Shown piece after piece: positions 1 through 64,000 of a stretch of DNA of 64,000 nt. How positions within the stretch are numbered: position 1 is the stretch's first letter; each line of letters opens with the position of its first letter. This DNA comes from a virus (taxonomy: Duplodnaviria; Caudoviricetes). The notes under the pieces are model-generated. The model was not told the origin of the DNA. It searched no databases and saw only the letters and a list, made by a program, of their open reading frames with translations. The stretch lies in IMG/VR virus record IMGVR_UViG_3300045747_000505; one strand, given 5' to 3'. The position numbers and the translations under genes were made by a program.

Positions 1-1365
<1,365 letters not shown>

Positions 1366-1411
1366 GGCGTGATCAACGGGGAGGCTTCGGCCTCCACTCA
1401 CTGAGCCAACC

Positions 1412-2401
1412 ATGACTCGCAAAGCAATTCTTCTGGCCAGCAGCCTGCTCATCGCGCTGCTGGCCTTTTTTGTACTCCTCACTCAACCAACCGCTGCGGC
1501 TGAACGGCTCGGCACCGGCAACGAGACTTGGGGAGCTGACTACTTTCCAAACTACGTGCTGACCGATCAAGACGGTAAGCAACACAAGTTCTACGATGAC
1601 CTGCTCAAGAACAAGGTCGTCTCCATCAATCTGATCTTCACAAGCTGCTCAGCGACCTGTGGTCTTGAGACGGCTCGCCTTCGTGAGGTCAAGCGTCTGC
1701 TCGGTGACCGCCTTGGCAAGGACGTGTTCTTCTACTCGATCAGCATCGACCCACTCAACGACACACCCGCCGCGCTGAAGGAGTACGCCAAGCGCTTCGA
1801 TGTCGACGTCAAGGGCTGGAGGTTTCTGACTGGCAAGCCGAAGGACATCGAGGTCATTCGCCAGAAGCTGGGCATGTACGACGACCTCATTGGCGAGGAC
1901 AAGAACAAGAGCGACCACGTGCTGCACACGATGCTTGGCAATCAAGCCACTGGGCGCTGGATGAAGGGGTCGCCGTACGAGAACCCAGCCTACACGGCCG
2001 ACCAACTTGGAAGCTGGCTGCACAACTACAAGGACTATCGTGGCGACGTCGCTCGCTTCGAAGCGGCGCCAACCTATCTGCGCAATCAATCGGACGGTGA
2101 GAAGCTGTTCCGTCATCGCTGTCAGTCGTGCCACACCATTGGCAGCACTAGCGGTGATCGACCACTTGGACCAGATCTTCAAGACGTCGTGAAGCGACGC
2201 GATGCGAAGTGGTTGAGCCGTTGGTTGCGCGAGCCGAACCGAATGATCGCCGAGAAGGATCCAATCGCACTCGAGCTGCTGGCTCGCTACAAGATTCCGA
2301 TGCCGAACATCAGCCTCGATGATCACGATGTCAGACTGCTTGTTGAGTTCATGGCTGCCGAGAGCGCGCTGACACCGGACAGAAAGAACCTCAGATCATA
2401 A
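1412..2401 (+). CDS. SCO1/SenC copper chaperone fused to a cytochrome c domain
   Basis: N-terminal hydrophobic anchor, FTSCSATC (CxxxC), downstream His, then CQSCH heme-c motif and MPN axial Met. Confidence 0.9.
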   Translation: MTRKAILLASSLLIALLAFFVLLTQPTAAAERLGTGNETWGADYFPNYVLTDQDGKQHKFYDDLLKNKVVSINLIFTSCSATCGLETARLREVKRLLGDRLGKDVFFYSISIDPLNDTPAALKEYAKRFDVDVKGWRFLTGKPKDIEVIRQKLGMYDDLIGEDKNKSDHVLHTMLGNQATGRWMKGSPYENPAYTADQLGSWLHNYKDYRGDVARFEAAPTYLRNQSDGEKLFRHRCQSCHTIGSTSGDRPLGPDLQDVVKRRDAKWLSRWLREPNRMIAEKDPIALELLARYKIPMPNISLDDHDVRLLVEFMAAESALTPDRKNLRS

Positions 2402-2427
2402 TACGCTGAACCTAGATTGACCACTAG

Positions 2428-2458
2428 AGGGGTGTGACTTTTGTCACACCCCTTTTTT
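2428..2458 (+). terminator. Rho-independent terminator
   Basis: 11-bp stem aggggtgtgac/gtcacacccct, tttt loop, T-run. Confidence 0.85.
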
Positions 2459-2558
2459 GTTGGGTTCGCTTCTTAACGTTCACTTAACTCTCGGTCTCTA
2501 TAATGCAGACAGCATCGAAACGGTGCGCAAGTTCTCAAACCACCTCAAGAGGTAATCA

Positions 2559-5500
2559 ATGACAAATCGCAAGAAGTTTCACTCGAGCCCAGTCGCTCTG
2601 GCCGTCGGAACTTTCGTTGCGCTCACCACCCTATCGGCTCAAGCCGGTCCGGGCTATGGTGACGCATACGATCTCAACAACGTCCCCTTCGTCGTTCAGT
2701 CCTACTTCGCCTCCAGCCCGAGCGGTGCTCGTCTCTGGACCGACGTGCAACCCGATGGCACCACCACCGGCGTCGCCGATCCTCTGACCGGTGCACCCGC
2801 TGGCTACAGCCCCGCCAACCGTCTCGCCTATCAGGCCGCTGTCGCTGCCATGTACCCCGGCGGCTATCCCGGCACCGGCAAGGCTCTGCGCAAGTTCGTC
2901 GACCCACTGCCGCTGCCCGGCCAGGTCGTGACCCTCGCTGATGGCGTCACGAAGAAGTCGCTGACCGTCGCGTCGGCCATCAAGTGGGTGAACCCCGAGG
3001 GCGTCCTGACCGGTGACGACTACTACGAGATCGCCGTCGTCGAGTACAGCGAGAAGTTCCACAGCGACCTGCCGAAGGCTTCGACGCTGCGCGGCTACGT
3101 TCAGATCGACCACGTTGCATCGAACAGCGCTGGTGCCACCACGCTGCCTGGCTCCAAGAACCTGGCCCTCTACTACCCGAACAGCTCCGGCGTTGTCGCC
3201 TTCGCAGCCACCGACGTGGTGCCAGCCGATGCCAAGCCGATCATGATCGGTCAGACCGACGCCAACGGCAAGCTGACCGGCGTTCAAGTTCAAGCCCGCG
3301 TCTTCGAGGCACCGCACTACCTCGGTGGTTCGATCGCCGCTACTCAGAACGTCCCCGTTCGCCTCAAGTTCCTGAACCTGCTCCCAGTCGGCCGTGCCAC
3401 GCTGGACGTCAATGGCAAGGTCATCGCCCGCAACGGCGACCTGTTCCTGCCAGTCGACCCGTCAATCGCTGGTGCCGGCTTCGGTCCCGATGGCATGACG
3501 CAGTACACGCAGAACCGCGCCAACGTTCACCTTCACGGTGGCGACACGGCATGGATCAGCGATGGCACTCCGCACCAGTGGATCACGCCGGCCGGCGAAG
3601 CCGACGCAACCGTCGCTGGCTCGCTCGCCGCTGACCCGACCATCGACCCGACCATCCTCGGCAACTTCGTGCGCGGTGTCAGCGCCGTCAACGTGCCGGA
3701 CATGAACGACCCGGGCGCTGGCGCCCAGACACTGTACTTCCCGAACGGCCAATCGGCCCGCTTCGAGTGGTATCACGACCACTCGCTCGGCATCACACGC
3801 CTGAACGTGATGGCCGGTATCGCCGCCGGCTACTTCCTCACCGACGCCGTCGAAGCCGACCTCATCGCTCGCAAGGTCATCCCCGATGGCGCTCACACGC
3901 TGCCGCTGGTGCTGCAAGAGAAGTCCTTCGTGCCCGCCGACATCGCGCTGCAAGACGCTCGCTGGGATACGGCCGCTTGGGGTTCCAATGGCGACCTGTG
4001 GTACCCGCACGTCTATGAGACCGTGCAAGATCCGGGTCAAGCGACCAACTTCAACGCGGTTGGTCGTTGGCACTGGGGTCCGTGGTTCTGGCCTTCGTTC
4101 CCGTCGCTGTACAACCTGCCGACCGGCGTCTATGGTGACGTGACCACCGTGCCCGAAGCCTGGGGTGATACCGCGCTCGTCAATGGCGTGGCCTACCCGA
4201 CCGTGGCCGTCGACCCGACGGCCTATCGTCTGCGCATCCTCAACGCGTCCAACGACCGCTTCTTCACGTTCAACATGTTCGTGGCAGACAGCACCGTGAC
4301 GGCCGATGACGGCCGCACCAACACCGAAGTCAAGATGGTGCCTGTCAACTCGTGGACCACGCTGTGCGCCCCCGGTGTGACGAAGTCTGACGGCGTCTGC
4401 ACGCCCGATACCTGGTCCACCGACGTCTATGGCCACAACGGCGGCGTCCCCGATGCCACCACACAAGGCCCGACCTTCTATCAGATCGCATCTGAAGGTG
4501 GTCTGCTGCCTGGCGTTGCGACCAAGGACTCGATGCCCGTCTCGTACCTGCTCGACAAGGGTCGTGCCGCCGTGCTGAACGTCGACTACGGCGCCTCCGG
4601 CCTGCACCTCGGCAACGCCGAACGTGCCGATGGCATCGTCGACTTCTCGGCCTACGCTGGCAAGACGCTGATCGTGTACAACGACTCTGGCGCTCCCGTC
4701 CCGGCCGCCGACCCGCGCAACGAGTACTTCACCGGCTACGGCGACAACTCGGCCACTGGCGGCGCTGAAGACACGCGTCCTGGCTACGGCCCGAACACAC
4801 GCACGCTGATGCAGATCGTGGTTCGTCCGACGGCCATCGGCCCGGTTGCTGCCCCGCTCAACAAGGCTGCACTCGACGCTGAAATCAAGACCGCCTACAA
4901 GGCTTCGCAACCGGCACCCGTCGTCGCTCAGTCCGCCTACAACGGCGCGCTCGGCACCACGTGGACCGACACCAAGGCCTTCGCCTCGATCTACACCGGC
5001 TCGCTCAAGTCGCCAACGTTCGACTTCGTGCCCGGCAGCCTGATCCCAGCGCTGTTCAACTCGATCCTCGTGTCCAACATGGGTGCCGGCTATCTGACGC
5101 CGCCCGATGTCACGCTGACCGGTGGTGGCGGTACTGGCGCAACGGCCACCGCATCGCTGAAGATCGACAAGCTGCACGTCGTCAATGGTGGCAGCGGCTA
5201 CACCGTCGCTCCGACCGTGACCATCACGTCGCTCGGCAAGGGCTCTGGTGCTGGCGCTACGACCACGCTGAAGGTGAACGCGATCAAGATCACCGCTGGT
5301 GGTGCTGGCTACAGCAGCACGAAGCCGCCGGTCGTGACGTTCGCCAAGCCGTCCGGCTTCACGCTCGCCGCTGATGGCCGCACTCGCGTCCCTGGTGTTC
5401 AGGCAACTGGCACCGCCGTCGTGAGCACCACTGGCACGATCACTGGCATCACCGTGACGAACGCCGGCTCTGGCTACGCTTCGGCTCCGACCGTGACCTT

Positions 5501-7313
5501 CTCCAGCGTCGGCACCACCGGCACTGGCGCTCGTGCCACGACCACCGGCTCCGTCGCCGCGCTGCTGCTGAACATCCCTGATCCGCTGAACCCTGGCACT
5601 GCTGGCGGTGGTGGCTACGACAACCTCGTGACCCTCGCAACCGTGGACGCTACCTCGACCGTCGCTGGTCTGACCATCACGCTGACCGCTCCGCCGGTTG
5701 GTGGTGTGACTGCTACGGCTGGTGCGACTGGCAAGGTCTTCGACATCACCTTCACGAACCTCGGCAAGAACTACACCTCGGCTCCGACCGTGGCTGTGAC
5801 GGCTCCCGTCGCCAACACCGTGCTCGCCGCACCGCTGGTCACAGCAGCTGCGTCGACCGATACGGCCGCTGGTGTTCCGCAAGGTCGAATCCTCGTCAAG
5901 ACCAAGGCGATTCAGGAGCTCTTCGAGCCGACCTACGGCCGACTCAACGCTACGCTGGGTGTCGAGATTCCGTTCACTAGCGCGCTGACACAGACGACGA
6001 TCCCGCTGGGTTACGTCGATCAGGCGACCGAAGAATTCGCCGACGGTGAAGTTCAGATCTGGAAGATCACGCACAACGGTGTGGACAGCCACCCAGTGCA
6101 CTTCCACCTGCTCAACGTGCAGCTGATCAACCGCGTGGGTTGGGACAACTTCGTCACGCCGCCCGAGCCGAACGAGTTGGGCTGGAAGGAGACGGTCAAG
6201 ATGTCGCCGCTGGAAGACGTGATCGTCGCTGTTCGCGCCAAGAAGCCGACGCTGCCCGGCTTCGGTCTGCCGAACAGCCAGCGCCTGCAAGATCCGACGC
6301 AGCCCGAAGGTGCGATGACCGGCTTCACGCAGATCGACCCGAACACTGGTCTGCCGGCTCCGATGACCAACATGTTCGTCGACTACGGTTGGGAATACGT
6401 CTGGCACTGCCACATCCTCGGCCACGAAGAAAACGACTTCATGCGCGCCATCAAGTTCAACGCCAACGAAGCGATGCCAATCGCCGGCGTGCTGACTGGT
6501 GTGCAAGCTGGTTCGACCGTGGCGCTGAACTGGACCGACCTGTCGCAGACCGAGTTCATGTACCGCGTCGAGCGTGCTGCCCCTGGTGGTACGGTCTGGA
6601 CGGTGCTCGACAACCTGCTGGCCAACAGCACGAAGTACGTCGACCTCACGGCCGGTCTCAACGCGAACTACGACTACCGCGTCGTCGCAGTGGGTCAAGC
6701 TGGTGAAGTCGCTTCGAACGTGGTCGCAGTTCGCTCGATGCCGTCTGGTCTCGGTGCTCTGACCTTCGTGCCGCGCACCATTGCTCCAGTGACTCTCAAC
6801 TGGGGTGACGCAACCGCCGAGACGTCGTATCAAGTTCAACGTGCCGTCAGCGGTTCGACGAACTTCGCTACGATCGCCACGCTGGCTGCCGATGCCGTGA
6901 CCTACACCGACAACACCGCCGTGGGCACCACGGCCTACGTCTACCGTGTCATCGCGCTGAACGCCTCGGGTCAAGCCGTGTCGAACACCGTCAATGTGCC
7001 GATCGTGCCGCTAGCTCTGCCTGGCGCTCCGAGAAGCCTGAATGGCAACAAGACGAACATCAACGCTTCGATGGCTCGCATCACGTTGACCTGGCGCGCT
7101 CCGACCACCGGTGGTGCAGTGGCTTCGTACATCATTCAGTCGTGCTCCGGCCCGACGAACTGCACGAACTTCACGCAGCTTGCCACGACGGCGAACCTGA
7201 CCTACACAACCGGTCAAGTCAACCGTGGAACGCCGTTCAGCTTCCGCATCCAGGCGGTGAATGCCGCTGGCAAGTCGACGACGTTCAGCAACGTGTTCCG
7301 CGTCACACCGTAA
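2559..7313 (+). CDS. Large secreted multicopper oxidase with C-terminal fibronectin type III domains (MofA/OmpB-like)
   Basis: Signal peptide; all four MCO motifs ([28 protein letters not shown]); FN3 repeats (LNWTD..YRV..Y.YRV.A) at the C-terminus; 1584 aa. Confidence 0.9.
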
Positions 7314-7341
7314 TCGAAAGACCGCTCAGGCGGTCTCCTGT

Positions 7342-7367
7342 AAAGGGCTCCTTCGGGAGCCCTTTTT
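7342..7367 (+). terminator. Rho-independent terminator
   Basis: gggctcc-ttcg-ggagccc followed by ttttt. Confidence 0.85.
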
Positions 7368-7483
7368 GCGTTTGAACCTAACCTAAAAACAGACAACATG
7401 GGGTCGACGCCCGATATATAATAAGAGCATGCTGAGAACACAGAGTTCGAAGCGCTTCACAAGTCAACTCGAGGAGCTCGAAC

Positions 7484-8137
7484 ATGACGACCAAGGTTCA
7501 CTACCTCTACAAGACTGTCTGTCAAGCGACTGGTCGGTTCTATGTAGGAATGCACAGCACTACGAACATCGACGATGGATACATAGGTTCAGGTGACCTG
7601 TTGCAAGCGTCCGTCAAAAAATACGGCAAAGCGGCGCATGTAAAACAGATCCTCGAGATGCTCCCGTCTCGTGAGGCGCTGAAGCTCGCCGAAAAGGCGC
7701 TGATCACCGAAGACCTTCTAAAGGATCGTCGGTGTATGAATGTTGCACCAGGCGGAGGAGGCGGGCGACACGCCGGCTTTACGCATGATGAGGCCACCAA
7801 ACAGAAGATCGGCAAGAACACCCGTTCGCGCGACACGATGGTTCGTGAGAAAATATCTCGTGCGTTGGTTGGACGCACCAACGATGAACATTCTGCTCGC
7901 CAACTCGCCAGGTTTGCAGACAAATCCAATCATCCAAAAACCAAAACGCTGTGCTTGACATCGCCGGATGGAGCTTCTGCATCATTCGTTGGCTACGAAG
8001 CATTTTACACTCGATGCAAAGAGCTCTCAATCTCTGCAACGCGATTGATCAAGTTCTTTGGATCCGCAGTGCCAGACGGCACTGTCAAGGGCGGTAAAAC
8101 CGTCACACATAATACCATTGGCTGGAGCCTCAAATGA
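7484..8137 (+). mobile_element. Free-standing GIY-YIG (Seg-like) homing endonuclease
   Basis: YLYKTVCQATGRFYVGMHSTTNIDDGYIGSG; more AT-rich than neighbours; ATGA overlap with nadM. Confidence 0.85.
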
Positions 8138-9279
8138 AAGATGTCTGCGTATATGTCGGTCGCTTCTCGCCGTTCCACCTGGGCCACGCCTACGTGCTCG
8201 AACAGGCTCTGAAAAGCTACAAGCTGGTTGTCGTGCTGGTCGGATCGTCCGACAAGGCTCGCACGCCCCGCAATCCGTTCACCTTCGACGAACGGCGTGA
8301 CATGATCTACAGTTGGGCCGGCATGCCTGACAACCTCATCGTTCTGCCGATGCGCGACTTCGCCTCCAACAACATGTGGATCAAGTCGGTGCAGGCAACC
8401 GTGAAGGGTGCCATCAAGAACTTCTGCCATCCGCGTCGCCTGATCCTCACGGACATCTACTTGACCGGCTCTGATCGCGACGACACGACCTGGTATCTGA
8501 ACGCCTTCCCGCAGTGGAAGACTGACCTGCTCCCGCCGCGCCAGCACAACCCAGGCACCGCCAACGACCTGAGCGCGACGAGCGTTCGCGAGGTTCTGTA
8601 CGAGACGCCTGATCGCTTGATCGCCACCAACGTGCTGCGGCTGATGAACAAGCTGCCGCTGTCCACCGTCAAGTTCCTCGAGAACTTCGTGACTCGCGAG
8701 GACTCGCCGATCTGGGCGCTGCGCAAGGAGTACGAGTTCGTCGCCAAGTCGAAGGCAGCCTGGGCCGGTGCGCCGTACCCAGTGAACTTCATGGCCGCCG
8801 ACGCCGTCATCATTCAGTCTGGCCACGTGCTCGTCGTCAAGCGCGGGAACTATCCAGGCTACGGCCTCTGGGCTCTGCCTGGCGGCTACGTGAACGTCAA
8901 TGAGCGCATTCGTGCTGCCGCTGTTCGTGAGGCCATGGAGGAGACCGGCATTCGCCTCACCACCGGCAAGCGCGCTGAAGAGCTGACCCGAATCATGCTC
9001 AACAGCTCCATTCGGGATCATGAGATCTTTGATGACCCGAAGCGTAGCGAACGTGGTAGAATGATCACCGTAGCGTATCTGATGCGCCTCGATGACACGA
9101 AGCCGCTACCCGCCGTGGCTGGACAGAAGATTCCCTTCTACGAGGCCGATGGCAAGGACGAGCTCGAGACCCTCGAGGTGATCTGGCTCCCGCTCGACCG
9201 AGCATTCGACAATCCGACCAACTGGTTCGAAGACCACCTGCAGATCCTTCAATGGGGTGCAGATCAACTGGATGACTGA
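8134..9279 (+). CDS. nadM: Bifunctional NMN adenylyltransferase / ADP-ribose pyrophosphatase (NadM-Nudix)
   Basis: GRFSPFHLGH (HxGH), SATSVRE, Nudix box GGYVNVNERIRAAAVREAMEETG. Confidence 0.92.
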   Translation: MKDVCVYVGRFSPFHLGHAYVLEQALKSYKLVVVLVGSSDKARTPRNPFTFDERRDMIYSWAGMPDNLIVLPMRDFASNNMWIKSVQATVKGAIKNFCHPRRLILTDIYLTGSDRDDTTWYLNAFPQWKTDLLPPRQHNPGTANDLSATSVREVLYETPDRLIATNVLRLMNKLPLSTVKFLENFVTREDSPIWALRKEYEFVAKSKAAWAGAPYPVNFMAADAVIIQSGHVLVVKRGNYPGYGLWALPGGYVNVNERIRAAAVREAMEETGIRLTTGKRAEELTRIMLNSSIRDHEIFDDPKRSERGRMITVAYLMRLDDTKPLPAVAGQKIPFYEADGKDELETLEVIWLPLDRAFDNPTNWFEDHLQILQWGADQLDD

Positions 9280-9282
9280 ACA

Positions 9283-10656
9283 ATGACCACCGACTGGCAC
9301 TACCACAACGATTGGGCGTCGTCACCAGCTGATCGCAACACCTTCGCAGACCGTGAAGCGCAGCGTCTTCAAGGACGACAGAGCGCCGCGCTGCCGACCT
9401 GGAACTTCGACGACACTCCGGCGAGCGACACCCCATCCAAGACCCGGTGGCGCTTCAACGATGGGCCGTGGCAGTATCCAGTAGGAACAAACAACATGAT
9501 CAACGACCGCGTTCTCAAGCACTACCTGGCGCAGTGGATCCACAAGCATGGCTGCGTGACTATCAACAATGATCCTGAAGACGACATCGAAGACACGCTC
9601 GCGCAAGCCATGGCCGACACCGCCTCGTTGCGTGCGGCTGGCTTCATTCGGCCGGATCAGCACGCGTGTGAAGCCGCGTATCATCACTCGATGGCCTATG
9701 CTCATGTGGAGTCCATTTATCACGATCTCTACTATGATGCATCCGCCGACTGCTACAAGACTCCAGAATCCAATCCATCAGCGCGCTGGCCTACGGCTGA
9801 TGGTTCTACAACGGCCGACAAAGGAAACGCAATGAGCAATACCTCCAATCTGTTCGGCAACATGCCGGGCTCCAGCAAGTTCATGGATCGCCTCTTCAAG
9901 AAGGCGGACAACATCGTCTGGGATCTGATGACCGGCCGCGTCGGCATTCAGACCGCCGATGGCATCGCCACCCTCGAGGGCGATGGCGATGACGCGCAGA
10001 TCACCATCAACCTGATGGACCAGTTCGGCATGGGCATTCCGGCCTTCGCCCAATCGACCCCGATCAGCGCCGTCAATGTCGGCGACATCATCTTCTTCGG
10101 CGCCAAGGACGCACCGGGCTGGGTCATCGAGAAGAAGGGCAACGTCATCACGACGCCGGGCACTGCCGCCAAGCGTGGCTCCAAGGGTGTTCCGGCCGTG
10201 GCCGCAGTAGCGCCGACCGTCACCGTGACCTCGCCGAAGTTCGTGCTGATGAAGGTCGACGGCACCCGCTCGACCTGGACCCCGCCGAAGGTCTCCATGC
10301 TCGGCATGGACAGCGGCGTGATGGTGCTGCGCTCGCTGATGTCGATGCTGCCTGGCGGCCAAGCCGGTCTGCAAGGCATGCAGTCGATGCTGATGCCGAT
10401 GATGATGTCCGGCATGATGGGCGACGGTGATGACGGTGGCATGAACATGGAAGCCATGATCCCGATGATGCTGATGGGCCAGCAGCAAGCGCCGCTGGTT
10501 CAGGCTGCCGACGGCACCGTCGTCGCCGCTCCGAACCCGATGGCCCAGATGATGCCGATGATGGCTGTGATGGCCATGATGAAGAAGATGAACAACGGCG
10601 GTGGCAACGGCAACTCGAACAGCGGCAACGGCGGTAAGCGCAGCCCTTTCAACTGA
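9283..10656 (+). CDS. Hypothetical protein with Met/Gly-rich C-terminus; possible internal start at 9832
   Basis: 457-aa ORF. AAGGA precedes an in-frame ATG at 9832; low-complexity MMPMM tracts. Confidence 0.6.
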   Translation: MTTDWHYHNDWASSPADRNTFADREAQRLQGRQSAALPTWNFDDTPASDTPSKTRWRFNDGPWQYPVGTNNMINDRVLKHYLAQWIHKHGCVTINNDPEDDIEDTLAQAMADTASLRAAGFIRPDQHACEAAYHHSMAYAHVESIYHDLYYDASADCYKTPESNPSARWPTADGSTTADKGNAMSNTSNLFGNMPGSSKFMDRLFKKADNIVWDLMTGRVGIQTADGIATLEGDGDDAQITINLMDQFGMGIPAFAQSTPISAVNVGDIIFFGAKDAPGWVIEKKGNVITTPGTAAKRGSKGVPAVAAVAPTVTVTSPKFVLMKVDGTRSTWTPPKVSMLGMDSGVMVLRSLMSMLPGGQAGLQGMQSMLMPMMMSGMMGDGDDGGMNMEAMIPMMLMGQQQAPLVQAADGTVVAAPNPMAQMMPMMAVMAMMKKMNNGGGNGNSNSGNGGKRSPFN

Positions 10657-10742
10657 CGCTGGCCGACGAGGACAAGGTCGAGGACGAGCGAAGCCGGTAT
10701 CTTGACGGCATCAATCAACTCGACCGGTCAGTCAGCGATAGT

Positions 10743-11129
10743 TTGGGTCCAACAATCACCGTCACTGGGCTGACGAAGAACGCAGCGGCGCGTCGCGTCA
10801 TTCTGGATGCCTCACACGAAGCCTACGCTGTTGACCAGTGCCTGTTCCTCGTCGCTGACGTGAACAACCCGTTCAACAAGGAAGGTGTGATGCTGCACGA
10901 CGGCAAGGCCAAGATTGGCGTTGTGCACAGCACCGACAAGGCTCGAGCAGTACGCAAGTACCTCGACGAGCTGAGCGCTAAGCTAGGCTATGACGTGGTG
11001 CTGGTGGTTTCATCGCCACCGCTTGGCAAGGAGTTCCTCGGGTTCACGTCGCTGAACGTGCACATCGAGGGTTATGTCTATGAACGGTACGCGCGCAAGT
11101 TCGCCGCTGTCGTTCGATCGAAGGAGTAA
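10743..11129 (+). CDS. Hypothetical protein, HIRAN-like
   Basis: DVNNPFNKEGVML...KIGVV resembles the HIRAN NPxDxNAV...IGYV signature. Confidence 0.45.
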   Translation: MGPTITVTGLTKNAAARRVILDASHEAYAVDQCLFLVADVNNPFNKEGVMLHDGKAKIGVVHSTDKARAVRKYLDELSAKLGYDVVLVVSSPPLGKEFLGFTSLNVHIEGYVYERYARKFAAVVRSKE

Positions 11130-11132
11130 ATC

Positions 11133-12038
11133 ATGGGTGGTGGAACCTGGTCAAGCGCATCGTACGACACGTACGCGCGCACAACGAACTATCAAACGGC
11201 GCCGCAAGAGAAGGTCTTCTCGCGGTACATGAACGCTGCGCTTGACCCGCGCAACATTCGCGTCGGCGCTGGTCCGAACGTCGGTCGTCAACTGCGCGAG
11301 AGCTGCGACAGCCCCGAGAACCCGAAGTCAACGCCGATCATCCTCGGCCTCGACGTCACTGGCTCCATGGGCGAGATCGCTGAGCAGATCGCCAAGATCG
11401 AGCTGCCGAAGCTGATGACGCAGATCCACGAGACCAGCGTGGTCAAGGACCCGCACGTCATGTTCATGGGCCTCGATGACGTCTACGCTCAAGGCCACGG
11501 CGCGCTGCAAGTGTCGCAGTTCGAGCCGGACATTCGCATCGTCGAACAGCTTCGTCAGATGTGGCTGGTCAAGAACGGTGGTGGCAACGGCAGCGAGAGC
11601 TACGACCTGGCCTGGTACTTCGCAGCCAACTACACTGTTGCCGACAGCTACGAGAAGCGTGGCAACCGTGGTTTCCTGTTCACGTTCGGCGACGAGCCGG
11701 CACCGTTTCAAACGATGTCGACGCACGACCTCGAAACGATCTTCGGACCTGGTCAGTACGAGAGCGCGAAGCCGGCCGACAGCCTGCGCGCCGCTCAAGA
11801 GAAGTATCGCGTCTTCCACATCATCGTCGAGCGCGGTGGTCGTGATCGCAAGACGCACGCGTCGTGGACCGAGATGCTCGGCGACAACGCGATCTTCCTG
11901 CGCAACCCGGCGTACCTCACCGAGGTCGTGCTGGCGACGATGTGCATCGCGAACGGCGAGGACATTCACGAGGTCATCAACTCGTCGGACCATCCCGACA
12001 CGCTGACCTACGCGTTTCAGAACGCTCTGCAAGGGTAA
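11133..12038 (+). CDS. vWA domain protein
   Basis: MIDAS-type LDVTGSMG; GGGNGSESY; FTFGDE. Confidence 0.8.
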   Translation: MGGGTWSSASYDTYARTTNYQTAPQEKVFSRYMNAALDPRNIRVGAGPNVGRQLRESCDSPENPKSTPIILGLDVTGSMGEIAEQIAKIELPKLMTQIHETSVVKDPHVMFMGLDDVYAQGHGALQVSQFEPDIRIVEQLRQMWLVKNGGGNGSESYDLAWYFAANYTVADSYEKRGNRGFLFTFGDEPAPFQTMSTHDLETIFGPGQYESAKPADSLRAAQEKYRVFHIIVERGGRDRKTHASWTEMLGDNAIFLRNPAYLTEVVLATMCIANGEDIHEVINSSDHPDTLTYAFQNALQG

Positions 12039-12041
12039 GCG

Positions 12042-12212
12042 ATGTCCGACCAGCGCATCTCGAAGTATTCCATTCTGGTGGCCGAGACCACTCGCGACCT
12101 TGCGCGGATGGTCGATGAAGAGCTGAAAAAGGGTTGGCAGCCGTTTGGCTCCGTCTATCTGAATGAGCAGGGCTTTCCTTGCCAACCCGTCATTCGTTAT
12201 CTAGGGACTTGA
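12042..12212 (+). CDS. Small DUF1737-like protein (not in the ORF track)
   Basis: Manual translation MSDQRISKYSILVAETTRDLARMVDEELKKGWQPFGSV...; fills the gap between the vWA and PurA-like genes. Confidence 0.55.
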   Translation: MSDQRISKYSILVAETTRDLARMVDEELKKGWQPFGSVYLNEQGFPCQPVIRYLGT

Positions 12213-12213
12213 C

Positions 12214-13431
12214 ATGACATACGTGGTGATTGGCGCGAACTATGGCGACGAGGGCAAGGGTCTCATGACCGACTACCTGACTCGCCAGCATGGGGTTGAC
12301 CTCGTCTGCCGCTTCAACGGCGGTGCGCAGGCTGGCCACACGGTGGTGGACGGCGACTACACGCACGTCTACAAGCACATCGGCTCTGGCCACAAGGCTG
12401 GCGCGCAAACCTATCTGGGCAAGCGCTTCATCGTGAATCCGCTGCTGCTGGTCAACGAGGTCGCCGAGCTGTCGCAGACCGTTGCGCCGGCTGGTGAGGT
12501 CGTTGTTCACCCAGACGCGATGGTCACCACGTTCTACGATATGGTCCTCAACGCCTCGCTTGAGGAGGCACGTGGTGTTGACCGCCACGGCTCCTGCGGC
12601 TTCGGCATCAACGAGACCGTGACGCGCCACCTGGCCGGCTTCAACCTGATGATCAAGGACGTGAAGTCTGCATCGCTTGGGCTGCTCACGCAGATGATTG
12701 AGGAGCTGGCCACCATGTGGGTACCAAGTCGCGCTCACGACCTTGGCCTCTCGCGTCAGCTTAAAGACCCCAACTCGCTGCTCAGCAAGACGCTCGACCC
12801 TGCCAACTACGCGCAGTACGCAAGCGACCTGCTCAACGGCGCCGCGCTGCTGACGGTCATGGACTCCAACCAGTTCATCACTGGCTCGTCGGTCCTCTTC
12901 GAGGGTGCTCAAGGTCTGGCGCTCGACGAGCTGCTTGGTGAGTTCCCACACGTCACTCGCTCGCTGACTGGGCTGCCGTACGCCATCGAGCAGGCTGCAG
13001 AGCTCGGCCTCGAATATCTGCAGCCGTTGTACGTGACGCGCTGCTACGCCACTCGGCACGGCGCTGGTCCGTTGCCGAACGACAATCTGGCCGTCTCGAA
13101 CAAGCCGCTGGTCGACACGACGAACGTCACCAATCAGTGGCAGGGCAAGCTGCGCTACGCGCCGCTCGACATCGTGGCGCTGCGGCGACGCATTCAAGCC
13201 GACTATGACCGTAGCACGCTGCTTGCTCACATGGTTGGCGTCGAGCTGAACAGCCCAGAGGTCGCCGTGACGTGCCTTGATCAGGTCGGCATGGGCGCTT
13301 GGTTCGACGTGGACGGCTTCATGCAGTTCGTTCAGGTCAAGGACATTCCTCAGTTCATCGAGAACGCGGTTGGGTTCAAGGTCACCTTCACCAGCGCTGG
13401 ACCGACGGCTACCACAGTTTCGATTCGTTGA
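12214..13431 (+). CDS. Divergent adenylosuccinate synthetase-like protein
   Basis: GANYGDEGKG, RFNGGAQAGHT, FEGAQG are conserved. The IMP and aspartate loops are replaced (GSCGFGINETVTR; DTTNVTNQWQGKLRY). Confidence 0.8.
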   Translation: MTYVVIGANYGDEGKGLMTDYLTRQHGVDLVCRFNGGAQAGHTVVDGDYTHVYKHIGSGHKAGAQTYLGKRFIVNPLLLVNEVAELSQTVAPAGEVVVHPDAMVTTFYDMVLNASLEEARGVDRHGSCGFGINETVTRHLAGFNLMIKDVKSASLGLLTQMIEELATMWVPSRAHDLGLSRQLKDPNSLLSKTLDPANYAQYASDLLNGAALLTVMDSNQFITGSSVLFEGAQGLALDELLGEFPHVTRSLTGLPYAIEQAAELGLEYLQPLYVTRCYATRHGAGPLPNDNLAVSNKPLVDTTNVTNQWQGKLRYAPLDIVALRRRIQADYDRSTLLAHMVGVELNSPEVAVTCLDQVGMGAWFDVDGFMQFVQVKDIPQFIENAVGFKVTFTSAGPTATTVSIR

Positions 13432-13592
13432 ACACTGCCAACCTAAACAAGGTTCAAGGAGTGTTACTATTTCACAGGTTGCGACTTGATTAACCTACAT
13501 TAAAGTGGAGACAGGTTGATCTACATCATATAATTAAAGTACGTTAACAAACGCTGTGACGTACTTCAAACACTCAACCTGGACTCCACTAC

Positions 13593-14915
13593 ATGAAGCA
13601 GACACGAACCCTTCGCCTCAAAGCGCTGGTCACGGCCCTCCTCGCCGTCCCACTCATCGCCATCGCCTGCCCAGCAGATCAGGCCAAGCCATTCACGTCG
13701 GGTCCCCTCGATGCACAGGGCATGTTCTCAACCTGGATCGTCGACTCGAACGGTGTCGGCCTCTCGGTCTGCAACGTGAGCGTGACGAACGACGGCAACC
13801 CGCCACCGTGCTTCTACGATCCCGTCACGGCGACGAACCCGCTGGCCGTGGCGCTGGGCCGTGGTGGTGAAGCCTTCTTCGTCCTGTCGGACAGCGTGTG
13901 GACCACGACAGGTGCCAACCCCGTCGACGCCGTCATCGTGATGGGCATCGAGTCGGCCTTCCTCAGCCCCGATGGTCAGCCGCTCGCCGGCACTCAGACG
14001 CAGTTCCAGCGTCTTCGCACTCGCCTCAACGTGTCCGCCGTCGGTCACTACACCGTCGAAACCCCGTGGCGCACCACGACCTACACGGTCGACACGCTTC
14101 TCGCACCCGGCAATGGTCAGAACCGCTCCGAGATCTCCGACCCGATCGACATCACCTTCACGCCGAACTCGTCCGTGCCTGGCATGGTCGCTCCGTTCCT
14201 CGTCGCCACCCCGCCGATTCCTGGCTACGGTCCTGCCGAAGGCTACATCGGCGACGGTCTCACGCTGACCAACGTCACTGGCTCGCCATGCGGCACCAAC
14301 TACGTCAAGGTCACGGCTGTCGGTCTCGACGGTGTCACGCCGATCGACATCAACAACGGCTCCAACGTCTACGTGAACCCGCTCTTCACCGCGATGGGCA
14401 AGCTGGCTCCGACCGCAGCGGCTCCGCTCGCCGTGACTGGCTCCTTCTACACGACTCGTGCTGGCTCGACCACAGTGACCGTGATGGCTGATGGCGCTAC
14501 CACTGGTGCCGTGTCCGCCACCATCGACGCTGTGACCGTGCCGCTGGCTCGTGACGGCTCACGCTTCTACGCTTCGGTGCCAGTCGCAACGCTGCCAGCC
14601 ACCGTCTCGCTGACCGCCACCGATACCTCACGCCCGTCGACGTCGAACACGCAGACCGCCGGCGTCAAGGACCTCGTGACGATCGGCCTGGCCGAAGCGC
14701 GCTGCTCGATCACCGGTTGCCAGCTCTCCGTGCAAGCCTCGTCGAGCGACGACGGTTCGGTGACTGCTGCGCCGACGCTCACGCTGTCGCATCTCAATCA
14801 AGGCCTGACCCTCGGCTCCATCACCGTTCCCGCTGCCGCCATCCCGGCCTCGGTGACCATTCTCTCCTCGGCTGGTGGCGTGACCTCGCGCCCTGTGACC
14901 GTCATCAACCAGTAA
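13593..14915 (+). CDS. Secreted protein, paralogous to the N-terminal half of the next gene
   Basis: Signal peptide. Shares the GPL...C...GxGGEAF...ExAF...P..G.Q..F.RLR pattern with 14929. Confidence 0.75.
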   Translation: MKQTRTLRLKALVTALLAVPLIAIACPADQAKPFTSGPLDAQGMFSTWIVDSNGVGLSVCNVSVTNDGNPPPCFYDPVTATNPLAVALGRGGEAFFVLSDSVWTTTGANPVDAVIVMGIESAFLSPDGQPLAGTQTQFQRLRTRLNVSAVGHYTVETPWRTTTYTVDTLLAPGNGQNRSEISDPIDITFTPNSSVPGMVAPFLVATPPIPGYGPAEGYIGDGLTLTNVTGSPCGTNYVKVTAVGLDGVTPIDINNGSNVYVNPLFTAMGKLAPTAAAPLAVTGSFYTTRAGSTTVTVMADGATTGAVSATIDAVTVPLARDGSRFYASVPVATLPATVSLTATDTSRPSTSNTQTAGVKDLVTIGLAEARCSITGCQLSVQASSSDDGSVTAAPTLTLSHLNQGLTLGSITVPAAAIPASVTILSSAGGVTSRPVTVINQ

Positions 14916-14928
14916 GCAGATCAAACCC

Positions 14929-17742
14929 ATGAAACAAACTCTCATCGCTTCCCTCGTTGCCACGGCGCTGGCATCCATTGCCATGAGCACTGGCGCTCAA
15001 GCGCAGTGCGACATCGTCGGCACCGGCACCATCGCCTCTGGCGCAACGCCCGTCACCGCTGGCCCGCTCAACCCGGTCACTGGCTTCCCTGACTACGTGT
15101 CCGACACGCGCGGCACCTCGCTGCAGCGCTGCATCGACCCGCTCGTCTGCTTCTTCGACCCAGTCGTTCCGTCCGACCCGTTCTCGCTGCAGATCGGCAG
15201 CGGCGGTGAAGCCTTCTACTGGAGCGCTGATGCCGTGCTGTTCAACGCAGCTGGTGATCGCTTTCTGTCCGTCGGCACCGCTGCTGAAACGGCCTTTCTG
15301 CAGACTGGCCCGCTCGGCCAGCCGATCAATGGCGCGCAGTTCCCGTTCCTGCGCCTGCGCTTCGTGCTGGGCGTGCCGGTTGATGGCACCTACACGATCA
15401 AGCACCCGTACGGCACGAACGTCTTCAAGATCACCGGTGCCACTGGCACTCGCGACGTCTTCTCGACCTCTGACCGTGGCCTCGTTGCCTCGTCAACCGT
15501 GCTCGGCGCCGTCGGTCCGTTCCTCGTCACTGACCTCGCGCTCAACACCGCACCGCTCGGCTTCGTCGGTGACGCCAATGGCGCTACCGTCAACGTGGTT
15601 GGCAGCCCATGCGGCCGCAACTCGGTCGAGCTGACCGGCATCAACGCCTTCACCGGCGCGGCAGTCGACTTCGGTGTTGGTGAGACCGTGCTTTACACCG
15701 ACCAGTTCGTCGTGCAGGGCATGACGTTCGATGGCAAGGTTCAGACCCCGATGACGGCTTCACGCCTGTCCTACTCGCGCAGCCTGGCTGGCGCTGGTCA
15801 GATCGATGCGTTCGCAACCTCCACCACAACCGCCGTGGTCACCGTGCAAGATGGTCCGACCATCGCCGCTGGCACTGGTCGCATCGCGCTGCCAGTCACG
15901 CTGAGCAGCCTCGCGCTGAACGCCACCGATGGCATCGACTCGACCAGCGTGGCCGTTGTCGACGCTTCAGCTGTGCCGAAGATCCTGTCCATCTCTGCAA
16001 CCGACGCGCTCACCGACAAGACCACGTACAACCTGCCGCTGGTCGACTTCGTCGACGTGTCGCAGGCCGACTACGATCCGGCCACCGGCGTGCTGTCCAT
16101 CGCTGCCGCCTCTGGCGACCAGCGCGTGGCTCCGACGCTGACCGTGCGCGATCTCGGTGTCATCACCGCCAACCCGATGCTCTTCACGACCGTGGCTCCG
16201 CCGTCGCTCGTGATCGTCGACTCCTCGGCTGGTGGTTCTTCCTCGGCTCCGGTTCGCATCATCGCTGCTGCACCGCCGGCTGCTCCTACTGGCCTGGTCT
16301 CGACCGGCGCCACGTCGCTGACGATGACGCTGTCATGGGCTGACAACTCGACCAACGAGACCGGCTTCCGTGTCTATCAAGTCGTTGGTGCCACTCGCAC
16401 TCTCGTTGCCACGACCGCTGCCAACGCCACGACGTACACCGCCACTGGCCTCACCGCTGCAACGGCCTACACGTTCCAGATCGACGCGTTCAACAACTCC
16501 GGCATCGCCTCGTCGAACACCGTCGTCGCCTCCACGCTGGCTCTGCCGGTCGCACCGTCTGGTGTCGTGGCTGCTCTCGGTGCCGCTCGCACGGTCAACC
16601 TGGCCTGGGTGGACAACTCGCTCGATGAGACCGGCTTCCTGATCCAACGCGCTACCGTCGCCGCTGGCCCGTACACCACGCTGACCACAACGCTCGCCGG
16701 CGTGACCTCGCTGATCGATGCAACGCCTGCCACTGGCACGACCTACTTCTACCGTGTCACAGCGGTGCGTGGTGTCGACGTCAGCCCAGTCGCTCAGTCG
16801 CTCGGCCTGACCACTCCGACCGTGCCGACCTCCGCTGGCGTGCCGACCTTCACCGCAGTGTCTGGCACCTCAGTGACCGTGAACTGGGCTGACCGCTCGC
16901 TCAACGAGACCGGCTTCCAGGTCTACCGTCGTGCTGGCACCCTCGGCGCCTTCACCGCCATCACTGGCGTTCTCGCTGCGAACTCAACGTCCTTCATCGA
17001 CTCGACCGTCGTGGCTGGCACGCAGTACTTCTACCGTGTCGATGCCAGCAACTGGGCTGGTGTGGCTCCGTCTGGTGTCTCGCTCGGTGTGACACCGTCC
17101 GCCGCTGCACAACCGCTCGTTGCCGTCGCTGGTCTCACCGCCACCCCGACCGCTGCACCGACCGTGCTGACCTGGACCGACCAAGCCAGCGAGACCGGCT
17201 TCCGCGTTCGTCGTCGTGCCATCACGATCGACGTCGACGGCAAGGTCACCACTGGTGCCTTCACCACGCTCGCCACGACGGCTGCCAACGTGACGTCCTA
17301 CACGACGCCAGCGGTGCTTGCCAACTCGATCTACGAGTACGAAGTGGCTGCGGTCAGCGGTGTCACGGTTGGTCCGATCGCTCCGGTGGTTCGTGCCGTG
17401 CCTGGTGGCATCGGTGGTGTGGTTGGAACGCCAGCCATCTTCATCGCCAACAACGGTCGCATCGGCTTCGACTTCAACCGCGTCAATCAGCCTGCCGTTG
17501 GTGGCTATGACATTCAGCGCTGCACCGTGACGGTCACCGACACCTGCGCAGCAACCAGCGCCGGTTGGGCAACCCGTGGCACGATCCTTGGTCGTCAGCG
17601 CGCCTCGCCTGTGACGTTCAACGAGACCATCGCCGCGTCGAACCCGCGCAAGACGTACCGCTACCGCTCTGTCACCACGACCGGTCCGATCGTGACTGGC
17701 GTGACCGGAACTCCGTCCGCAACAGCGCAGATTGTCCGATAA
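14929..17742 (+). CDS. Secreted fibronectin type III repeat protein
   Basis: Signal peptide; four WxDxxxxETGF FN3 repeats (WADNSTNETGF, WVDNSLDETGF, WADRSLNETGF, WTDQASETGF). Confidence 0.85.
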   Translation: MKQTLIASLVATALASIAMSTGAQAQCDIVGTGTIASGATPVTAGPLNPVTGFPDYVSDTRGTSLQRCIDPLVCFFDPVVPSDPFSLQIGSGGEAFYWSADAVLFNAAGDRFLSVGTAAETAFLQTGPLGQPINGAQFPFLRLRFVLGVPVDGTYTIKHPYGTNVFKITGATGTRDVFSTSDRGLVASSTVLGAVGPFLVTDLALNTAPLGFVGDANGATVNVVGSPCGRNSVELTGINAFTGAAVDFGVGETVLYTDQFVVQGMTFDGKVQTPMTASRLSYSRSLAGAGQIDAFATSTTTAVVTVQDGPTIAAGTGRIALPVTLSSLALNATDGIDSTSVAVVDASAVPKILSISATDALTDKTTYNLPLVDFVDVSQADYDPATGVLSIAAASGDQRVAPTLTVRDLGVITANPMLFTTVAPPSLVIVDSSAGGSSSAPVRIIAAAPPAAPTGLVSTGATSLTMTLSWADNSTNETGFRVYQVVGATRTLVATTAANATTYTATGLTAATAYTFQIDAFNNSGIASSNTVVASTLALPVAPSGVVAALGAARTVNLAWVDNSLDETGFLIQRATVAAGPYTTLTTTLAGVTSLIDATPATGTTYFYRVTAVRGVDVSPVAQSLGLTTPTVPTSAGVPTFTAVSGTSVTVNWADRSLNETGFQVYRRAGTLGAFTAITGVLAANSTSFIDSTVVAGTQYFYRVDASNWAGVAPSGVSLGVTPSAAAQPLVAVAGLTATPTAAPTVLTWTDQASETGFRVRRRAITIDVDGKVTTGAFTTLATTAANVTSYTTPAVLANSIYEYEVAAVSGVTVGPIAPVVRAVPGGIGGVVGTPAIFIANNGRIGFDFNRVNQPAVGGYDIQRCTVTVTDTCAATSAGWATRGTILGRQRASPVTFNETIAASNPRKTYRYRSVTTTGPIVTGVTGTPSATAQIVR

Positions 17743-17753
17743 ATAGCTGAATC

Positions 17754-17782
17754 AGCAGGAGGTCGAGAGTCGACCTCCTGCT
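17754..17782. terminator. Perfect 13-bp hairpin, probable terminator
   Basis: agcaggaggtcga-gag-tcgacctcctgct; weak T tail. Confidence 0.6.
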
Positions 17783-17892
17783 TCCTCTGAACCTAGATTT
17801 TGAGTTACCAGAAATTGCCCAACTGAGCTATAATCAGTCTACCGACAGGACAAAGAGTCCTGCTCATTCAACCACTCGTTAGGAGCTAACGT

Positions 17893-19413
17893 ATGAACCG
17901 CCAAGAATCCCGCGCCATTTCCACCAAGTTCGATGTCCGCACGCTGCTGCAACCCAAGGACACCGACAAGCCGTATCCGATCATCGACGACCTGCTCGTC
18001 AGCCTGATCTTCCAGACCGACAGCTACAAGTTCACCCACCCCTTCATGTTCGCCGAGCTGAACAAGCGCGTCGGCAAGCCGCGTGTTGTTGGCATGTCCA
18101 GCTACGGCGAAGCCCGTGTCGGCCGCAGCGAGAAGGTTACCGTGTTCGGTGGCCAGATGGGCGTCAACAAGCTGTTCTCACGTCCCATCACGATGAAGGA
18201 CGTCGATGCCGCCGAAGCCTTCGCGCTGGCCCACTTCGGTCGTCCGCTGTTCGCCCGCTCTGCCTGGGAGAAGGTCGTCAACGAGTACGATGGCTACATC
18301 CCCGCCATCATCCGCGCCGTGCCGGATGGCACCGTCATCCGTGGTGGTCTGCCGATCTACTCGGTCACCGTCCTGGACATCGACCTGTTCTGGATGTCGA
18401 GCGGCATCGAGACCGCTCTGCTCCGTGCCTACTGGTACCCGACCACCATCGCCTCGCTGGACCGCGACACCAAGGTCGAGCTCAAGCGCTTCTACGAAAT
18501 CGGTGGCGCCGATCTGGCCGGTCTCGAGTTCGCGCTGCACGACTTCGGCGGTCGCGGCGTCACCTGCTCCGAACAAGCGCAGGTTGGCGGTGCCGCTCAC
18601 TTGGTCTCCTTCATGGGCTCCGACACCATCGAGGGTGTGCTGGCCATGAACTACTACTACGACTCGCCGATGTCGGCCTTCTCCGTGTTCGCCACCGAGC
18701 ACAGCGTCGAGTGCTCCTTTGGTCTGGACGACGCCGGTGAGCGCGATTACCTCAAGGCGCTGCTCATCAACGCCGTCGAAGGATCCATCGTCTCGATCGT
18801 CATCGACGGCAAGGACATGTGGCGTTGTGCCGAGACGCTGTGCTCGCCCGAGTTCCGTGATCTCATCATCGCCTCCAAGGCCAAGGTCGTCTTCCGTCCT
18901 GACTCTGGCGACATGCTGGAAGTTGTGCCGCGTCTCCTGCGCCTGCAAGACGCTGCCTTCGGTCACACCGTCATCAACGGCTACAAGAAGATCAACTACG
19001 TCGGCATCATCTACGGCGACGGCGTCGATCGCATGAACATGCTCACGATGGTCGGCAACATCATGGCCATGGGCTACGCTCCTGACTGCATGGTGTTCGG
19101 CTCCGGCGGTGCGCTGCTGATGAAGGTCAACCGCGACACCTACAAGTGGGCTCAGAAGGGTTCATGCCTGTTCTTCGAAGACGGCACCACCCTCGGCATC
19201 GCCAAGGACCCGGTCACCGACCATGGCAAGAAGTCGAAGGAAGGTCTGATGACCGTGTTGCGCCACAAGATGACCGGTGAACTGAGCGCCGGCCGCCTCG
19301 ATCTCGGTCCCATCAGCGACGAGTTCGAAGACATCCACGTGCTGATGTACCACACCGGCAAGGTCTACAACAAGACCAACGCTGCTGAAGTGCGCGAACG
19401 CGCTGCGGTGTAA
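17893..19413 (+). CDS. nadV: Nicotinamide phosphoribosyltransferase (NAMPT/NadV family)
   Basis: TDSYKFTH, LHDFGGRG, ATEHS, VFRPDSGD, IYGDG, FGSGGALL, KDPVTDHGKKSKEG. Confidence 0.9.
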   Translation: MNRQESRAISTKFDVRTLLQPKDTDKPYPIIDDLLVSLIFQTDSYKFTHPFMFAELNKRVGKPRVVGMSSYGEARVGRSEKVTVFGGQMGVNKLFSRPITMKDVDAAEAFALAHFGRPLFARSAWEKVVNEYDGYIPAIIRAVPDGTVIRGGLPIYSVTVLDIDLFWMSSGIETALLRAYWYPTTIASLDRDTKVELKRFYEIGGADLAGLEFALHDFGGRGVTCSEQAQVGGAAHLVSFMGSDTIEGVLAMNYYYDSPMSAFSVFATEHSVECSFGLDDAGERDYLKALLINAVEGSIVSIVIDGKDMWRCAETLCSPEFRDLIIASKAKVVFRPDSGDMLEVVPRLLRLQDAAFGHTVINGYKKINYVGIIYGDGVDRMNMLTMVGNIMAMGYAPDCMVFGSGGALLMKVNRDTYKWAQKGSCLFFEDGTTLGIAKDPVTDHGKKSKEGLMTVLRHKMTGELSAGRLDLGPISDEFEDIHVLMYHTGKVYNKTNAAEVRERAAV

Positions 19414-19596
19414 GACCGTGCTTGCCTCACTCTACGAGCATCGCCCCAAGATCATGTCAGCGCTGCTCATCTGCCTCGCGATCATGATCGGCGCCTGGAT
19501 CGTCATCTGGTAAGCGTTACAACTGTTACAGACGCGTAGCGTCAACCTTGGAGTATAATGGCCTCATCGACAACAAGTCTTTGAGGCCATTCTCGT

Positions 19597-19866
19597 ATGC
19601 AACTCTCACACTCCGACCTTCAGGTCTATCGTCTCCTGACCGATCCACTCGTCGGCGAAGGACCAGGCGAATACTTTCGTCGGCAGCGCGACACGCTCGC
19701 CGTGCAAGATGTCGGCAACGCCGAGTTGATTCGCCTCTGCAACGTTCGTCGTCAAGCCGACTACGTCGAGGGCCTCGTCGAGCGCCTCAAGGCGAAGGAT
19801 GCTGGTACCCTCGACGCGCTGGTTGAAGCCGTCGTTCTCCTCCTCAACACTCAATACAAGCCATGA
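19597..19866 (+). CDS. Hypothetical protein
   Basis: ORF just downstream of a GTTACA-N32-TATAAT promoter; ATGA overlap with the next gene. Confidence 0.6.
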   Translation: MQLSHSDLQVYRLLTDPLVGEGPGEYFRRQRDTLAVQDVGNAELIRLCNVRRQADYVEGLVERLKAKDAGTLDALVEAVVLLLNTQYKP

Positions 19867-20087
19867 CCACCATCGCCCTCCCCAATCCCTGGAACAGCAT
19901 CGAAGCCACGCCCGAACAGTGCCGGCTCATGCATCAGCTGCACGCTGATGAGCAGCGCTCCATCGCCGCTGGCCAGCACTATCAGGCGGTCGCCGTGGCC
20001 ACTGGCTCCACTCCACAGCAGAAGCGCGACGCTTACGACGCCTACCGCTACTCGCTGGATGCCAACCACCCCGCCAACTTCTGGTGA
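19863..20087 (+). CDS. Hypothetical protein
   Basis: ATGA-coupled ORF with genome-typical codon usage. Confidence 0.6.
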   Translation: MTTIALPNPWNSIEATPEQCRLMHQLHADEQRSIAAGQHYQAVAVATGSTPQQKRDAYDAYRYSLDANHPANFW

Positions 20088-20091
20088 GACC

Positions 20092-20430
20092 ATGGCCCTC
20101 ATCTTCATCGCCGTCCCCACCTCCGGCGTCGTCACGGACAGCGTGCTCAACGAGAGCTTCATCGCCGACGTCGCCAAGCTTCACGAGCTGTATCCACAGC
20201 ACACATTCATCGTGCCGATGATTCAGGACTACGCGCTGCTGCCGTACCTGAAGGTCGAGGCGACGTGGGAGGTCTGGGGCCACCACTGCAAGGCGCTCAT
20301 CGAAGCGTGCCGCGAGGTCTGGATCCTGATGTATCCCGGCTGGGCCAAGTCGACCGGCGTTCGTGGCGAGATTGAAATCGCCGAGGACTTCGGCACTCCG
20401 GTGGTCCGCATTCCGATCCCGCTGCGATAA
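20092..20430 (+). CDS. DUF1937 / nucleoside 2-deoxyribosyltransferase-like fold protein
   Basis: LIFIAVPTSG...C..VWIL...GWAKSTGVRGEIEIA; probable start at the ATG at 20092. Confidence 0.55.
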   Translation: MALIFIAVPTSGVVTDSVLNESFIADVAKLHELYPQHTFIVPMIQDYALLPYLKVEATWEVWGHHCKALIEACREVWILMYPGWAKSTGVRGEIEIAEDFGTPVVRIPIPLR

Positions 20431-20639
20431 ATAGGAGACACATAGCAGGAGACGAAGATGGTCATACGGTCCCGTCGGCAGGAAGCGCCAGTCGTTGAAG
20501 AAACAACTGAAAGGCCTACGTACGGAATCATTGTCATCGACGTCTTTCAAACGGACCTGACCGAGGATGAGCTGAGCGACATCAAGCGCATCTTCGAGCA
20601 GATTCGGCGTGATCTCGATTCCATCGTACAGGGACAACC

Positions 20640-21221
20640 ATGAAGCTTCTTGAAATCCGAGCCGTCGGCAACTCGCCGATCGACCTCTCCGACCCAGACA
20701 ACAGGCCTGGCGCCTACGAGCGTGAGGGTGCTGCACGCGACTCCTACGCGCAGAAGATCGCCAAGGGCTCAGCCGAAGCCGACAAGATGGCTGAAAAGCT
20801 CGGTGGCACGCTGAAGAAGCATCCGCCAAGCCAGTTCATTTCAGGCGACACGCCGTTCTGGACAATCTCTGGTCTCGACTTCGAAACGAAGGGTGGCAAG
20901 AAGGTTCGCTGCTCAATCGACCGTGAGCCTCATCACCGTCGTCAGGCGCTGTTCTTCCGCAACACCTTTCTGAAGCATCCGAAAGGCGTTCACAGCCACG
21001 ACAACGAGGCGAAGCGCACCATCGAAGCCCTTGAGCGTGAGATCAGCTCTGCTCATGAAGAAGCCTTCGGCAAGCGGGCGCTTGGCACCGACTTCCTCTA
21101 TGATTCGAACGACAAGGACTACACGCTCATCGGCCTCAGCGTTGGCATTCCGCTGATGGACGGCGTCAAGGGAGTTCAGTTCGTCAAGAAGGTCATCGCT
21201 CTCATCACGAAGCAGTTCTAA
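20640..21221 (+). CDS. Hypothetical late protein (MKLLEI N-terminus)
   Basis: 193-aa ORF downstream of ATAAATA at 20427. Confidence 0.65.
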   Translation: MKLLEIRAVGNSPIDLSDPDNRPGAYEREGAARDSYAQKIAKGSAEADKMAEKLGGTLKKHPPSQFISGDTPFWTISGLDFETKGGKKVRCSIDREPHHRRQALFFRNTFLKHPKGVHSHDNEAKRTIEALEREISSAHEEAFGKRALGTDFLYDSNDKDYTLIGLSVGIPLMDGVKGVQFVKKVIALITKQF

Positions 21222-21895
21222 TGCCAACCGCCCAGCTTCGCTCGCTGGCTGCCAAGTCAGACAAGACTCTTGGTGACCTCGAGCGCTACTGGGCAGACGC
21301 CAAGGTTGAAGCTCATCACAAGTTCAAGAAGAAGGACAAGCACTTCTGGGCCTACGTCGTCGGTATCGTCAAGCGCCGCGCTGGGCTGAGCGAAGAGGAC
21401 ATCAGCTTCAAGACCTATCTGCTCCTCATCGAGGACGACAAGGCGCACGGCAAGGCTCTCGAGCGAACAGGCTTCTGGGGCAAGGCTGGTGCGGGTTGTA
21501 TCATTTTAGCTCGGGACACGGGAAGAATCTGCCTGCCGAAGCGAAGCAAGGACGTGGAGCAACCACACACTTGGGGAACTTGGGGTGGCGCTATCGACGG
21601 AAGAGAGGCGCCTAAGGCCGCTGCAGAGCGCGAGGTCCGTGAGGAAGCTGGATATACAGGCAAGCTCGAAATCGTTCCCCTGTACGTTTATAAGCATCCC
21701 AGTGGCTTCACCTACCACAACTTCCTGGCCATCGTGGACAAGGAGTTCGAGCCAGAGCTGAACTGGGAAACGTCGACCTACCGTTGGTGCTCGCCAACGA
21801 AGCTGCCGTCGCCGCTGCACTTCGGTCTGAAGGGTCTGCTTGCCGACGCCGCAAGCTGGCAGAAGATCAAAGACGCTCAACCTAAAAAGACGTAG
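21221..21895 (+). CDS. Nudix hydrolase with extra N-terminal helical domain
   Basis: Nudix box GGAIDGREAPKAAAEREVREEAG. Confidence 0.85.
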   Translation: MPTAQLRSLAAKSDKTLGDLERYWADAKVEAHHKFKKKDKHFWAYVVGIVKRRAGLSEEDISFKTYLLLIEDDKAHGKALERTGFWGKAGAGCIILARDTGRICLPKRSKDVEQPHTWGTWGGAIDGREAPKAAAEREVREEAGYTGKLEIVPLYVYKHPSGFTYHNFLAIVDKEFEPELNWETSTYRWCSPTKLPSPLHFGLKGLLADAASWQKIKDAQPKKT

Positions 21896-21927
21896 CCTGA
21901 AGACTGAGACATAGAGTAAAATACAGA

Positions 21928-22256
21928 CATGGGTGCTACAGCCATTCTGTAGTGATTGTTGTAATTCGGAGCAAGTTGAAGGATTCTGGACGCGGGTTCG
22001 ATTCCCGCCAGGTCCACCACAAAACACATACCGCCGGCTGTAGAATTCGGCAACACCTTAGGGACGATCCACGTGGTGTGTGTTTTGTAATGGGCCTGAC
22101 CTGGTCTCGACAGGGTTACGGAGATGCGCACACGCAACACGAGAGTCGACCGACGTAATCGGCGAAAACACGCTAAGTGCAAACGAAGCAAACTTCCGTC
22201 TGGCTGCTTAATACCCAGCTCACGGTGAGGCTAACCACCTTATAAAGCAACGGTGA
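21928..22256 (+). ncRNA. ssrA: Circularly permuted two-piece tmRNA, tag (A)ANEANFRLAA
   Basis: T-arm plus CAGGTCC-ACCA end at 22019 and precede the 5' end GGGCCTG at 22092. The 7-bp acceptor has G3:U70. Tag ORF is 22179-22211. Outer ends are approximate. Confidence 0.9.
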
Positions 22257-22282
22257 GGACAGGACACTTCGGTGTCCTGTCC
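22257..22282 (+). terminator. Hairpin closing the tmRNA gene
   Basis: ggacaggacac-ttcg-gtgtcctgtcc. Confidence 0.7.
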
Positions 22283-22306
22283 GCTATCATTTATACTGGA
22301 GACCCT

Positions 22307-22795
22307 ATGCGCAAGCTGCTCGCCGCTCTCATGCTCACCCTCTCGCTGGGCGCTGCTGCCCAGTCGGAGCCGCATGTTCAGATCGGCGCAGCAGACTTCA
22401 CGGTCTTCAAGGTCTATCCGAACTTTGCGCTGCTCTTCGACCGCGAGTCGATGCATGGTGATGCCAACACCGGCGACGCGGTGATGACGATCAAGATTCA
22501 CCTGAAGTCCCCAGACCCAAGGCTCGTGCCGAAGTTTCCGGTCAAGTTCCTCGTCAACACTCTCTTCATCGAGTGCGAGAAGGATCAAGTCACGGTGCTG
22601 GTCAGCCAGATGTATGACGATGAGAATGACCTCGTCGGCATTCGTCGATACTACCCGCCCATTTCGAACCCACACTCAGAAGGTGCGCCGGCCACTGAGG
22701 TCCTCGACTTCGCCTGCGCCTCGAATCCGAAGTACCCGAACAAGCGTAACACGCCTATAATTGTTACACCTGACGATGACCGGAATGGTGTATAA
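22307..22795 (+). CDS. Secreted hypothetical protein
   Basis: SD GGAG, signal peptide MRKLLAALMLTLSLGAAAQ, two Cys. Confidence 0.65.
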   Translation: MRKLLAALMLTLSLGAAAQSEPHVQIGAADFTVFKVYPNFALLFDRESMHGDANTGDAVMTIKIHLKSPDPRLVPKFPVKFLVNTLFIECEKDQVTVLVSQMYDDENDLVGIRRYYPPISNPHSEGAPATEVLDFACASNPKYPNKRNTPIIVTPDDDRNGV

Positions 22796-22816
22796 TAGCC
22801 TCATGGAATCACAAAA

Positions 22817-22891
22817 GCGTCGTTAGCTCAATGGTAGAGTACGGGCCTCTAAAACCCAGGGTTATCGGTTCGATCCCGATACGACGCACCA
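22817..22891 (+). tRNA. tRNA-Sup(CTA), amber suppressor with a Lys-like body
   Basis: GCGTCGT/ACGACGC acceptor, loop CT-CTA-AA, TTCGATC T-loop, A73, CCA. Confidence 0.85.
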
Positions 22892-22912
22892 CCTCTTTTC
22901 AAGGAACCCAAA

Positions 22913-23206
22913 ATGTCTCTCTACGATCGCATGCCCCGCACGTCTGGCGAGAACATCGCCAACCGTCTCGCCTCGCAGAAGCTGAGCACCGACATGTGGG
23001 TGGGCAAGTTCGACAAGTGGCCTGATGGCTGCGGTGTTCGCAACGCCTCGCTCGCCCTCGGCAAGTGGATGGGCCTGTACGAAGCGCTCGGTCAGATTCA
23101 GCCTGAGCTGATCACGCAAGAGATGCAAGCCACGATGCGCGTCTACGCTGACGCCTGGGAGCGCATCGAGAATGTTCCACTTCGCCAGTACGAGCGGCTT
23201 GCGTGA
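22913..23206 (+). CDS. Hypothetical protein
   Basis: SD AAGGA, typical codon usage. Confidence 0.65.
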   Translation: MSLYDRMPRTSGENIANRLASQKLSTDMWVGKFDKWPDGCGVRNASLALGKWMGLYEALGQIQPELITQEMQATMRVYADAWERIENVPLRQYERLA

Positions 23207-23770
23207 AGGGTCTCAGTCCACTCGGCCTCGTCAAGGATCATCACATTGATCGAGGTCCGTGGGCGATTCGAATTGGGCAGATGCTGAAGGACGTTGGGCG
23301 ACAAGTGTTGCCCATCTCGAATCAAACGGTGCTGCCGGTGCTGACTGACATCGTCGAGGACGAGTTCGTTGCCACCGTGCCAACGATCGACAAGCACGAA
23401 GTTGGATTTCAAATTGGGGACATGGTGCTACCAAATGATTGAAGTCATCAAAGCAAGAGACAAGGCCGTGTGGAAGGTCAAGCTCGACAAGAAGCTGGTC
23501 GGTGAGATTCGCTTTCTCAATCCAGGCTTTCAGTACTTTCCGCGTGGCTCGAAGGAGGGTGGCGGTGTGCTGCCCTCGCTGAACGCCGTCATCAAGTCGC
23601 TCGAGGACTATTCCTGAACCTAAACAAATCGATGTACAAGTCCTAAGGACAGTGTACAATAGGAACTGTTGAGAAGCTCACAGTGGTGAGCAGTATCTTA
23701 GATAGTTGGCATAGACCGGGACCCCGTTGTCGCCCAGCCACAAACGACGACATCAACTAGTGAGATGATC

Positions 23771-24151
23771 ATGTAGATCCGCACTTCCAAAACCTACCTC
23801 TACGCAATCACACGCCGCGATCTCCCACTCGCGCAACAGGCTGTTCAAGCTGGCCACGCCGCCATTGAGCACGCTTACCAACATGGTCGTCCGCACGATC
23901 ATCATCCGTCGTACATCAAGCTGACGACGCGAGACAAGGCCGCTCTTCTCGAGCTTCAGGCCACGCTTGCCACGCACGGCATTCAAACCGCAGAATTTCA
24001 CGAGCCATACAAAGCTTGGGGCCTCACCGCAATCGCCTGTCTTCTCGGCGAGGAACAACGCTGTCTGTTACGACAGTTACAGCTTTGGACCACGCAGAAT
24101 GCTCAGGTTCGTGATACAATGGACACATCAACCACTCGGAGTTTCTCATGA
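23771..24151 (+). CDS. Pth2-type peptidyl-tRNA hydrolase-like protein with an in-frame TAG at codon 2 (not in the ORF track)
   Basis: Manual translation M*IRTSKTYLYAITRRDLPLAQQAVQAGHAAIEH...FHEPYKAWGLTAIAC; ends in an ATGA overlap with 24148. Confidence 0.75.
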
Positions 24152-24627
24152 CTCATCCCCTCGTTACCAAGTGCCTCGCCGCTCAGGCCGAGGTCGACAG
24201 CATCGTAGCCCTGCTCAAGGGAAATAGCAAGCACCAGATCGACATCATGAAGGAGCTCATCGAGCGCGCCGACATGCCCGAGATCAAGCTGGACAAGCGC
24301 TTCGCTGGTCTCTTCAGCTACGACTACATCGAGATCGAGGTCTCCAGCGCTGGCCGCGCCTCCTTCAGTGTCTGGGAGGATGCCTACGCCGATATCCCGG
24401 AGGAGAACGTCGGTGAGTTCGACCTCAGCGAGCACATCCTCGACGGTCGTGACGACGACTTCCGGCTCGAGTACGAAGCCTACGTGGCTCGGATCGCCGA
24501 GGCCTTTCGTGAGCGCGCGTGGATTCAGCGCGACGCCGAGATCGCTCGTGCTCGCGCCACCCTCGACCAGCTCGAGCGGCAGCGCGAAGCCATCATCGCC
24601 CACGGCCCCATCAGGATCAAGTCATGA
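24148..24627 (+). CDS. Hypothetical protein
   Basis: SD GGAG; promoter inside the 3' end of the Pth-like gene. Confidence 0.7.
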   Translation: MTHPLVTKCLAAQAEVDSIVALLKGNSKHQIDIMKELIERADMPEIKLDKRFAGLFSYDYIEIEVSSAGRASFSVWEDAYADIPEENVGEFDLSEHILDGRDDDFRLEYEAYVARIAEAFRERAWIQRDAEIARARATLDQLERQREAIIAHGPIRIKS

Positions 24628-24870
24628 ACCTCGCCGAAGCACAAGCCGCCCACAAGGCTGCGATCGACCTGCGAACCGAGCTGTGGCGCCGGGTTCCCAA
24701 GACCATTCAACTACCCGACTGGCGCGATGAGGGTGAGTTCGACACCTTCGAGCTGTACCACATCGACGCCATTGGTCTGACGGCCAGCTATCGCATGTAC
24801 ATCGGTCGCAATGAGTACGACTACTCTGCGGCCCAACCAATCATCCTCACCGAGCTCTTCAAGGACTGAC

Positions 24871-25344
24871 ATGACCACCTTCACCATCATTCACCTCACG
24901 CCGGCCTCGAACAGGGACTGGAGCGGCGAAGATCAGAGCTACATCACTCAAGAAGCTCAGACCCGAATCGACATCACACGCGTCATCGAGCGCGCGGCCG
25001 ACTTCTGGATGGACGGCATCAAGAAGGCCGGCCATGAGAAGAACACGTTCATCCTCATCAACGGTCGCGAGCCCGAGGACTATCCCTACAACCAGGACGT
25101 GGACGTCAACGACTACCTCGACGATGACCCCTACACTCCCGAGGAGCTGGGCGACTACGCTACGCTTCGCGCCATTGTGAACGCAAAGGTCGACGACTGG
25201 AAGGCCGAGAAGGCCGCAGCTGAAGAAGCCGAACGTCAACGCCTCGCAAATCTGGCTGCTGCAAAGGCTCGTCAAATCGCTCAGATGCAGCGTGACAAGG
25301 ACGAAGCCGACTTTCAGCTGCTCAGGCGCAAGCTGGGCAAGTGA
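24871..25344 (+). CDS. Hypothetical protein with coiled-coil C-terminus
   Basis: SD AAGGA before the ATG at 24871. Confidence 0.6.
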   Translation: MTTFTIIHLTPASNRDWSGEDQSYITQEAQTRIDITRVIERAADFWMDGIKKAGHEKNTFILINGREPEDYPYNQDVDVNDYLDDDPYTPEELGDYATLRAIVNAKVDDWKAEKAAAEEAERQRLANLAAAKARQIAQMQRDKDEADFQLLRRKLGK

Positions 25345-25397
25345 TCACAACCGTCCGCGCACTTCTAATAGCATTAGTTGGCAAATAAGGAATTGCA

Positions 25398-25490
25398 ATG
25401 ATCTAGGTAAACGCAGTCGCTCGTGGTCCTCCGAGGTTGAATGACACATTCACGGTTCATTCACTTCACATTTCAAGGATCACATCATGA
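25398..25490 (+). promoter_or_regulatory. Candidate leader ORF ATG-ATC-TAG; readthrough gives MI*VNAVARGPP... and couples to 25487
   Basis: SD AAGGA; frame stays open after TAG until a TGA overlapping the ATG of 25487. Confidence 0.5.
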
Positions 25491-25873
25491 CCAAGCTCTA
25501 CGACAATCTCTACGCCGAGTTCTCCTTCACCTCCCGTGAGGAGTATCTCGAGGCATCCAAGCGCTGGAAGGCTGACTACGCTCAGCGCTCAGCGAACATT
25601 CGCACCACCCGTGCCGCCTTCAAGGCCGCGCAGCGTGAGGTCTCCAAGGCCGAGCTCGCGTTCGACGGCAAGCCGCTCTGGCACCTCGACTACGACAACC
25701 CAGCGCGCAAGGCTTGGGTTGCAGCGTCCAAGCCGATGGCCGAAGCCATGTACGCCCTTCGGGATCAGCGTCGCATGGCAGTGCTCATGCTCGAGGTTCG
25801 CTCTGGCATGAAGTGCGAGGCTGGCAATCAGCGTGAGCTGCGTCTTCAGGACGAAGCGCTGAAAGCGGCTTGA
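25487..25873 (+). CDS. Hypothetical basic helical protein (SREEYL...WKADY)
   Basis: SD AAGGA, 128 aa. Confidence 0.7.
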   Translation: MTKLYDNLYAEFSFTSREEYLEASKRWKADYAQRSANIRTTRAAFKAAQREVSKAELAFDGKPLWHLDYDNPARKAWVAASKPMAEAMYALRDQRRMAVLMLEVRSGMKCEAGNQRELRLQDEALKAA

Positions 25874-25952
25874 CATAGGACAACCTTGTGATAAATACTG
25901 ACGGTCGAACCTAAACTCGACCGTCAGTACAACTAATCTCAAGGACGCTCCT

Positions 25953-26534
25953 ATGAAGAAGTCTCTCATTGCTCTCGCCCTGCTCGCCGCTACCTCCGCC
26001 TTCGCTGGTGGCACCGGCTTCGTCTCCTACGACTACGACCGCCTCAACAGGGGTCAAGGCCCGCTGCGGTATCAACAGACCGTCAAGACCGGCGTCGCAT
26101 TCGACACTGGCCTTGGCACCGTTGACCTGGCTGGCATCGGTCGTCAGCTCGTCGGCACCGCCAAGGACAACAACCTTGGCGTCGAGGTCGGCTACGGTCT
26201 CAAGCACAAGTACATGGGTGCCACGCTTGGCGCCCGCGCCGCCTGGACTCGCGTCAATCTCGTTGACACTCACAACCGTACCTTCCGTGGTCGCAGCGAG
26301 TACTACACGCTTGGCGCTGACCTGTCGGCTCCGCTGTCCAGCAACACGGCAGCCTTCGTTGGCTACACTCACCTGTCCCCGCTGAACGGTGGCACCTCAC
26401 GCGCCAACCGTACGACCCTCGGTCTGGACCTCAAGCTGACCTCAGCGATGTCGGCTCGCCTCGGCTACGCCTACACGGTTCAAGACGGTCAGTCCCTGAA
26501 CGGGTTCACGACCGCCGTGTCGTACGACTTCTAA
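25953..26534 (+). CDS. Outer-membrane beta-barrel protein
   Basis: Signal peptide, alternating beta-strand pattern, C-terminal aromatic signature AVSYDF. Confidence 0.75.
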   Translation: MKKSLIALALLAATSAFAGGTGFVSYDYDRLNRGQGPLRYQQTVKTGVAFDTGLGTVDLAGIGRQLVGTAKDNNLGVEVGYGLKHKYMGATLGARAAWTRVNLVDTHNRTFRGRSEYYTLGADLSAPLSSNTAAFVGYTHLSPLNGGTSRANRTTLGLDLKLTSAMSARLGYAYTVQDGQSLNGFTTAVSYDF

Positions 26535-26665
26535 GACCCCGAACCTAGATATAGAGCCTTAGGTTCAGGGTTCCTGAACCTAAATAGGACGTACTCGTCC
26601 TGGGCTCAGGGGGTTATAATCAACCCATCGTGTTAAAGAGAGCCCTCACACAATAGGGCTCTCAC

Positions 26666-26983
26666 ATGAAACGCACTCCAAACAAATCCCCTAATCACAA
26701 CCAACTTTGGTATCGTGCGCAGTTGACGCCCATGTCGACCTCGCTATTTACCGACGCTTTTTATCCGAAACCGAAACGAGGTTCAGGCGCACAATACGTG
26801 TTCTTCACCCAGATTGACGTGACACCAACCACGCACAAGGTTATCTTGGCCTCACGCCTGGAAGAATCCGGTGTTAGAATGGTGACACACGAACTGGCAA
26901 CGAGAATCCTCATCCCGAAGGAAAAAGCGACCAAGGCTGAAATGGCAAAACTGAACGAACTGACCGCAAAACTGAAAGTCTGA
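26666..26983 (+). CDS. Hypothetical protein
   Basis: ORF after an AACCTA-N32-TATAAT promoter. Confidence 0.5.
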   Translation: MKRTPNKSPNHNQLWYRAQLTPMSTSLFTDAFYPKPKRGSGAQYVFFTQIDVTPTTHKVILASRLEESGVRMVTHELATRILIPKEKATKAEMAKLNELTAKLKV

Positions 26984-27633
26984 TGACCTACTTTACCTAC
27001 CTCTACTCGGACCCAAAAGTTGGCGTCTGGCGATACGTAGGTAAGGGCGACTCTTTTAGACCGTTCGCTCACCAACGAAAGGCTTCTAACAAACAACTGA
27101 CATCGATGATTCGGAAGAGAATGAATGAAGGGTTCAAGATAGAACCAGTCCTCATTCAAGCGCCATCTGAGATGTCGGCCTTTGCGATGGAAATCTTTTG
27201 GATTGCGGTTATTGGGCGTGAAGACCTTGAGTTAGGAACGCTCTTCAACAAAACAAATGGCGGCGAAGGTGTAAGCGGACGAGTTGTAGGACCAGAAGAA
27301 CGAATGGCTCGTTCGGTCTTGCGAAAAGCCGAATACGCTAGACGCACACCAGCAGAGTGGGAACACTTCAACAGACAACGTAGTCAAAACCTCCATTCAA
27401 AATCAGATAGCGAAAAGGCTATCATCGCTGAAAAAATCTCGCTCGCTACATCGGCATCCTATCAGGGAAAAGATGAGGCGTCCAAGGCTGAAATCTCTAG
27501 GAAGAAGGCCGAAGCGAAAACAAAGTATCATCAAGGCCTGAGCGAAGAACAACGTGCCGCACGTGCGAAGAACATCGCCGACGGTATGGCTCGAGCCAAA
27601 GCCCTAAAACTCTCGGAAAAACTGAAGGTCTGA
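26983..27633 (+). mobile_element. GIY-YIG-family homing endonuclease
   Basis: YFTYLYSDPK...YVGKG...R..AH; LFNKTNGGEG; AT-rich. Confidence 0.75.
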
Positions 27634-27871
27634 ACATGAACGACATGATGCTCGAGCTGTACGAACGTCTCAAGGAAATGAGCAAGGCCTACGACGTCAC
27701 CATCGTGACCACGCCGCGCGGTTGGGTGCAACCCGTGGAGCTGGCCTTCATGACCGCCAAGCCGAAGGCTGACGCCACGATCGTCAAGTTCGAGCAGCTC
27801 AAGGTTCGTGAGTCCGCCGAGTACATGACCAACATCCTTCGCTTCGACCCACACGCCGGCAATCAATCATC

Positions 27872-28420
27872 GTGAAGACAGCACGCCACCTCTGGCTTGA
27901 CCTTGAGGACACCATCATCACGCCAGTTCTGAATGGCTGGTTCAATGTTCAGCTCATGAACATTGTCAAGGTGCGGCAGGTCATCAAAGAGTTTGAGCCA
28001 GACTACGTGCACATCTTCTCGTTCGCCATCTGGGATCAGGCGCAGCTGCACGGCTTCAACACTCTGCTGCGTGATCACCTTGAACGTGCACTTGGCGTTG
28101 AGTTCAGCGTGGTGCCAACGGTGGACGACGACATTCTGCCACGCTGCTGCAAGGTTGCTGGCATTCACCGTGACACGGTCTCCTTTCTGGAGATGAGCGA
28201 CTTCTGGGGCAAGCACGAGGCGTTTCGCCTGTTCATGCGCTCGACCTACGCCAACATGCAACCCGACGTCTCCGTCGACGTCATGCTGCTCGACGACTCG
28301 GTCATCAACGAATCCTTCAACTGGCCTGACCTTCGAATCTCAGGTCGCATCTTCAACATCGAGAAGCCCATATGTCTTCAACCGTCATCTCAGCCTATCT
28401 GGACGCCGCGAACGGCGTGA
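27872..28420 (+). CDS. HAD-superfamily-like protein
   Basis: LWLDLEDTII and VMLLDD motifs. Confidence 0.5.
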   Translation: MKTARHLWLDLEDTIITPVLNGWFNVQLMNIVKVRQVIKEFEPDYVHIFSFAIWDQAQLHGFNTLLRDHLERALGVEFSVVPTVDDDILPRCCKVAGIHRDTVSFLEMSDFWGKHEAFRLFMRSTYANMQPDVSVDVMLLDDSVINESFNWPDLRISGRIFNIEKPICLQPSSQPIWTPRTA

Positions 28421-28767
28421 CTCCCGTTGCTCCGGTCCCTGCGAAGCAGGCCAAGCCGAAGCGTGAGCCGAAGCCAGCACGGATCACCGTCACCGACGAA
28501 ACGCGTGAGCGTCGTGCCTCCTACAAGAGCGCGCTCAAGTGCGGCAAGTGGGTCATCGAGTTCATCAAGGTCGACGGCACGCCGGCCGTGATGGAGTGCA
28601 CGCTCGACGCCAAGTACCTGCCCGCCGTCGATCCGCTGAAGCCGATCGTGTCGCGCCCAGATGTCAGCGAACACCTGCTCCACGTCTACGCCACCGACCG
28701 TCAAGCCTGGCGCTCGTTCACCGTCGACAACGTCACGAAGTTCTACAAGCTCGTGGAGTCGCTGTGA
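28372..28767 (+). CDS. SH3/WYL-like protein (DUF2693-like)
   Basis: IEFIKVDGT..MECTLD...VYATDRQAWRSFTVDNV. Confidence 0.6.
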   Translation: MSSTVISAYLDAANGVTPVAPVPAKQAKPKREPKPARITVTDETRERRASYKSALKCGKWVIEFIKVDGTPAVMECTLDAKYLPAVDPLKPIVSRPDVSEHLLHVYATDRQAWRSFTVDNVTKFYKLVESL

Positions 28768-29207
28768 CCGCCCCGCTCATCGGCGACACCCGTCCAGCGC
28801 CAGACGGCAACGGCACCGAGTACTTCACAGACAAGGGCTGGGTGTTGATTGCGTCCGCACCATCGTATTCAAATCCGTTCACCGACATCTTCGCAGCGCA
28901 GGCAAAGCAGCACGATGCCCTGCTCGCCAAGTACGGTCCCAACTACAATCGCCCAGCGCTGGTGTTCAATCTGAACGTGGCCGAGAAGGCCGTCGTTGAT
29001 GCGTGGCTCGAATCCCTGCTGCCTGAGATCAAGGCGAAGGGTGGGCGCATCGACGTCGGCGGCACGCCGTACTACGGCGCTATGGGTGGCGGCGTCATCT
29101 ACAGCTTTCTGTCGACCAGCCTCGGCGACATCATCACCGTCAAGGAGGCGATCACGGGCAAAGAGCTCAACGTGACCGAAGCTCTTGGCTGGTTCTTCTT
29201 CGGTTAA
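28764..29207 (+). CDS. Hypothetical protein
   Basis: GTGA-coupled ORF, start at 28764. Confidence 0.5.
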   Translation: MTAPLIGDTRPAPDGNGTEYFTDKGWVLIASAPSYSNPFTDIFAAQAKQHDALLAKYGPNYNRPALVFNLNVAEKAVVDAWLESLLPEIKAKGGRIDVGGTPYYGAMGGGVIYSFLSTSLGDIITVKEAITGKELNVTEALGWFFFG

Positions 29208-29221
29208 CTTCAAGGACTTCA

Positions 29222-29542
29222 ATGATCATCAAGTGTCTCAAGCTCATCGGCGGTGAAGAAATCGTCTTCGACTATCAAGGTACCGCCACCGTCGAGGGCG
29301 TTCGCTGCCACATCGTGCAGAACGTCGTCGCCTTTCAGATGCTGCGGCATCCAGAAACCGGTCAGCCGATGGAGGCCTTCGGTGAGTGGCCGAAGCTGGC
29401 GCAGCCAGGTCAGGTTCAGCATATCCCTCTGACCTCGGCGATAAATATGCCGTTGGACGCCAACGAAGAGCTGGCTCGTCACTATCAACAATCCATCACC
29501 GGCATCAGCCTGCCACCGACCCCGAAAATTCTGCTCAGCTAA
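29222..29542 (+). CDS. Sm-like fold hypothetical protein of large phages
   Basis: IKCLKLIGGEEIV N-terminus. Confidence 0.5.
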   Translation: MIIKCLKLIGGEEIVFDYQGTATVEGVRCHIVQNVVAFQMLRHPETGQPMEAFGEWPKLAQPGQVQHIPLTSAINMPLDANEELARHYQQSITGISLPPTPKILLS

Positions 29543-30202
29543 GGAGACCGCTTGAACTACGCCGCCATCATGAACGCTCTGCCGAAGGACGTTGCCACGC
29601 TTCTTCAACGCCACCTGGATGCCATGGAGATCGACTTTCTCGCTCCAGACCTCGTCCACTCGCTTGTTGTCGAAGCCGTCGAACGGACCAAGACGGAGAT
29701 GACCGTTGATGCCGGCGTGCGTGGCATGGTCGAAATGCTGCTTGGGCAGATGCCAGACGCCGCCGTTCAAGTGCTCTGCATGTCATGAGCATTGAGGATC
29801 AAGTAGCTGCGCTGATCAAGAAGCACGACGAGCAGGCGCGACGCCTTCACCTTGCCGAGCTTCGTCTGAAGGCGCACGTTGCCAAGCTGGAGGAGCAGGC
29901 AAGACGCATCGCAGCTCTTCAAGCTTCGGTCACGGCGCTCTCTCAGCGGGTCAGCCGATCCTAATCAGGACCCTCCACAGTTTCCGCAATCCCGTATAAA
30001 TAGAACATCAGCTCAGGAGATACCCTTCCGTGTCCTACTCGTCCTTGTCATCGCTAGCCTATTGCTCACCACTGGTGGGTAGTGGCGCGCCTACACTTGG
30101 ACCACGCAGAGGTTCCCAACGATAAGAGATCACTAAGATCCAATCGAACGGGAACCCTCGAAAGAAGGTTCCCGTTTTCGTATCTGTGTGATACAATAGA
30201 AC

Positions 30203-30808
30203 ATGTCTAAATTTTACGCCTACATTTATAGAGACAACGAGGTTCCGTTTTATGTTGGTAAGGGAACAGGCAATCGTGCCTATCTTCATCTTACCGACCG
30301 AAGAGGATCACACTTTACAAATAGGGTTCAGCGTCTCGTAAGAGAAGGTCGAGCCCCGACAATAGAAATCATCGAAGCGCTGGACGAGGACCACGCCAAG
30401 TTTTTAGAAGTTTGTCTCATCGAGGTCATTGGTCGTGCCGACCTTGGCAAAGGAACATTGTTGAACCTAACCGATGGTGGCGATGGTAGAACAACTTGGT
30501 CTGAAGAACAGAAACGGCATCACTCTGAAAAAATGACGGGACAGAAGAGAACGGAAGAAACCAAAAGACTGATGTCTGAAGTACAATCGCAGATACCAAG
30601 ACAGAAGGCAAAACCAGGCGAAAAGAAACGAGGACCAGCGAAAGGAACGAAGTACGCAAATCGTGTCAACGGAACCTTTAGCGACGAACATCGACTAAAG
30701 TTGGCGCAATCTCAAACCGGAAAAACGCATTCGCCTGAGACCCGTGCCAAGATCGCAGAGACACGGCGGAAGACAGAAGAACGAAAGAAGATGTTACAGA
30801 CAACCTAG
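30203..30808 (+). mobile_element. GIY-YIG homing endonuclease with NUMOD3 repeats
   Basis: FYAYIYRD...FYVGKGTGNR; LLNLTDGGDG; HSPETRAKI; AT-rich. Confidence 0.85.
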
Positions 30809-30811
30809 GTC

Positions 30812-30954
30812 GTTACAAAAAAGTGATGTACAGGGTCTGAGAACATGATAGAATAGCTTCATCGGTTGGAAATACAAGCTCTCACAAATCTTGTTACGAA
30901 CAACCTGAGACGTTACAAAAAAGTGGTGTACAATCGATAGGATTATGTTATAGT
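30812..30954 (+). promoter_or_regulatory. Tandem promoters heading the tRNA array
   Basis: cgttacaaaaaagtgRtgtaca repeated 100 bp apart, each GTTACA box 31 nt before TAGAAT or TATAGT. Confidence 0.75.
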
Positions 30955-31356
30955 AGCTCTATCGATTGGACACGGTCCAGTAAGCAAGCCCTAAACACCT
31001 TGCGACCCTCTGCAAAGAGGCTGCTCTAGAAGGCAACGATGCCTTCGATCAAAATTTGAACATGCCAACAGCTTACGCTGATGGTCAATGCATCTGGTTA
31101 GAACGGGCTCCAATGGGCGCCCCAGTATTGCCGGTCACGTTGATTGTCTAACGTAAGAACTTGTCTTGCCTCTAGTGTATGTGCCTGAAATAACCGGTCC
31201 TTGTAGGCCGAAGGCTGAAACGTGTACCGTAAGTTCGAAAGGACTGAGGAGTCGTCAGTGGTCGTCGCTAGAACGTAAGACAAAACCTGGACTGTTGGCG
31301 ACTTTGACACGACGCTGTATTGCGCTCCTCTGTCATCGTTAGTAATGGTCCACTAT

Positions 31357-31431
31357 AGGAGATTAGCTCAGAGGCAGAGCAACGCCCTTACAAGGCGAAG
31401 GTCGGGATTTCGAAATTCCCATCTCCTACCA
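31357..31431 (+). tRNA. tRNA-Val(TAC)
   Basis: Cloverleaf, CT-TAC-AA, CCA. Confidence 0.9.
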
Positions 31432-31502
31432 TATCAAAGATCATCAGAGACACAGCCGCCCTAAGCCGCGGAAGTATGGTGGTGATCGGTGTTCTTTGAT
31501 AT

Positions 31503-31590
31503 GGTTGTATGGGTGAGATGGCTGAAACCGCCTGTCTGTAAAACAGGTTCCCGAAAGGACACGTTGGTTCAAATCCAACTGCAACCACCA
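31503..31590 (+). tRNA. tRNA-Tyr(GTA)
   Basis: CCTGT-CTGTAAA-ACAGG, long variable arm, CCA. Confidence 0.9.
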
Positions 31591-31597
31591 GAATAAT

Positions 31598-31683
31598 GGA
31601 TGACGAGTAGCACTGGCGACTACAGCGGACTGTAACCCCGCCGCCTTATGGCATACTAGGTTCGACTCCTAGGTCATCCACCA
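31598..31683 (+). tRNA. tRNA-Tyr(GTA), second copy
   Basis: CT-GTA-AC loop, long variable arm, CCA. Confidence 0.85.
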
Positions 31684-31839
31684 GATTTATCAGCTCGGCG
31701 CGACGTGCGCTGGCAGACATGGAAACGGCGATGCTTCGGCATTTAGGTCCGCCCATAGCGTCCGGGAAACACAGGCCTGGATTTACCGAGCTGAGTTTTT
31801 GTATTAGGCTAATCGTAAATAGTCGATAGCAAGGAGACA

Positions 31840-39236: not shown

Positions 39237-39872
39237 ATGAAATTACAAGATCTGTTCGAAATGCCGCTATTCATTGACAAGGAATTTCCTACGTTGAAGA
39301 ATTCGCGCATGCTTAGCGCCAACACTATCGAAGATGACTACGATGTCCTTTGGACTGGGAAGCGAAATGAAGCTTCGATCTCTGTGATCATGAAGAAAAA
39401 CAAATCAGTCGCCTTCATCGGTCATTTGGTCGAGCGAACTGACAAAGTCATTTGCCTTCAGCTTGATGGTGGCCTTGAGTTTAAAGATCGCAAGGACTTC
39501 TCCTGGATGCACGACATCAAGGTTGAAGCCAGAAACGCGCTTCAGATTGATGGTATTCAACTTGAAGAAAGCTTTCAAAAGCAAGGCCTGGCGTCGTTAC
39601 TATACCTTGAAATCGTTCGGTACGGCTACGTACTCATTTCAGATACAACACAGTATCGAGGCGGACGCAAACTTTGGGAGTCTCTTGCGAAGAGGCAAGA
39701 AGATCAAGGTGTAAAGATTTATGTTGTCGACAACGGCAAGGTCATCCTTGATGATGCTAATGAGCCGCTTGAGTACGACGGCTCAAACATTCCAGCAGAC
39801 CAAATATGGTCTACCTCAACTAACATTGAAGACAGCAAGAAGCACGTGCTACTTGTGTTGAAATCATTATGA
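39237..39872 (+). CDS. GNAT-like phage protein (paralogue 3)
   Basis: FQKQGLASLLY...LISDTTQYRGGRKLW. Confidence 0.6.
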   Translation: MKLQDLFEMPLFIDKEFPTLKNSRMLSANTIEDDYDVLWTGKRNEASISVIMKKNKSVAFIGHLVERTDKVICLQLDGGLEFKDRKDFSWMHDIKVEARNALQIDGIQLEESFQKQGLASLLYLEIVRYGYVLISDTTQYRGGRKLWESLAKRQEDQGVKIYVVDNGKVILDDANEPLEYDGSNIPADQIWSTSTNIEDSKKHVLLVLKSL

Positions 39873-40162
39873 ACAACAAACTCCAAGCCGGCGATCTCGC
39901 CATCATCATCAAGTCGATGCTCGGCAAGAACATCGGCCGCATCGTGGAGTGCGTGCTCGTTGAGTCCGTGCTTCACCCTGACTTCGGCGCCATCTGGCTC
40001 GTTCGATCGTCTCGCAAGGACCTCGTCGATGAGAGCGGTGGCGTTGGCGATACCTTTCACGTGCCACAAGACTGGCTGCGCAAGATCCCGAACGATCCGC
40101 TGCCAGACGATGAGGACGCGTGGGAGCTCGATCCGACCAAGGAGTTGGAGCTCGTCAAGTAA
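39869..40162 (+). CDS. Hypothetical protein
   Basis: ATGA-coupled ORF (LQAGDLAIII...NIGRIVE). Confidence 0.6.
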   Translation: MNNKLQAGDLAIIIKSMLGKNIGRIVECVLVESVLHPDFGAIWLVRSSRKDLVDESGGVGDTFHVPQDWLRKIPNDPLPDDEDAWELDPTKELELVK

Positions 40163-40166
40163 CAAA

Positions 40167-40253
40167 GCGGGTGTGGCGAAATTGGTAGACGCACCAGGTT
40201 TAGGTCCTGACGCCCTCACGGGCATGTCGGTTCGAGTCCGACCACCCGCACCA
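40167..40253 (+). tRNA. tRNA-Leu(TAG)
   Basis: CCAGG-TTTAGGT-CCTGA, long variable arm, CCA. Confidence 0.92.
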
Positions 40254-40302
40254 ATTACTTCGAATCAGTCTAAATACTTAGGTTCAACACCAAGGAGTAT
40301 TC

Positions 40303-41118
40303 ATGGACTGGTTCATCTCATTCAAAAACTGGCTTCGTCGCTTGTTTCTCAACAAGCCGCTGGGCACTGGGCGCATCTACGCTTGGAAGCCTGACGTCCC
40401 AGACCATCGCGACCGGCTCTTCAGCCTGCCAATTCCGGCCAAGCTCCCAGACCACGTTGACCCACTCGGCGCCAATGACGTCGTAGAGGACCAAGGTCAA
40501 CTTGGGTCCTGCACTGGGCACGCCACCACGACCGCCGTTGAAATCATCACTGGCGCTCGTACGCAGTACTCTCGTCTGATGACGTACTACAACGGTCGTC
40601 TCATCGAGAACAATGTTGCCAACGACGATGGCGCGGTCATTCGCGACGTCATCAAGGGTGTTCAGAAGTATGGCATCTCTCGCGAGAGCCTTTGGCCGTA
40701 CGTCGAAGCTAAGTTCGCAAAGAAGCCAACAGCCAAGTCCTACACCGACGCGCTTGGTCTGCGCACCAAGATTGCCTCGTACGAGCGCATCACCACGCTT
40801 GAGCAGGTCAAGACGGCGCTTGCCGCTGGTCTGCCAGTGGTCTTTGGCTTCTCCGTTCCAGAGTACTTCGAGAGCGCTGAGGTTGCTCGCACTGGTTGGG
40901 TTCGCTTTCCAACGAGCAAGGACAAGATGGTTGGTGGACACGCGGTCTGCGCCATTGGCTACGATGACCGTAAGTCAGCGCCAATTCCATACGTCTGGGT
41001 TCGCAACTCATGGAGCTCCGCTTGGGGTCTGAAGGGCAACTTCCGTATGGACCAGCAGTGGTTCACCGACCCGACTCGCCTCGTCGATGACATGTGGGTC
41101 ATCCATCCAAAGGTCTGA
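40303..41118 (+). CDS. Papain-like cysteine peptidase (family C1)
   Basis: DQGQLGSCTGHA, GGHAVCAIGYDD, VRNSW...WG..G.F. Confidence 0.9.
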   Translation: MDWFISFKNWLRRLFLNKPLGTGRIYAWKPDVPDHRDRLFSLPIPAKLPDHVDPLGANDVVEDQGQLGSCTGHATTTAVEIITGARTQYSRLMTYYNGRLIENNVANDDGAVIRDVIKGVQKYGISRESLWPYVEAKFAKKPTAKSYTDALGLRTKIASYERITTLEQVKTALAAGLPVVFGFSVPEYFESAEVARTGWVRFPTSKDKMVGGHAVCAIGYDDRKSAPIPYVWVRNSWSSAWGLKGNFRMDQQWFTDPTRLVDDMWVIHPKV

Positions 41119-41180
41119 ACCTAGGATTTCAAGTTCGCAGACGGTGGGAGTTGAGGTATAATGGCTCTCACCAATCCTGT

Positions 41181-41256
41181 TCCCCGATAGCTCAGTTGGT
41201 AGAGCGCCGGACTGTTAATCCGTAGGTCCCTGGTTCGAGCCCAGGTCGGGGAGCCA
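41181..41256 (+). tRNA. tRNA-Asn(GTT)
   Basis: Canonical cloverleaf, G73, CCA. Confidence 0.95.
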
Positions 41257-41262
41257 ACCATC

Positions 41263-41688
41263 ATGAAAATCCAAGGCTTTCAAGGCGACTACTGGTTTCT
41301 GTCTAACTTCGCTTTGGTGAAGGTCGACCTTGACGGTGTGACCTACCCTAGCGTTGAGCACGCCTACGTGGCGGCAAAGACGTTGGACCCAGAGCTGCGC
41401 GCGAAGGTGGCTCGGTTCACCAAGCCAGGTGACATCAAGCGCTTCGGCAGAACGCTCAAAATTCGTTCCGACTGGGAGCGGATCAAGGTCGATGTGATGA
41501 CCGATCTGCTCATTCAGAAGTTTGCTCAAGAACCGTTTCGCACGAACCTGTTAAATACAGGTGACGCGGACATCGAAGAAACAAACTGGTGGGGCGATCG
41601 ATTCTGGGGAGTGTGCGACGGCGAAGGCCTCAACACTCTCGGCGAGCTCCTAATGTGGGTGCGCGATCAATTGGAAGGACAGGTATGA
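41263..41688 (+). CDS. NADAR/YbiA family protein
   Basis: FLSNF...YPSVEHAY.AAK...WGDRFWG...GLNTLGELLM.VR. Confidence 0.88.
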   Translation: MKIQGFQGDYWFLSNFALVKVDLDGVTYPSVEHAYVAAKTLDPELRAKVARFTKPGDIKRFGRTLKIRSDWERIKVDVMTDLLIQKFAQEPFRTNLLNTGDADIEETNWWGDRFWGVCDGEGLNTLGELLMWVRDQLEGQV

Positions 41689-41846
41689 GCAAGACAGTTC
41701 GCGGTGGTAAGGGTCCTGGCTACGAGTACTGGAGCAAGCGTCCGAACAAGTACGCTTCGCCCGGCAAGTCGTCGAAGATCATTACCCATCGAGTCGAGCG
41801 GCGTCAAAGCAAGGACGTCGTTCGCAGTGAGGTCAAGGACCTCTAA
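41685..41846 (+). CDS. Small basic protein
   Basis: MSKTVRGGKGPGYEYWSKRP...; ATGA overlap. Confidence 0.55.
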   Translation: MSKTVRGGKGPGYEYWSKRPNKYASPGKSSKIITHRVERRQSKDVVRSEVKDL

Positions 41847-41974
41847 AGAATACGAAGGGACCGACTTAAAAGCGTCGGGCTGATTGAAGTGCCTAAGTGG
41901 TTAGCGGGGTCTCACCTTCTCCGCTTTCACGACGCTCGGTCAGTAAGGAAGGTGACTAGCCCTTCACAATCAAT

Positions 41975-42066
41975 GGAGCCGTGGTAGAGCGGTCTAATAC
42001 GTCGGTTTGCTAAACCGAAGGTCGGAGTAATCCGGCCCGTGGGTTCGAATCCCACCGGCTCCTCCA
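41975..42066 (+). tRNA. tRNA-Ser(GCT)
   Basis: TCGGT-TTGCTAA-ACCGA, long variable arm, CCA. Confidence 0.92.
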
Positions 42067-42196
42067 AACGAAAGACAGAATGAATAGCGTGATTTGCATG
42101 GCTCGGTTTATGGATGACTTTGGCAACAGCATCGTGCCGGCCTACATGCCATACGAGACCTTTCTGGCTCGCTACTACTTTTGCAAAAGCATCTGA

Positions 42197-42273
42197 GCCC
42201 AACTACGCTAATTGGCAACGCGACCTCTCTCAAAAGGAGATGTTTCTCAGTTCGAATCTGAGGTTGGGCACCA
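42197..42273 (+). tRNA. tRNA-Leu(CAA) with a short variable loop
   Basis: GCCCAAC/GTTGGGC-A, loop CT-CAA-AA, variable region TGTTT, CCA. Confidence 0.75.
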
Positions 42274-42279
42274 AACAAT

Positions 42280-42371
42280 GGAGACGTGGTAGAGTGGCCT
42301 ATTGCGACTGCCTCGAAAGCAGTAGGTCGTGGTAACGCGGCCCGTGAGTTCGAATCTCACCGTCTCCTCCA
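42280..42371 (+). tRNA. tRNA-Ser(CGA)
   Basis: ACTGC-CTCGAAA-GCAGT, long variable arm, CCA. Confidence 0.92.
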
Positions 42372-42463
42372 TCCTAAGTAAATAGAGCCCGGTGCCAGTG
42401 AAGTGCAGTATAATCCGCGACTGGTCACCGATCAGACTCCCTCAACTAACTGGACTACACCTA

Positions 42464-42654
42464 TGACACGCTCACTCCTCGCCGCTCTCGCTCTGACCTT
42501 TGCCGCTGCCTCCTTCGCCAACACGCTGCCCGCCGCAGCTTCGGCCCCGGCTCCTGCCGCTTCGAAGGCTCACAAGCACGTCAAGCACCACGCTGCTCAC
42601 AAGCACGCCAAGGCACACAAGGCTGCTCCGGCCGCCTCTGCTGCCTCGAAGTAA
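42464..42654 (+). CDS. Small secreted Ala/His/Lys-rich protein
   Basis: Signal peptide then KAHKHVKHHAAHKHAKAHK. Confidence 0.55.
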
Positions 42655-42658
42655 GATC

Positions 42659-43501
42659 GTGATTCGACGGCACAGCGATCTGGTCACGTACGCGACCACG
42701 GTCGTGCTGATGACCGTCGCCTTTCTGATCGCTCGATCAGGCCTCTACTCCTGCGATGATCCGATCGCCTACTGGATCGGCGTCGTGGGAGGCTCGTTGA
42801 TGTTGGTTCTGCTGCTCTATCCGCTGCGCAAGTACGTGCGGTGGCTTTGGGTGCAGCGACTTGGCAAGATGAAGGCATGGCTTCGCATTCACATGATCAT
42901 CGGCATTCTGGCTCCCACGTTGATTCTGCTTCACTGCACGTTTCGAACTGGGTCCGTCAACGCCGCCATCGCTCTGTGGAGCATGATCATCGTGATGTTC
43001 AGCGGCTTCATCGGTCGCTTTCTGTACAGCCACACGAAGAACGGCCTGCGATCAGAGCAGCGCCGACTTGAGACCTTCAAGAAGCTAGCTCGACTAGATG
43101 ACGAGGTCGATTCAACCCTGTGGTTCTCTCCCTATGGTCGTCGGCTGTTGGACATGTTCGAAGAGCGCGCGCTCGATGCTGAGCACGCTGCACTCCACTG
43201 GGCGAAGCTGCTGATGTTCCTACCGGCTGAGAGTTGGATGGTTCGCTTTCAAGCGCAGCACTCCATCAACGAAGAGCTCGAGATCATCGCCAAGCGCCTC
43301 CACTGGTCCTATCCAGAGCACAGTGAGCACATCGCTACAGCCAAGCACATTGTGGTAGAATACCTCACGTGCATCATGCGAGTGGCGCTGTACCGTGCTT
43401 GGGACAAGCTGTTCAGCTACTGGCACGTCGCTCACGTTCCATTCGTGTTCATGCTCGTCTTCGCCAGCATCACGCACATCATCGCCGTTCACTTCTACTG
43501 A
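42659..43501 (+). CDS. Ferric-reductase-like (cytochrome b) transmembrane protein
   Basis: TM helices with paired His: WLRIHMIIG...LILLH and WHVAHVPF...HII.VH; probable GTG start at 42659. Confidence 0.55.
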   Translation: MIRRHSDLVTYATTVVLMTVAFLIARSGLYSCDDPIAYWIGVVGGSLMLVLLLYPLRKYVRWLWVQRLGKMKAWLRIHMIIGILAPTLILLHCTFRTGSVNAAIALWSMIIVMFSGFIGRFLYSHTKNGLRSEQRRLETFKKLARLDDEVDSTLWFSPYGRRLLDMFEERALDAEHAALHWAKLLMFLPAESWMVRFQAQHSINEELEIIAKRLHWSYPEHSEHIATAKHIVVEYLTCIMRVALYRAWDKLFSYWHVAHVPFVFMLVFASITHIIAVHFY

Positions 43502-43823
43502 TCATGATCATCACACCGCGTCCTGTCTACGACGGCATCGTCGAGGGTCTCGAACCCTTTGAGCATCACACCGACGAGAACATCGAGGAAATTCTGAGCA
43601 TTCTGTCCGATCGGGCGCACGCTCACGGACATGAGCGCGATGCTCAAGTCAAGGCGGAGGGTGGGTCTGGTGCGCCGTTCGCCTACCAAGCGACGACGAA
43701 CTGGAAGGCGGTCGAGATCATTGTGCAGCTCGAGAAGCAAGTTGAAGAGCTTCAGCGAGCGCTGAACTGCGCTAAGGCTGAGCTCGAGCAAGAGCTCAGC
43801 TAAGAACGATAAATAGAATCACT

Positions 43824-43915
43824 GGAGCCGTGGCAGAGCGGCCTATCGCATCACCTTGGAAAGGTGAAGATCGTGGCAACACGGTCCGTGGGTTCGAATC
43901 CCACCGGCTCCTCCA
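43824..43915 (+). tRNA. tRNA-Ser(GGA)
   Basis: TCACC-TTGGAAA-GGTGA, long variable arm, CCA. Confidence 0.92.
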
Positions 43916-44170
43916 GTACAGTAGAGAATCACACGCCGGCCCACCATTGCGACTGCTACGAGTTCATGACTCCCGCTCTTGCTTAACAACGCGAACATAG
44001 TCTTCGGACAGGCTTCGTCACCAGCACCGTCAATCGGCCGAACGACTAAGTGCAATAAGGGCGCTGTGTCTTCTCTGCCTACGCTGAACCTAAACAATGC
44101 CTTACACAAGGTGTGAAGTTGTGGTACTATACGTAAATAGACATTACTCCACGTTAACTATAGGCATCAC

Positions 44171-44848
44171 ATGAACCTTCGCACCCTCATCGCTTCTGCT
44201 GCTCTTGCTCTATCGGTCGGTGCGCACGCTGAATCTGGTACGCTTACCTTCAGCGACTTCGTTCACAACGCTGACTTCAATGCGTCAACGCTCTACCACG
44301 GCTTCAGCTTCGGCTCGGCCTGGTTTCCAAACCCAAGCACCGAGATTCGCGACCCGTACCTCGCGCTGAGCACCAATGGCGGCGCGCGCAGCGTCTTCGT
44401 CGAGCGAGCTGACCACACGCCGTTCAACCTCGATAGCTTCAACTACGCTGGTCGCAGTGACACTGGCCTCGCCTACCTCGTCATGTACAACGGTGGCACC
44501 ACGGTGTTCAGCGGCACCACGGACAACAACGGCAAGCTTCAGTTCAAGACCCTCGCTCCGGCGCCGACTGGCGTTCCTGGCGGTCAGACGTTCAGCGTCG
44601 CTGCTACGTCGGGCTACACCGGACAAATCACTGGCTTCAGCTTCGCCTTCAAGGCAGCTGGCGGTGGCTTCGGCGATGGCAGCGATTCGCTGCAGTTTGC
44701 CTTTGACACGATGAAGTACAGCAACGCGACAGCCGCAGCGGCTCTGCCGCCAGTTACGCCGGCCGTGCCTGAACCGCAGACCTATGCGCTGATTCTCGCT
44801 GGTCTTGGCGTCCTCGTCTTCAAGGGACGTCGTCAGCGCCGAACCTAA
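44171..44848 (+). CDS. PEP-CTERM (exosortase-sorted) surface protein
   Basis: Signal peptide and C-terminal VPEPQTYALILAGLGVLVFKGRRQRR. Confidence 0.9.
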   Translation: MNLRTLIASAALALSVGAHAESGTLTFSDFVHNADFNASTLYHGFSFGSAWFPNPSTEIRDPYLALSTNGGARSVFVERADHTPFNLDSFNYAGRSDTGLAYLVMYNGGTTVFSGTTDNNGKLQFKTLAPAPTGVPGGQTFSVAATSGYTGQITGFSFAFKAAGGGFGDGSDSLQFAFDTMKYSNATAAAALPPVTPAVPEPQTYALILAGLGVLVFKGRRQRRT

Positions 44849-44954
44849 ATACGAGTGGACCTGGAAAGGTCCTTCAGGGTTAGAATCAGGATAAATACAA
44901 ACGTCGCAACGGAGCGACACAACTTTATCACTTTCACCTTTGAAGGATTTCCAA

Positions 44955-46016
44955 ATGAAGAACTACATTCTTTTCGTCCGCGACCACTCTGCCTCCATGG
45001 GCAGCCTCGCTCAAGCCGCCAAGCGCGACTTCAACGAGCAACTGGCGTCAATTCAGGCGTCAGCAACCTCCCTCGATCAAGAAACCCTTGTCTCCGTCCT
45101 GACCATCTGCGTCGGCCGTGATTCCAAGATCGGGCGCGAGGTCGTGAACACCGACGTTCGTCGCGTTCAATCGATCGCTCACTACGCGACCGAAGGCCAC
45201 TCCACTCCGATGATCAAGGCCGTCTTCGACGGCATCGAGCTGCTCGAAGCCCTGCCCGACTACAACGATCCTGAAGTCTCCTTCCTCGTCGTCACCACGA
45301 CCGACGGACAAGAGAACTGCGACCGTCATCGTGGTCGTGAGCTCGCCGCCAAGATCCGTACGCTCGTCGGCACCGATCGCTGGACCTTCGCCTTCCGCGT
45401 GCCGAAGCAAGGCGGCGTCAAGGACCTCGCAAGCCTCGGCATTCTGCAAGCGCCGGTCAGCATCTTCGAGTGGGACCTGAACTCACGTGGTGTCGAGGTC
45501 TCGACGCAAGCCAACGTGCAAGCGTTCGACGCCTACTTCGCCGAGCGTGCAACTGGCAAGCGCGCCACGTCACGCTTCTACGCGAATGCTGCCGACGTGT
45601 CGGTGGACGAAGCTCGCAAGAGCCTCATCGACGTGTCGAGCGAGGTCACCCTGTTCCCGGTCGCCGCATGCGATGCTGGCACGCTGATCCGTCCGTTCGT
45701 CGAAGCCAAGCTGGGCGAGGCGATGGTTCGCGGTGGTGCGTTCTACCAGCTCGTCAAGCTCGAGCCGAAGGTGCAAGCCAACAAGCGCATCGCCATTCGC
45801 GACAAGTCGACCGGCACCGTGTTCGCTGGTGACGCCGCTCGTCAGATGCTGGCGCTGCCAACCATCGGCACCGTTCGTCTGGCTCCCGATGACACCGGCG
45901 ATTGGGACATTTTTATCCAAAGCACTTCGGTCAATCGCAAGCTTGATCCCAACACCCAGTTGATGTATTGGAAGGGTGTTGGTAAGGCATTCAAGGAAGG
46001 TCCGTCGGCAACCTGA
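44955..46016 (+). CDS. vWA domain protein
   Basis: VRDHSASM, GHSTPM, VTTTDGQEN; likely ATG start at 44955. Confidence 0.75.
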   Translation: MKNYILFVRDHSASMGSLAQAAKRDFNEQLASIQASATSLDQETLVSVLTICVGRDSKIGREVVNTDVRRVQSIAHYATEGHSTPMIKAVFDGIELLEALPDYNDPEVSFLVVTTTDGQENCDRHRGRELAAKIRTLVGTDRWTFAFRVPKQGGVKDLASLGILQAPVSIFEWDLNSRGVEVSTQANVQAFDAYFAERATGKRATSRFYANAADVSVDEARKSLIDVSSEVTLFPVAACDAGTLIRPFVEAKLGEAMVRGGAFYQLVKLEPKVQANKRIAIRDKSTGTVFAGDAARQMLALPTIGTVRLAPDDTGDWDIFIQSTSVNRKLDPNTQLMYWKGVGKAFKEGPSAT

Positions 46017-46710
46017 TCGAACGGCAGCGGTCAAAATGAAATCGAAGCATTGCTGGCTTCCCGCCACTCGTCTGGCAATGTGGGCAAGTGATCTTCGGTT
46101 TCGGAACCTTCTGAGAGTTGATGAAGTCCTCGGAGTGCTTGTATCCAAATGCCGGATGATCCTCGCCCTTAGCGCCAAGCCAATGGTTGTTTTTATCAAG
46201 ACGAGCTTGTTGCTTCTCGCTCATCTTGGTTCTTGCTTCATCGGTATGCTTTCGGTTCAACATACTTTTAGGACCTGGTTTTCCGAACATTGGATTACGA
46301 TCGCCGGACATATCTCGAGCGAGTGCTTGCGCCGAAAGGATCGCACGAGTTTCGTCGGTGTGTTTTCGCCCAAACATTGGATTGCGCTCTCCGTTCTTCT
46401 CCATCGTGTAGAACCCGTTGATCGTCGCATACGCCTCATTGATGAACCTCTGATCCTCGACCGCCTGAAGACGACGCTGAACCCTAAGTTCAGCTTCAGT
46501 CGCTTCAATCCGTGTGTCAAAGGTTTCAATGATCAAAGTGTCGAATGCCTCAGGTCTTGTCTTAAGTTCTTCTCGCCAGATAGCGCCGAACCTCTTAGAT
46601 TTTACTGTGCCGTGATACCCATCCTGAACCCGTTTCACTGAGGACGATCCAATGTAGCATGGCGGAAGGCGATCCCCATCATAAAAAGTTACATACACGC
46701 AGAACATCAT
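45991..46710 (-). mobile_element. GIY-YIG homing endonuclease with NUMOD3 repeats (minus strand)
   Basis: CVYVTFY...CYIGSS; GERNPMFGRKHTDETR repeats. Confidence 0.8.
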
Positions 46711-46757
46711 CTCTCCTTGTTGATGTTCTATTTATCTGAACTAGAGGACTGGAAGGT

Positions 46758-47256
46758 CTTCATTTTTAGGAAGAACGAAATGATAGACAAGAATGCACAA
46801 CGCGCCCGTGTGGCACAGTTCGAGATGGAGCAGCTCGCTCAAGGCAAGACGATGCCGGTTCTGCCGGCGCTGAAGCCGATGACGCCACCGCCGGCCTTCA
46901 AGGTCACGACCGTCACTGTGTCCTCAACGCCGGCCTACAACGGCGCCCTCAACAAGAAGGCCTCCAACTACGTTCGCAAGGCCAAGGGTCGCCTCGCCGA
47001 GCCGTTCACCAACAGCATCGGCCAGGTCATCAACGTTGGTGACAGCGTCGTGGCCATCTCGCAGGGCTACAACAAGTCCATCAAGGTGCGCGTCGCGACC
47101 TACGTCGGCCTCCGCAAGGACAGTCAAGGCCGTGTGACGAGCGTAGCGGTGTCCGGCATGGTGACTCATGACAAGTACGTCAGCGGCAAGGGCTACGTGA
47201 AGGTGACCGAGGTCAAGACGTCGTCCCTCCCGTCCAAGCGCATCTTCAAGAGCTGA
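46758..47256 (+). CDS. Hypothetical basic protein
   Basis: ORF with genome-typical codons; start uncertain (46717-46849). Confidence 0.55.
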
Positions 47257-47299
47257 CCCGTAGGGCGGTGTAAATACTCGACCAACTACTAGGACCCGT

Positions 47300-48085
47300 A
47301 TGCACCGCCTTCTTGCAGCTCTGCTGCTTGCTGTCTCCTTCTTCTCGCAAGCTGCTAGCACCGTCCCGCTCCCAATGGGGCAGTGTTCATCTCAGCTCCT
47401 CTACGGCACGCCGACCTCCGTCAAGAAGTCTGCGCTGCCGATTTGCCGTAGCTCGTACTGGACGCTGAACGATACCGCCACTGAGCTTCCACTCGCCGTC
47501 ACCTACGTCCTCACGCCAGAGCACGCCCTTGGCTGCGAGAAGCGTGACAACGGCTTCGTCGCCGATGATGCCGTTCCGCCACCACGCGCCACGCCAAAGG
47601 ATTACGCCAAGTCAGGCTACGACATCGGGCATATTGCCAATGCGGCTGACCTTGAGTATTCAACGACGGCCACCACCGAGGCGAAGATACTAACGAACGC
47701 TGCGCCGCAATTGGCTGGCTTCAATCGTGGTATTTGGAAGAAGCTCGAGGATACTACGCGCGGCTGGGCAGTCGCTCGCAATCACCCACTTCAAATTACG
47801 GCGGGTGCCATTTACACGCCGAAGACCGATACGACCATCGGCGCCAATCATATTGGCGTGCCGCACGCCTTCTACAAGATAATCACCGACACCGTCACGG
47901 CTGAATCACAGGTATATCTGTTTCAGCACAAGCCGGCAAAGGGTGATTTGAATCAATTCATTTCCTCGCTCGCTGAAGTTCAGAAACAATCAGGGCTAGT
48001 TATTCCAATGCCATCAAAGGTCAAGTACACGAAGACTTGGCCTATCACGCAGAAGAGATCAGGCAAAACGTGCGCACTCAAATGA
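47300..48085 (+). CDS. Secreted DNA/RNA non-specific endonuclease (NucA/EndoG family)
   Basis: Signal peptide; YDIGHIANA, NAAPQLAGFNRGIWKKLE, VPHAFYKI. Confidence 0.88.
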   Translation: MHRLLAALLLAVSFFSQAASTVPLPMGQCSSQLLYGTPTSVKKSALPICRSSYWTLNDTATELPLAVTYVLTPEHALGCEKRDNGFVADDAVPPPRATPKDYAKSGYDIGHIANAADLEYSTTATTEAKILTNAAPQLAGFNRGIWKKLEDTTRGWAVARNHPLQITAGAIYTPKTDTTIGANHIGVPHAFYKIITDTVTAESQVYLFQHKPAKGDLNQFISSLAEVQKQSGLVIPMPSKVKYTKTWPITQKRSGKTCALK

Positions 48086-48312
48086 CGACCTTTCAGAAAT
48101 TTCAATGCAGTCGATTTACTCGCTGGCTTTGGTTCTTCTGGCAGAATCAGCTCACAAAGGAAATCTCAATTCGACCACGCTGGGCTGACGAATTGGCCTG
48201 GCCGTGGAAGCGACTCTACGTGTAACGACTGAGGGTTCGTTACAAAGTTTCCCGCACGGGTTGGAAAAGATGGGTATAATGACTCCATCGCCATCCGATA
48301 CAGGATTCCAAA

Positions 48313-49845
48313 ATGAGCTCCCTCCGCCTCGCCAAGAAGTTCGTCCCCAGCCCGCAGCAAGCGACGGTCTTCGACTGGATCACGAACGGCACCGGTAGCT
48401 GCGTTCTGGAAGCGGTCGCTGGCTCTGGCAAGACCACGACGCTGGTCAAGGCCCTGAACCTGATGAGCGGCTCGATCTTCTTCGGTGCCTACAACAAGAA
48501 GATCGCCGTTGAAATCGAATCCCGCGCCCCGAGCAAGGACGGTCTGGTCATCAGCACCATGCACGCCGCCGGCTTCAGCGCTTGGCGCAACGCGACTCGC
48601 CACCCGCAAGTGAATGGCGACAAGGTCCGCGACATCTTCCGTGACGCTTGTGTCCGCAACATTCAGTACGCGACGTTCGAACGTCCTGTTCTGCAGCTCG
48701 TCTCGCTTGCCAAGCAAGCTGGCCTTGGTCTGACTGGTCTGCCAAGCTTCAAGAGCCGTGCCGCTTGGGAGCAGCTGGTCAAGCACTTCGATGTCGAGAC
48801 GTTCGACGAGAACACCGATACCGACAACACCGAGATCATCATCAAGCTGGCGATCAAGACGCTCGAAGCCTCGATCGCTCAGAACATGAAGATCGTGGAC
48901 TTCGACGACATGATCTACGCTCCGCTCTACCACGGTGCTCGTCTTCCGAAGTACGACTGGGTGCTGCTCGACGAAGCTCAAGACACCAACGCCACTCGTC
49001 GCGCTCTGGCTCTCGGCATGCTGGCTGAAGGTGGTCGTCTCATCGCCGTCGGTGACCGTCACCAAGCGATCTACGGCTTCACTGGTGCCGACTCTGACGC
49101 GCTGGACCTGATCGCTACGGAGACCAACGCCAAGCAGCTTCCGCTGACCATCACGTATCGCTGCCCGAAGGCGGTGGTTGCCTACGCTCAACAGTGGGTC
49201 AACCACATTCAAGCTGCTGAGACGGCTCCCGAAGGTGTGGTCAGCACGCTGAACTCCACCGAGCTGGCTCTGTCCGCCAAGATTGGCGACGCCATCCTCT
49301 GCCGCTTCAACGCTCCGCTCGTCGAGTACGTCTACAAGTTCATCGCTGCTGGTACGCCGGCCATGATCGAAGGCCGTGAAATCGGTAAGGGTCTGGTGAC
49401 TCTGGCTCGTCGTTGGAAGGTCAAGAGCCTTGCCGCTCTGACGACCAAGCTCGAAGCCTGGCAAGAGCGTGAGACGGCCAAGGCCACCGCCAAGGAGAAC
49501 GTCAGCAAGGCGACGGCCATCGAAGACCAGGCGAACTGCCTGAAGGTCATCATCGCTCGCGTCGAGCAGAAGGACCCGACCACGACCAACCCCGTGGCGC
49601 TGGTGGTTGCCGAGATCGAATCGATCTTCGCCGACAATCAGGACTCGACCAAGGTCGTGCTGCTCAGCTCCATTCACAAGAGCAAGGGAAGGGAATGGTC
49701 GAAGGTCTATTGGCTTCAAACTGGTCCCAACAAGCGTGCACGTCTGGACTGGCAACAGGCCCAAGAACGGAATTTGTGTTATGTGGCTGCGACCCGTGCG
49801 ATGGACGAGCTGATCCTCGTTAACATTGAGAAGAAGATTTCCTGA
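48313..49845 (+). CDS. UvrD/Rep-like SF1 helicase
   Basis: AVAGSGKTT, LDEAQD, VGDRHQAIYGFTGA, SSIHKSKGREW, YVAATRA. Confidence 0.92.
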   Translation: MSSLRLAKKFVPSPQQATVFDWITNGTGSCVLEAVAGSGKTTTLVKALNLMSGSIFFGAYNKKIAVEIESRAPSKDGLVISTMHAAGFSAWRNATRHPQVNGDKVRDIFRDACVRNIQYATFERPVLQLVSLAKQAGLGLTGLPSFKSRAAWEQLVKHFDVETFDENTDTDNTEIIIKLAIKTLEASIAQNMKIVDFDDMIYAPLYHGARLPKYDWVLLDEAQDTNATRRALALGMLAEGGRLIAVGDRHQAIYGFTGADSDALDLIATETNAKQLPLTITYRCPKAVVAYAQQWVNHIQAAETAPEGVVSTLNSTELALSAKIGDAILCRFNAPLVEYVYKFIAAGTPAMIEGREIGKGLVTLARRWKVKSLAALTTKLEAWQERETAKATAKENVSKATAIEDQANCLKVIIARVEQKDPTTTNPVALVVAEIESIFADNQDSTKVVLLSSIHKSKGREWSKVYWLQTGPNKRARLDWQQAQERNLCYVAATRAMDELILVNIEKKIS

Positions 49846-50398
49846 GCCTACCGCGACGAGCCATCTCGTCGCGATTTGCCAAGGCGAATGCCCTTTGTTT
49901 TTCAGAGGCATTCGCCTTGAACGCTTCAGAACGAACATGCCCTTGGGCATTCTTTTGCCCTCTCAACTTCAAGTTCGGCACGCCTATCTTGGCTTCGCTG
50001 ATCGCTTTGTTCTTCGCAGCCTTCGCCTCTGGTGTAAGGTTAGCGTGATACGATTTCATTCTAGCGCTGTGTGCTGCTATTTGTTCTGGCGTTTTTGTAT
50101 AACCACTTAGACCGTCACCGCCATCTGTAAGGTTATAGCCATTTGGTGCTTTAGTTTTGTATTGAGCAATCAACTGAACTTCTAAAGCACAGAGGTCCTT
50201 GCGAGAGAAAGAACTCGCAATCTGTTCAACGGTAAAGGCATCAACACCGTATTTGCGGATCGCATTATAGAGAGCGATGTTATCATCTGCCTTCTTTGCC
50301 GTGTTCAGATGGGCTTTGAACCGACGGTTCAAAGAACCCTTCGTGATCCCGATGTATTGTTTGCCGTTCATGGTGTTAGTGATCAAGTAAGCAATCAT
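49820..50398 (-). mobile_element. GIY-YIG homing endonuclease (minus strand)
   Basis: IAYLITNTMNGKQYIGITK; GYNLTDGGDG. Confidence 0.88.
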
Positions 50399-50522
50399 AG
50401 ATCCTCCTCGTCTATTTATCAGGAAAAGAAGGTATTGTAACTGTCATTTCTTGGTTACACTTCATCGCTCACAGAACCCAAGATCTGTGGTAGAATAGTG
50501 TCACTGAACAAAGGAGCCAACC

Positions 50523-51954
50523 ATGGCCGCCGTCACCAAGCTCGGTCTCGAAACTCACGTCGAGATCATCATCTACGATCCGTTGCCAACCGTCGTCAAG
50601 AAGCGCTTCGACAACTGCACCCGCCCCGCCATCATCGCCGCCATCGAGCGTGAGTATGGCGATGACCTGATCGGCATCGCCATCTACGATGTCAGCAAGG
50701 TGCAGGTCGATGGCATCGTCTATCGCTCGGACCCCATCAACAAGACTAGCTGGAAGCGGAGCTGAGCATGGCTCAACTCAACGCACATCAACTTGGCGAG
50801 CTCGACGCTCGCGACTTTCTTGGCGACGACACGTGGCGCCGGTGGAAGCAGCTCTACGACGAAGCCATGGCCTATCGCAAGACCCTCAAGGGCAAGCCGA
50901 CCGAGGAGCAGCGCGCTCAGCTCGAGGCGAACGCCGAGTGGGTTGCCTTCTGCGACCACGTGCTGTGGCACTCGGCTCGCCTTCGTGATCGGTGCTGCTG
51001 CCGGTCGTGCACTCAGAAACGTGACAGGATCACATCATGAACTTCGAATCAGTTAGCGACCTCACCATGAACCGCATGGTCAGCGTGCCAGACGCCAAGC
51101 AGAACATCGTTCGTCTGGACGACGGCGAGCTGCTGCTGGTCTCCATTCAGCTGCCGAATGGGCAAGAGCGCCTCATCAAGATCTCCAGCATGGGTTGGAT
51201 GACGCTGGTCGAGGCGCCGCGCGAGAAGACCGAGCTGCTGTTCCGCATGGGACCACCGTCCTTCGCCGTCAACGAAGTCTGCTTCGATCCTCGAGGATAA
51301 ATAGATCTCCCACCAACCGCACCTTTAGGAGGATGCTATGACACCGCTAAACGCAATTCCAATGGAACACCTCGTCGCTCTGTAAACGGCATCTCGCCGA
51401 AGTTCCGGCGAATGTCGGAGCTGTATCGTCACTTCGGAACGCCCATGGGGCGAACCTTAATCTTCGATGACGACGCTTTGCTTTCGTTGTATAATCACGA
51501 AAGCTATGGAACACCCCTCAGCGAGCGCAATGGGTTCGCCGTTGGCAAGCAGTACCTGAACCTGACGGTAACCGCTTGGCGTGAGATGATCCTCGAGGGG
51601 ACGCTCGCTAAGTTCGAGCTGTACGAGGACCCTGCCTACCCGCACTGGTGGTTGGACGGTGTGCTGAACAATCTCTACAAGGACATGACCTATGAAGATC
51701 TCCTCAAGACGTCCCGCGTCGGTGGAAGCCATCGTATCCGACATTCGTGACAAGTGGAGCGCCGAGGACCTGGCCTTCGTAAAGTCTGGCGCTTTCTCGA
51801 TGGGCGCCGTTGGGCGTCGCATTCGCAACGAGTACGGGCTGTGGAATCCGTCGTGTCCGCTGACCGCACGCTGGCACGCTGACCCTGCCAACCGCTTCAT
51901 TCGTGACGGCATCGACTTCTCCGTCGACCATCCGGACAGCGTGGCCGAGCGCAT
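50523..51954 (+). CDS. Run of small hypothetical ORFs (50523, 50768, 51037, 51412, 51692)
   Basis: Tightly packed + strand ORFs with SD sequences and stop/start overlaps; no recognised motifs. Confidence 0.55.
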
Positions 51955-51981
51955 CGAGAGCCTGCTTCGGGAGCAGCTGCA

Positions 51982-52554
51982 ATGAAGATCCTCTTTCTCG
52001 ATATCGACGGCGTGCTGAACAGCTCACGCTCCGTGCTGGCCCGCAGCGGACAGCACCTGATGAACATTGGTGCTTACAATGCAGTGCGCATGCTCTGCGC
52101 TGGCGAGCTGCCGTACGGCATCAAGCAATCGCTGGAGACGGTCGACCCAGTCGCCGTTGACCTCGTCAATCGCTTGCTCTCGAAGGATGAGGACCTGCGC
52201 ATCGTGCTGTCCAGCTCACATCGCTCGTACTTCTCCTCTGTCGCCTATCTGACGCAGTTCGGCTCTGGCGAGCATCTCGCCGCGCTTCAGACCTACCTCA
52301 AGGCGCTTGGGCTGATGGCTGATCGCCTCATCGGCTGCACGCCGCAGCTCCACACCTACCGTGGCACCGAGTGTCGCAAGTGGTTGGAAGAGCATCGTGA
52401 GGTGCGATACGCGTGCGCGCTCGACGATGGCGCCGACTTTCACAAGGGCGACTGCTACCACGTGCTCGTCAATCCAGCCATTGGCTTCTCAGCGGACGAC
52501 TACTACCAAGTATGTCGCCACCTCTTCATCGACGAAAGTCCCATTCTGATCTAA
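51982..52554 (+). CDS. HAD-family protein, Swiss-Army-Knife RNA-repair-like
   Basis: ILFLDIDGVLN, IVLSSSHR, YACALDD. Confidence 0.75.
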   Translation: MKILFLDIDGVLNSSRSVLARSGQHLMNIGAYNAVRMLCAGELPYGIKQSLETVDPVAVDLVNRLLSKDEDLRIVLSSSHRSYFSSVAYLTQFGSGEHLAALQTYLKALGLMADRLIGCTPQLHTYRGTECRKWLEEHREVRYACALDDGADFHKGDCYHVLVNPAIGFSADDYYQVCRHLFIDESPILI

Positions 52555-52563
52555 GGAGGCATC

Positions 52564-52746
52564 ATGCCTGAATTCAAAGCTGGCGACGTCGTTCGCCTCA
52601 AGTCCGGTGGTCCGCGCATGACCTTGTACTTCATCTCTGGTGCGAACGTGACCTGCAAGTACTTCAACAAGGTCACTGGGCTGATCGTGCAGGAGACGTT
52701 CTTCATGCACATGCTCGAGGTCGCCTTGCCGGGCGAAGGCGAATGA
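52564..52746 (+). CDS. DUF2158/YodC-like protein
   Basis: FKAGDVVRLKSGGPRMT. Confidence 0.8.
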   Translation: MPEFKAGDVVRLKSGGPRMTLYFISGANVTCKYFNKVTGLIVQETFFMHMLEVALPGEGE

Positions 52747-53042
52747 GAAAGCCTACCTACGAAGAGCTCGAGGGTGGACTCCGCTCGTTCGCCTTTCGCG
52801 TGAACTTCCATCGCACGATGTCCATGGACAATCAAGCGGTGCTGAACGACCTCGCTGACCTGGACGCCTACGTTCAAGCGCACAGCAGCCACAACGGCGA
52901 GAACCCGCAGAAGCTCATCGACGCTCGCGTCAACGAAGCCTTCTGGCTGCGCATCGCCAAGATGACACCGCCGGCCAGGGTGCCGACCGAGCCGAAGGTT
53001 GCCAAGGAGCGCAAGCCGCGCAAGAAGAAGGACGCCGTATGA
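52743..53042 (+). CDS. Hypothetical protein
   Basis: ATGA-coupled ORF. Confidence 0.6.
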   Translation: MRKPTYEELEGGLRSFAFRVNFHRTMSMDNQAVLNDLADLDAYVQAHSSHNGENPQKLIDARVNEAFWLRIAKMTPPARVPTEPKVAKERKPRKKKDAV

Positions 53043-53312
53043 ACAGCATTGAACGAATGCTCGAGCACATCATCGAGATGCAGCGCTGGGCAGCTCAGGA
53101 CCCCGTGAAGAACGATGCGCTGCTCAATCACCTGCTGCGCGTTCGTGACGAGCTCGAGCGTCGGCTGGCGAAATCATGAGCGTGAAGAACGTTGAGCTGC
53201 CCGCTCAGTACTTCGACAAGGCGCGCCTCGAAGCCGATGCGCTGCGCGCCGAGTGGTGGGCGTACATCGAGAAGAATCAGAAGACTCTGACGTCCATTCC
53301 GACGTTTCAAGA

Positions 53313-54098
53313 ATGGTACGCGCAGCGCTCGCCGTCTTGATGCTGTGCTTCAGCTGTCTCGCTCACGCGGTGACAGCTGAAGCTTACATCGTCATCGACG
53401 CTGACCGCGGCGTGCTGCTCGAGAAGAATGCGGACGACGTTCGCTCCATCGCCTCCATCACCAAGCTGATCACGGCGCGAGCCGCCATCGATCAGGATCA
53501 AGAGACGCTCATTCGCATTCTGCCTGAGGATTTGAAGCTCGGGCACATGCGGCGCACTCCACTGCGCGCTGGCGGACTCTACTCTCGCCGCGAGCTGATC
53601 GAGCTGACGCTCGTCTCCTCGGACAACGTCGCCGCCATTGCGCTTGGGCGCTACGCCACCTCACCGGTCTTTCTACCAGAGAACACGCGCTACGTCGAGG
53701 CGTCTGGTCTTGATGCGGGCAACGTCTCAACGGCGCGTGAGATTGCTGAGTTCGCTCAGGGGCTGCTCGCCACGCCGTTGGCTGACATCTCAACGCGCTC
53801 GACAGCTTCAATTGGCAATACCGAACGAGGCTCGACGAACCCGCTCATTCTGAACCCAAGGTGGAATTTTCTACTTTCGAAGACCGGCTTCATCAACCGC
53901 TCAGGAGGGTGCGTAGTGACGATCATCGTGACGGGTGGTAGACTATTGACCTTCGTTGTTCTGGGGTCCAGGAGCATTCCTGATCGTTGGAGGGACCTTC
54001 AGGAGCTGCGGCGCATGGTCGATGAGAACGCTCCGCCGGATCAGATTGTAACGCGAGCAAAGCGTTACAAATCGGTTCGACACAACGCTTCGCGTTGA
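53313..54098 (+). CDS. D-alanyl-D-alanine carboxy/endopeptidase (peptidase S11, PBP7-like)
   Basis: Signal peptide; SIASITK (SxxK), SDN (SxN), KTG. Confidence 0.88.
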   Translation: MVRAALAVLMLCFSCLAHAVTAEAYIVIDADRGVLLEKNADDVRSIASITKLITARAAIDQDQETLIRILPEDLKLGHMRRTPLRAGGLYSRRELIELTLVSSDNVAAIALGRYATSPVFLPENTRYVEASGLDAGNVSTAREIAEFAQGLLATPLADISTRSTASIGNTERGSTNPLILNPRWNFLLSKTGFINRSGGCVVTIIVTGGRLLTFVVLGSRSIPDRWRDLQELRRMVDENAPPDQIVTRAKRYKSVRHNASR

Positions 54099-54133
54099 TG
54101 TTATAATCGAGCCACGATAACTCGGAGCCGCAC

Positions 54134-54544
54134 ATGGCAGACATTCGCACTATCACCCTCAAGGCCAACTCAATCGTTGCTGTCGAGCGTGACACCCATC
54201 AGCTCGGCATCCCCGGCATGTCGTTCGTCCTGTTCAAGCCGTACCTCGCCACGCGACAACTGGTCGAGACGATCGAAGAAGGTGAGCGCATTCGAGTCGA
54301 GCTCAAGGACATCGGCGGCGCGCACACCAGCGACCTGGTCTTCATCTGGGACGGCTTCTTCACGGACACTCGAATCAACACGATGGTGATCGAGGTCGGC
54401 ATCGACGACCTGGTCGATGACGTGGTCGCCGAACCGACGGCCGATGAGGTTCGAGTCATGCATGACGGCGAGCTTCGCACCCTCACTGAGGCCTACGCCG
54501 AAACCCTCAACGGCAAGCTCAACGCCATCTTCGGCACTCCATAA
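54134..54544 (+). CDS. Hypothetical protein
   Basis: SD GGAG after a GTTACA-N32-TATAAT promoter. Confidence 0.65.
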   Translation: MADIRTITLKANSIVAVERDTHQLGIPGMSFVLFKPYLATRQLVETIEEGERIRVELKDIGGAHTSDLVFIWDGFFTDTRINTMVIEVGIDDLVDDVVAEPTADEVRVMHDGELRTLTEAYAETLNGKLNAIFGTP

Positions 54545-54551
54545 ATACTAC

Positions 54552-54626
54552 ACCGCCATAGTCCAACGGAGAGGACGGGGACCTCCTAAGTCTCAGACGC
54601 TGGTTCGATTCCAGCTGGCGGTACCA
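54552..54626 (+). tRNA. tRNA-Arg(CCT)
   Basis: GGGAC-CTCCTAA-GTCTC, CCA; ATAAATA 5 nt upstream. Confidence 0.9.
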
Positions 54627-54633
54627 ACACCAC

Positions 54634-55167
54634 ATGATCACACAACTTCACGATCCCGATCGACCGCTGATTCTGCGCCACCTTCTGGCTCTCAATCGCG
54701 AGGATCGCTACCTTCGCTTCTTCGCCTCGCTTGGCGACTACGCCATCACGCACTACGTCAACAACGTCCTCGACATGAACGCGGGCCGAGCCTACGGTGC
54801 GGTGGTCGACGGCAAGCTCGTTGGCTTCGCGCACATCAGCTCGATCATTCCGGCTGGTGAGCACATCATGGCTGAGTTCGCCGTGTCGGTGGATCGTGAT
54901 CAGCGCGGCGCCGGATTGGCAAGTCAGCTGCTCTTCATCGCCATTCAGTATGCCGAGGAGGAGGGCATCAACACGCTCTTCATGTCCTGCCTGCGCGAGA
55001 ACAAGGCCATGCAGCACATCGCTCGCAAGGCCGGGCTGAACGTCGTCGTGAACGCCGACGAGGCCTACGCCGACCTCACCACCACGCCGAAGTCGGTCAT
55101 CTCCGTCTACGACAAGGTCGAGATGCTCGACGAGGATCTTTCCAACATTGCACTGGGGCTGATATGA
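54634..55167 (+). CDS. GNAT acetyltransferase
   Basis: AEFAVSVDRDQRGAGLASQLL; CLRENKAMQHIARKAG. Confidence 0.88.
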   Translation: MITQLHDPDRPLILRHLLALNREDRYLRFFASLGDYAITHYVNNVLDMNAGRAYGAVVDGKLVGFAHISSIIPAGEHIMAEFAVSVDRDQRGAGLASQLLFIAIQYAEEEGINTLFMSCLRENKAMQHIARKAGLNVVVNADEAYADLTTTPKSVISVYDKVEMLDEDLSNIALGLI

Positions 55168-55843
55168 GCAAGGGTGACGATCAAATCTGGCACGCGAATC
55201 GGACCTCGCAGGGTGAGAACGCTGGCATGCACATCAAGCTGCTGTCGTGGCAGCACGTGTTCAACGGCGACAAGACGCGCTGGATGGGCGGGCGTGAAGA
55301 GTGCTCGGTGGTCGCGGACCGTGCCTGCTACTCCTACTACGCGTGGAACGAGCGCATCTACCGTGTGGACGGCGACACCGACACCGGCCTGACGATCGCC
55401 GACGTGTCATGACCGAGCGCATCTACCTCAACGTCCTGCGCGACGGCGAGCCGACCATTCTGGCCATCTCCAAGTCGACGTATCGACGCATGCTCGACGT
55501 GCTGAAGTTCGCACAGCAAGAGCTGGAGCGCGAGCAGCTGCTCAACGGGCCGCGCGTCGCAGCGGCAAAGTTCAAACGGAGCAAGCTGTGGGTCAACACA
55601 TCACGCACGAATATCTACACACATCCATGGCTGGTTCCTACTGGGTACAGTGCGAGGTGGTCCGCGAAACTGAGACCCACTTCGTTATCAAGTACTTGGA
55701 CCCACTCGTCGACGAGACGATGACCTGCATGACTCGCAAGTGCTACACTCGTGAGGTTGCCGAACCTGTTTTGCCCGACGAGCAGGACTGGTTTTGAAGA
55801 TAGAATAGCCTTACCATCAACCTGATTCAAAGGGATTTTCAAA

Positions 55844-56680
55844 ATGCTGTTTCTCGGACTTGGGCTCATCGAGCTCCTCTTTTGCGCGGTGCTGCTCATC
55901 GCGCTCATCATCGCCACGGCCTTCGACCGGCGTGGTCACGAAGCCTACAAGTGGCTCGTGCTGATCGTCGGCGGTGCCTTTCTGTGGGTTCACTTCGGTG
56001 ACTCCTTCACGCTGTGGGGCAACGCACACGTCGCCGCCGTCATCGACCCGGTCTCGCAGAAGGTCACCAAGGAAGCCTACGACCGCGTCGTCCTCTGGGA
56101 TGCCGTGATGACCGCAGCCTTCTGGCGACCAGCTGGTCTCTACTTCGGTGCTGGTCTCCTCTACGTCCTGTTCGAATTCTTCTTCGGCATCTGGCGCGCC
56201 AAGAACCAGTACGCTGACCGTTGGGCGAAGTTCCTCAAGACGACCATCAACGGCAAGCTCTTCATCAGCGGCGAAGAACTGTTCGGCGTCAATGAGCAGC
56301 TGGCCTCCAAGGGTCAAGACGAGCTCAAGAGCGGCGACACCTACTCGACGATCTTCCGCTCGGCATCCGCCAACGGTGACATCGTTCCGCTGGTCGTCTT
56401 CGCTCGTGATCGCATCGACGGCAAGTTCGACAAGTCGAACACCAAGGCCGAGTGGATTCACGTCGAGCGCATCGACGGCACCCTCGAGATCGAGCCGAAG
56501 ATCGCCAAGTGGAACCTGACACAGTGGGTCACGGCTTGGACGCTGTTCTGGCCAGCCTACGGTCTGAGCCTGATCTTTGGCGACCTGCTCGCCGAAGCGT
56601 GGAAGGCCTTCACTGACTTCCTGGTCTACATCAGCCGCCACATCGTGAAGTTCAGCTTCGCCGGCATCTTCAAGTTCTAA
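55844..56680 (+). CDS. Multi-pass membrane hypothetical protein
   Basis: Several hydrophobic segments; promoter at 55763-55806. Confidence 0.65.
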   Translation: MLFLGLGLIELLFCAVLLIALIIATAFDRRGHEAYKWLVLIVGGAFLWVHFGDSFTLWGNAHVAAVIDPVSQKVTKEAYDRVVLWDAVMTAAFWRPAGLYFGAGLLYVLFEFFFGIWRAKNQYADRWAKFLKTTINGKLFISGEELFGVNEQLASKGQDELKSGDTYSTIFRSASANGDIVPLVVFARDRIDGKFDKSNTKAEWIHVERIDGTLEIEPKIAKWNLTQWVTAWTLFWPAYGLSLIFGDLLAEAWKAFTDFLVYISRHIVKFSFAGIFKF

Positions 56681-56726
56681 GGACTTGAGCCAATCGGGTG
56701 GGACGCAAGTCCCGCCCTTTCGGGGT

Positions 56727-57629
56727 ATGAAAGCACTGAAAACCTTCGAACCCAATCTGCTTGGTCGCGATTTCATGATCGGCGACCTACACGGGTCTCT
56801 GTCGATGCTTGGCATTCTGCTGGAGGGTATCGGCTTCGACTACGAGCGCGATCGCCTCTTCAGCGTTGGCGACCTCGTCGATCGTGGTGAGGATCATCTC
56901 GCTTGCCTCGCGCTGCTGCGCGAACCCTGGTTTCACGCCGTTCGTGCCAACCACGAGGAGATGCTGCTCTCTGGCACGCTGCATTACGACAACGACCTCG
57001 CCGGGTCGTGGATGCAGAACGGCGGCATGTGGGCGCTGCAAAGCATCTCGCGTATCATCAACAAGCAACCGTTGGAGCCCGAGGACGAAGAGCTGCTCGA
57101 GCTGGCGAAGCTCGCCGACGAGCTGCCGTACCTCATCACGGTCAAGCTGAAGAGCGGTGAGCAAGTGCACCTTGTGCACGCTGAGCTGCCGCCGATCCTT
57201 GGCATCACCGACGTTGACCTCGCGTCTGAGGAGTTCGTGCAGCAGATCGCTCGCCACACGGAGAACAACCCGTACGACCGTGCCTCGACGCGCTCGCACC
57301 TGCTCTGGGGTCGTGAGGTCTTTCTAAACTTCTATCGTGCCGACCTGTCCAACCACGCGCAGATCGTGCGCACCGCTCGCTACCATCACTTCGGACATCA
57401 ACCAGAGCTGAGCCGTGTCGTCTCTGGCCACACCATCGTTCAGCGCCCACTGACCATCTTCAACTTCACCTGCATCGACACCGCAGCGTACGATGTGAAG
57501 CGCAAGGCGTGGGCTGGTCTGACCTGTCTCGAGCTGGACACCTGGACGTTCCGTCGTGCTCGGCCTGAAGGGGTCACGATCGTTGAGCCGGTTGTTGTAA
57601 ATAGCTATCCTAACGACGGAGATGAATGA
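56727..57629 (+). CDS. Ser/Thr protein phosphatase (metallophosphoesterase, lambda-PP-like)
   Basis: GDLHG, GDLVDRG, RANHE, GHT; start at the ATG at 56727. Confidence 0.9.
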   Translation: MKALKTFEPNLLGRDFMIGDLHGSLSMLGILLEGIGFDYERDRLFSVGDLVDRGEDHLACLALLREPWFHAVRANHEEMLLSGTLHYDNDLAGSWMQNGGMWALQSISRIINKQPLEPEDEELLELAKLADELPYLITVKLKSGEQVHLVHAELPPILGITDVDLASEEFVQQIARHTENNPYDRASTRSHLLWGREVFLNFYRADLSNHAQIVRTARYHHFGHQPELSRVVSGHTIVQRPLTIFNFTCIDTAAYDVKRKAWAGLTCLELDTWTFRRARPEGVTIVEPVVVNSYPNDGDE

Positions 57630-58050
57630 TGGCTGACACACCGAACCTGCACAAGACCATGGCCGCTGACGACAAGCTGGCTTCGATCATGACCAAGCTT
57701 GAAGCGAACATCGCAGCTCTGAAAAAGGCGGCTGCCGCTGTCGAGAAGCCGACGATGTTTCAAGTTCGGATGGTTGAGCAAGCGTCGAAGGAGCTCGAGC
57801 ACCTCGCGACGGACCTTCACTCGCGACAGCGAGTTCGGTGATGATTCTCACCATCCCATGCTCGCCAGAGCAGACTGACGTCATCGCTGATCATCTCATC
57901 TACGAGAAGGTGCTTGGCGTTCAGCCTGACGAGCGAGCATGGATGCTGGCGCAAGCGCGCAAACAATACCCAACCTGCAAGATTCGAAAGGCGGATCTCG
58001 ACCTCGAGAACGCCGAGTGGATTTTGACTCTAGACTCATAGGAATACGCC

Positions 58051-58449
58051 ATGGCTTCAGTTCAGCAAATGATTGAGACGGACGTCAGCGTTCTGCTTCT
58101 GCGCGCGCTCAACAACAAGACGCTCGTTGCCTTTGGCGACGACGGCCTTGGCAAGTATGGTACTTGCGACATGCCGCAGTACTATGCCGTCCATGACCTC
58201 GACATCTCGGTCGACATCAACGAGGCGGATGACACCGCCGCCGGTGTCGTGTACATCGAGTTGGCCGGCTATGACGCTGCGCGCTTCGGAGCCATCACCA
58301 CAGATCGGAACTTTCTGCTTAGCGTTCAGGAGCAGCTCGAAAGCGTTGGAATCGATCGTTCTGTGTTGACTTACGCCCCAGACGGCAATCATCTGGAGTA
58401 CGGCGTGCTGATGTCGATCGATATCAAGAAGTTGTTGGATTGGCCATAA
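58051..58449 (+). CDS. Hypothetical protein
   Basis: SD AGGA, 132 aa. Confidence 0.6.
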   Translation: MASVQQMIETDVSVLLLRALNNKTLVAFGDDGLGKYGTCDMPQYYAVHDLDISVDINEADDTAAGVVYIELAGYDAARFGAITTDRNFLLSVQEQLESVGIDRSVLTYAPDGNHLEYGVLMSIDIKKLLDWP

Positions 58450-58472
58450 ATAAAACTTAACAAGGAGACAAC

Positions 58473-58826
58473 ATGCGCATCGACGAACTTCTCAGCTGCT
58501 GTCCAGAAACCCTACTCGAGGACAGCCCAGTTGAACCAATCACAGAGGCCCTGTATCAGGGCAAAACCGTCGAGCTGAACTCTCCAAAGCGCGGTGGCAC
58601 GCGCAAGTTCTACGTCTACGTGAAGAATGGTCAGGGCAACATCGTCAAGGTCAGCTTCGGCGACCCGAACGCCACGATCAAGAACGACGACCCGAAGGCT
58701 GCCGCTTCGTTCCGTGCTCGCCACAAGTGCGCGCAGCAGAAGGACAAGACGTCGGCCGCGTACTGGAGTTGCAACGTGGCTCGCTACGCCAAGTCACTCG
58801 GGCTCAGCTCGTCTCGCCCATGGTGA
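58473..58826 (+). CDS. Conserved large-phage protein (KFYVYVK..KVSFGD..SFRARHKC..YWSC)
   Basis: Recognisable phage family pattern; ATAAATA at 58446; MRIDELL N-terminus. Confidence 0.65.
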   Translation: MRIDELLSCCPETLLEDSPVEPITEALYQGKTVELNSPKRGGTRKFYVYVKNGQGNIVKVSFGDPNATIKNDDPKAAASFRARHKCAQQKDKTSAAYWSCNVARYAKSLGLSSSRPW

Positions 58827-59083
58827 AACCGCTGCCGTTCATGGAGAACGGCTTGACTCGTATCTTTTCTGCCTCGGTCGATGAGACCGAGCTGCAGTGG
58901 CATTGGGATGAGGAAGATCGCTTGGTCTATCCGAATCACGAAACTAGTTGGCGCATTCAGCTTGACAATCAGCTGCCAAGAGAGTTGATTGTAGATGACA
59001 TCATTTTTATTCCCGCTGGTGTTTGGCACCGGCTTCTAAAGGGCAGCGAAGACCTCTCGCTGCAAGTCATCAAATGCAAGTAA
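58820..59083 (+). CDS. Cupin-like protein
   Basis: WHWDEEDR...IFIPAGVWHRLLKG. Confidence 0.7.
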   Translation: MVKPLPFMENGLTRIFSASVDETELQWHWDEEDRLVYPNHETSWRIQLDNQLPRELIVDDIIFIPAGVWHRLLKGSEDLSLQVIKCK

Positions 59084-59719
59084 GTCAAGCCATCGTCGAC
59101 GAGGCCTTTGAGTGGCACATCGACTCACGGACGCCAATCAGTCAGAACATTTTTCGTTTTGGGTCAGACGCTTGGGCCGCGCTCGTGCGCCTCGCTCGTG
59201 AGCACTATCAGCTAGGTCGCATTGACGACCTTGATGAGGACGACTTCTATCTGCTCGAATCAGATGCCGGCGAGCTGGCAATGTTCGAGGGGCGTGAGGT
59301 GATGCTTGACACACCGTCGCCAATCTTCACGACCGAGGCTGGCTTTGAAGTCTTCGTTCGCTCAGGGCTCGGCGTCAAGCGCGTTGAAGTCTTTGGGCCG
59401 ATGCCGGACTACGGCAAAATTCTGGAGACAGCATGATTGCTGCTGGCTACTCGCTCGACCTGTACTGCGACAACTACTCAGCATCGCGCAAGTTCGACCA
59501 TCTGATCGACGAGCTCGGTCACCGTTGGGGTATGTTCCCAGTTCAGTACACCGGTGAGCTTGGTACCGAGTGCCGTAAGCGAGCTCGCAAGGCTGGTTGG
59601 TTGCTGAATTTTCAAACTGGGCGGGCGCTCTGCCCGCACTGTAACAAAGCTGGCGTTACACTTAAAAACCTACACAAGGTTGCCTGACGTGGTATAATCT
59701 CCTCAAGGAGAATCCACAC

Positions 59720-60838
59720 ATGAAGGTCTATCTGGTTGGCGGCGCCGTCCGCGACATGCTGTTGAACCGTACGCCCAAGGATCGCGACTACGTGGTCGTT
59801 GGCGCTACCGAGCAGGAGCTGCTCGACGACGGGTTCGAGCGCGTTGGCAAGGACTTCCCAGTCTTTCTGCACCCCGTCACGAAGGACGAGTGGGCGCTGG
59901 CACGAACCGAGCGCAAGGTCGGGCGTGGCTACGGTGGCTTCGAGGTCGAGACGGATGACGTCACGATCGAGCAGGACTTGGAGCGCCGTGATCTGACGAT
60001 CAACTCCATCGCCTACGACGCTGAAGAAGATCTGTACGTCGACCCACATGGCGGTGTCTACGATCTGCAACGCCACATGCTGCGCCACACGTCCGATGCC
60101 TTTCGCGAGGACCCGCTGCGCGTCGTTCGACTGGCTCGCTTCTACGCGCGCTACGCTCAACACGGCTTCACGGTCGCCGCTGGAACGATGACGCTGGCCG
60201 CCGAAGTGGTTGACAGCGGCGAGCTGGACGAGCTGCCGGATGAACGCTTCTGGGCCGAGCTGGAGAAGGTCTTCACCGACGATGGTCAGCCAGCCAAGTT
60301 CTTCGAGCTGCTGTACGAGGTTGGCGCGCTGAACGACGTTCGCTTCTTCCGTGAGCTGTTCGGTCCGAACGTCACGTCGCACTCGCTGGATCGCATCATG
60401 AGAATGGCGCGGTCAGTCTTCAACGTGATTGAACCAGCTGCTCGCGTCGACTTCTTCGCAGCTGGGACGATGCCGTTGGGTGTGCTGCCGATGACGTTCT
60501 CGACCACGCGGTGCATGAAGCTGTACGCTGCGCAGCGCGACATTCGCCTGATCCACACGCAGAACCCGGCGACGCTGGTCGAGTTTCTGACGCGCATCAG
60601 CGCTTGGAACTCGCGCACCACCGCCGACGATCTGGTCGCACTGTTGGACGTCGTCGAGGACGCCGGCTACAACTCGCTGTACCCGTTCGAGTCGACGGAG
60701 CTGGCCGAGATCATTCAAGCTGGCCGGAGCGTCGTGTCTGGGCCGTTCCAACACCTGGTTGGCAGGGCAATCGGTCAGGCCATGATGTCCGAACGGATCG
60801 TTCGCGTCAACGACGCGCTGAACCGTATCAGCTCTTGA
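59720..60838 (+). CDS. cca: tRNA nucleotidyltransferase (CCA-adding enzyme, class II)
   Basis: YLVGGAVRD, DRD, DLERRDLTINSIA, EDPLRVVRLARF. Confidence 0.92.
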   Translation: MKVYLVGGAVRDMLLNRTPKDRDYVVVGATEQELLDDGFERVGKDFPVFLHPVTKDEWALARTERKVGRGYGGFEVETDDVTIEQDLERRDLTINSIAYDAEEDLYVDPHGGVYDLQRHMLRHTSDAFREDPLRVVRLARFYARYAQHGFTVAAGTMTLAAEVVDSGELDELPDERFWAELEKVFTDDGQPAKFFELLYEVGALNDVRFFRELFGPNVTSHSLDRIMRMARSVFNVIEPAARVDFFAAGTMPLGVLPMTFSTTRCMKLYAAQRDIRLIHTQNPATLVEFLTRISAWNSRTTADDLVALLDVVEDAGYNSLYPFESTELAEIIQAGRSVVSGPFQHLVGRAIGQAMMSERIVRVNDALNRISS

Positions 60839-60910
60839 ACCTGCTTCAAGGTTAGCCACGCACCTCAAAGCGTGGTACAATGATTCTATCACCTCAACAA
60901 AAGGACTTTG

Positions 60911-61099
60911 ATGTCACGCAACAGCAAGAACGCTCGCAACCTCGCCAAGGCTCGCGAGATTTCGTCCCTCCACAAGAACGGTGGCAAGGGCCCGGCCCGC
61001 ACCGGCACCTCCACCAAGGTCAAGGCCTGGTGGAAGCTGGGCAGCTACTCGACCTTCGCCAGCGGTGGCAAGAAGAAGCCGGCTCAGTCGGACCTCTGA
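60911..61099 (+). CDS. Small basic protein
   Basis: SD AAGGA after an AACCTG-N32-TACAAT promoter. Confidence 0.6.
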   Translation: MSRNSKNARNLAKAREISSLHKNGGKGPARTGTSTKVKAWWKLGSYSTFASGGKKKPAQSDL

Positions 61100-61434
61100 C
61101 GTGATCTGGGGCATCGTTGCTATCCTCTGGATCGTCACGATGATCCTCGCTGGTCTGTATCCACTTGCCCGCGATGACAAGTCAGGTGGCGACGTGATTC
61201 AACTCTGCGCCCTGTCCTGCGCGCTGGCCATCATCGTCAGCGCCGTTGCCGTCTTCACTTGGAAGGTCGTATGATCTGGATCACCGCCATTCTCTGGGTC
61301 CTCACGATCCTCTTCTTCTTTCTGATCGGGACGAGCGGACCGCAGACCAAGGACAACGCGTTCTGGTGGTTCGTCATCTTCGGCGTGTTGGCGCTGCTCT
61401 TCACGATCGTCACCGTCTCCGTCTGGAATCGCCT

Positions 61435-61950
61435 GTGACCACACCTACTCCCGCGCTCATCAACGTCTACATCGACAGCGATGGGCCAGTCGCCGACTTC
61501 GACAAGGCTCTCAAGGCCAGTGGTCTGCACGCCGACAACTTCAAACATCTGCCCGGCATCTACCTCTGGCTGGACGTCACGCCCGGCGCAGCCGCTGGCA
61601 TTGCACGCCTCAAGGCCTTCGACGACGCTGGCCTGATTCGCGTGTGGATCGCCACGAAGACGCCGAGTGGCTCACCGTACGCCTACACCGAGAAGGTGCT
61701 GTGGTATCGCCGTCTCTTTCCGTGGCTCGAAGACCGAGTCATTCTCACGCACGACAAGTCGCTGCTCGGCACCGAGCACGATTGGCTGCTCGACGATCGG
61801 CCACACAAGGCCAACGCCAGCAAGTTCCGTGGTGCCTTCTTTCTCTTCCGACCTGAGCGAGCTGAGCTCGACTGGGCGGACTTCACCCGGTCGGTTCTTG
61901 GACCGCTCACGACAATCACAACGATACCACCATTGATAGGAGAACCATGA
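61435..61950 (+). CDS. 5'(3')-deoxyribonucleotidase (HAD, NT5C-like)
   Basis: YIDSDGPVADF, EKVLW, LLDDR. Confidence 0.8.
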   Translation: MTTPTPALINVYIDSDGPVADFDKALKASGLHADNFKHLPGIYLWLDVTPGAAAGIARLKAFDDAGLIRVWIATKTPSGSPYAYTEKVLWYRRLFPWLEDRVILTHDKSLLGTEHDWLLDDRPHKANASKFRGAFFLFRPERAELDWADFTRSVLGPLTTITTIPPLIGEP

Positions 61951-62702
61951 AGCTTGCTGCACTCACTCTCGCCCTTTTCGCAGGCCTCGCCTGCGCTGCA
62001 CCGCCGGCTCCAACGCTGTCGCTGACCACTGTCAACAAGGTGCAGTCGGCCGCTGCCGTTTCTGCGTACTCACTTGGTGCTGGCTCATCGTTGTCAACCG
62101 CCACCGGCTTTCACACCGCGACGTCGTTCGTGGCTGGTGAGGGCTCGCTGAGCGCCACTCGCAACGTCGGCTACGACATCTCGCTCGCCGATTGCGCTCC
62201 GACCACTTGGGTCAACGGCACGATGATCAACGGCAACCTCGGCGTCAATGGCCTCACCTCGGTGACCGGCTACTCCGATGCCAGCAACGTGTCGACTGGT
62301 GCTGGCACCGGCGGTGCCGAATCAACTGGCCTCGCAACTGCCGCTGTGACTGGCAGCGCAGCGCTGGCCTACAAGTCGTTCGACATGAAGGTCGATGGCA
62401 ACGCCTTCTCTGGCGCGCTGACTCGCGCTACTGCTGCCCTCAACGGCTCTGACGCTTCGTCTGGCCACACGTCCTCGTCGTTTGCCAGCAAGACAGACGG
62501 CCAGCTCTTCAAGTTCGCCACGGCCACCGGCTTCGGCGACGTCAAGATCGTCAACGTCGATCTCAAGGCTCGCGCTGGCGATCTGACGTGCACCTCTGGC
62601 TGCGGCAGCACCTCCACCGACACAGCATCGTTCGTCAACGCCACCATCGAGGCCGGCGCCGGCGGTACCGCAACAACCACCATCATCGTCACCAAGCCAT
62701 GA
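61947..62702 (+). CDS. Secreted Ser/Thr/Ala/Gly-rich protein
   Basis: Signal peptide; beta-rich low-complexity body. Confidence 0.65.
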   Translation: MKLAALTLALFAGLACAAPPAPTLSLTTVNKVQSAAAVSAYSLGAGSSLSTATGFHTATSFVAGEGSLSATRNVGYDISLADCAPTTWVNGTMINGNLGVNGLTSVTGYSDASNVSTGAGTGGAESTGLATAAVTGSAALAYKSFDMKVDGNAFSGALTRATAALNGSDASSGHTSSSFASKTDGQLFKFATATGFGDVKIVNVDLKARAGDLTCTSGCGSTSTDTASFVNATIEAGAGGTATTTIIVTKP

Positions 62703-63190
62703 AGCACCTTCTCGTTCTCGCGAGCTTGACGCTCGCCGTCTCAGCCTTCGCGCAGAACACCGTCGAGGGCACCGTCAACGGTCAAGCGCAGGCTGACAAC
62801 GCTGGCAACACTCAAGCCATCACCTTCTCCAGCCCAGCTGACGCGAAGTCAACGATCAAGAGCGCACCACCGGTAAGTGGGCCACCGCTTGTGTCTTCCA
62901 ACGACACCTGCATGGGCTCGCTCTCGGGTGGTGTCAGCGTGGTTGGCGTTGGCCTCAGCGGTGGCACGACCTACGAGAGCGAGAGCTGCGTGGCCCTGAA
63001 GGAAGGGCGCGAGCTGTGGAACTGGGGTCTGCGCGATGCCGCCATTGCTCGCCTCTGCATGCAGGACAAGATTCGACAGTCGATGGAGCTGGCTGGTCGC
63101 GATGACTGCCCACAGACTCGACTGGCTCGCAAGACGGCCGCAGCGCCGTCAATGGGTCCGGTCGCAACGTCGCCGCGAGGCAACAGATGA
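62699..63190 (+). CDS. Secreted hypothetical protein
   Basis: Signal peptide MKHLLVLASLTLAVSAFAQ; Cys pairs. Confidence 0.65.
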   Translation: MKHLLVLASLTLAVSAFAQNTVEGTVNGQAQADNAGNTQAITFSSPADAKSTIKSAPPVSGPPLVSSNDTCMGSLSGGVSVVGVGLSGGTTYESESCVALKEGRELWNWGLRDAAIARLCMQDKIRQSMELAGRDDCPQTRLARKTAAAPSMGPVATSPRGNR

Positions 63191-63753
63191 GAGCGCTAGC
63201 GCTGCTGTTGATCTCAACGGTGGTCTCGGCGCAGCCGATCACCGAGGTGCTTGTTCAACGCAATCTGTTCGGTAGCGGCGTGCAAGACGGGCCCGTTGAG
63301 GGCTACGTCAACGCGCTGCCAACGGCGGATGCTGGCGTCTTTCAGGTGCCGTCGTATCTCGCCGGCAATCCAACTGCCGGGACGATCTACCCGCGAGTGG
63401 TGACGGTGCAGTGTGAGCAAGAAGGTTCACGAGCAATCTGCGACGGCTACGCTTGGCGGCCAGAGCTTGGGCGTGGCGAGTACCTGTTCATTCGACCGGT
63501 GCCAAAGCCGAAGCCACCACCTCCACCCCCTCCTCCGCCTGCACCAGAGCCGACGATCGTCTACGTGCCAGTCGAGGTCTCAGTGCCGGTGCAACCTGAA
63601 TTGCCGCCGCTTGACATTGAGCCAGGCAGCGGAAAGCAAGTTATAGTGGTACCAGCCCCGCTACCAAAGCCGCGCTGGATCAAGGCTCCAACCTGCACAC
63701 CAGACGGCACAATTCGCTGGATCAAAGTCCCAGCAAAGAAAGCAAAGAAATGA
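63187..63753 (+). CDS. Secreted Pro-rich hypothetical protein
   Basis: Signal peptide; poly-Pro linker. Confidence 0.65.
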   Translation: MRALALLLISTVVSAQPITEVLVQRNLFGSGVQDGPVEGYVNALPTADAGVFQVPSYLAGNPTAGTIYPRVVTVQCEQEGSRAICDGYAWRPELGRGEYLFIRPVPKPKPPPPPPPPPAPEPTIVYVPVEVSVPVQPELPPLDIEPGSGKQVIVVPAPLPKPRWIKAPTCTPDGTIRWIKVPAKKAKK

Positions 63754-63917
63754 TCGGTCTCATCAGCCTCATCGGCCTCATCATCTACTTTCTGCCGAGC
63801 ATCATCGCCGCACTCAACCATCATCGGTCGATGCGTGGCATCTTCCTCGTGAACCTGCTGCTCGGCTGGTCTGGCCTCGGCTGGCTCATCGTGCTGATCA
63901 TTGCGATGCTCGGCTGA
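63750..63917 (+). CDS. Superinfection immunity protein (T4 Imm-like; not in the ORF track)
   Basis: Manual translation MIGLISLIGLIIYFLPSIIAALNHHRSMRGIFLVNLLLGWSGLGWLIVLIIAMLG. Confidence 0.8.
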   Translation: MIGLISLIGLIIYFLPSIIAALNHHRSMRGIFLVNLLLGWSGLGWLIVLIIAMLG

Positions 63918-64000
63918 TATGGGCATCGTCTACTCGCCGACAAAGTCGGGCAAGACCAAGCGCAAGCCTGGCTGGCAGAAGGTCGAGCAAGAGCACGCGG

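Follow-up and report, generated by a model that had tools for sequence, protein, structure and literature searches.

A Pth2-fold phage gene that opens with an in-frame stop codon and is probably gated by the phage's own suppressor tRNA

[quoted passage not shown] On comparative evidence it is likely that the gene is functional and that an amber suppressor tRNA of the phage itself, encoded at positions 22817-22891, gates its translation. The gene lies in a 64,000-nt stretch of viral DNA (IMG/VR record IMGVR_UViG_3300045747_000505; hereafter the window), which is part of a large, tRNA-rich freshwater phage genome with 26 tRNA genes and a two-piece tmRNA. Megablast found no close relatives among 50,697 phage records; the window DNA recurs in pond, wetland and freshwater metagenomes. 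The features of the locus are as follows.

21884-22282, plus strand: two-piece (permuted) tmRNA with tag peptide ANEANFRLAA (ARAGORN; Rfam beta_tmRNA 140.6 bits, tmRNA_permuted 125.3 bits)
22789-22796, plus strand: TG-TATAAT, similar to an extended -10 element and a putative promoter of the tRNA, which begins 20 nt further on (consensus match only)
22817-22891, plus strand: amber suppressor tRNA, anticodon CUA (ARAGORN; Rfam tRNA 60.1 bits, E 7.6e-12)
23633-23660, plus strand: putative sigma-70-like promoter, TGTACA-16-TACAAT, about 110 nt before the gated gene (promoter scan; consensus match only)
23760-23776, plus strand: gate, consisting of the Shine-Dalgarno (SD)-like GTGAG (23760-23764), ATG (23765), ATC, ATG (23771) and TAG (23774-23776), then A
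23777-24151, plus strand: Pth2-fold ORF, 124 codons plus TGA, without an internal start codon for 114 codons
24148-24627, plus strand: downstream ORF of 159 aa, in ATGA overlap with the gated gene and with its own GGAG 7 nt upstream

Read directly, the plus strand from 23765 is ATG ATC ATG (23771-23773) TAG (23774-23776) ATC CGC, and 124 sense codons (23777-24148) follow the TAG before a TGA terminator at 24149-24151. This is the arrangement, ATGA end included, that had been described in an earlier sequence-only reading of the same DNA. That reading had also held that the gene has no usable start after the TAG, which stands, given that the earliest in-frame ATG, GTG or TTG lies 114 codons downstream, and that expression needs amber readthrough, which is supported by the presence of a tRNA(CUA) 0.9 kb upstream on the same strand. 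GTGAG is the sole SD-like element and stands 6 nt ahead of ATG 23771, so the mini-frame of the window gene is, judging from the SD position, probably ATG-TAG, a bare start-stop. The ORF continues in the same frame, and the prfB type of +1 frameshift at an in-frame stop is absent from the window gene. The overlapping downstream ORF, possibly translationally coupled to the gated gene to judge from its position, has no Pfam or PHROG matches; weak homologues of it lie directly 3' of the gated gene in four related loci.

The TAG is not a sequencing error, because an independent wetland run (X3) yielded a contig without any difference across 23653-24068. A strain of about 95% identity, from another run, has 1-nt indels in the leader and a 3-nt in-frame deletion right after TAG-ATC, a pattern that fits translation beyond the TAG.

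Relatives of the protein were gathered from a 5.8-billion-protein search, an IMG/VR scan and a metagenome scan, which yielded 59 distinct proteins. In 52 of these a stop (50 TAG, 2 TGA) lies 1-6 codons past an SD and start codon, and the number of sense codons ahead of it, start included, is 1 in 11 genes, 2 in 7, 3 in 25, 4 in 8 and 6 in 1. The comparison of 5' ends of phage homologues that had been proposed from the sequence alone therefore finds the stop in 52 of 59 and the TAG in 50; the outcome that was to count against the proposal, homologues lacking the TAG, is not what is seen. The homologue sequences are mutually related, so non-independent, and the gene tree is poorly resolved; a TAG at the same place in 50 of 59 homologues is far beyond chance. 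A single base change would be enough to abolish the stop, but it persists across deep divergence, which suggests either that the enzyme is harmful without a working suppressor or that its level must track suppressor activity. The gate is lost in one clade (L025, L128, L134 and L135), of which L025 and L128 still have CUA tRNAs; hence, the suppressor tRNAs must have another role too. As functional clues the neighbouring proteins yielded little, being mostly of no recognised function and poorly conserved.

The gate is also present in cultured phages. Its frame reads M-T-H-TAG-N in Serratia phage BF, where the gene is unannotated, M-A-Q-TAG-N in Pectobacterium phage CBB, M-T-TAG-I in Acinetobacter phage ME3 and M-L-TAG-I in Ralstonia phage RsoM2USA. 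These four proteins share 33-39% identity with the window protein, and each phage has exactly one tRNA(CUA), annotated in ME3 as 'OTHER, anticodon CTA' 450 nt upstream of the gene. Two Xanthomonas phages, XacN1 and Xoo-sp13, and Stenotrophomonas phage RAS14 encode a longer protein that has the Pth2-like domain as its C-terminal part, and the fused gene starts SD-ATG-AAG(-AAG)-TAG-A; in XacN1 this is ORF364, preceded by SD-ATG-AAG-TAG. XacN1 carries two CUA suppressor tRNAs, for which its authors could identify no target gene (PMC5852040).

The window tRNA(CUA) has the features of a nonsense suppressor: a cloverleaf, a 7-nt anticodon loop (CUCUAAA) with U33, a stop-complementary anticodon and a purine at 37. 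Its discriminator is A and its CCA end is encoded; two pairs of the anticodon stem are C-A mismatches. That it is expressed and aminoacylated and decodes UAG is suggested by the comparative covariation with the gate. The gated gene follows it on the same strand after about 880 nt, and the order tmRNA, suppressor tRNA, gated gene is recurrent, with the tmRNA as the first element (tmRNA upstream of the gated gene in 19 of the 52 related loci and downstream in 0).

Of the 52 gated loci, 38 have by ARAGORN a suppressor tRNA of the matching anticodon no more than 3-4 kb away, always on the same strand and upstream in 37, at a median distance of 980 nt from the gate; a mismatched suppressor occurs in 0 of 52. 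Adding L016, L030, L101 and the isolates raises the number of loci with a matching suppressor on the same contig to 44, and ten gated loci have two suppressors. No suppressor is seen at the remaining eight, four of which are short contigs and four of which have none within 1.7-4 kb upstream. The tRNA(CUA) of L016, 180 nt upstream of the gate, was missed by ARAGORN, and is immediately preceded by GTGTATAAT, similar to the putative promoter element of the window tRNA. A matching suppressor is present in 10 of the 10 complete genomes examined (for XacN1 as reported in PMC5852040).

The pairing extends to TGA gates. At L023 the gate is TGA and two tRNA(UCA) lie 1.1-1.3 kb upstream; at L030 it is TGA with a tRNA(UCA) 3.8 kb away on the contig. 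A third case comes from Agrobacterium phage Atu_ph07, in which a Pfam-significant Pth2 paralogue begins with an SD, ATG, five codons and TGA-A. UCA is the only suppressor of this phage (PMC6102473), and we found its tRNA(UCA) at 430713-430787. Hence, three TGA/UCA cases stand beside about 50 TAG/CUA cases with zero mismatches; the gene tree is too poorly resolved to separate L023 from L030 as events, and Atu_ph07, which belongs to another branch of the Pth2 superfamily, is an independent case.

This covariation of codon and anticodon argues for gating by the phage's own tRNA. Were host near-cognate tRNAs to read through the stop instead, the enzyme would be made constitutively at a low level and the neighbouring suppressor would serve something else. 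Such leakage is in keeping with the general leakiness of early stops and UAG-A contexts, with the suppressor tRNAs that remain in the clade that lost the gate, and with the distance between tRNA and gene in Atu_ph07 and RsoM2USA. It leaves unexplained why the stop type tracks the suppressor anticodon and why the two are so tightly linked on one strand, and a weak SD or start codon would be a simpler way to low expression; we judge it quite unlikely.

The enzyme itself is, by fold and profile, a divergent member of the Pth2 superfamily and a predicted hydrolase. Its match to Pfam PTH2 (PF01981) is weak (E 0.015; 15.9 bits versus a cut-off of 23), while two gated relatives are above the cut-off (XacN1 ORF364, 25.3 bits; the Atu_ph07 paralogue, 73.7 bits). 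The AlphaFold2 model of the window protein has a pLDDT of 90.3, and the top 15 Foldseek matches in the PDB are Pth2 proteins (1wn2, 1q7s, 3erj, 2zv3, 1xty and 1rlk) and Atu0240. These 15 matches have TM 0.5-0.75 and E values down to 5e-5, and the next ones have E > 0.1, such that archaeal and eukaryotic Pth2 proteins and Atu0240 are the only significant structural matches. A profile that includes distant phage homologues (A2) matches Methanocaldococcus jannaschii Pth2 (2zv3) along its full length at E 7.2e-6, with positions 7-103 on residues 2-114, and other Pth2 chains (24bt, 1rzw and 1wn2) at E 0.001-0.02; a profile of close homologues only (A1) has zero matches to PDB sequences. The label Pth2-like that had been given to the gene from its letters alone thus holds for fold and family profile and falls short at the Pfam PTH2 model, and the complete lack of a PTH2 relationship, which had been named as decisive against it, is not observed.

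In canonical Pth2 the catalytic residues are the Lys of a Gly-Lys loop and the Asp of a D-x-G motif, as reported from work on S. solfataricus. The phage family keeps the R-x-D and Q-x-x-H-A motifs and lacks the two-residue Gly-Lys insert; a nearly invariant Gln20 is at the Lys position, and in the profile alignment an invariant Glu76 aligns with the Pth2 Asp. With the Gly-Lys loop missing, the chemistry may differ from that of canonical Pth2. The enzyme is predicted to hydrolyse an ester at the tRNA 3' end, of either peptidyl- or aminoacyl-tRNA.

A link to peptidyl-tRNA was also the core of the self-sensing switch proposed in the sequence-only reading. Spelled out, a lambda bar-like mini-frame would provoke peptidyl-tRNA drop-off and the ensuing Pth shortage would somehow promote readthrough, so that the gene would sense the lesion mended by its product. 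Lambda bar minigenes stand alone and become toxic once Pth runs short, and SD-led mini-frames of 2-4 codons are the length class known for peptidyl-tRNA drop-off. The phage gate resembles them in having a very short SD-led mini-frame that ends in a stop and in its connection with a peptidyl-tRNA hydrolase, here through the Pth2 fold of the product. It differs from them in that its mini-frame forms the beginning of the hydrolase gene and covaries with a suppressor tRNA. The mini-frame has 2-4 sense codons in 40 of the 52 genes, but in 11, and probably in the window too, it is a start-stop, from which peptidyl-tRNA would not form. A mechanism that would join drop-off to readthrough is missing, the covariation of codon and anticodon is not predicted, and the same phages also carry ungated canonical Pth2 paralogues. 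We consider the switch very unlikely.

Translation could also dispense with readthrough if ribosomes began at a non-canonical start just after the stop (ATC in the window) or re-initiated there. ATT is a known rare start codon, and 27 of the 52 genes have ATT or ATC immediately 3' of the stop; the other 25 have AAC, GTT, AAT, ACA, ACC, AGC, GTC or GTG. Initiation at the ATC, which had been listed among the findings that would overturn the readthrough proposal, thus has no conserved start codon to act on. Furthermore, the SD of the gated genes is spaced 5-9 nt from the upstream ATG and not from the post-stop codon, a canonical start is absent for tens of codons past the stop in most of the 52, and a start after the stop would give the stop type no reason to track a tRNA anticodon. 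This route is highly improbable.

The base after the stop is informative in another respect. It is a purine in 52 of 52 genes (A in 45, G in 7) and never a pyrimidine, as opposed to 28 purines and 34 pyrimidines after ordinary TAG terminators in three complete CUA-phage genomes (Fisher p 5e-12). A purine 3' of the stop favours tRNA suppression. We found no readthrough-stimulating RNA structure 3' of the stop (mean z -0.73, 49 loci), and stop-hopping or frameshifting was ruled out, given that the codons flanking the stop are unlike each other and the frame is unchanged.

An active suppressor might be expected to show in genome-wide stop usage. The matching stop is not consistently avoided: among CUA phages TAG closes none of the window's 43 confident ORFs, 3.4% of ORFs in G006, 2% in G008 and 43 of 352 (12%) in G007, and in the UCA phage G005 TGA ends 170 of 330 ORFs (52%). 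There is no excess of nearby back-up stops, and the predominance of pyrimidines that follows real TAG terminators in G006 (9 of 12) disappeared once G007 and G008 were included (28 purine, 34 pyrimidine). Given that matching stops have not been purged and that a strong general suppressor would be costly, suppression would have to be weak, limited in time, dependent on context or particularly efficient at the gate.

The same data bear on a changed genetic code, in which TAG would stand for an amino acid in many genes (code 15-like) and the gated gene would be one example. Gene callers have translated several homologues with TAG=Q, and TAG is rare as a terminator in the window. The long ORFs are intact under the standard code (code 11), and TAG terminates real genes, such as the NUDIX gene at 21221-21895 in the window. 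The window has no mid-gene TAG with coding signal on both sides and no second early-gated gene, and a pattern scan of the complete genomes G005 (UCA) and G006 (CUA) returned only the Pth2-like gene for the matching stop. A changed code is therefore extremely unlikely. Phage-encoded suppressors that recode TAG to Gln ('code 15') or TGA to Trp ('code 4') have been described (Borges et al., bioRxiv 10.1101/2021.08.26.457843). The gate has in common with those phages that a suppressor tRNA permits genes with in-frame stops in a standard-code host, along with the idea of timing or licensing expression. In the phages of Borges et al. in-frame stops are numerous in many late and lysis genes, and code 11 gives a poor reading of the genome; here, the code is standard and the search turned up a single client, a small gene with one stop at codon 2-7. 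Their text does not mention Pth2, and the word 'hydrolase' is absent from it.

A pseudogene or an assembly error, suggested by the single in-frame stop that usually marks pseudogenes and led GenBank annotators to treat the gene so, is effectively refuted by the comparative data: 52 distinct sequences, with identities as low as 33%, share the stop and its position, the ORF is intact, the fold is conserved and an independent sample has the identical sequence. The gated gene is missing or truncated in the GenBank records of BF, ME3, CBB, Atu_ph07 and RAS14, and the gated paralogue of Atu_ph07 has been cut to an internal Met. The other Pth2 paralogues of these phages begin normally and are ungated. 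The omissions and truncations constitute a systematic annotation error, and the gate has been overlooked because the mini-frame is never annotated.

In suppressor-gated translation, the reading we favour, ribosomes would start at the SD-led ATG, probably ATG 23771 in the window, and meet UAG-A at once. When charged tRNA(CUA) is absent, release factor 1 (RF1) would terminate after 1-3 codons and the enzyme would not be made. When the tRNA is present, the UAG would be read as an amino acid in the N-terminal tail and the 124-residue enzyme produced, with an output that follows the balance between suppressor tRNA and RF1. That readthrough really takes place is what the conserved anatomy and the pairing of stop and anticodon suggest.

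The residue inserted at the stop probably differs from phage to phage. Lys insertion, as put forward in the sequence-only reading, is not supported: the ordinary tRNA nearest to the window tRNA(CUA) is a tRNA-Lys, but at only 72% identity. Across the suppressors, identity to the nearest ordinary tRNA is no higher than 70-79%, and for the two UCA tRNAs of L023 that nearest tRNA is a neighbouring tRNA-Arg(UCU). A blastn search against E. coli genomes gave zero matches. Among 60 distinct suppressors the first pair is U1-A72, C1-G72 or G1-C72 and the discriminator A73 or G73, and it is this diversity of acceptor stems and discriminators that points to a variable residue. The 'Q' at the TAG position of database homologues was rejected as evidence for Gln, given that the gene callers used TAG=Q and the genes carry TAG. 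The stop sits in the unstructured N-terminal tail, where any residue should be tolerated, and such tolerance fits the diversity of the suppressor tRNAs.

Several purposes of the gate can be envisaged. Tentatively, the hydrolase and the adjacent tmRNA may together provide a feed-forward clean-up of what suppression leaves behind, be it peptidyl-tRNA or the by-products of stalled ribosomes. It is possible, if somewhat unlikely, that it provides negative feedback, in which a hydrolase acting on the suppressor tRNA's own ester would keep suppression at a set level. Clean-up and feedback both fit, and the data do not separate them. A role as a timer, or as a test of whether the tRNA is charged by the host, seems rather unlikely, and we give a similarly low rating to some quite different purpose. 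It is also doubtful, though conceivable, that the cassette forms a natural, self-contained circuit that gauges and adjusts stop-codon suppression during infection, in which an enzyme acting on the aminoacyl or peptidyl ester of the suppressor tRNA would need that same tRNA for its own synthesis and so, by negative feedback, define a set point for amber or opal readthrough, with an RF1-like gene of the same phages, carrying a conserved UGA at a Trp position, as a second arm that reports on RF2 and UGA decoding.

Known systems share parts of this design. The gene of release factor 2, prfB, is autoregulated via an early in-frame UGA and a +1 frameshift. As in prfB, an early in-frame stop is located in a translation-factor gene whose synthesis would report on decoding of that stop; in prfB the ribosome shifts frame and the product recognises the stop directly, whereas in the phage gene the frame is unchanged, the stop would be decoded by a dedicated tRNA, and the product, a protein of hydrolase fold, is not known to recognise stops. 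Anderson, Voigt and Arkin reportedly built a synthetic AND gate in 2007 from the supD tRNA and a T7 RNA polymerase gene with amber codons. Both gates would need an mRNA and a suppressor tRNA for output; theirs is engineered, and that of the phages is natural, conserved and genetically linked. PTH2 genes are known in jumbo phages (Iyer et al. 2021, PMC7824862), in a text from which 'suppressor' and 'stop codon' are both absent, and our full-text literature searches returned no account of an individual Pth2-type gene that a matching stop would gate.

Many large standard-code phages carry "orphan" suppressor tRNAs, and the gate would give them, those of XacN1 included, a concrete and conserved client. 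It would be a natural counterpart of the amber-suppressor logic gates of synthetic biology, and would bring suppressor tRNA, tmRNA, Pth2-fold enzyme and RF1-like gene together as parts of a single toolkit for termination and rescue. Direct testing is feasible, given that the system is present in at least seven phages grown in the laboratory.

A separate observation concerns the RF1-like protein encoded in the window at 37723-38391, which lacks domain 1. Its gene has an in-frame TGA at 37828, exactly at the position of a conserved Trp of E. coli RF1, and GGC-TGA-A is found at the same codon in three complete related genomes, whatever suppressor they carry.

The RF1-like gene of the window carries an in-frame stop codon of its own.

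37723-38391, +, RF1-like gene (NCBIfam prfA, E 1e-54)
37334-37406, +, tRNA with a four-base anticodon (agta), no amino acid assigned (ARAGORN), two genes ahead of the RF1-like gene

The predicted protein lacks domain 1 and has both the PPT (P-x-T) motif and GGQ. An in-frame TGA at 37828-37830 (context GGC TGA A) aligns with a conserved Trp residue in E. coli RF1, and the same TGA-A at codon 36 is found in the RF1-like homologues of three complete related phage genomes (G005, G007 and G008), where it is kept irrespective of whether the phage suppressor anticodon is CUA or UCA. The TGA is thereby a second in-frame stop that is conserved, here in a termination gene.

The related locus L023, in which the gate of the Pth2-like gene is TGA, encodes two opal suppressor tRNAs (1721-1797 and 1857-1933 in L023 coordinates). 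Their best match is the tRNA-Arg(UCU) of the related locus L001 (1411-1486; 77-79%), which occupies the same neighbourhood, and a tRNA-Arg(UCU or CCU) is retained close to the cassette in several loci. This suggests that the L023 suppressors arose through a single anticodon change. In an approximately 95%-identical strain from another wetland metagenome run (X4), the stretch 22816-22910 with the amber suppressor tRNA(CUA) is swapped for 729 other letters; this strain has also lost 3 nt in frame at 23782, directly past the gate TAG, whereas the indels in the leader of the gated gene are of 1 nt.

TAG terminates none of the 43 confident ORFs of the window, and TAG-terminated ORFs are few overall, among them the following.

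21221-21895, NUDIX gene, directly before the tmRNA
30203-30808 and 35146-35796, two GIY-YIG/NUMOD homing-endonuclease-like ORFs within the tRNA array

In the complete genome G006, to which locus L001 belongs and which has a CUA suppressor, four TAG codons on the + strand (222611, 278258, 294175 and 339104) have same-frame stretches with coding signal on either side. TAG accounts for 4/28 of such two-sided coding junctions compared with 3-5% of terminators, and the four could be read-through fusions or chance.

The SD-ATG-stop head of the gated Pth2-like gene has been overlooked in each of six GenBank records of lab-grown phages. The gene is unannotated in BF (KY630187, gene at about 286.09 kb), and in the other five the annotated start is internal, downstream of the stop.

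Records with an internal annotated start
ME3, KU935715, ME3_195
CBB, KU574722, CBB_406
Atu_ph07, MF403008, AUZ95035
RAS14, OP752703, WAX21615
XacN1, AP018399, ORF364

At 21884-22282 (+) the phage encodes a two-piece (permuted) tmRNA of betaproteobacterial type (beta_tmRNA, 140.6 bits), and the tmRNA tags in related loci are similar, of the ANDxxFRVAA kind; this hints at a betaproteobacterial host. Directly upstream lie genes for a nicotinamide phosphoribosyltransferase and a NUDIX hydrolase (17893-21895, +), an NAD-salvage pair, and the tRNA array also contains a papain-family cysteine protease gene (40303-41118).

Follow-up and report, generated by a model that had tools for sequence, protein, structure and literature searches.

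The short region that precedes the gene for a 128-residue protein in a large freshwater phage has the features expected of a translational switch operated by stop-codon readthrough. From its anatomy we propose that a leader open reading frame (ORF) with a very early stop codon would be translated only when that stop is read through by a phage-encoded tRNA with anticodon CUA (tRNA-CUA), and that pausing of the ribosome at two consecutive proline codons would then unmask the Shine-Dalgarno sequence (SD) of the gene, a proposal to which we give an even chance of being correct. The anatomy, and its conservation in five lineages, were established in silico; the readthrough of TAG by the phage tRNA, the pause at Pro-Pro and the turning on of the gene by that pause are steps that we infer. 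All coordinates refer to the 64,000-nt stretch of DNA that was analyzed, hereafter the window, which is part of a large phage genome whose contig on record is 273.5 kb long.

Leader anatomy in the window

The region before the gene is 142 nt long. As the earlier note had described, it contains an AAGGA (25388-25392, + strand) followed by ATG (25398-25400), ATC (25401-25403) and TAG (25404-25406). The AAGGA lies 5 nt before the ATG, inside a dispersed element that is considered below, and is a candidate SD for the mini-ORF ATG ATC TAG (25398-25406, + strand; Met-Ile-amber), which we propose to be the gate of the switch. The arrangement AAGGA-N5-ATG ATC TAG has the layout of a two-codon minigene, that is, an SD, an AUG, one sense codon and a stop. 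Beyond the TAG the frame continues through a readthrough part of 27 codons (25407-25490, + strand) and closes, again in agreement with that note, at a TGA (25488-25490) overlapping the ATG (25487-25489) of the 128-residue ORF. The peptide expected from readthrough of the TAG is M I x V N A V A R G P P R L N D T F T V H S L H I S R I T S. Its R-G-P-P codons, CGT GGT CCT CCG (25422-25433, + strand), are in the frame of the mini-ORF and represent the proposed site of ribosome pausing or arrest.

On the + strand of the 64-kb window, the ATG at 25398 is the sole SD-preceded ATG that is followed by zero to two codons, a TAG and then at least 15 open codons. The leader matched no known RNA family in Rfam at E<=1, and neither a sigma-70-like promoter nor an intrinsic terminator was found in it.

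Conservation of the leader among relatives

Upstream DNA was compared for 13 members of the family to which the 128-residue protein belongs. Six of the 13 (L005, L006, L009, L012, L013 and L032) have no leader, a short leader or an in-frame N-terminal extension. The device was present in every fetched homologue with a leader of at least 90 nt, giving five lineages (the window plus L001, L002/L003, L031, L008 and L011). The layout shared by these leaders is an ATG, zero or one codon, an early stop, four to seven codons, an in-frame Pro-Pro and an anti-SD arm that lies under or just after the proline codons.

The early stop is at codon 2 or 3 and is TAG in four of the lineages and TGA in the fifth (L031). 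The mini-ORFs of the relatives are ATG AAA TAG in L001, ATG TAG in L002/L003, ATG AAG TAG in L008, ATG AAC TAG in L011 and ATG TTG TGA in L031. With x standing for TAG and z for TGA, the corresponding peptides begin M K x V S V S A R G P P in L001, M x I S N R G P P P x in L002/L003, M K x G N L L H I T G P P in L008 and M N x N I R I T G P P in L011, and that of L031 reads M L z V Y L N R P P before its stop. Conservation of the TAG and the RGPP upstream of homologues of the gene at 25487, on which the earlier note had let its reading depend, was therefore largely found, with the early stop and the in-frame Pro-Pro being kept in five of five lineages.

Protein identity to the window is 88% for L001, 70% for L002/L003, about 53% (local) for L031, 44% for L008 and 41% for L011, and the five lineages lie in two parts of a poorly resolved family tree. 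They may share a single origin, in which case their leaders would be conserved copies rather than independent inventions. At around 40% protein identity the leaders can otherwise not be aligned, yet the mini-ORF, the frame, the Pro-Pro and the anti-SD have been kept.

Several properties of the frame suggest that the Pro-Pro is translated, namely its in-frame position in all five lineages, codon variation at third positions only, the lack of an intervening start and an open frame. The first Pro codon is CCT, CCC, CCG, CCG or CCA, such that all four Pro codons are used; the second is CCG, CCT, CCC, CCC or CCT, and the Gly codon, where present, is GGT, GGT, GGT or GGC. In both kinds of codon it is only the third position that differs, in the phase that the ATG sets. 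Between the early stop and the Pro-Pro the leaders contain no ATG, GTG or TTG. The readthrough frame is open for 25-41 codons in four lineages, reaching the main start in the window, L001 and L002 (in the last past a second in-frame TAG, after the PPP) and running past it in both L008 and L011. The L031 frame ends with a TAA directly after the Pro-Pro.

The pattern was also compared with dinucleotide shuffles of four of the leaders (20,000 per leader). A mini-ORF of the form ATG-(0-1 codon)-TAG arose in 2-4% of the shuffles, and GGN-CCN-CCN was seen in 0.4-1.4% of them. The joint pattern, with both in one frame, was absent from all 20,000 shuffles of each leader. When the pattern was relaxed it occurred 16 times on both strands of the 289 kb of compared DNA; eight of these occurrences are the leaders, and the rest lack an SD and are inside genes.

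Searches for further members gave the following. Near-identical DNA was absent from 50,697 phage records, and tblastn of P0001, P0013 and P0008 against the same records found no match and thus no cultured phage with the family. IMG/VR scans with P0001 and P0007 and the first metagenome scan also gave no match. A degenerate DNA pattern added 11 family members, all from branches that are leaderless or have an in-frame N-terminal extension, and so no new leaders were gained. A search of RNA-sequencing runs for the locus gave no match.

The AAGGA and a dispersed element

The earlier note took the AAGGA to be the SD of the mini-ORF. It is indeed present 5 nt before the ATG, but it belongs to a dispersed element that is also found at loci with no ATG after it. 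This element is about 40 nt long (25357-25395, + strand; core CATTAGTTGGCAAATAAGGAA) and is evident from contig breaks, depth spikes and the existence of other copies. At 25356-25396 the contig layouts of three metagenomes are broken, with a spike in depth and with flanks that differ, and the element core CATTAGTTGNNNAATARGGAA occurs at 12 IMG/VR loci with unrelated sequence, often a hairpin, after it. The element is also found upstream of the family gene in L001, L002, L009 and L011. There are three copies in a related 116-kb contig and one in the window, and at these densities (3/116 kb and 1/64 kb) we rejected a role of the motif as a general phage promoter. The element is a dispersed cis element, probably of a promoter-like kind, that happens to contain AAGGAA.

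Since the element occurs elsewhere without a following ATG, the AAGGA has not been selected for the specific purpose of serving the mini-ORF as its SD. If transcription starts inside or after the element, initiation at the ATG at 25398 would be nearly leaderless, as would be the case in L011, and this counts against the switch. The mini-ORFs of L002 and L031 have their own SDs (AAGGTG and AGGAG, respectively), and the ATG of L008 overlaps the TGA of the upstream gene.

Predicted sequestration of the SD

In the window the segment GUGGUCCU (25423-25430, + strand), which is part of the R-G-P codons, pairs with AGGAUCAC (25476-25483) in the SD region of the gene in both the minimum-free-energy (MFE) and centroid folds, a pairing that the earlier note had overlooked. 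The SD itself, AAGGA at 25475-25479, is in the 3' arm of this helix (SD and arm together, 25475-25483, + strand). What that note had described was a 7-bp hairpin, and its arms, tgaatga (25438-25444) and tcattca (25457-25463), are present and form part of the MFE fold. However, this hairpin is only the inner part of a larger fold (25434-25468, + strand), nested in the anti-SD:SD helix, and it is the latter helix that is the key feature. The z-score of the window fold is -2.55 for the 86-nt core and a weak -0.55 for the full 156 nt. The anti-SD:SD duplex has an energy of -14.4 to -16.5 kcal/mol, which about 1% of shuffles reach.

In all five lineages the SD is paired with an upstream segment in MFE and centroid folds, through different sequences, with duplex p values of 0.001-0.1 and fold z-scores of -2.2 to -3.9 in four lineages. 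The pairing is UCCUUAG:CUAAGGA in L002 (z -3.9) and GAUAGUUCC:GGAACUAUC in L008 (z -2.2 to -2.7). In L011 it is UGUAUCCU:AGGAUACA, with the helix present in the MFE fold and a whole-leader z of only -1.0, and in L031 GUCCACCUUAAUGUUU pairs with both the SD and the start codon (z -3.2).

The position of the helix relative to the leader ORF is similar throughout. Measured from the first base of the first Pro codon, the core anti-SD stretch of every lineage begins between 5 nt upstream and 8 nt downstream and ends 2-17 nt downstream, and it falls within the footprint of a ribosome that has the first Pro codon in its P site. The early stop is 19-35 nt upstream of the core arm, so that a ribosome terminating there would leave the helix closed. 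In its geometry the leader has two features of erm-type attenuators, an SD paired with upstream sequence and a proposed pause site at which the sequestering arm would lie under the leader ribosome.

No feature of the leader is better supported than the anti-SD:SD helix, which would also be expected of a plain SD-sequestering 5' leader, either thermometer-like or opened by a protein or an RNA. In such a leader the mini-ORF would always terminate, its role as a start-stop or minigene being to park or recycle ribosomes or to stabilize the mRNA, and the Pro-Pro would never be translated. Two-codon minigenes are known in phage lambda (bar), and the use of either TAG or TGA as the early stop is what would be expected if any stop suffices. 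In addition, one frame of a CCUCC-like anti-SD reads as Pro, and the Pro codons do overlap the helix arm in the window, L002 and L031. However, the GPP codons of L008 and L011 are not part of the helix and are therefore not explained by RNA pairing or anti-SD composition, which led us to reject the idea that the Pro-Pro is merely a by-product of the anti-SD. The plain leader also does not account for a Pro-Pro that is in the mini-ORF frame in every lineage, for the limitation of Gly and Pro codon variation to third positions, for a frame that stays open to or past the main start in four lineages, or for the conserved ORF of the same phage, described below, that can be produced only by reading an early TAG. 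Based on these considerations we regard it as an unlikely explanation of the leader.

A proposed switch opened by a suppressor tRNA

Under the readthrough proposal, the SD of the gene would in the off state be held in the helix with GUGGUCCU, and ribosomes starting at the ATG at 25398 would be released at the codon-3 TAG. Because this release would occur about 19 nt before the helix, the helix would stay closed. In the on state tRNA-CUA would decode the TAG and the ribosome would continue to R-G-P-P, where it would pause, through either a polyproline pause or an RGPP-type arrest, with its footprint covering the anti-SD arm and the SD thereby being freed for a second ribosome. The ribosome on the leader of the window would end at the ATGA overlap, where termination-reinitiation coupling may add to the effect. 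The retention of the layout by five relatives leads us to suggest that the gene is on only when the stop is read through, and we see the balance for and against this suggestion as level.

The tRNA in question is encoded at 22817-22891 on the + strand, 2.5 kb upstream of the leader, and was identified as an amber suppressor by ARAGORN (anticodon cta) and as a tRNA by Rfam (60.1 bits, E 2.5e-11). Its best blastn matches in phage records are all annotated as tRNA-Lys. Its anticodon matches the in-frame stop of the window leader, and it is the tRNA that we infer to be the reader of the leader TAG. The phage DNA has 27 tRNA genes and a tmRNA (21927-22302), and nearly all of its genes are on the + strand. 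Among 83 non-overlapping + strand ORFs, 48 end in TGA, 25 in TAA and 10 in TAG, and long ORFs, such as one of 1584 residues, have no internal TAG; the many internal and few terminal TAGs of genome-wide TAG reassignment were thus not seen in the ORFs of the window. These counts indicate that the phage uses the standard code, yet it carries an amber suppressor. Standard-code phages often carry suppressor tRNAs without known target genes, as was stated in a genome announcement (PMC9022506). The present locus offers both a concrete candidate target and a possible mechanism for such a tRNA, in that an early stop would turn suppressor activity into on/off control of an RNA switch.

Further observations count against the switch. 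The TGA of L031 is unreadable by tRNA-CUA, L008 and L011 have Thr where RAPP-class arrest needs Arg, the whole-leader folds of the window (full 156 nt) and L011 score weakly, and the five lineages may go back to one origin. In addition, the peptide made by the time of the pause would have just 8-12 residues, with no apparent release mechanism for a hard arrest. The relatives are known from contigs of 1-5 kb, and suppressor tRNA content was judged in the window phage; if the suppressor model is true, the TGA-gated lineage is predicted to have a tRNA-UCA.

The earlier note had also drawn a parallel between the leader and the opening of a Pth-like gene, and this parallel stands. The ORF at 23777-24148, which had been labelled Pth2-like, has a start codon only upstream of a TAG and opens ATG ATC ATG TAG at 23765-23776. 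It has homologues in 28 jumbo-phage records, and the homologue in Serratia phage BF, unannotated there, opens ATG ACG CAC TAG, such that the early TAG is kept. The label "Pth2-like" was not confirmed by Pfam at E<=0.01. As far as can be read from its sequence, this early-TAG ORF supports amber gating as a strategy in the same phage. An RF1-like gene was confirmed to have an in-frame TGA together with RF-1 and PCRF domains.

These neighbors raise a broader possibility, whose probability we place slightly below even, that the leader represents a readthrough-sensing class in large phages, in which a suppressor would open an early-stop gate and a polyproline pause would fall on the anti-SD arm. 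Such leaders would form a stop-codon-based regulatory circuit with the amber-gated Pth2-like gene, the RF1-like gene and its UGA gate, tRNA-CUA and the tmRNA, all in the same 16 kb. If such a class exists, the downstream gene would be tied to the takeover of termination by the phage.

Comparison with arrest peptides and other leaders

The RGPP of the window had been likened in the earlier note to the RAGP of SecM and the RAPP of ApdA and ApdP. In this arrest class the core is R-(A/G)-P-P, whose third and fourth residues occupy the P and A sites, respectively (PMC12992588). RGPP is the most robust arrest core in the four contexts tested, which include ApcA, ApdP and SecM, and is EF-P-resistant (Fujiwara et al. 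2025, PMC12992588). It is also the most under-represented tetrapeptide in ten major bacterial groups, and the Arg of the core is irreplaceable, as all 19 substitutions abolish arrest in ApcA, ApdA and ApdP (PMC12992588). Upstream ORFs (uORFs) encoding RAPP/RGPP-type arrest peptides include ApdA, ApdP, ApcA, SecM, Bordetella CruR and uORFs of Streptomyces lividans (PMC12992588, PMC10951233, PMC7897499). In the known members the motif is near the C-terminus of a small secretory or membrane protein, and translocation force releases the arrest.

The likeness holds for the core motif, which is present in the window (25422-25433), and the phage leader resembles these uORFs in being a small upstream ORF with R-G-P-P, a gene directly downstream and an SD helix that could be opened by a ribosome at the Pro codons. 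It does not hold for the Arg, which is found in the window, L001, L002 and L031 but is replaced by Thr in L008 and L011, or for the context of the motif. The phage leader also differs in that a codon-3 stop would have to be read first, and it has neither a signal or membrane segment nor a force-release logic. With Thr in place of Arg in L008 and L011, what is conserved is (G)PP, which points to a polyproline pause and not to RGPP as such. On the grounds of the unconserved Arg and the lack of a secretory or C-terminal context, we consider the leader to be stalling-leader-like and not a member of the RAPP class.

That the leader nevertheless encodes a true RAPP/RGPP-class arrest peptide, with a hard, EF-P-refractory arrest at the RGP-P step regulating the gene and the amber codon only setting the number of ribosomes that arrive, strikes us as distinctly improbable. 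Such a peptide would fit the RGPP of the window, L001 and L002, the strength and bacterial avoidance of that tetrapeptide, and the documented occurrence of RAPP/RGPP uORFs upstream of diverse genes. It is difficult to reconcile with the loss of arrest on any Arg substitution in the three peptides above, given the TGPP of L008 and L011 and the N-R-P-P-stop of L031, and with a motif at residues 9-12 of a 30-residue peptide, with 8 residues before it and no hydrophobic segment.

The readthrough proposal has other precedents in part. Translational attenuation by leader peptides, as in ermC/ermB, and polyproline leaders, Salmonella mgtP among them, likewise rely on translation of a short leader ORF, on which a pausing ribosome rearranges a downstream hairpin in which the SD of the following gene is masked. 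In the phage leader, by contrast, the trigger would be stop-decoding capacity, that is, suppressor tRNA versus release factor, and not the level of an antibiotic, proline or EF-P.

The lambda bar minigenes consist of AUG AUA and a stop, two codons in all, and prfB is autoregulated through an early in-frame UGA and a +1 frameshift inside the regulated gene. The phage leader shares with the former a Met-Ile-stop mini-ORF and with the latter an early in-frame stop that would sense termination capacity. However, bar has no downstream in-frame ORF or SD helix, and prfB frameshifts within the regulated gene itself.

Stop-codon recoding by phage-encoded suppressor tRNAs is widespread in diverse phage lineages (bioRxiv 10.1101/2021.08.26.457843), and the present case is similar in having a phage tRNA-CUA, an in-frame TAG that needs decoding and a proposed role in the timing of expression. 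It differs in that the genome is not recoded and that the TAG is in a leader ORF, where it would act via RNA structure, instead of inside the regulated protein. In the engineered "Uaa switch", TAG was placed in trp or tna leader peptides so that amber suppression controls downstream genes (PMC6412442). That switch is synthetic and transcriptional, working through rut-site masking, whereas the phage leader is natural, is conserved in phages and would act on the SD; should the switch be confirmed, the engineered amber-codon leader switches of synthetic biology would have a counterpart in nature. Our literature search found genome-wide phage recoding and the engineered amber leader switches (PMC6412442) and did not find a natural leader of the same design. 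What is new here is the combination of leader-ORF attenuation with phage suppressor tRNAs, each of which was already known. If confirmed, the switch would also extend polyproline/RGPP pausing to phage regulation and provide a new way of timing phage gene expression.

That the leader is instead inherited sequence without function, or that its gate is passed by hopping or reinitiation and not by a suppressor tRNA, is very improbable, for although all the data are comparative and come from few, possibly monophyletic lineages, one of which has TGA, features are kept in leaders too diverged to align, and translational hopping from AUC-UAG to AUC-AUG was rejected because the match of take-off and landing codons (AUC...AUC) fits the window only and not L001, L008 or L011.

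The gene downstream of the leader

The gene downstream of the leader (25487-25873, + strand) encodes a 128-residue protein of an unannotated phage family with 37 homologues at E<=1e-3. Residues Y20, W27, Y31 and R39 are invariant. AlphaFold2 predicted, with a pLDDT of 95.6, a two-helix hairpin formed by helices at residues 17-59 and 72-127, and searches of Pfam, PHROGs, ESM Atlas, Foldseek PDB and AFDB clusters returned nothing beyond a generic helical hairpin. The leader flags this conserved and unannotated family of helical phage proteins as likely to be tied to translation control. Directly after the gene is a 13-bp inverted repeat (25897-25929, + strand) that has no T-run and was not called by the terminator scan; it may represent a transcript end or a stabilizer.

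An early-TAG ORF and other translation-related elements

The ORF at 23765-24151 of the window opens with ATG ATC ATG TAG, and its sole start codons are those within this opening. Homologues of the ORF are kept in 28 jumbo-phage records; in Serratia phage BF the copy opens with ATG ACG CAC TAG and is unannotated. The label of "Pth2-like" previously attached to this ORF was not confirmed, as Pfam returned no match at E<=0.01. Within 4 kb (21927-25873), the ORF is clustered with other translation-related elements: the tmRNA, the amber-suppressor tRNA, and the 128-aa gene together with the stop-gated leader that precedes it.

At 12 kb beyond this cluster there is a short gene of the RF1 release-factor type (37724-38391), with PCRF and RF-1 domains, in which GGQ is retained and PPT replaces PAT. 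The gene is interrupted by an in-frame TGA (37828-30) at the position of a Trp that is conserved in RF1/RF2. In a tandem ORF pair (57838-58449), a 67-aa ORF ending in TAG (58039-41) is followed, in the same frame and after a gap of 9 nt, by a 132-aa ORF (58051-58449). Amber readthrough would join the two ORFs into one product.

ARAGORN called a tRNA-shaped gene at 37334-37406 with a four-base anticodon (agta), to which no amino acid could be assigned. Immediately upstream of the TGA-gated leader of another lineage (L031:760-840) there is a tRNA-like T-arm, GGTTCGACTCC; despite this T-arm, ARAGORN called no tRNA in that interval, which may represent either a tRNA that has degenerated or a module resembling a Y RNA.

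Elements flanking the 128-aa gene

A conserved element of ~27-40 nt, ATAGCATTAGTTG..AATAAGGAA, was found at 25357-25395 and in loci from other records (L011:9-30 and L016-L030). It is scattered at low density through this phage and related phages. In many cases what comes after it is not a gene but a stable hairpin, and the element may represent a promoter class of its own or mark where a small RNA starts.

Downstream, a sigma-70-like promoter match (TTGACA-18-AATACT, 10/12; within 25870-25929) overlaps the 128-aa gene at its stop codon and extends into a perfect 13-bp inverted repeat (25897-25909 / 25917-25929), after which the next gene encodes a DUF481-like putative outer-membrane protein.

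Other branches of the 128-aa protein family

Other family branches carry, in place of the stop-gated leader, 30-45 additional in-frame residues at the N-terminus (L037:226-370, L043:2275-2413 and L005:230-325). This extension begins M-x-x-F-S-(F/M)-(L/F)-K; a CxxC...HxC zinc-ribbon-like motif is part of it in some members.
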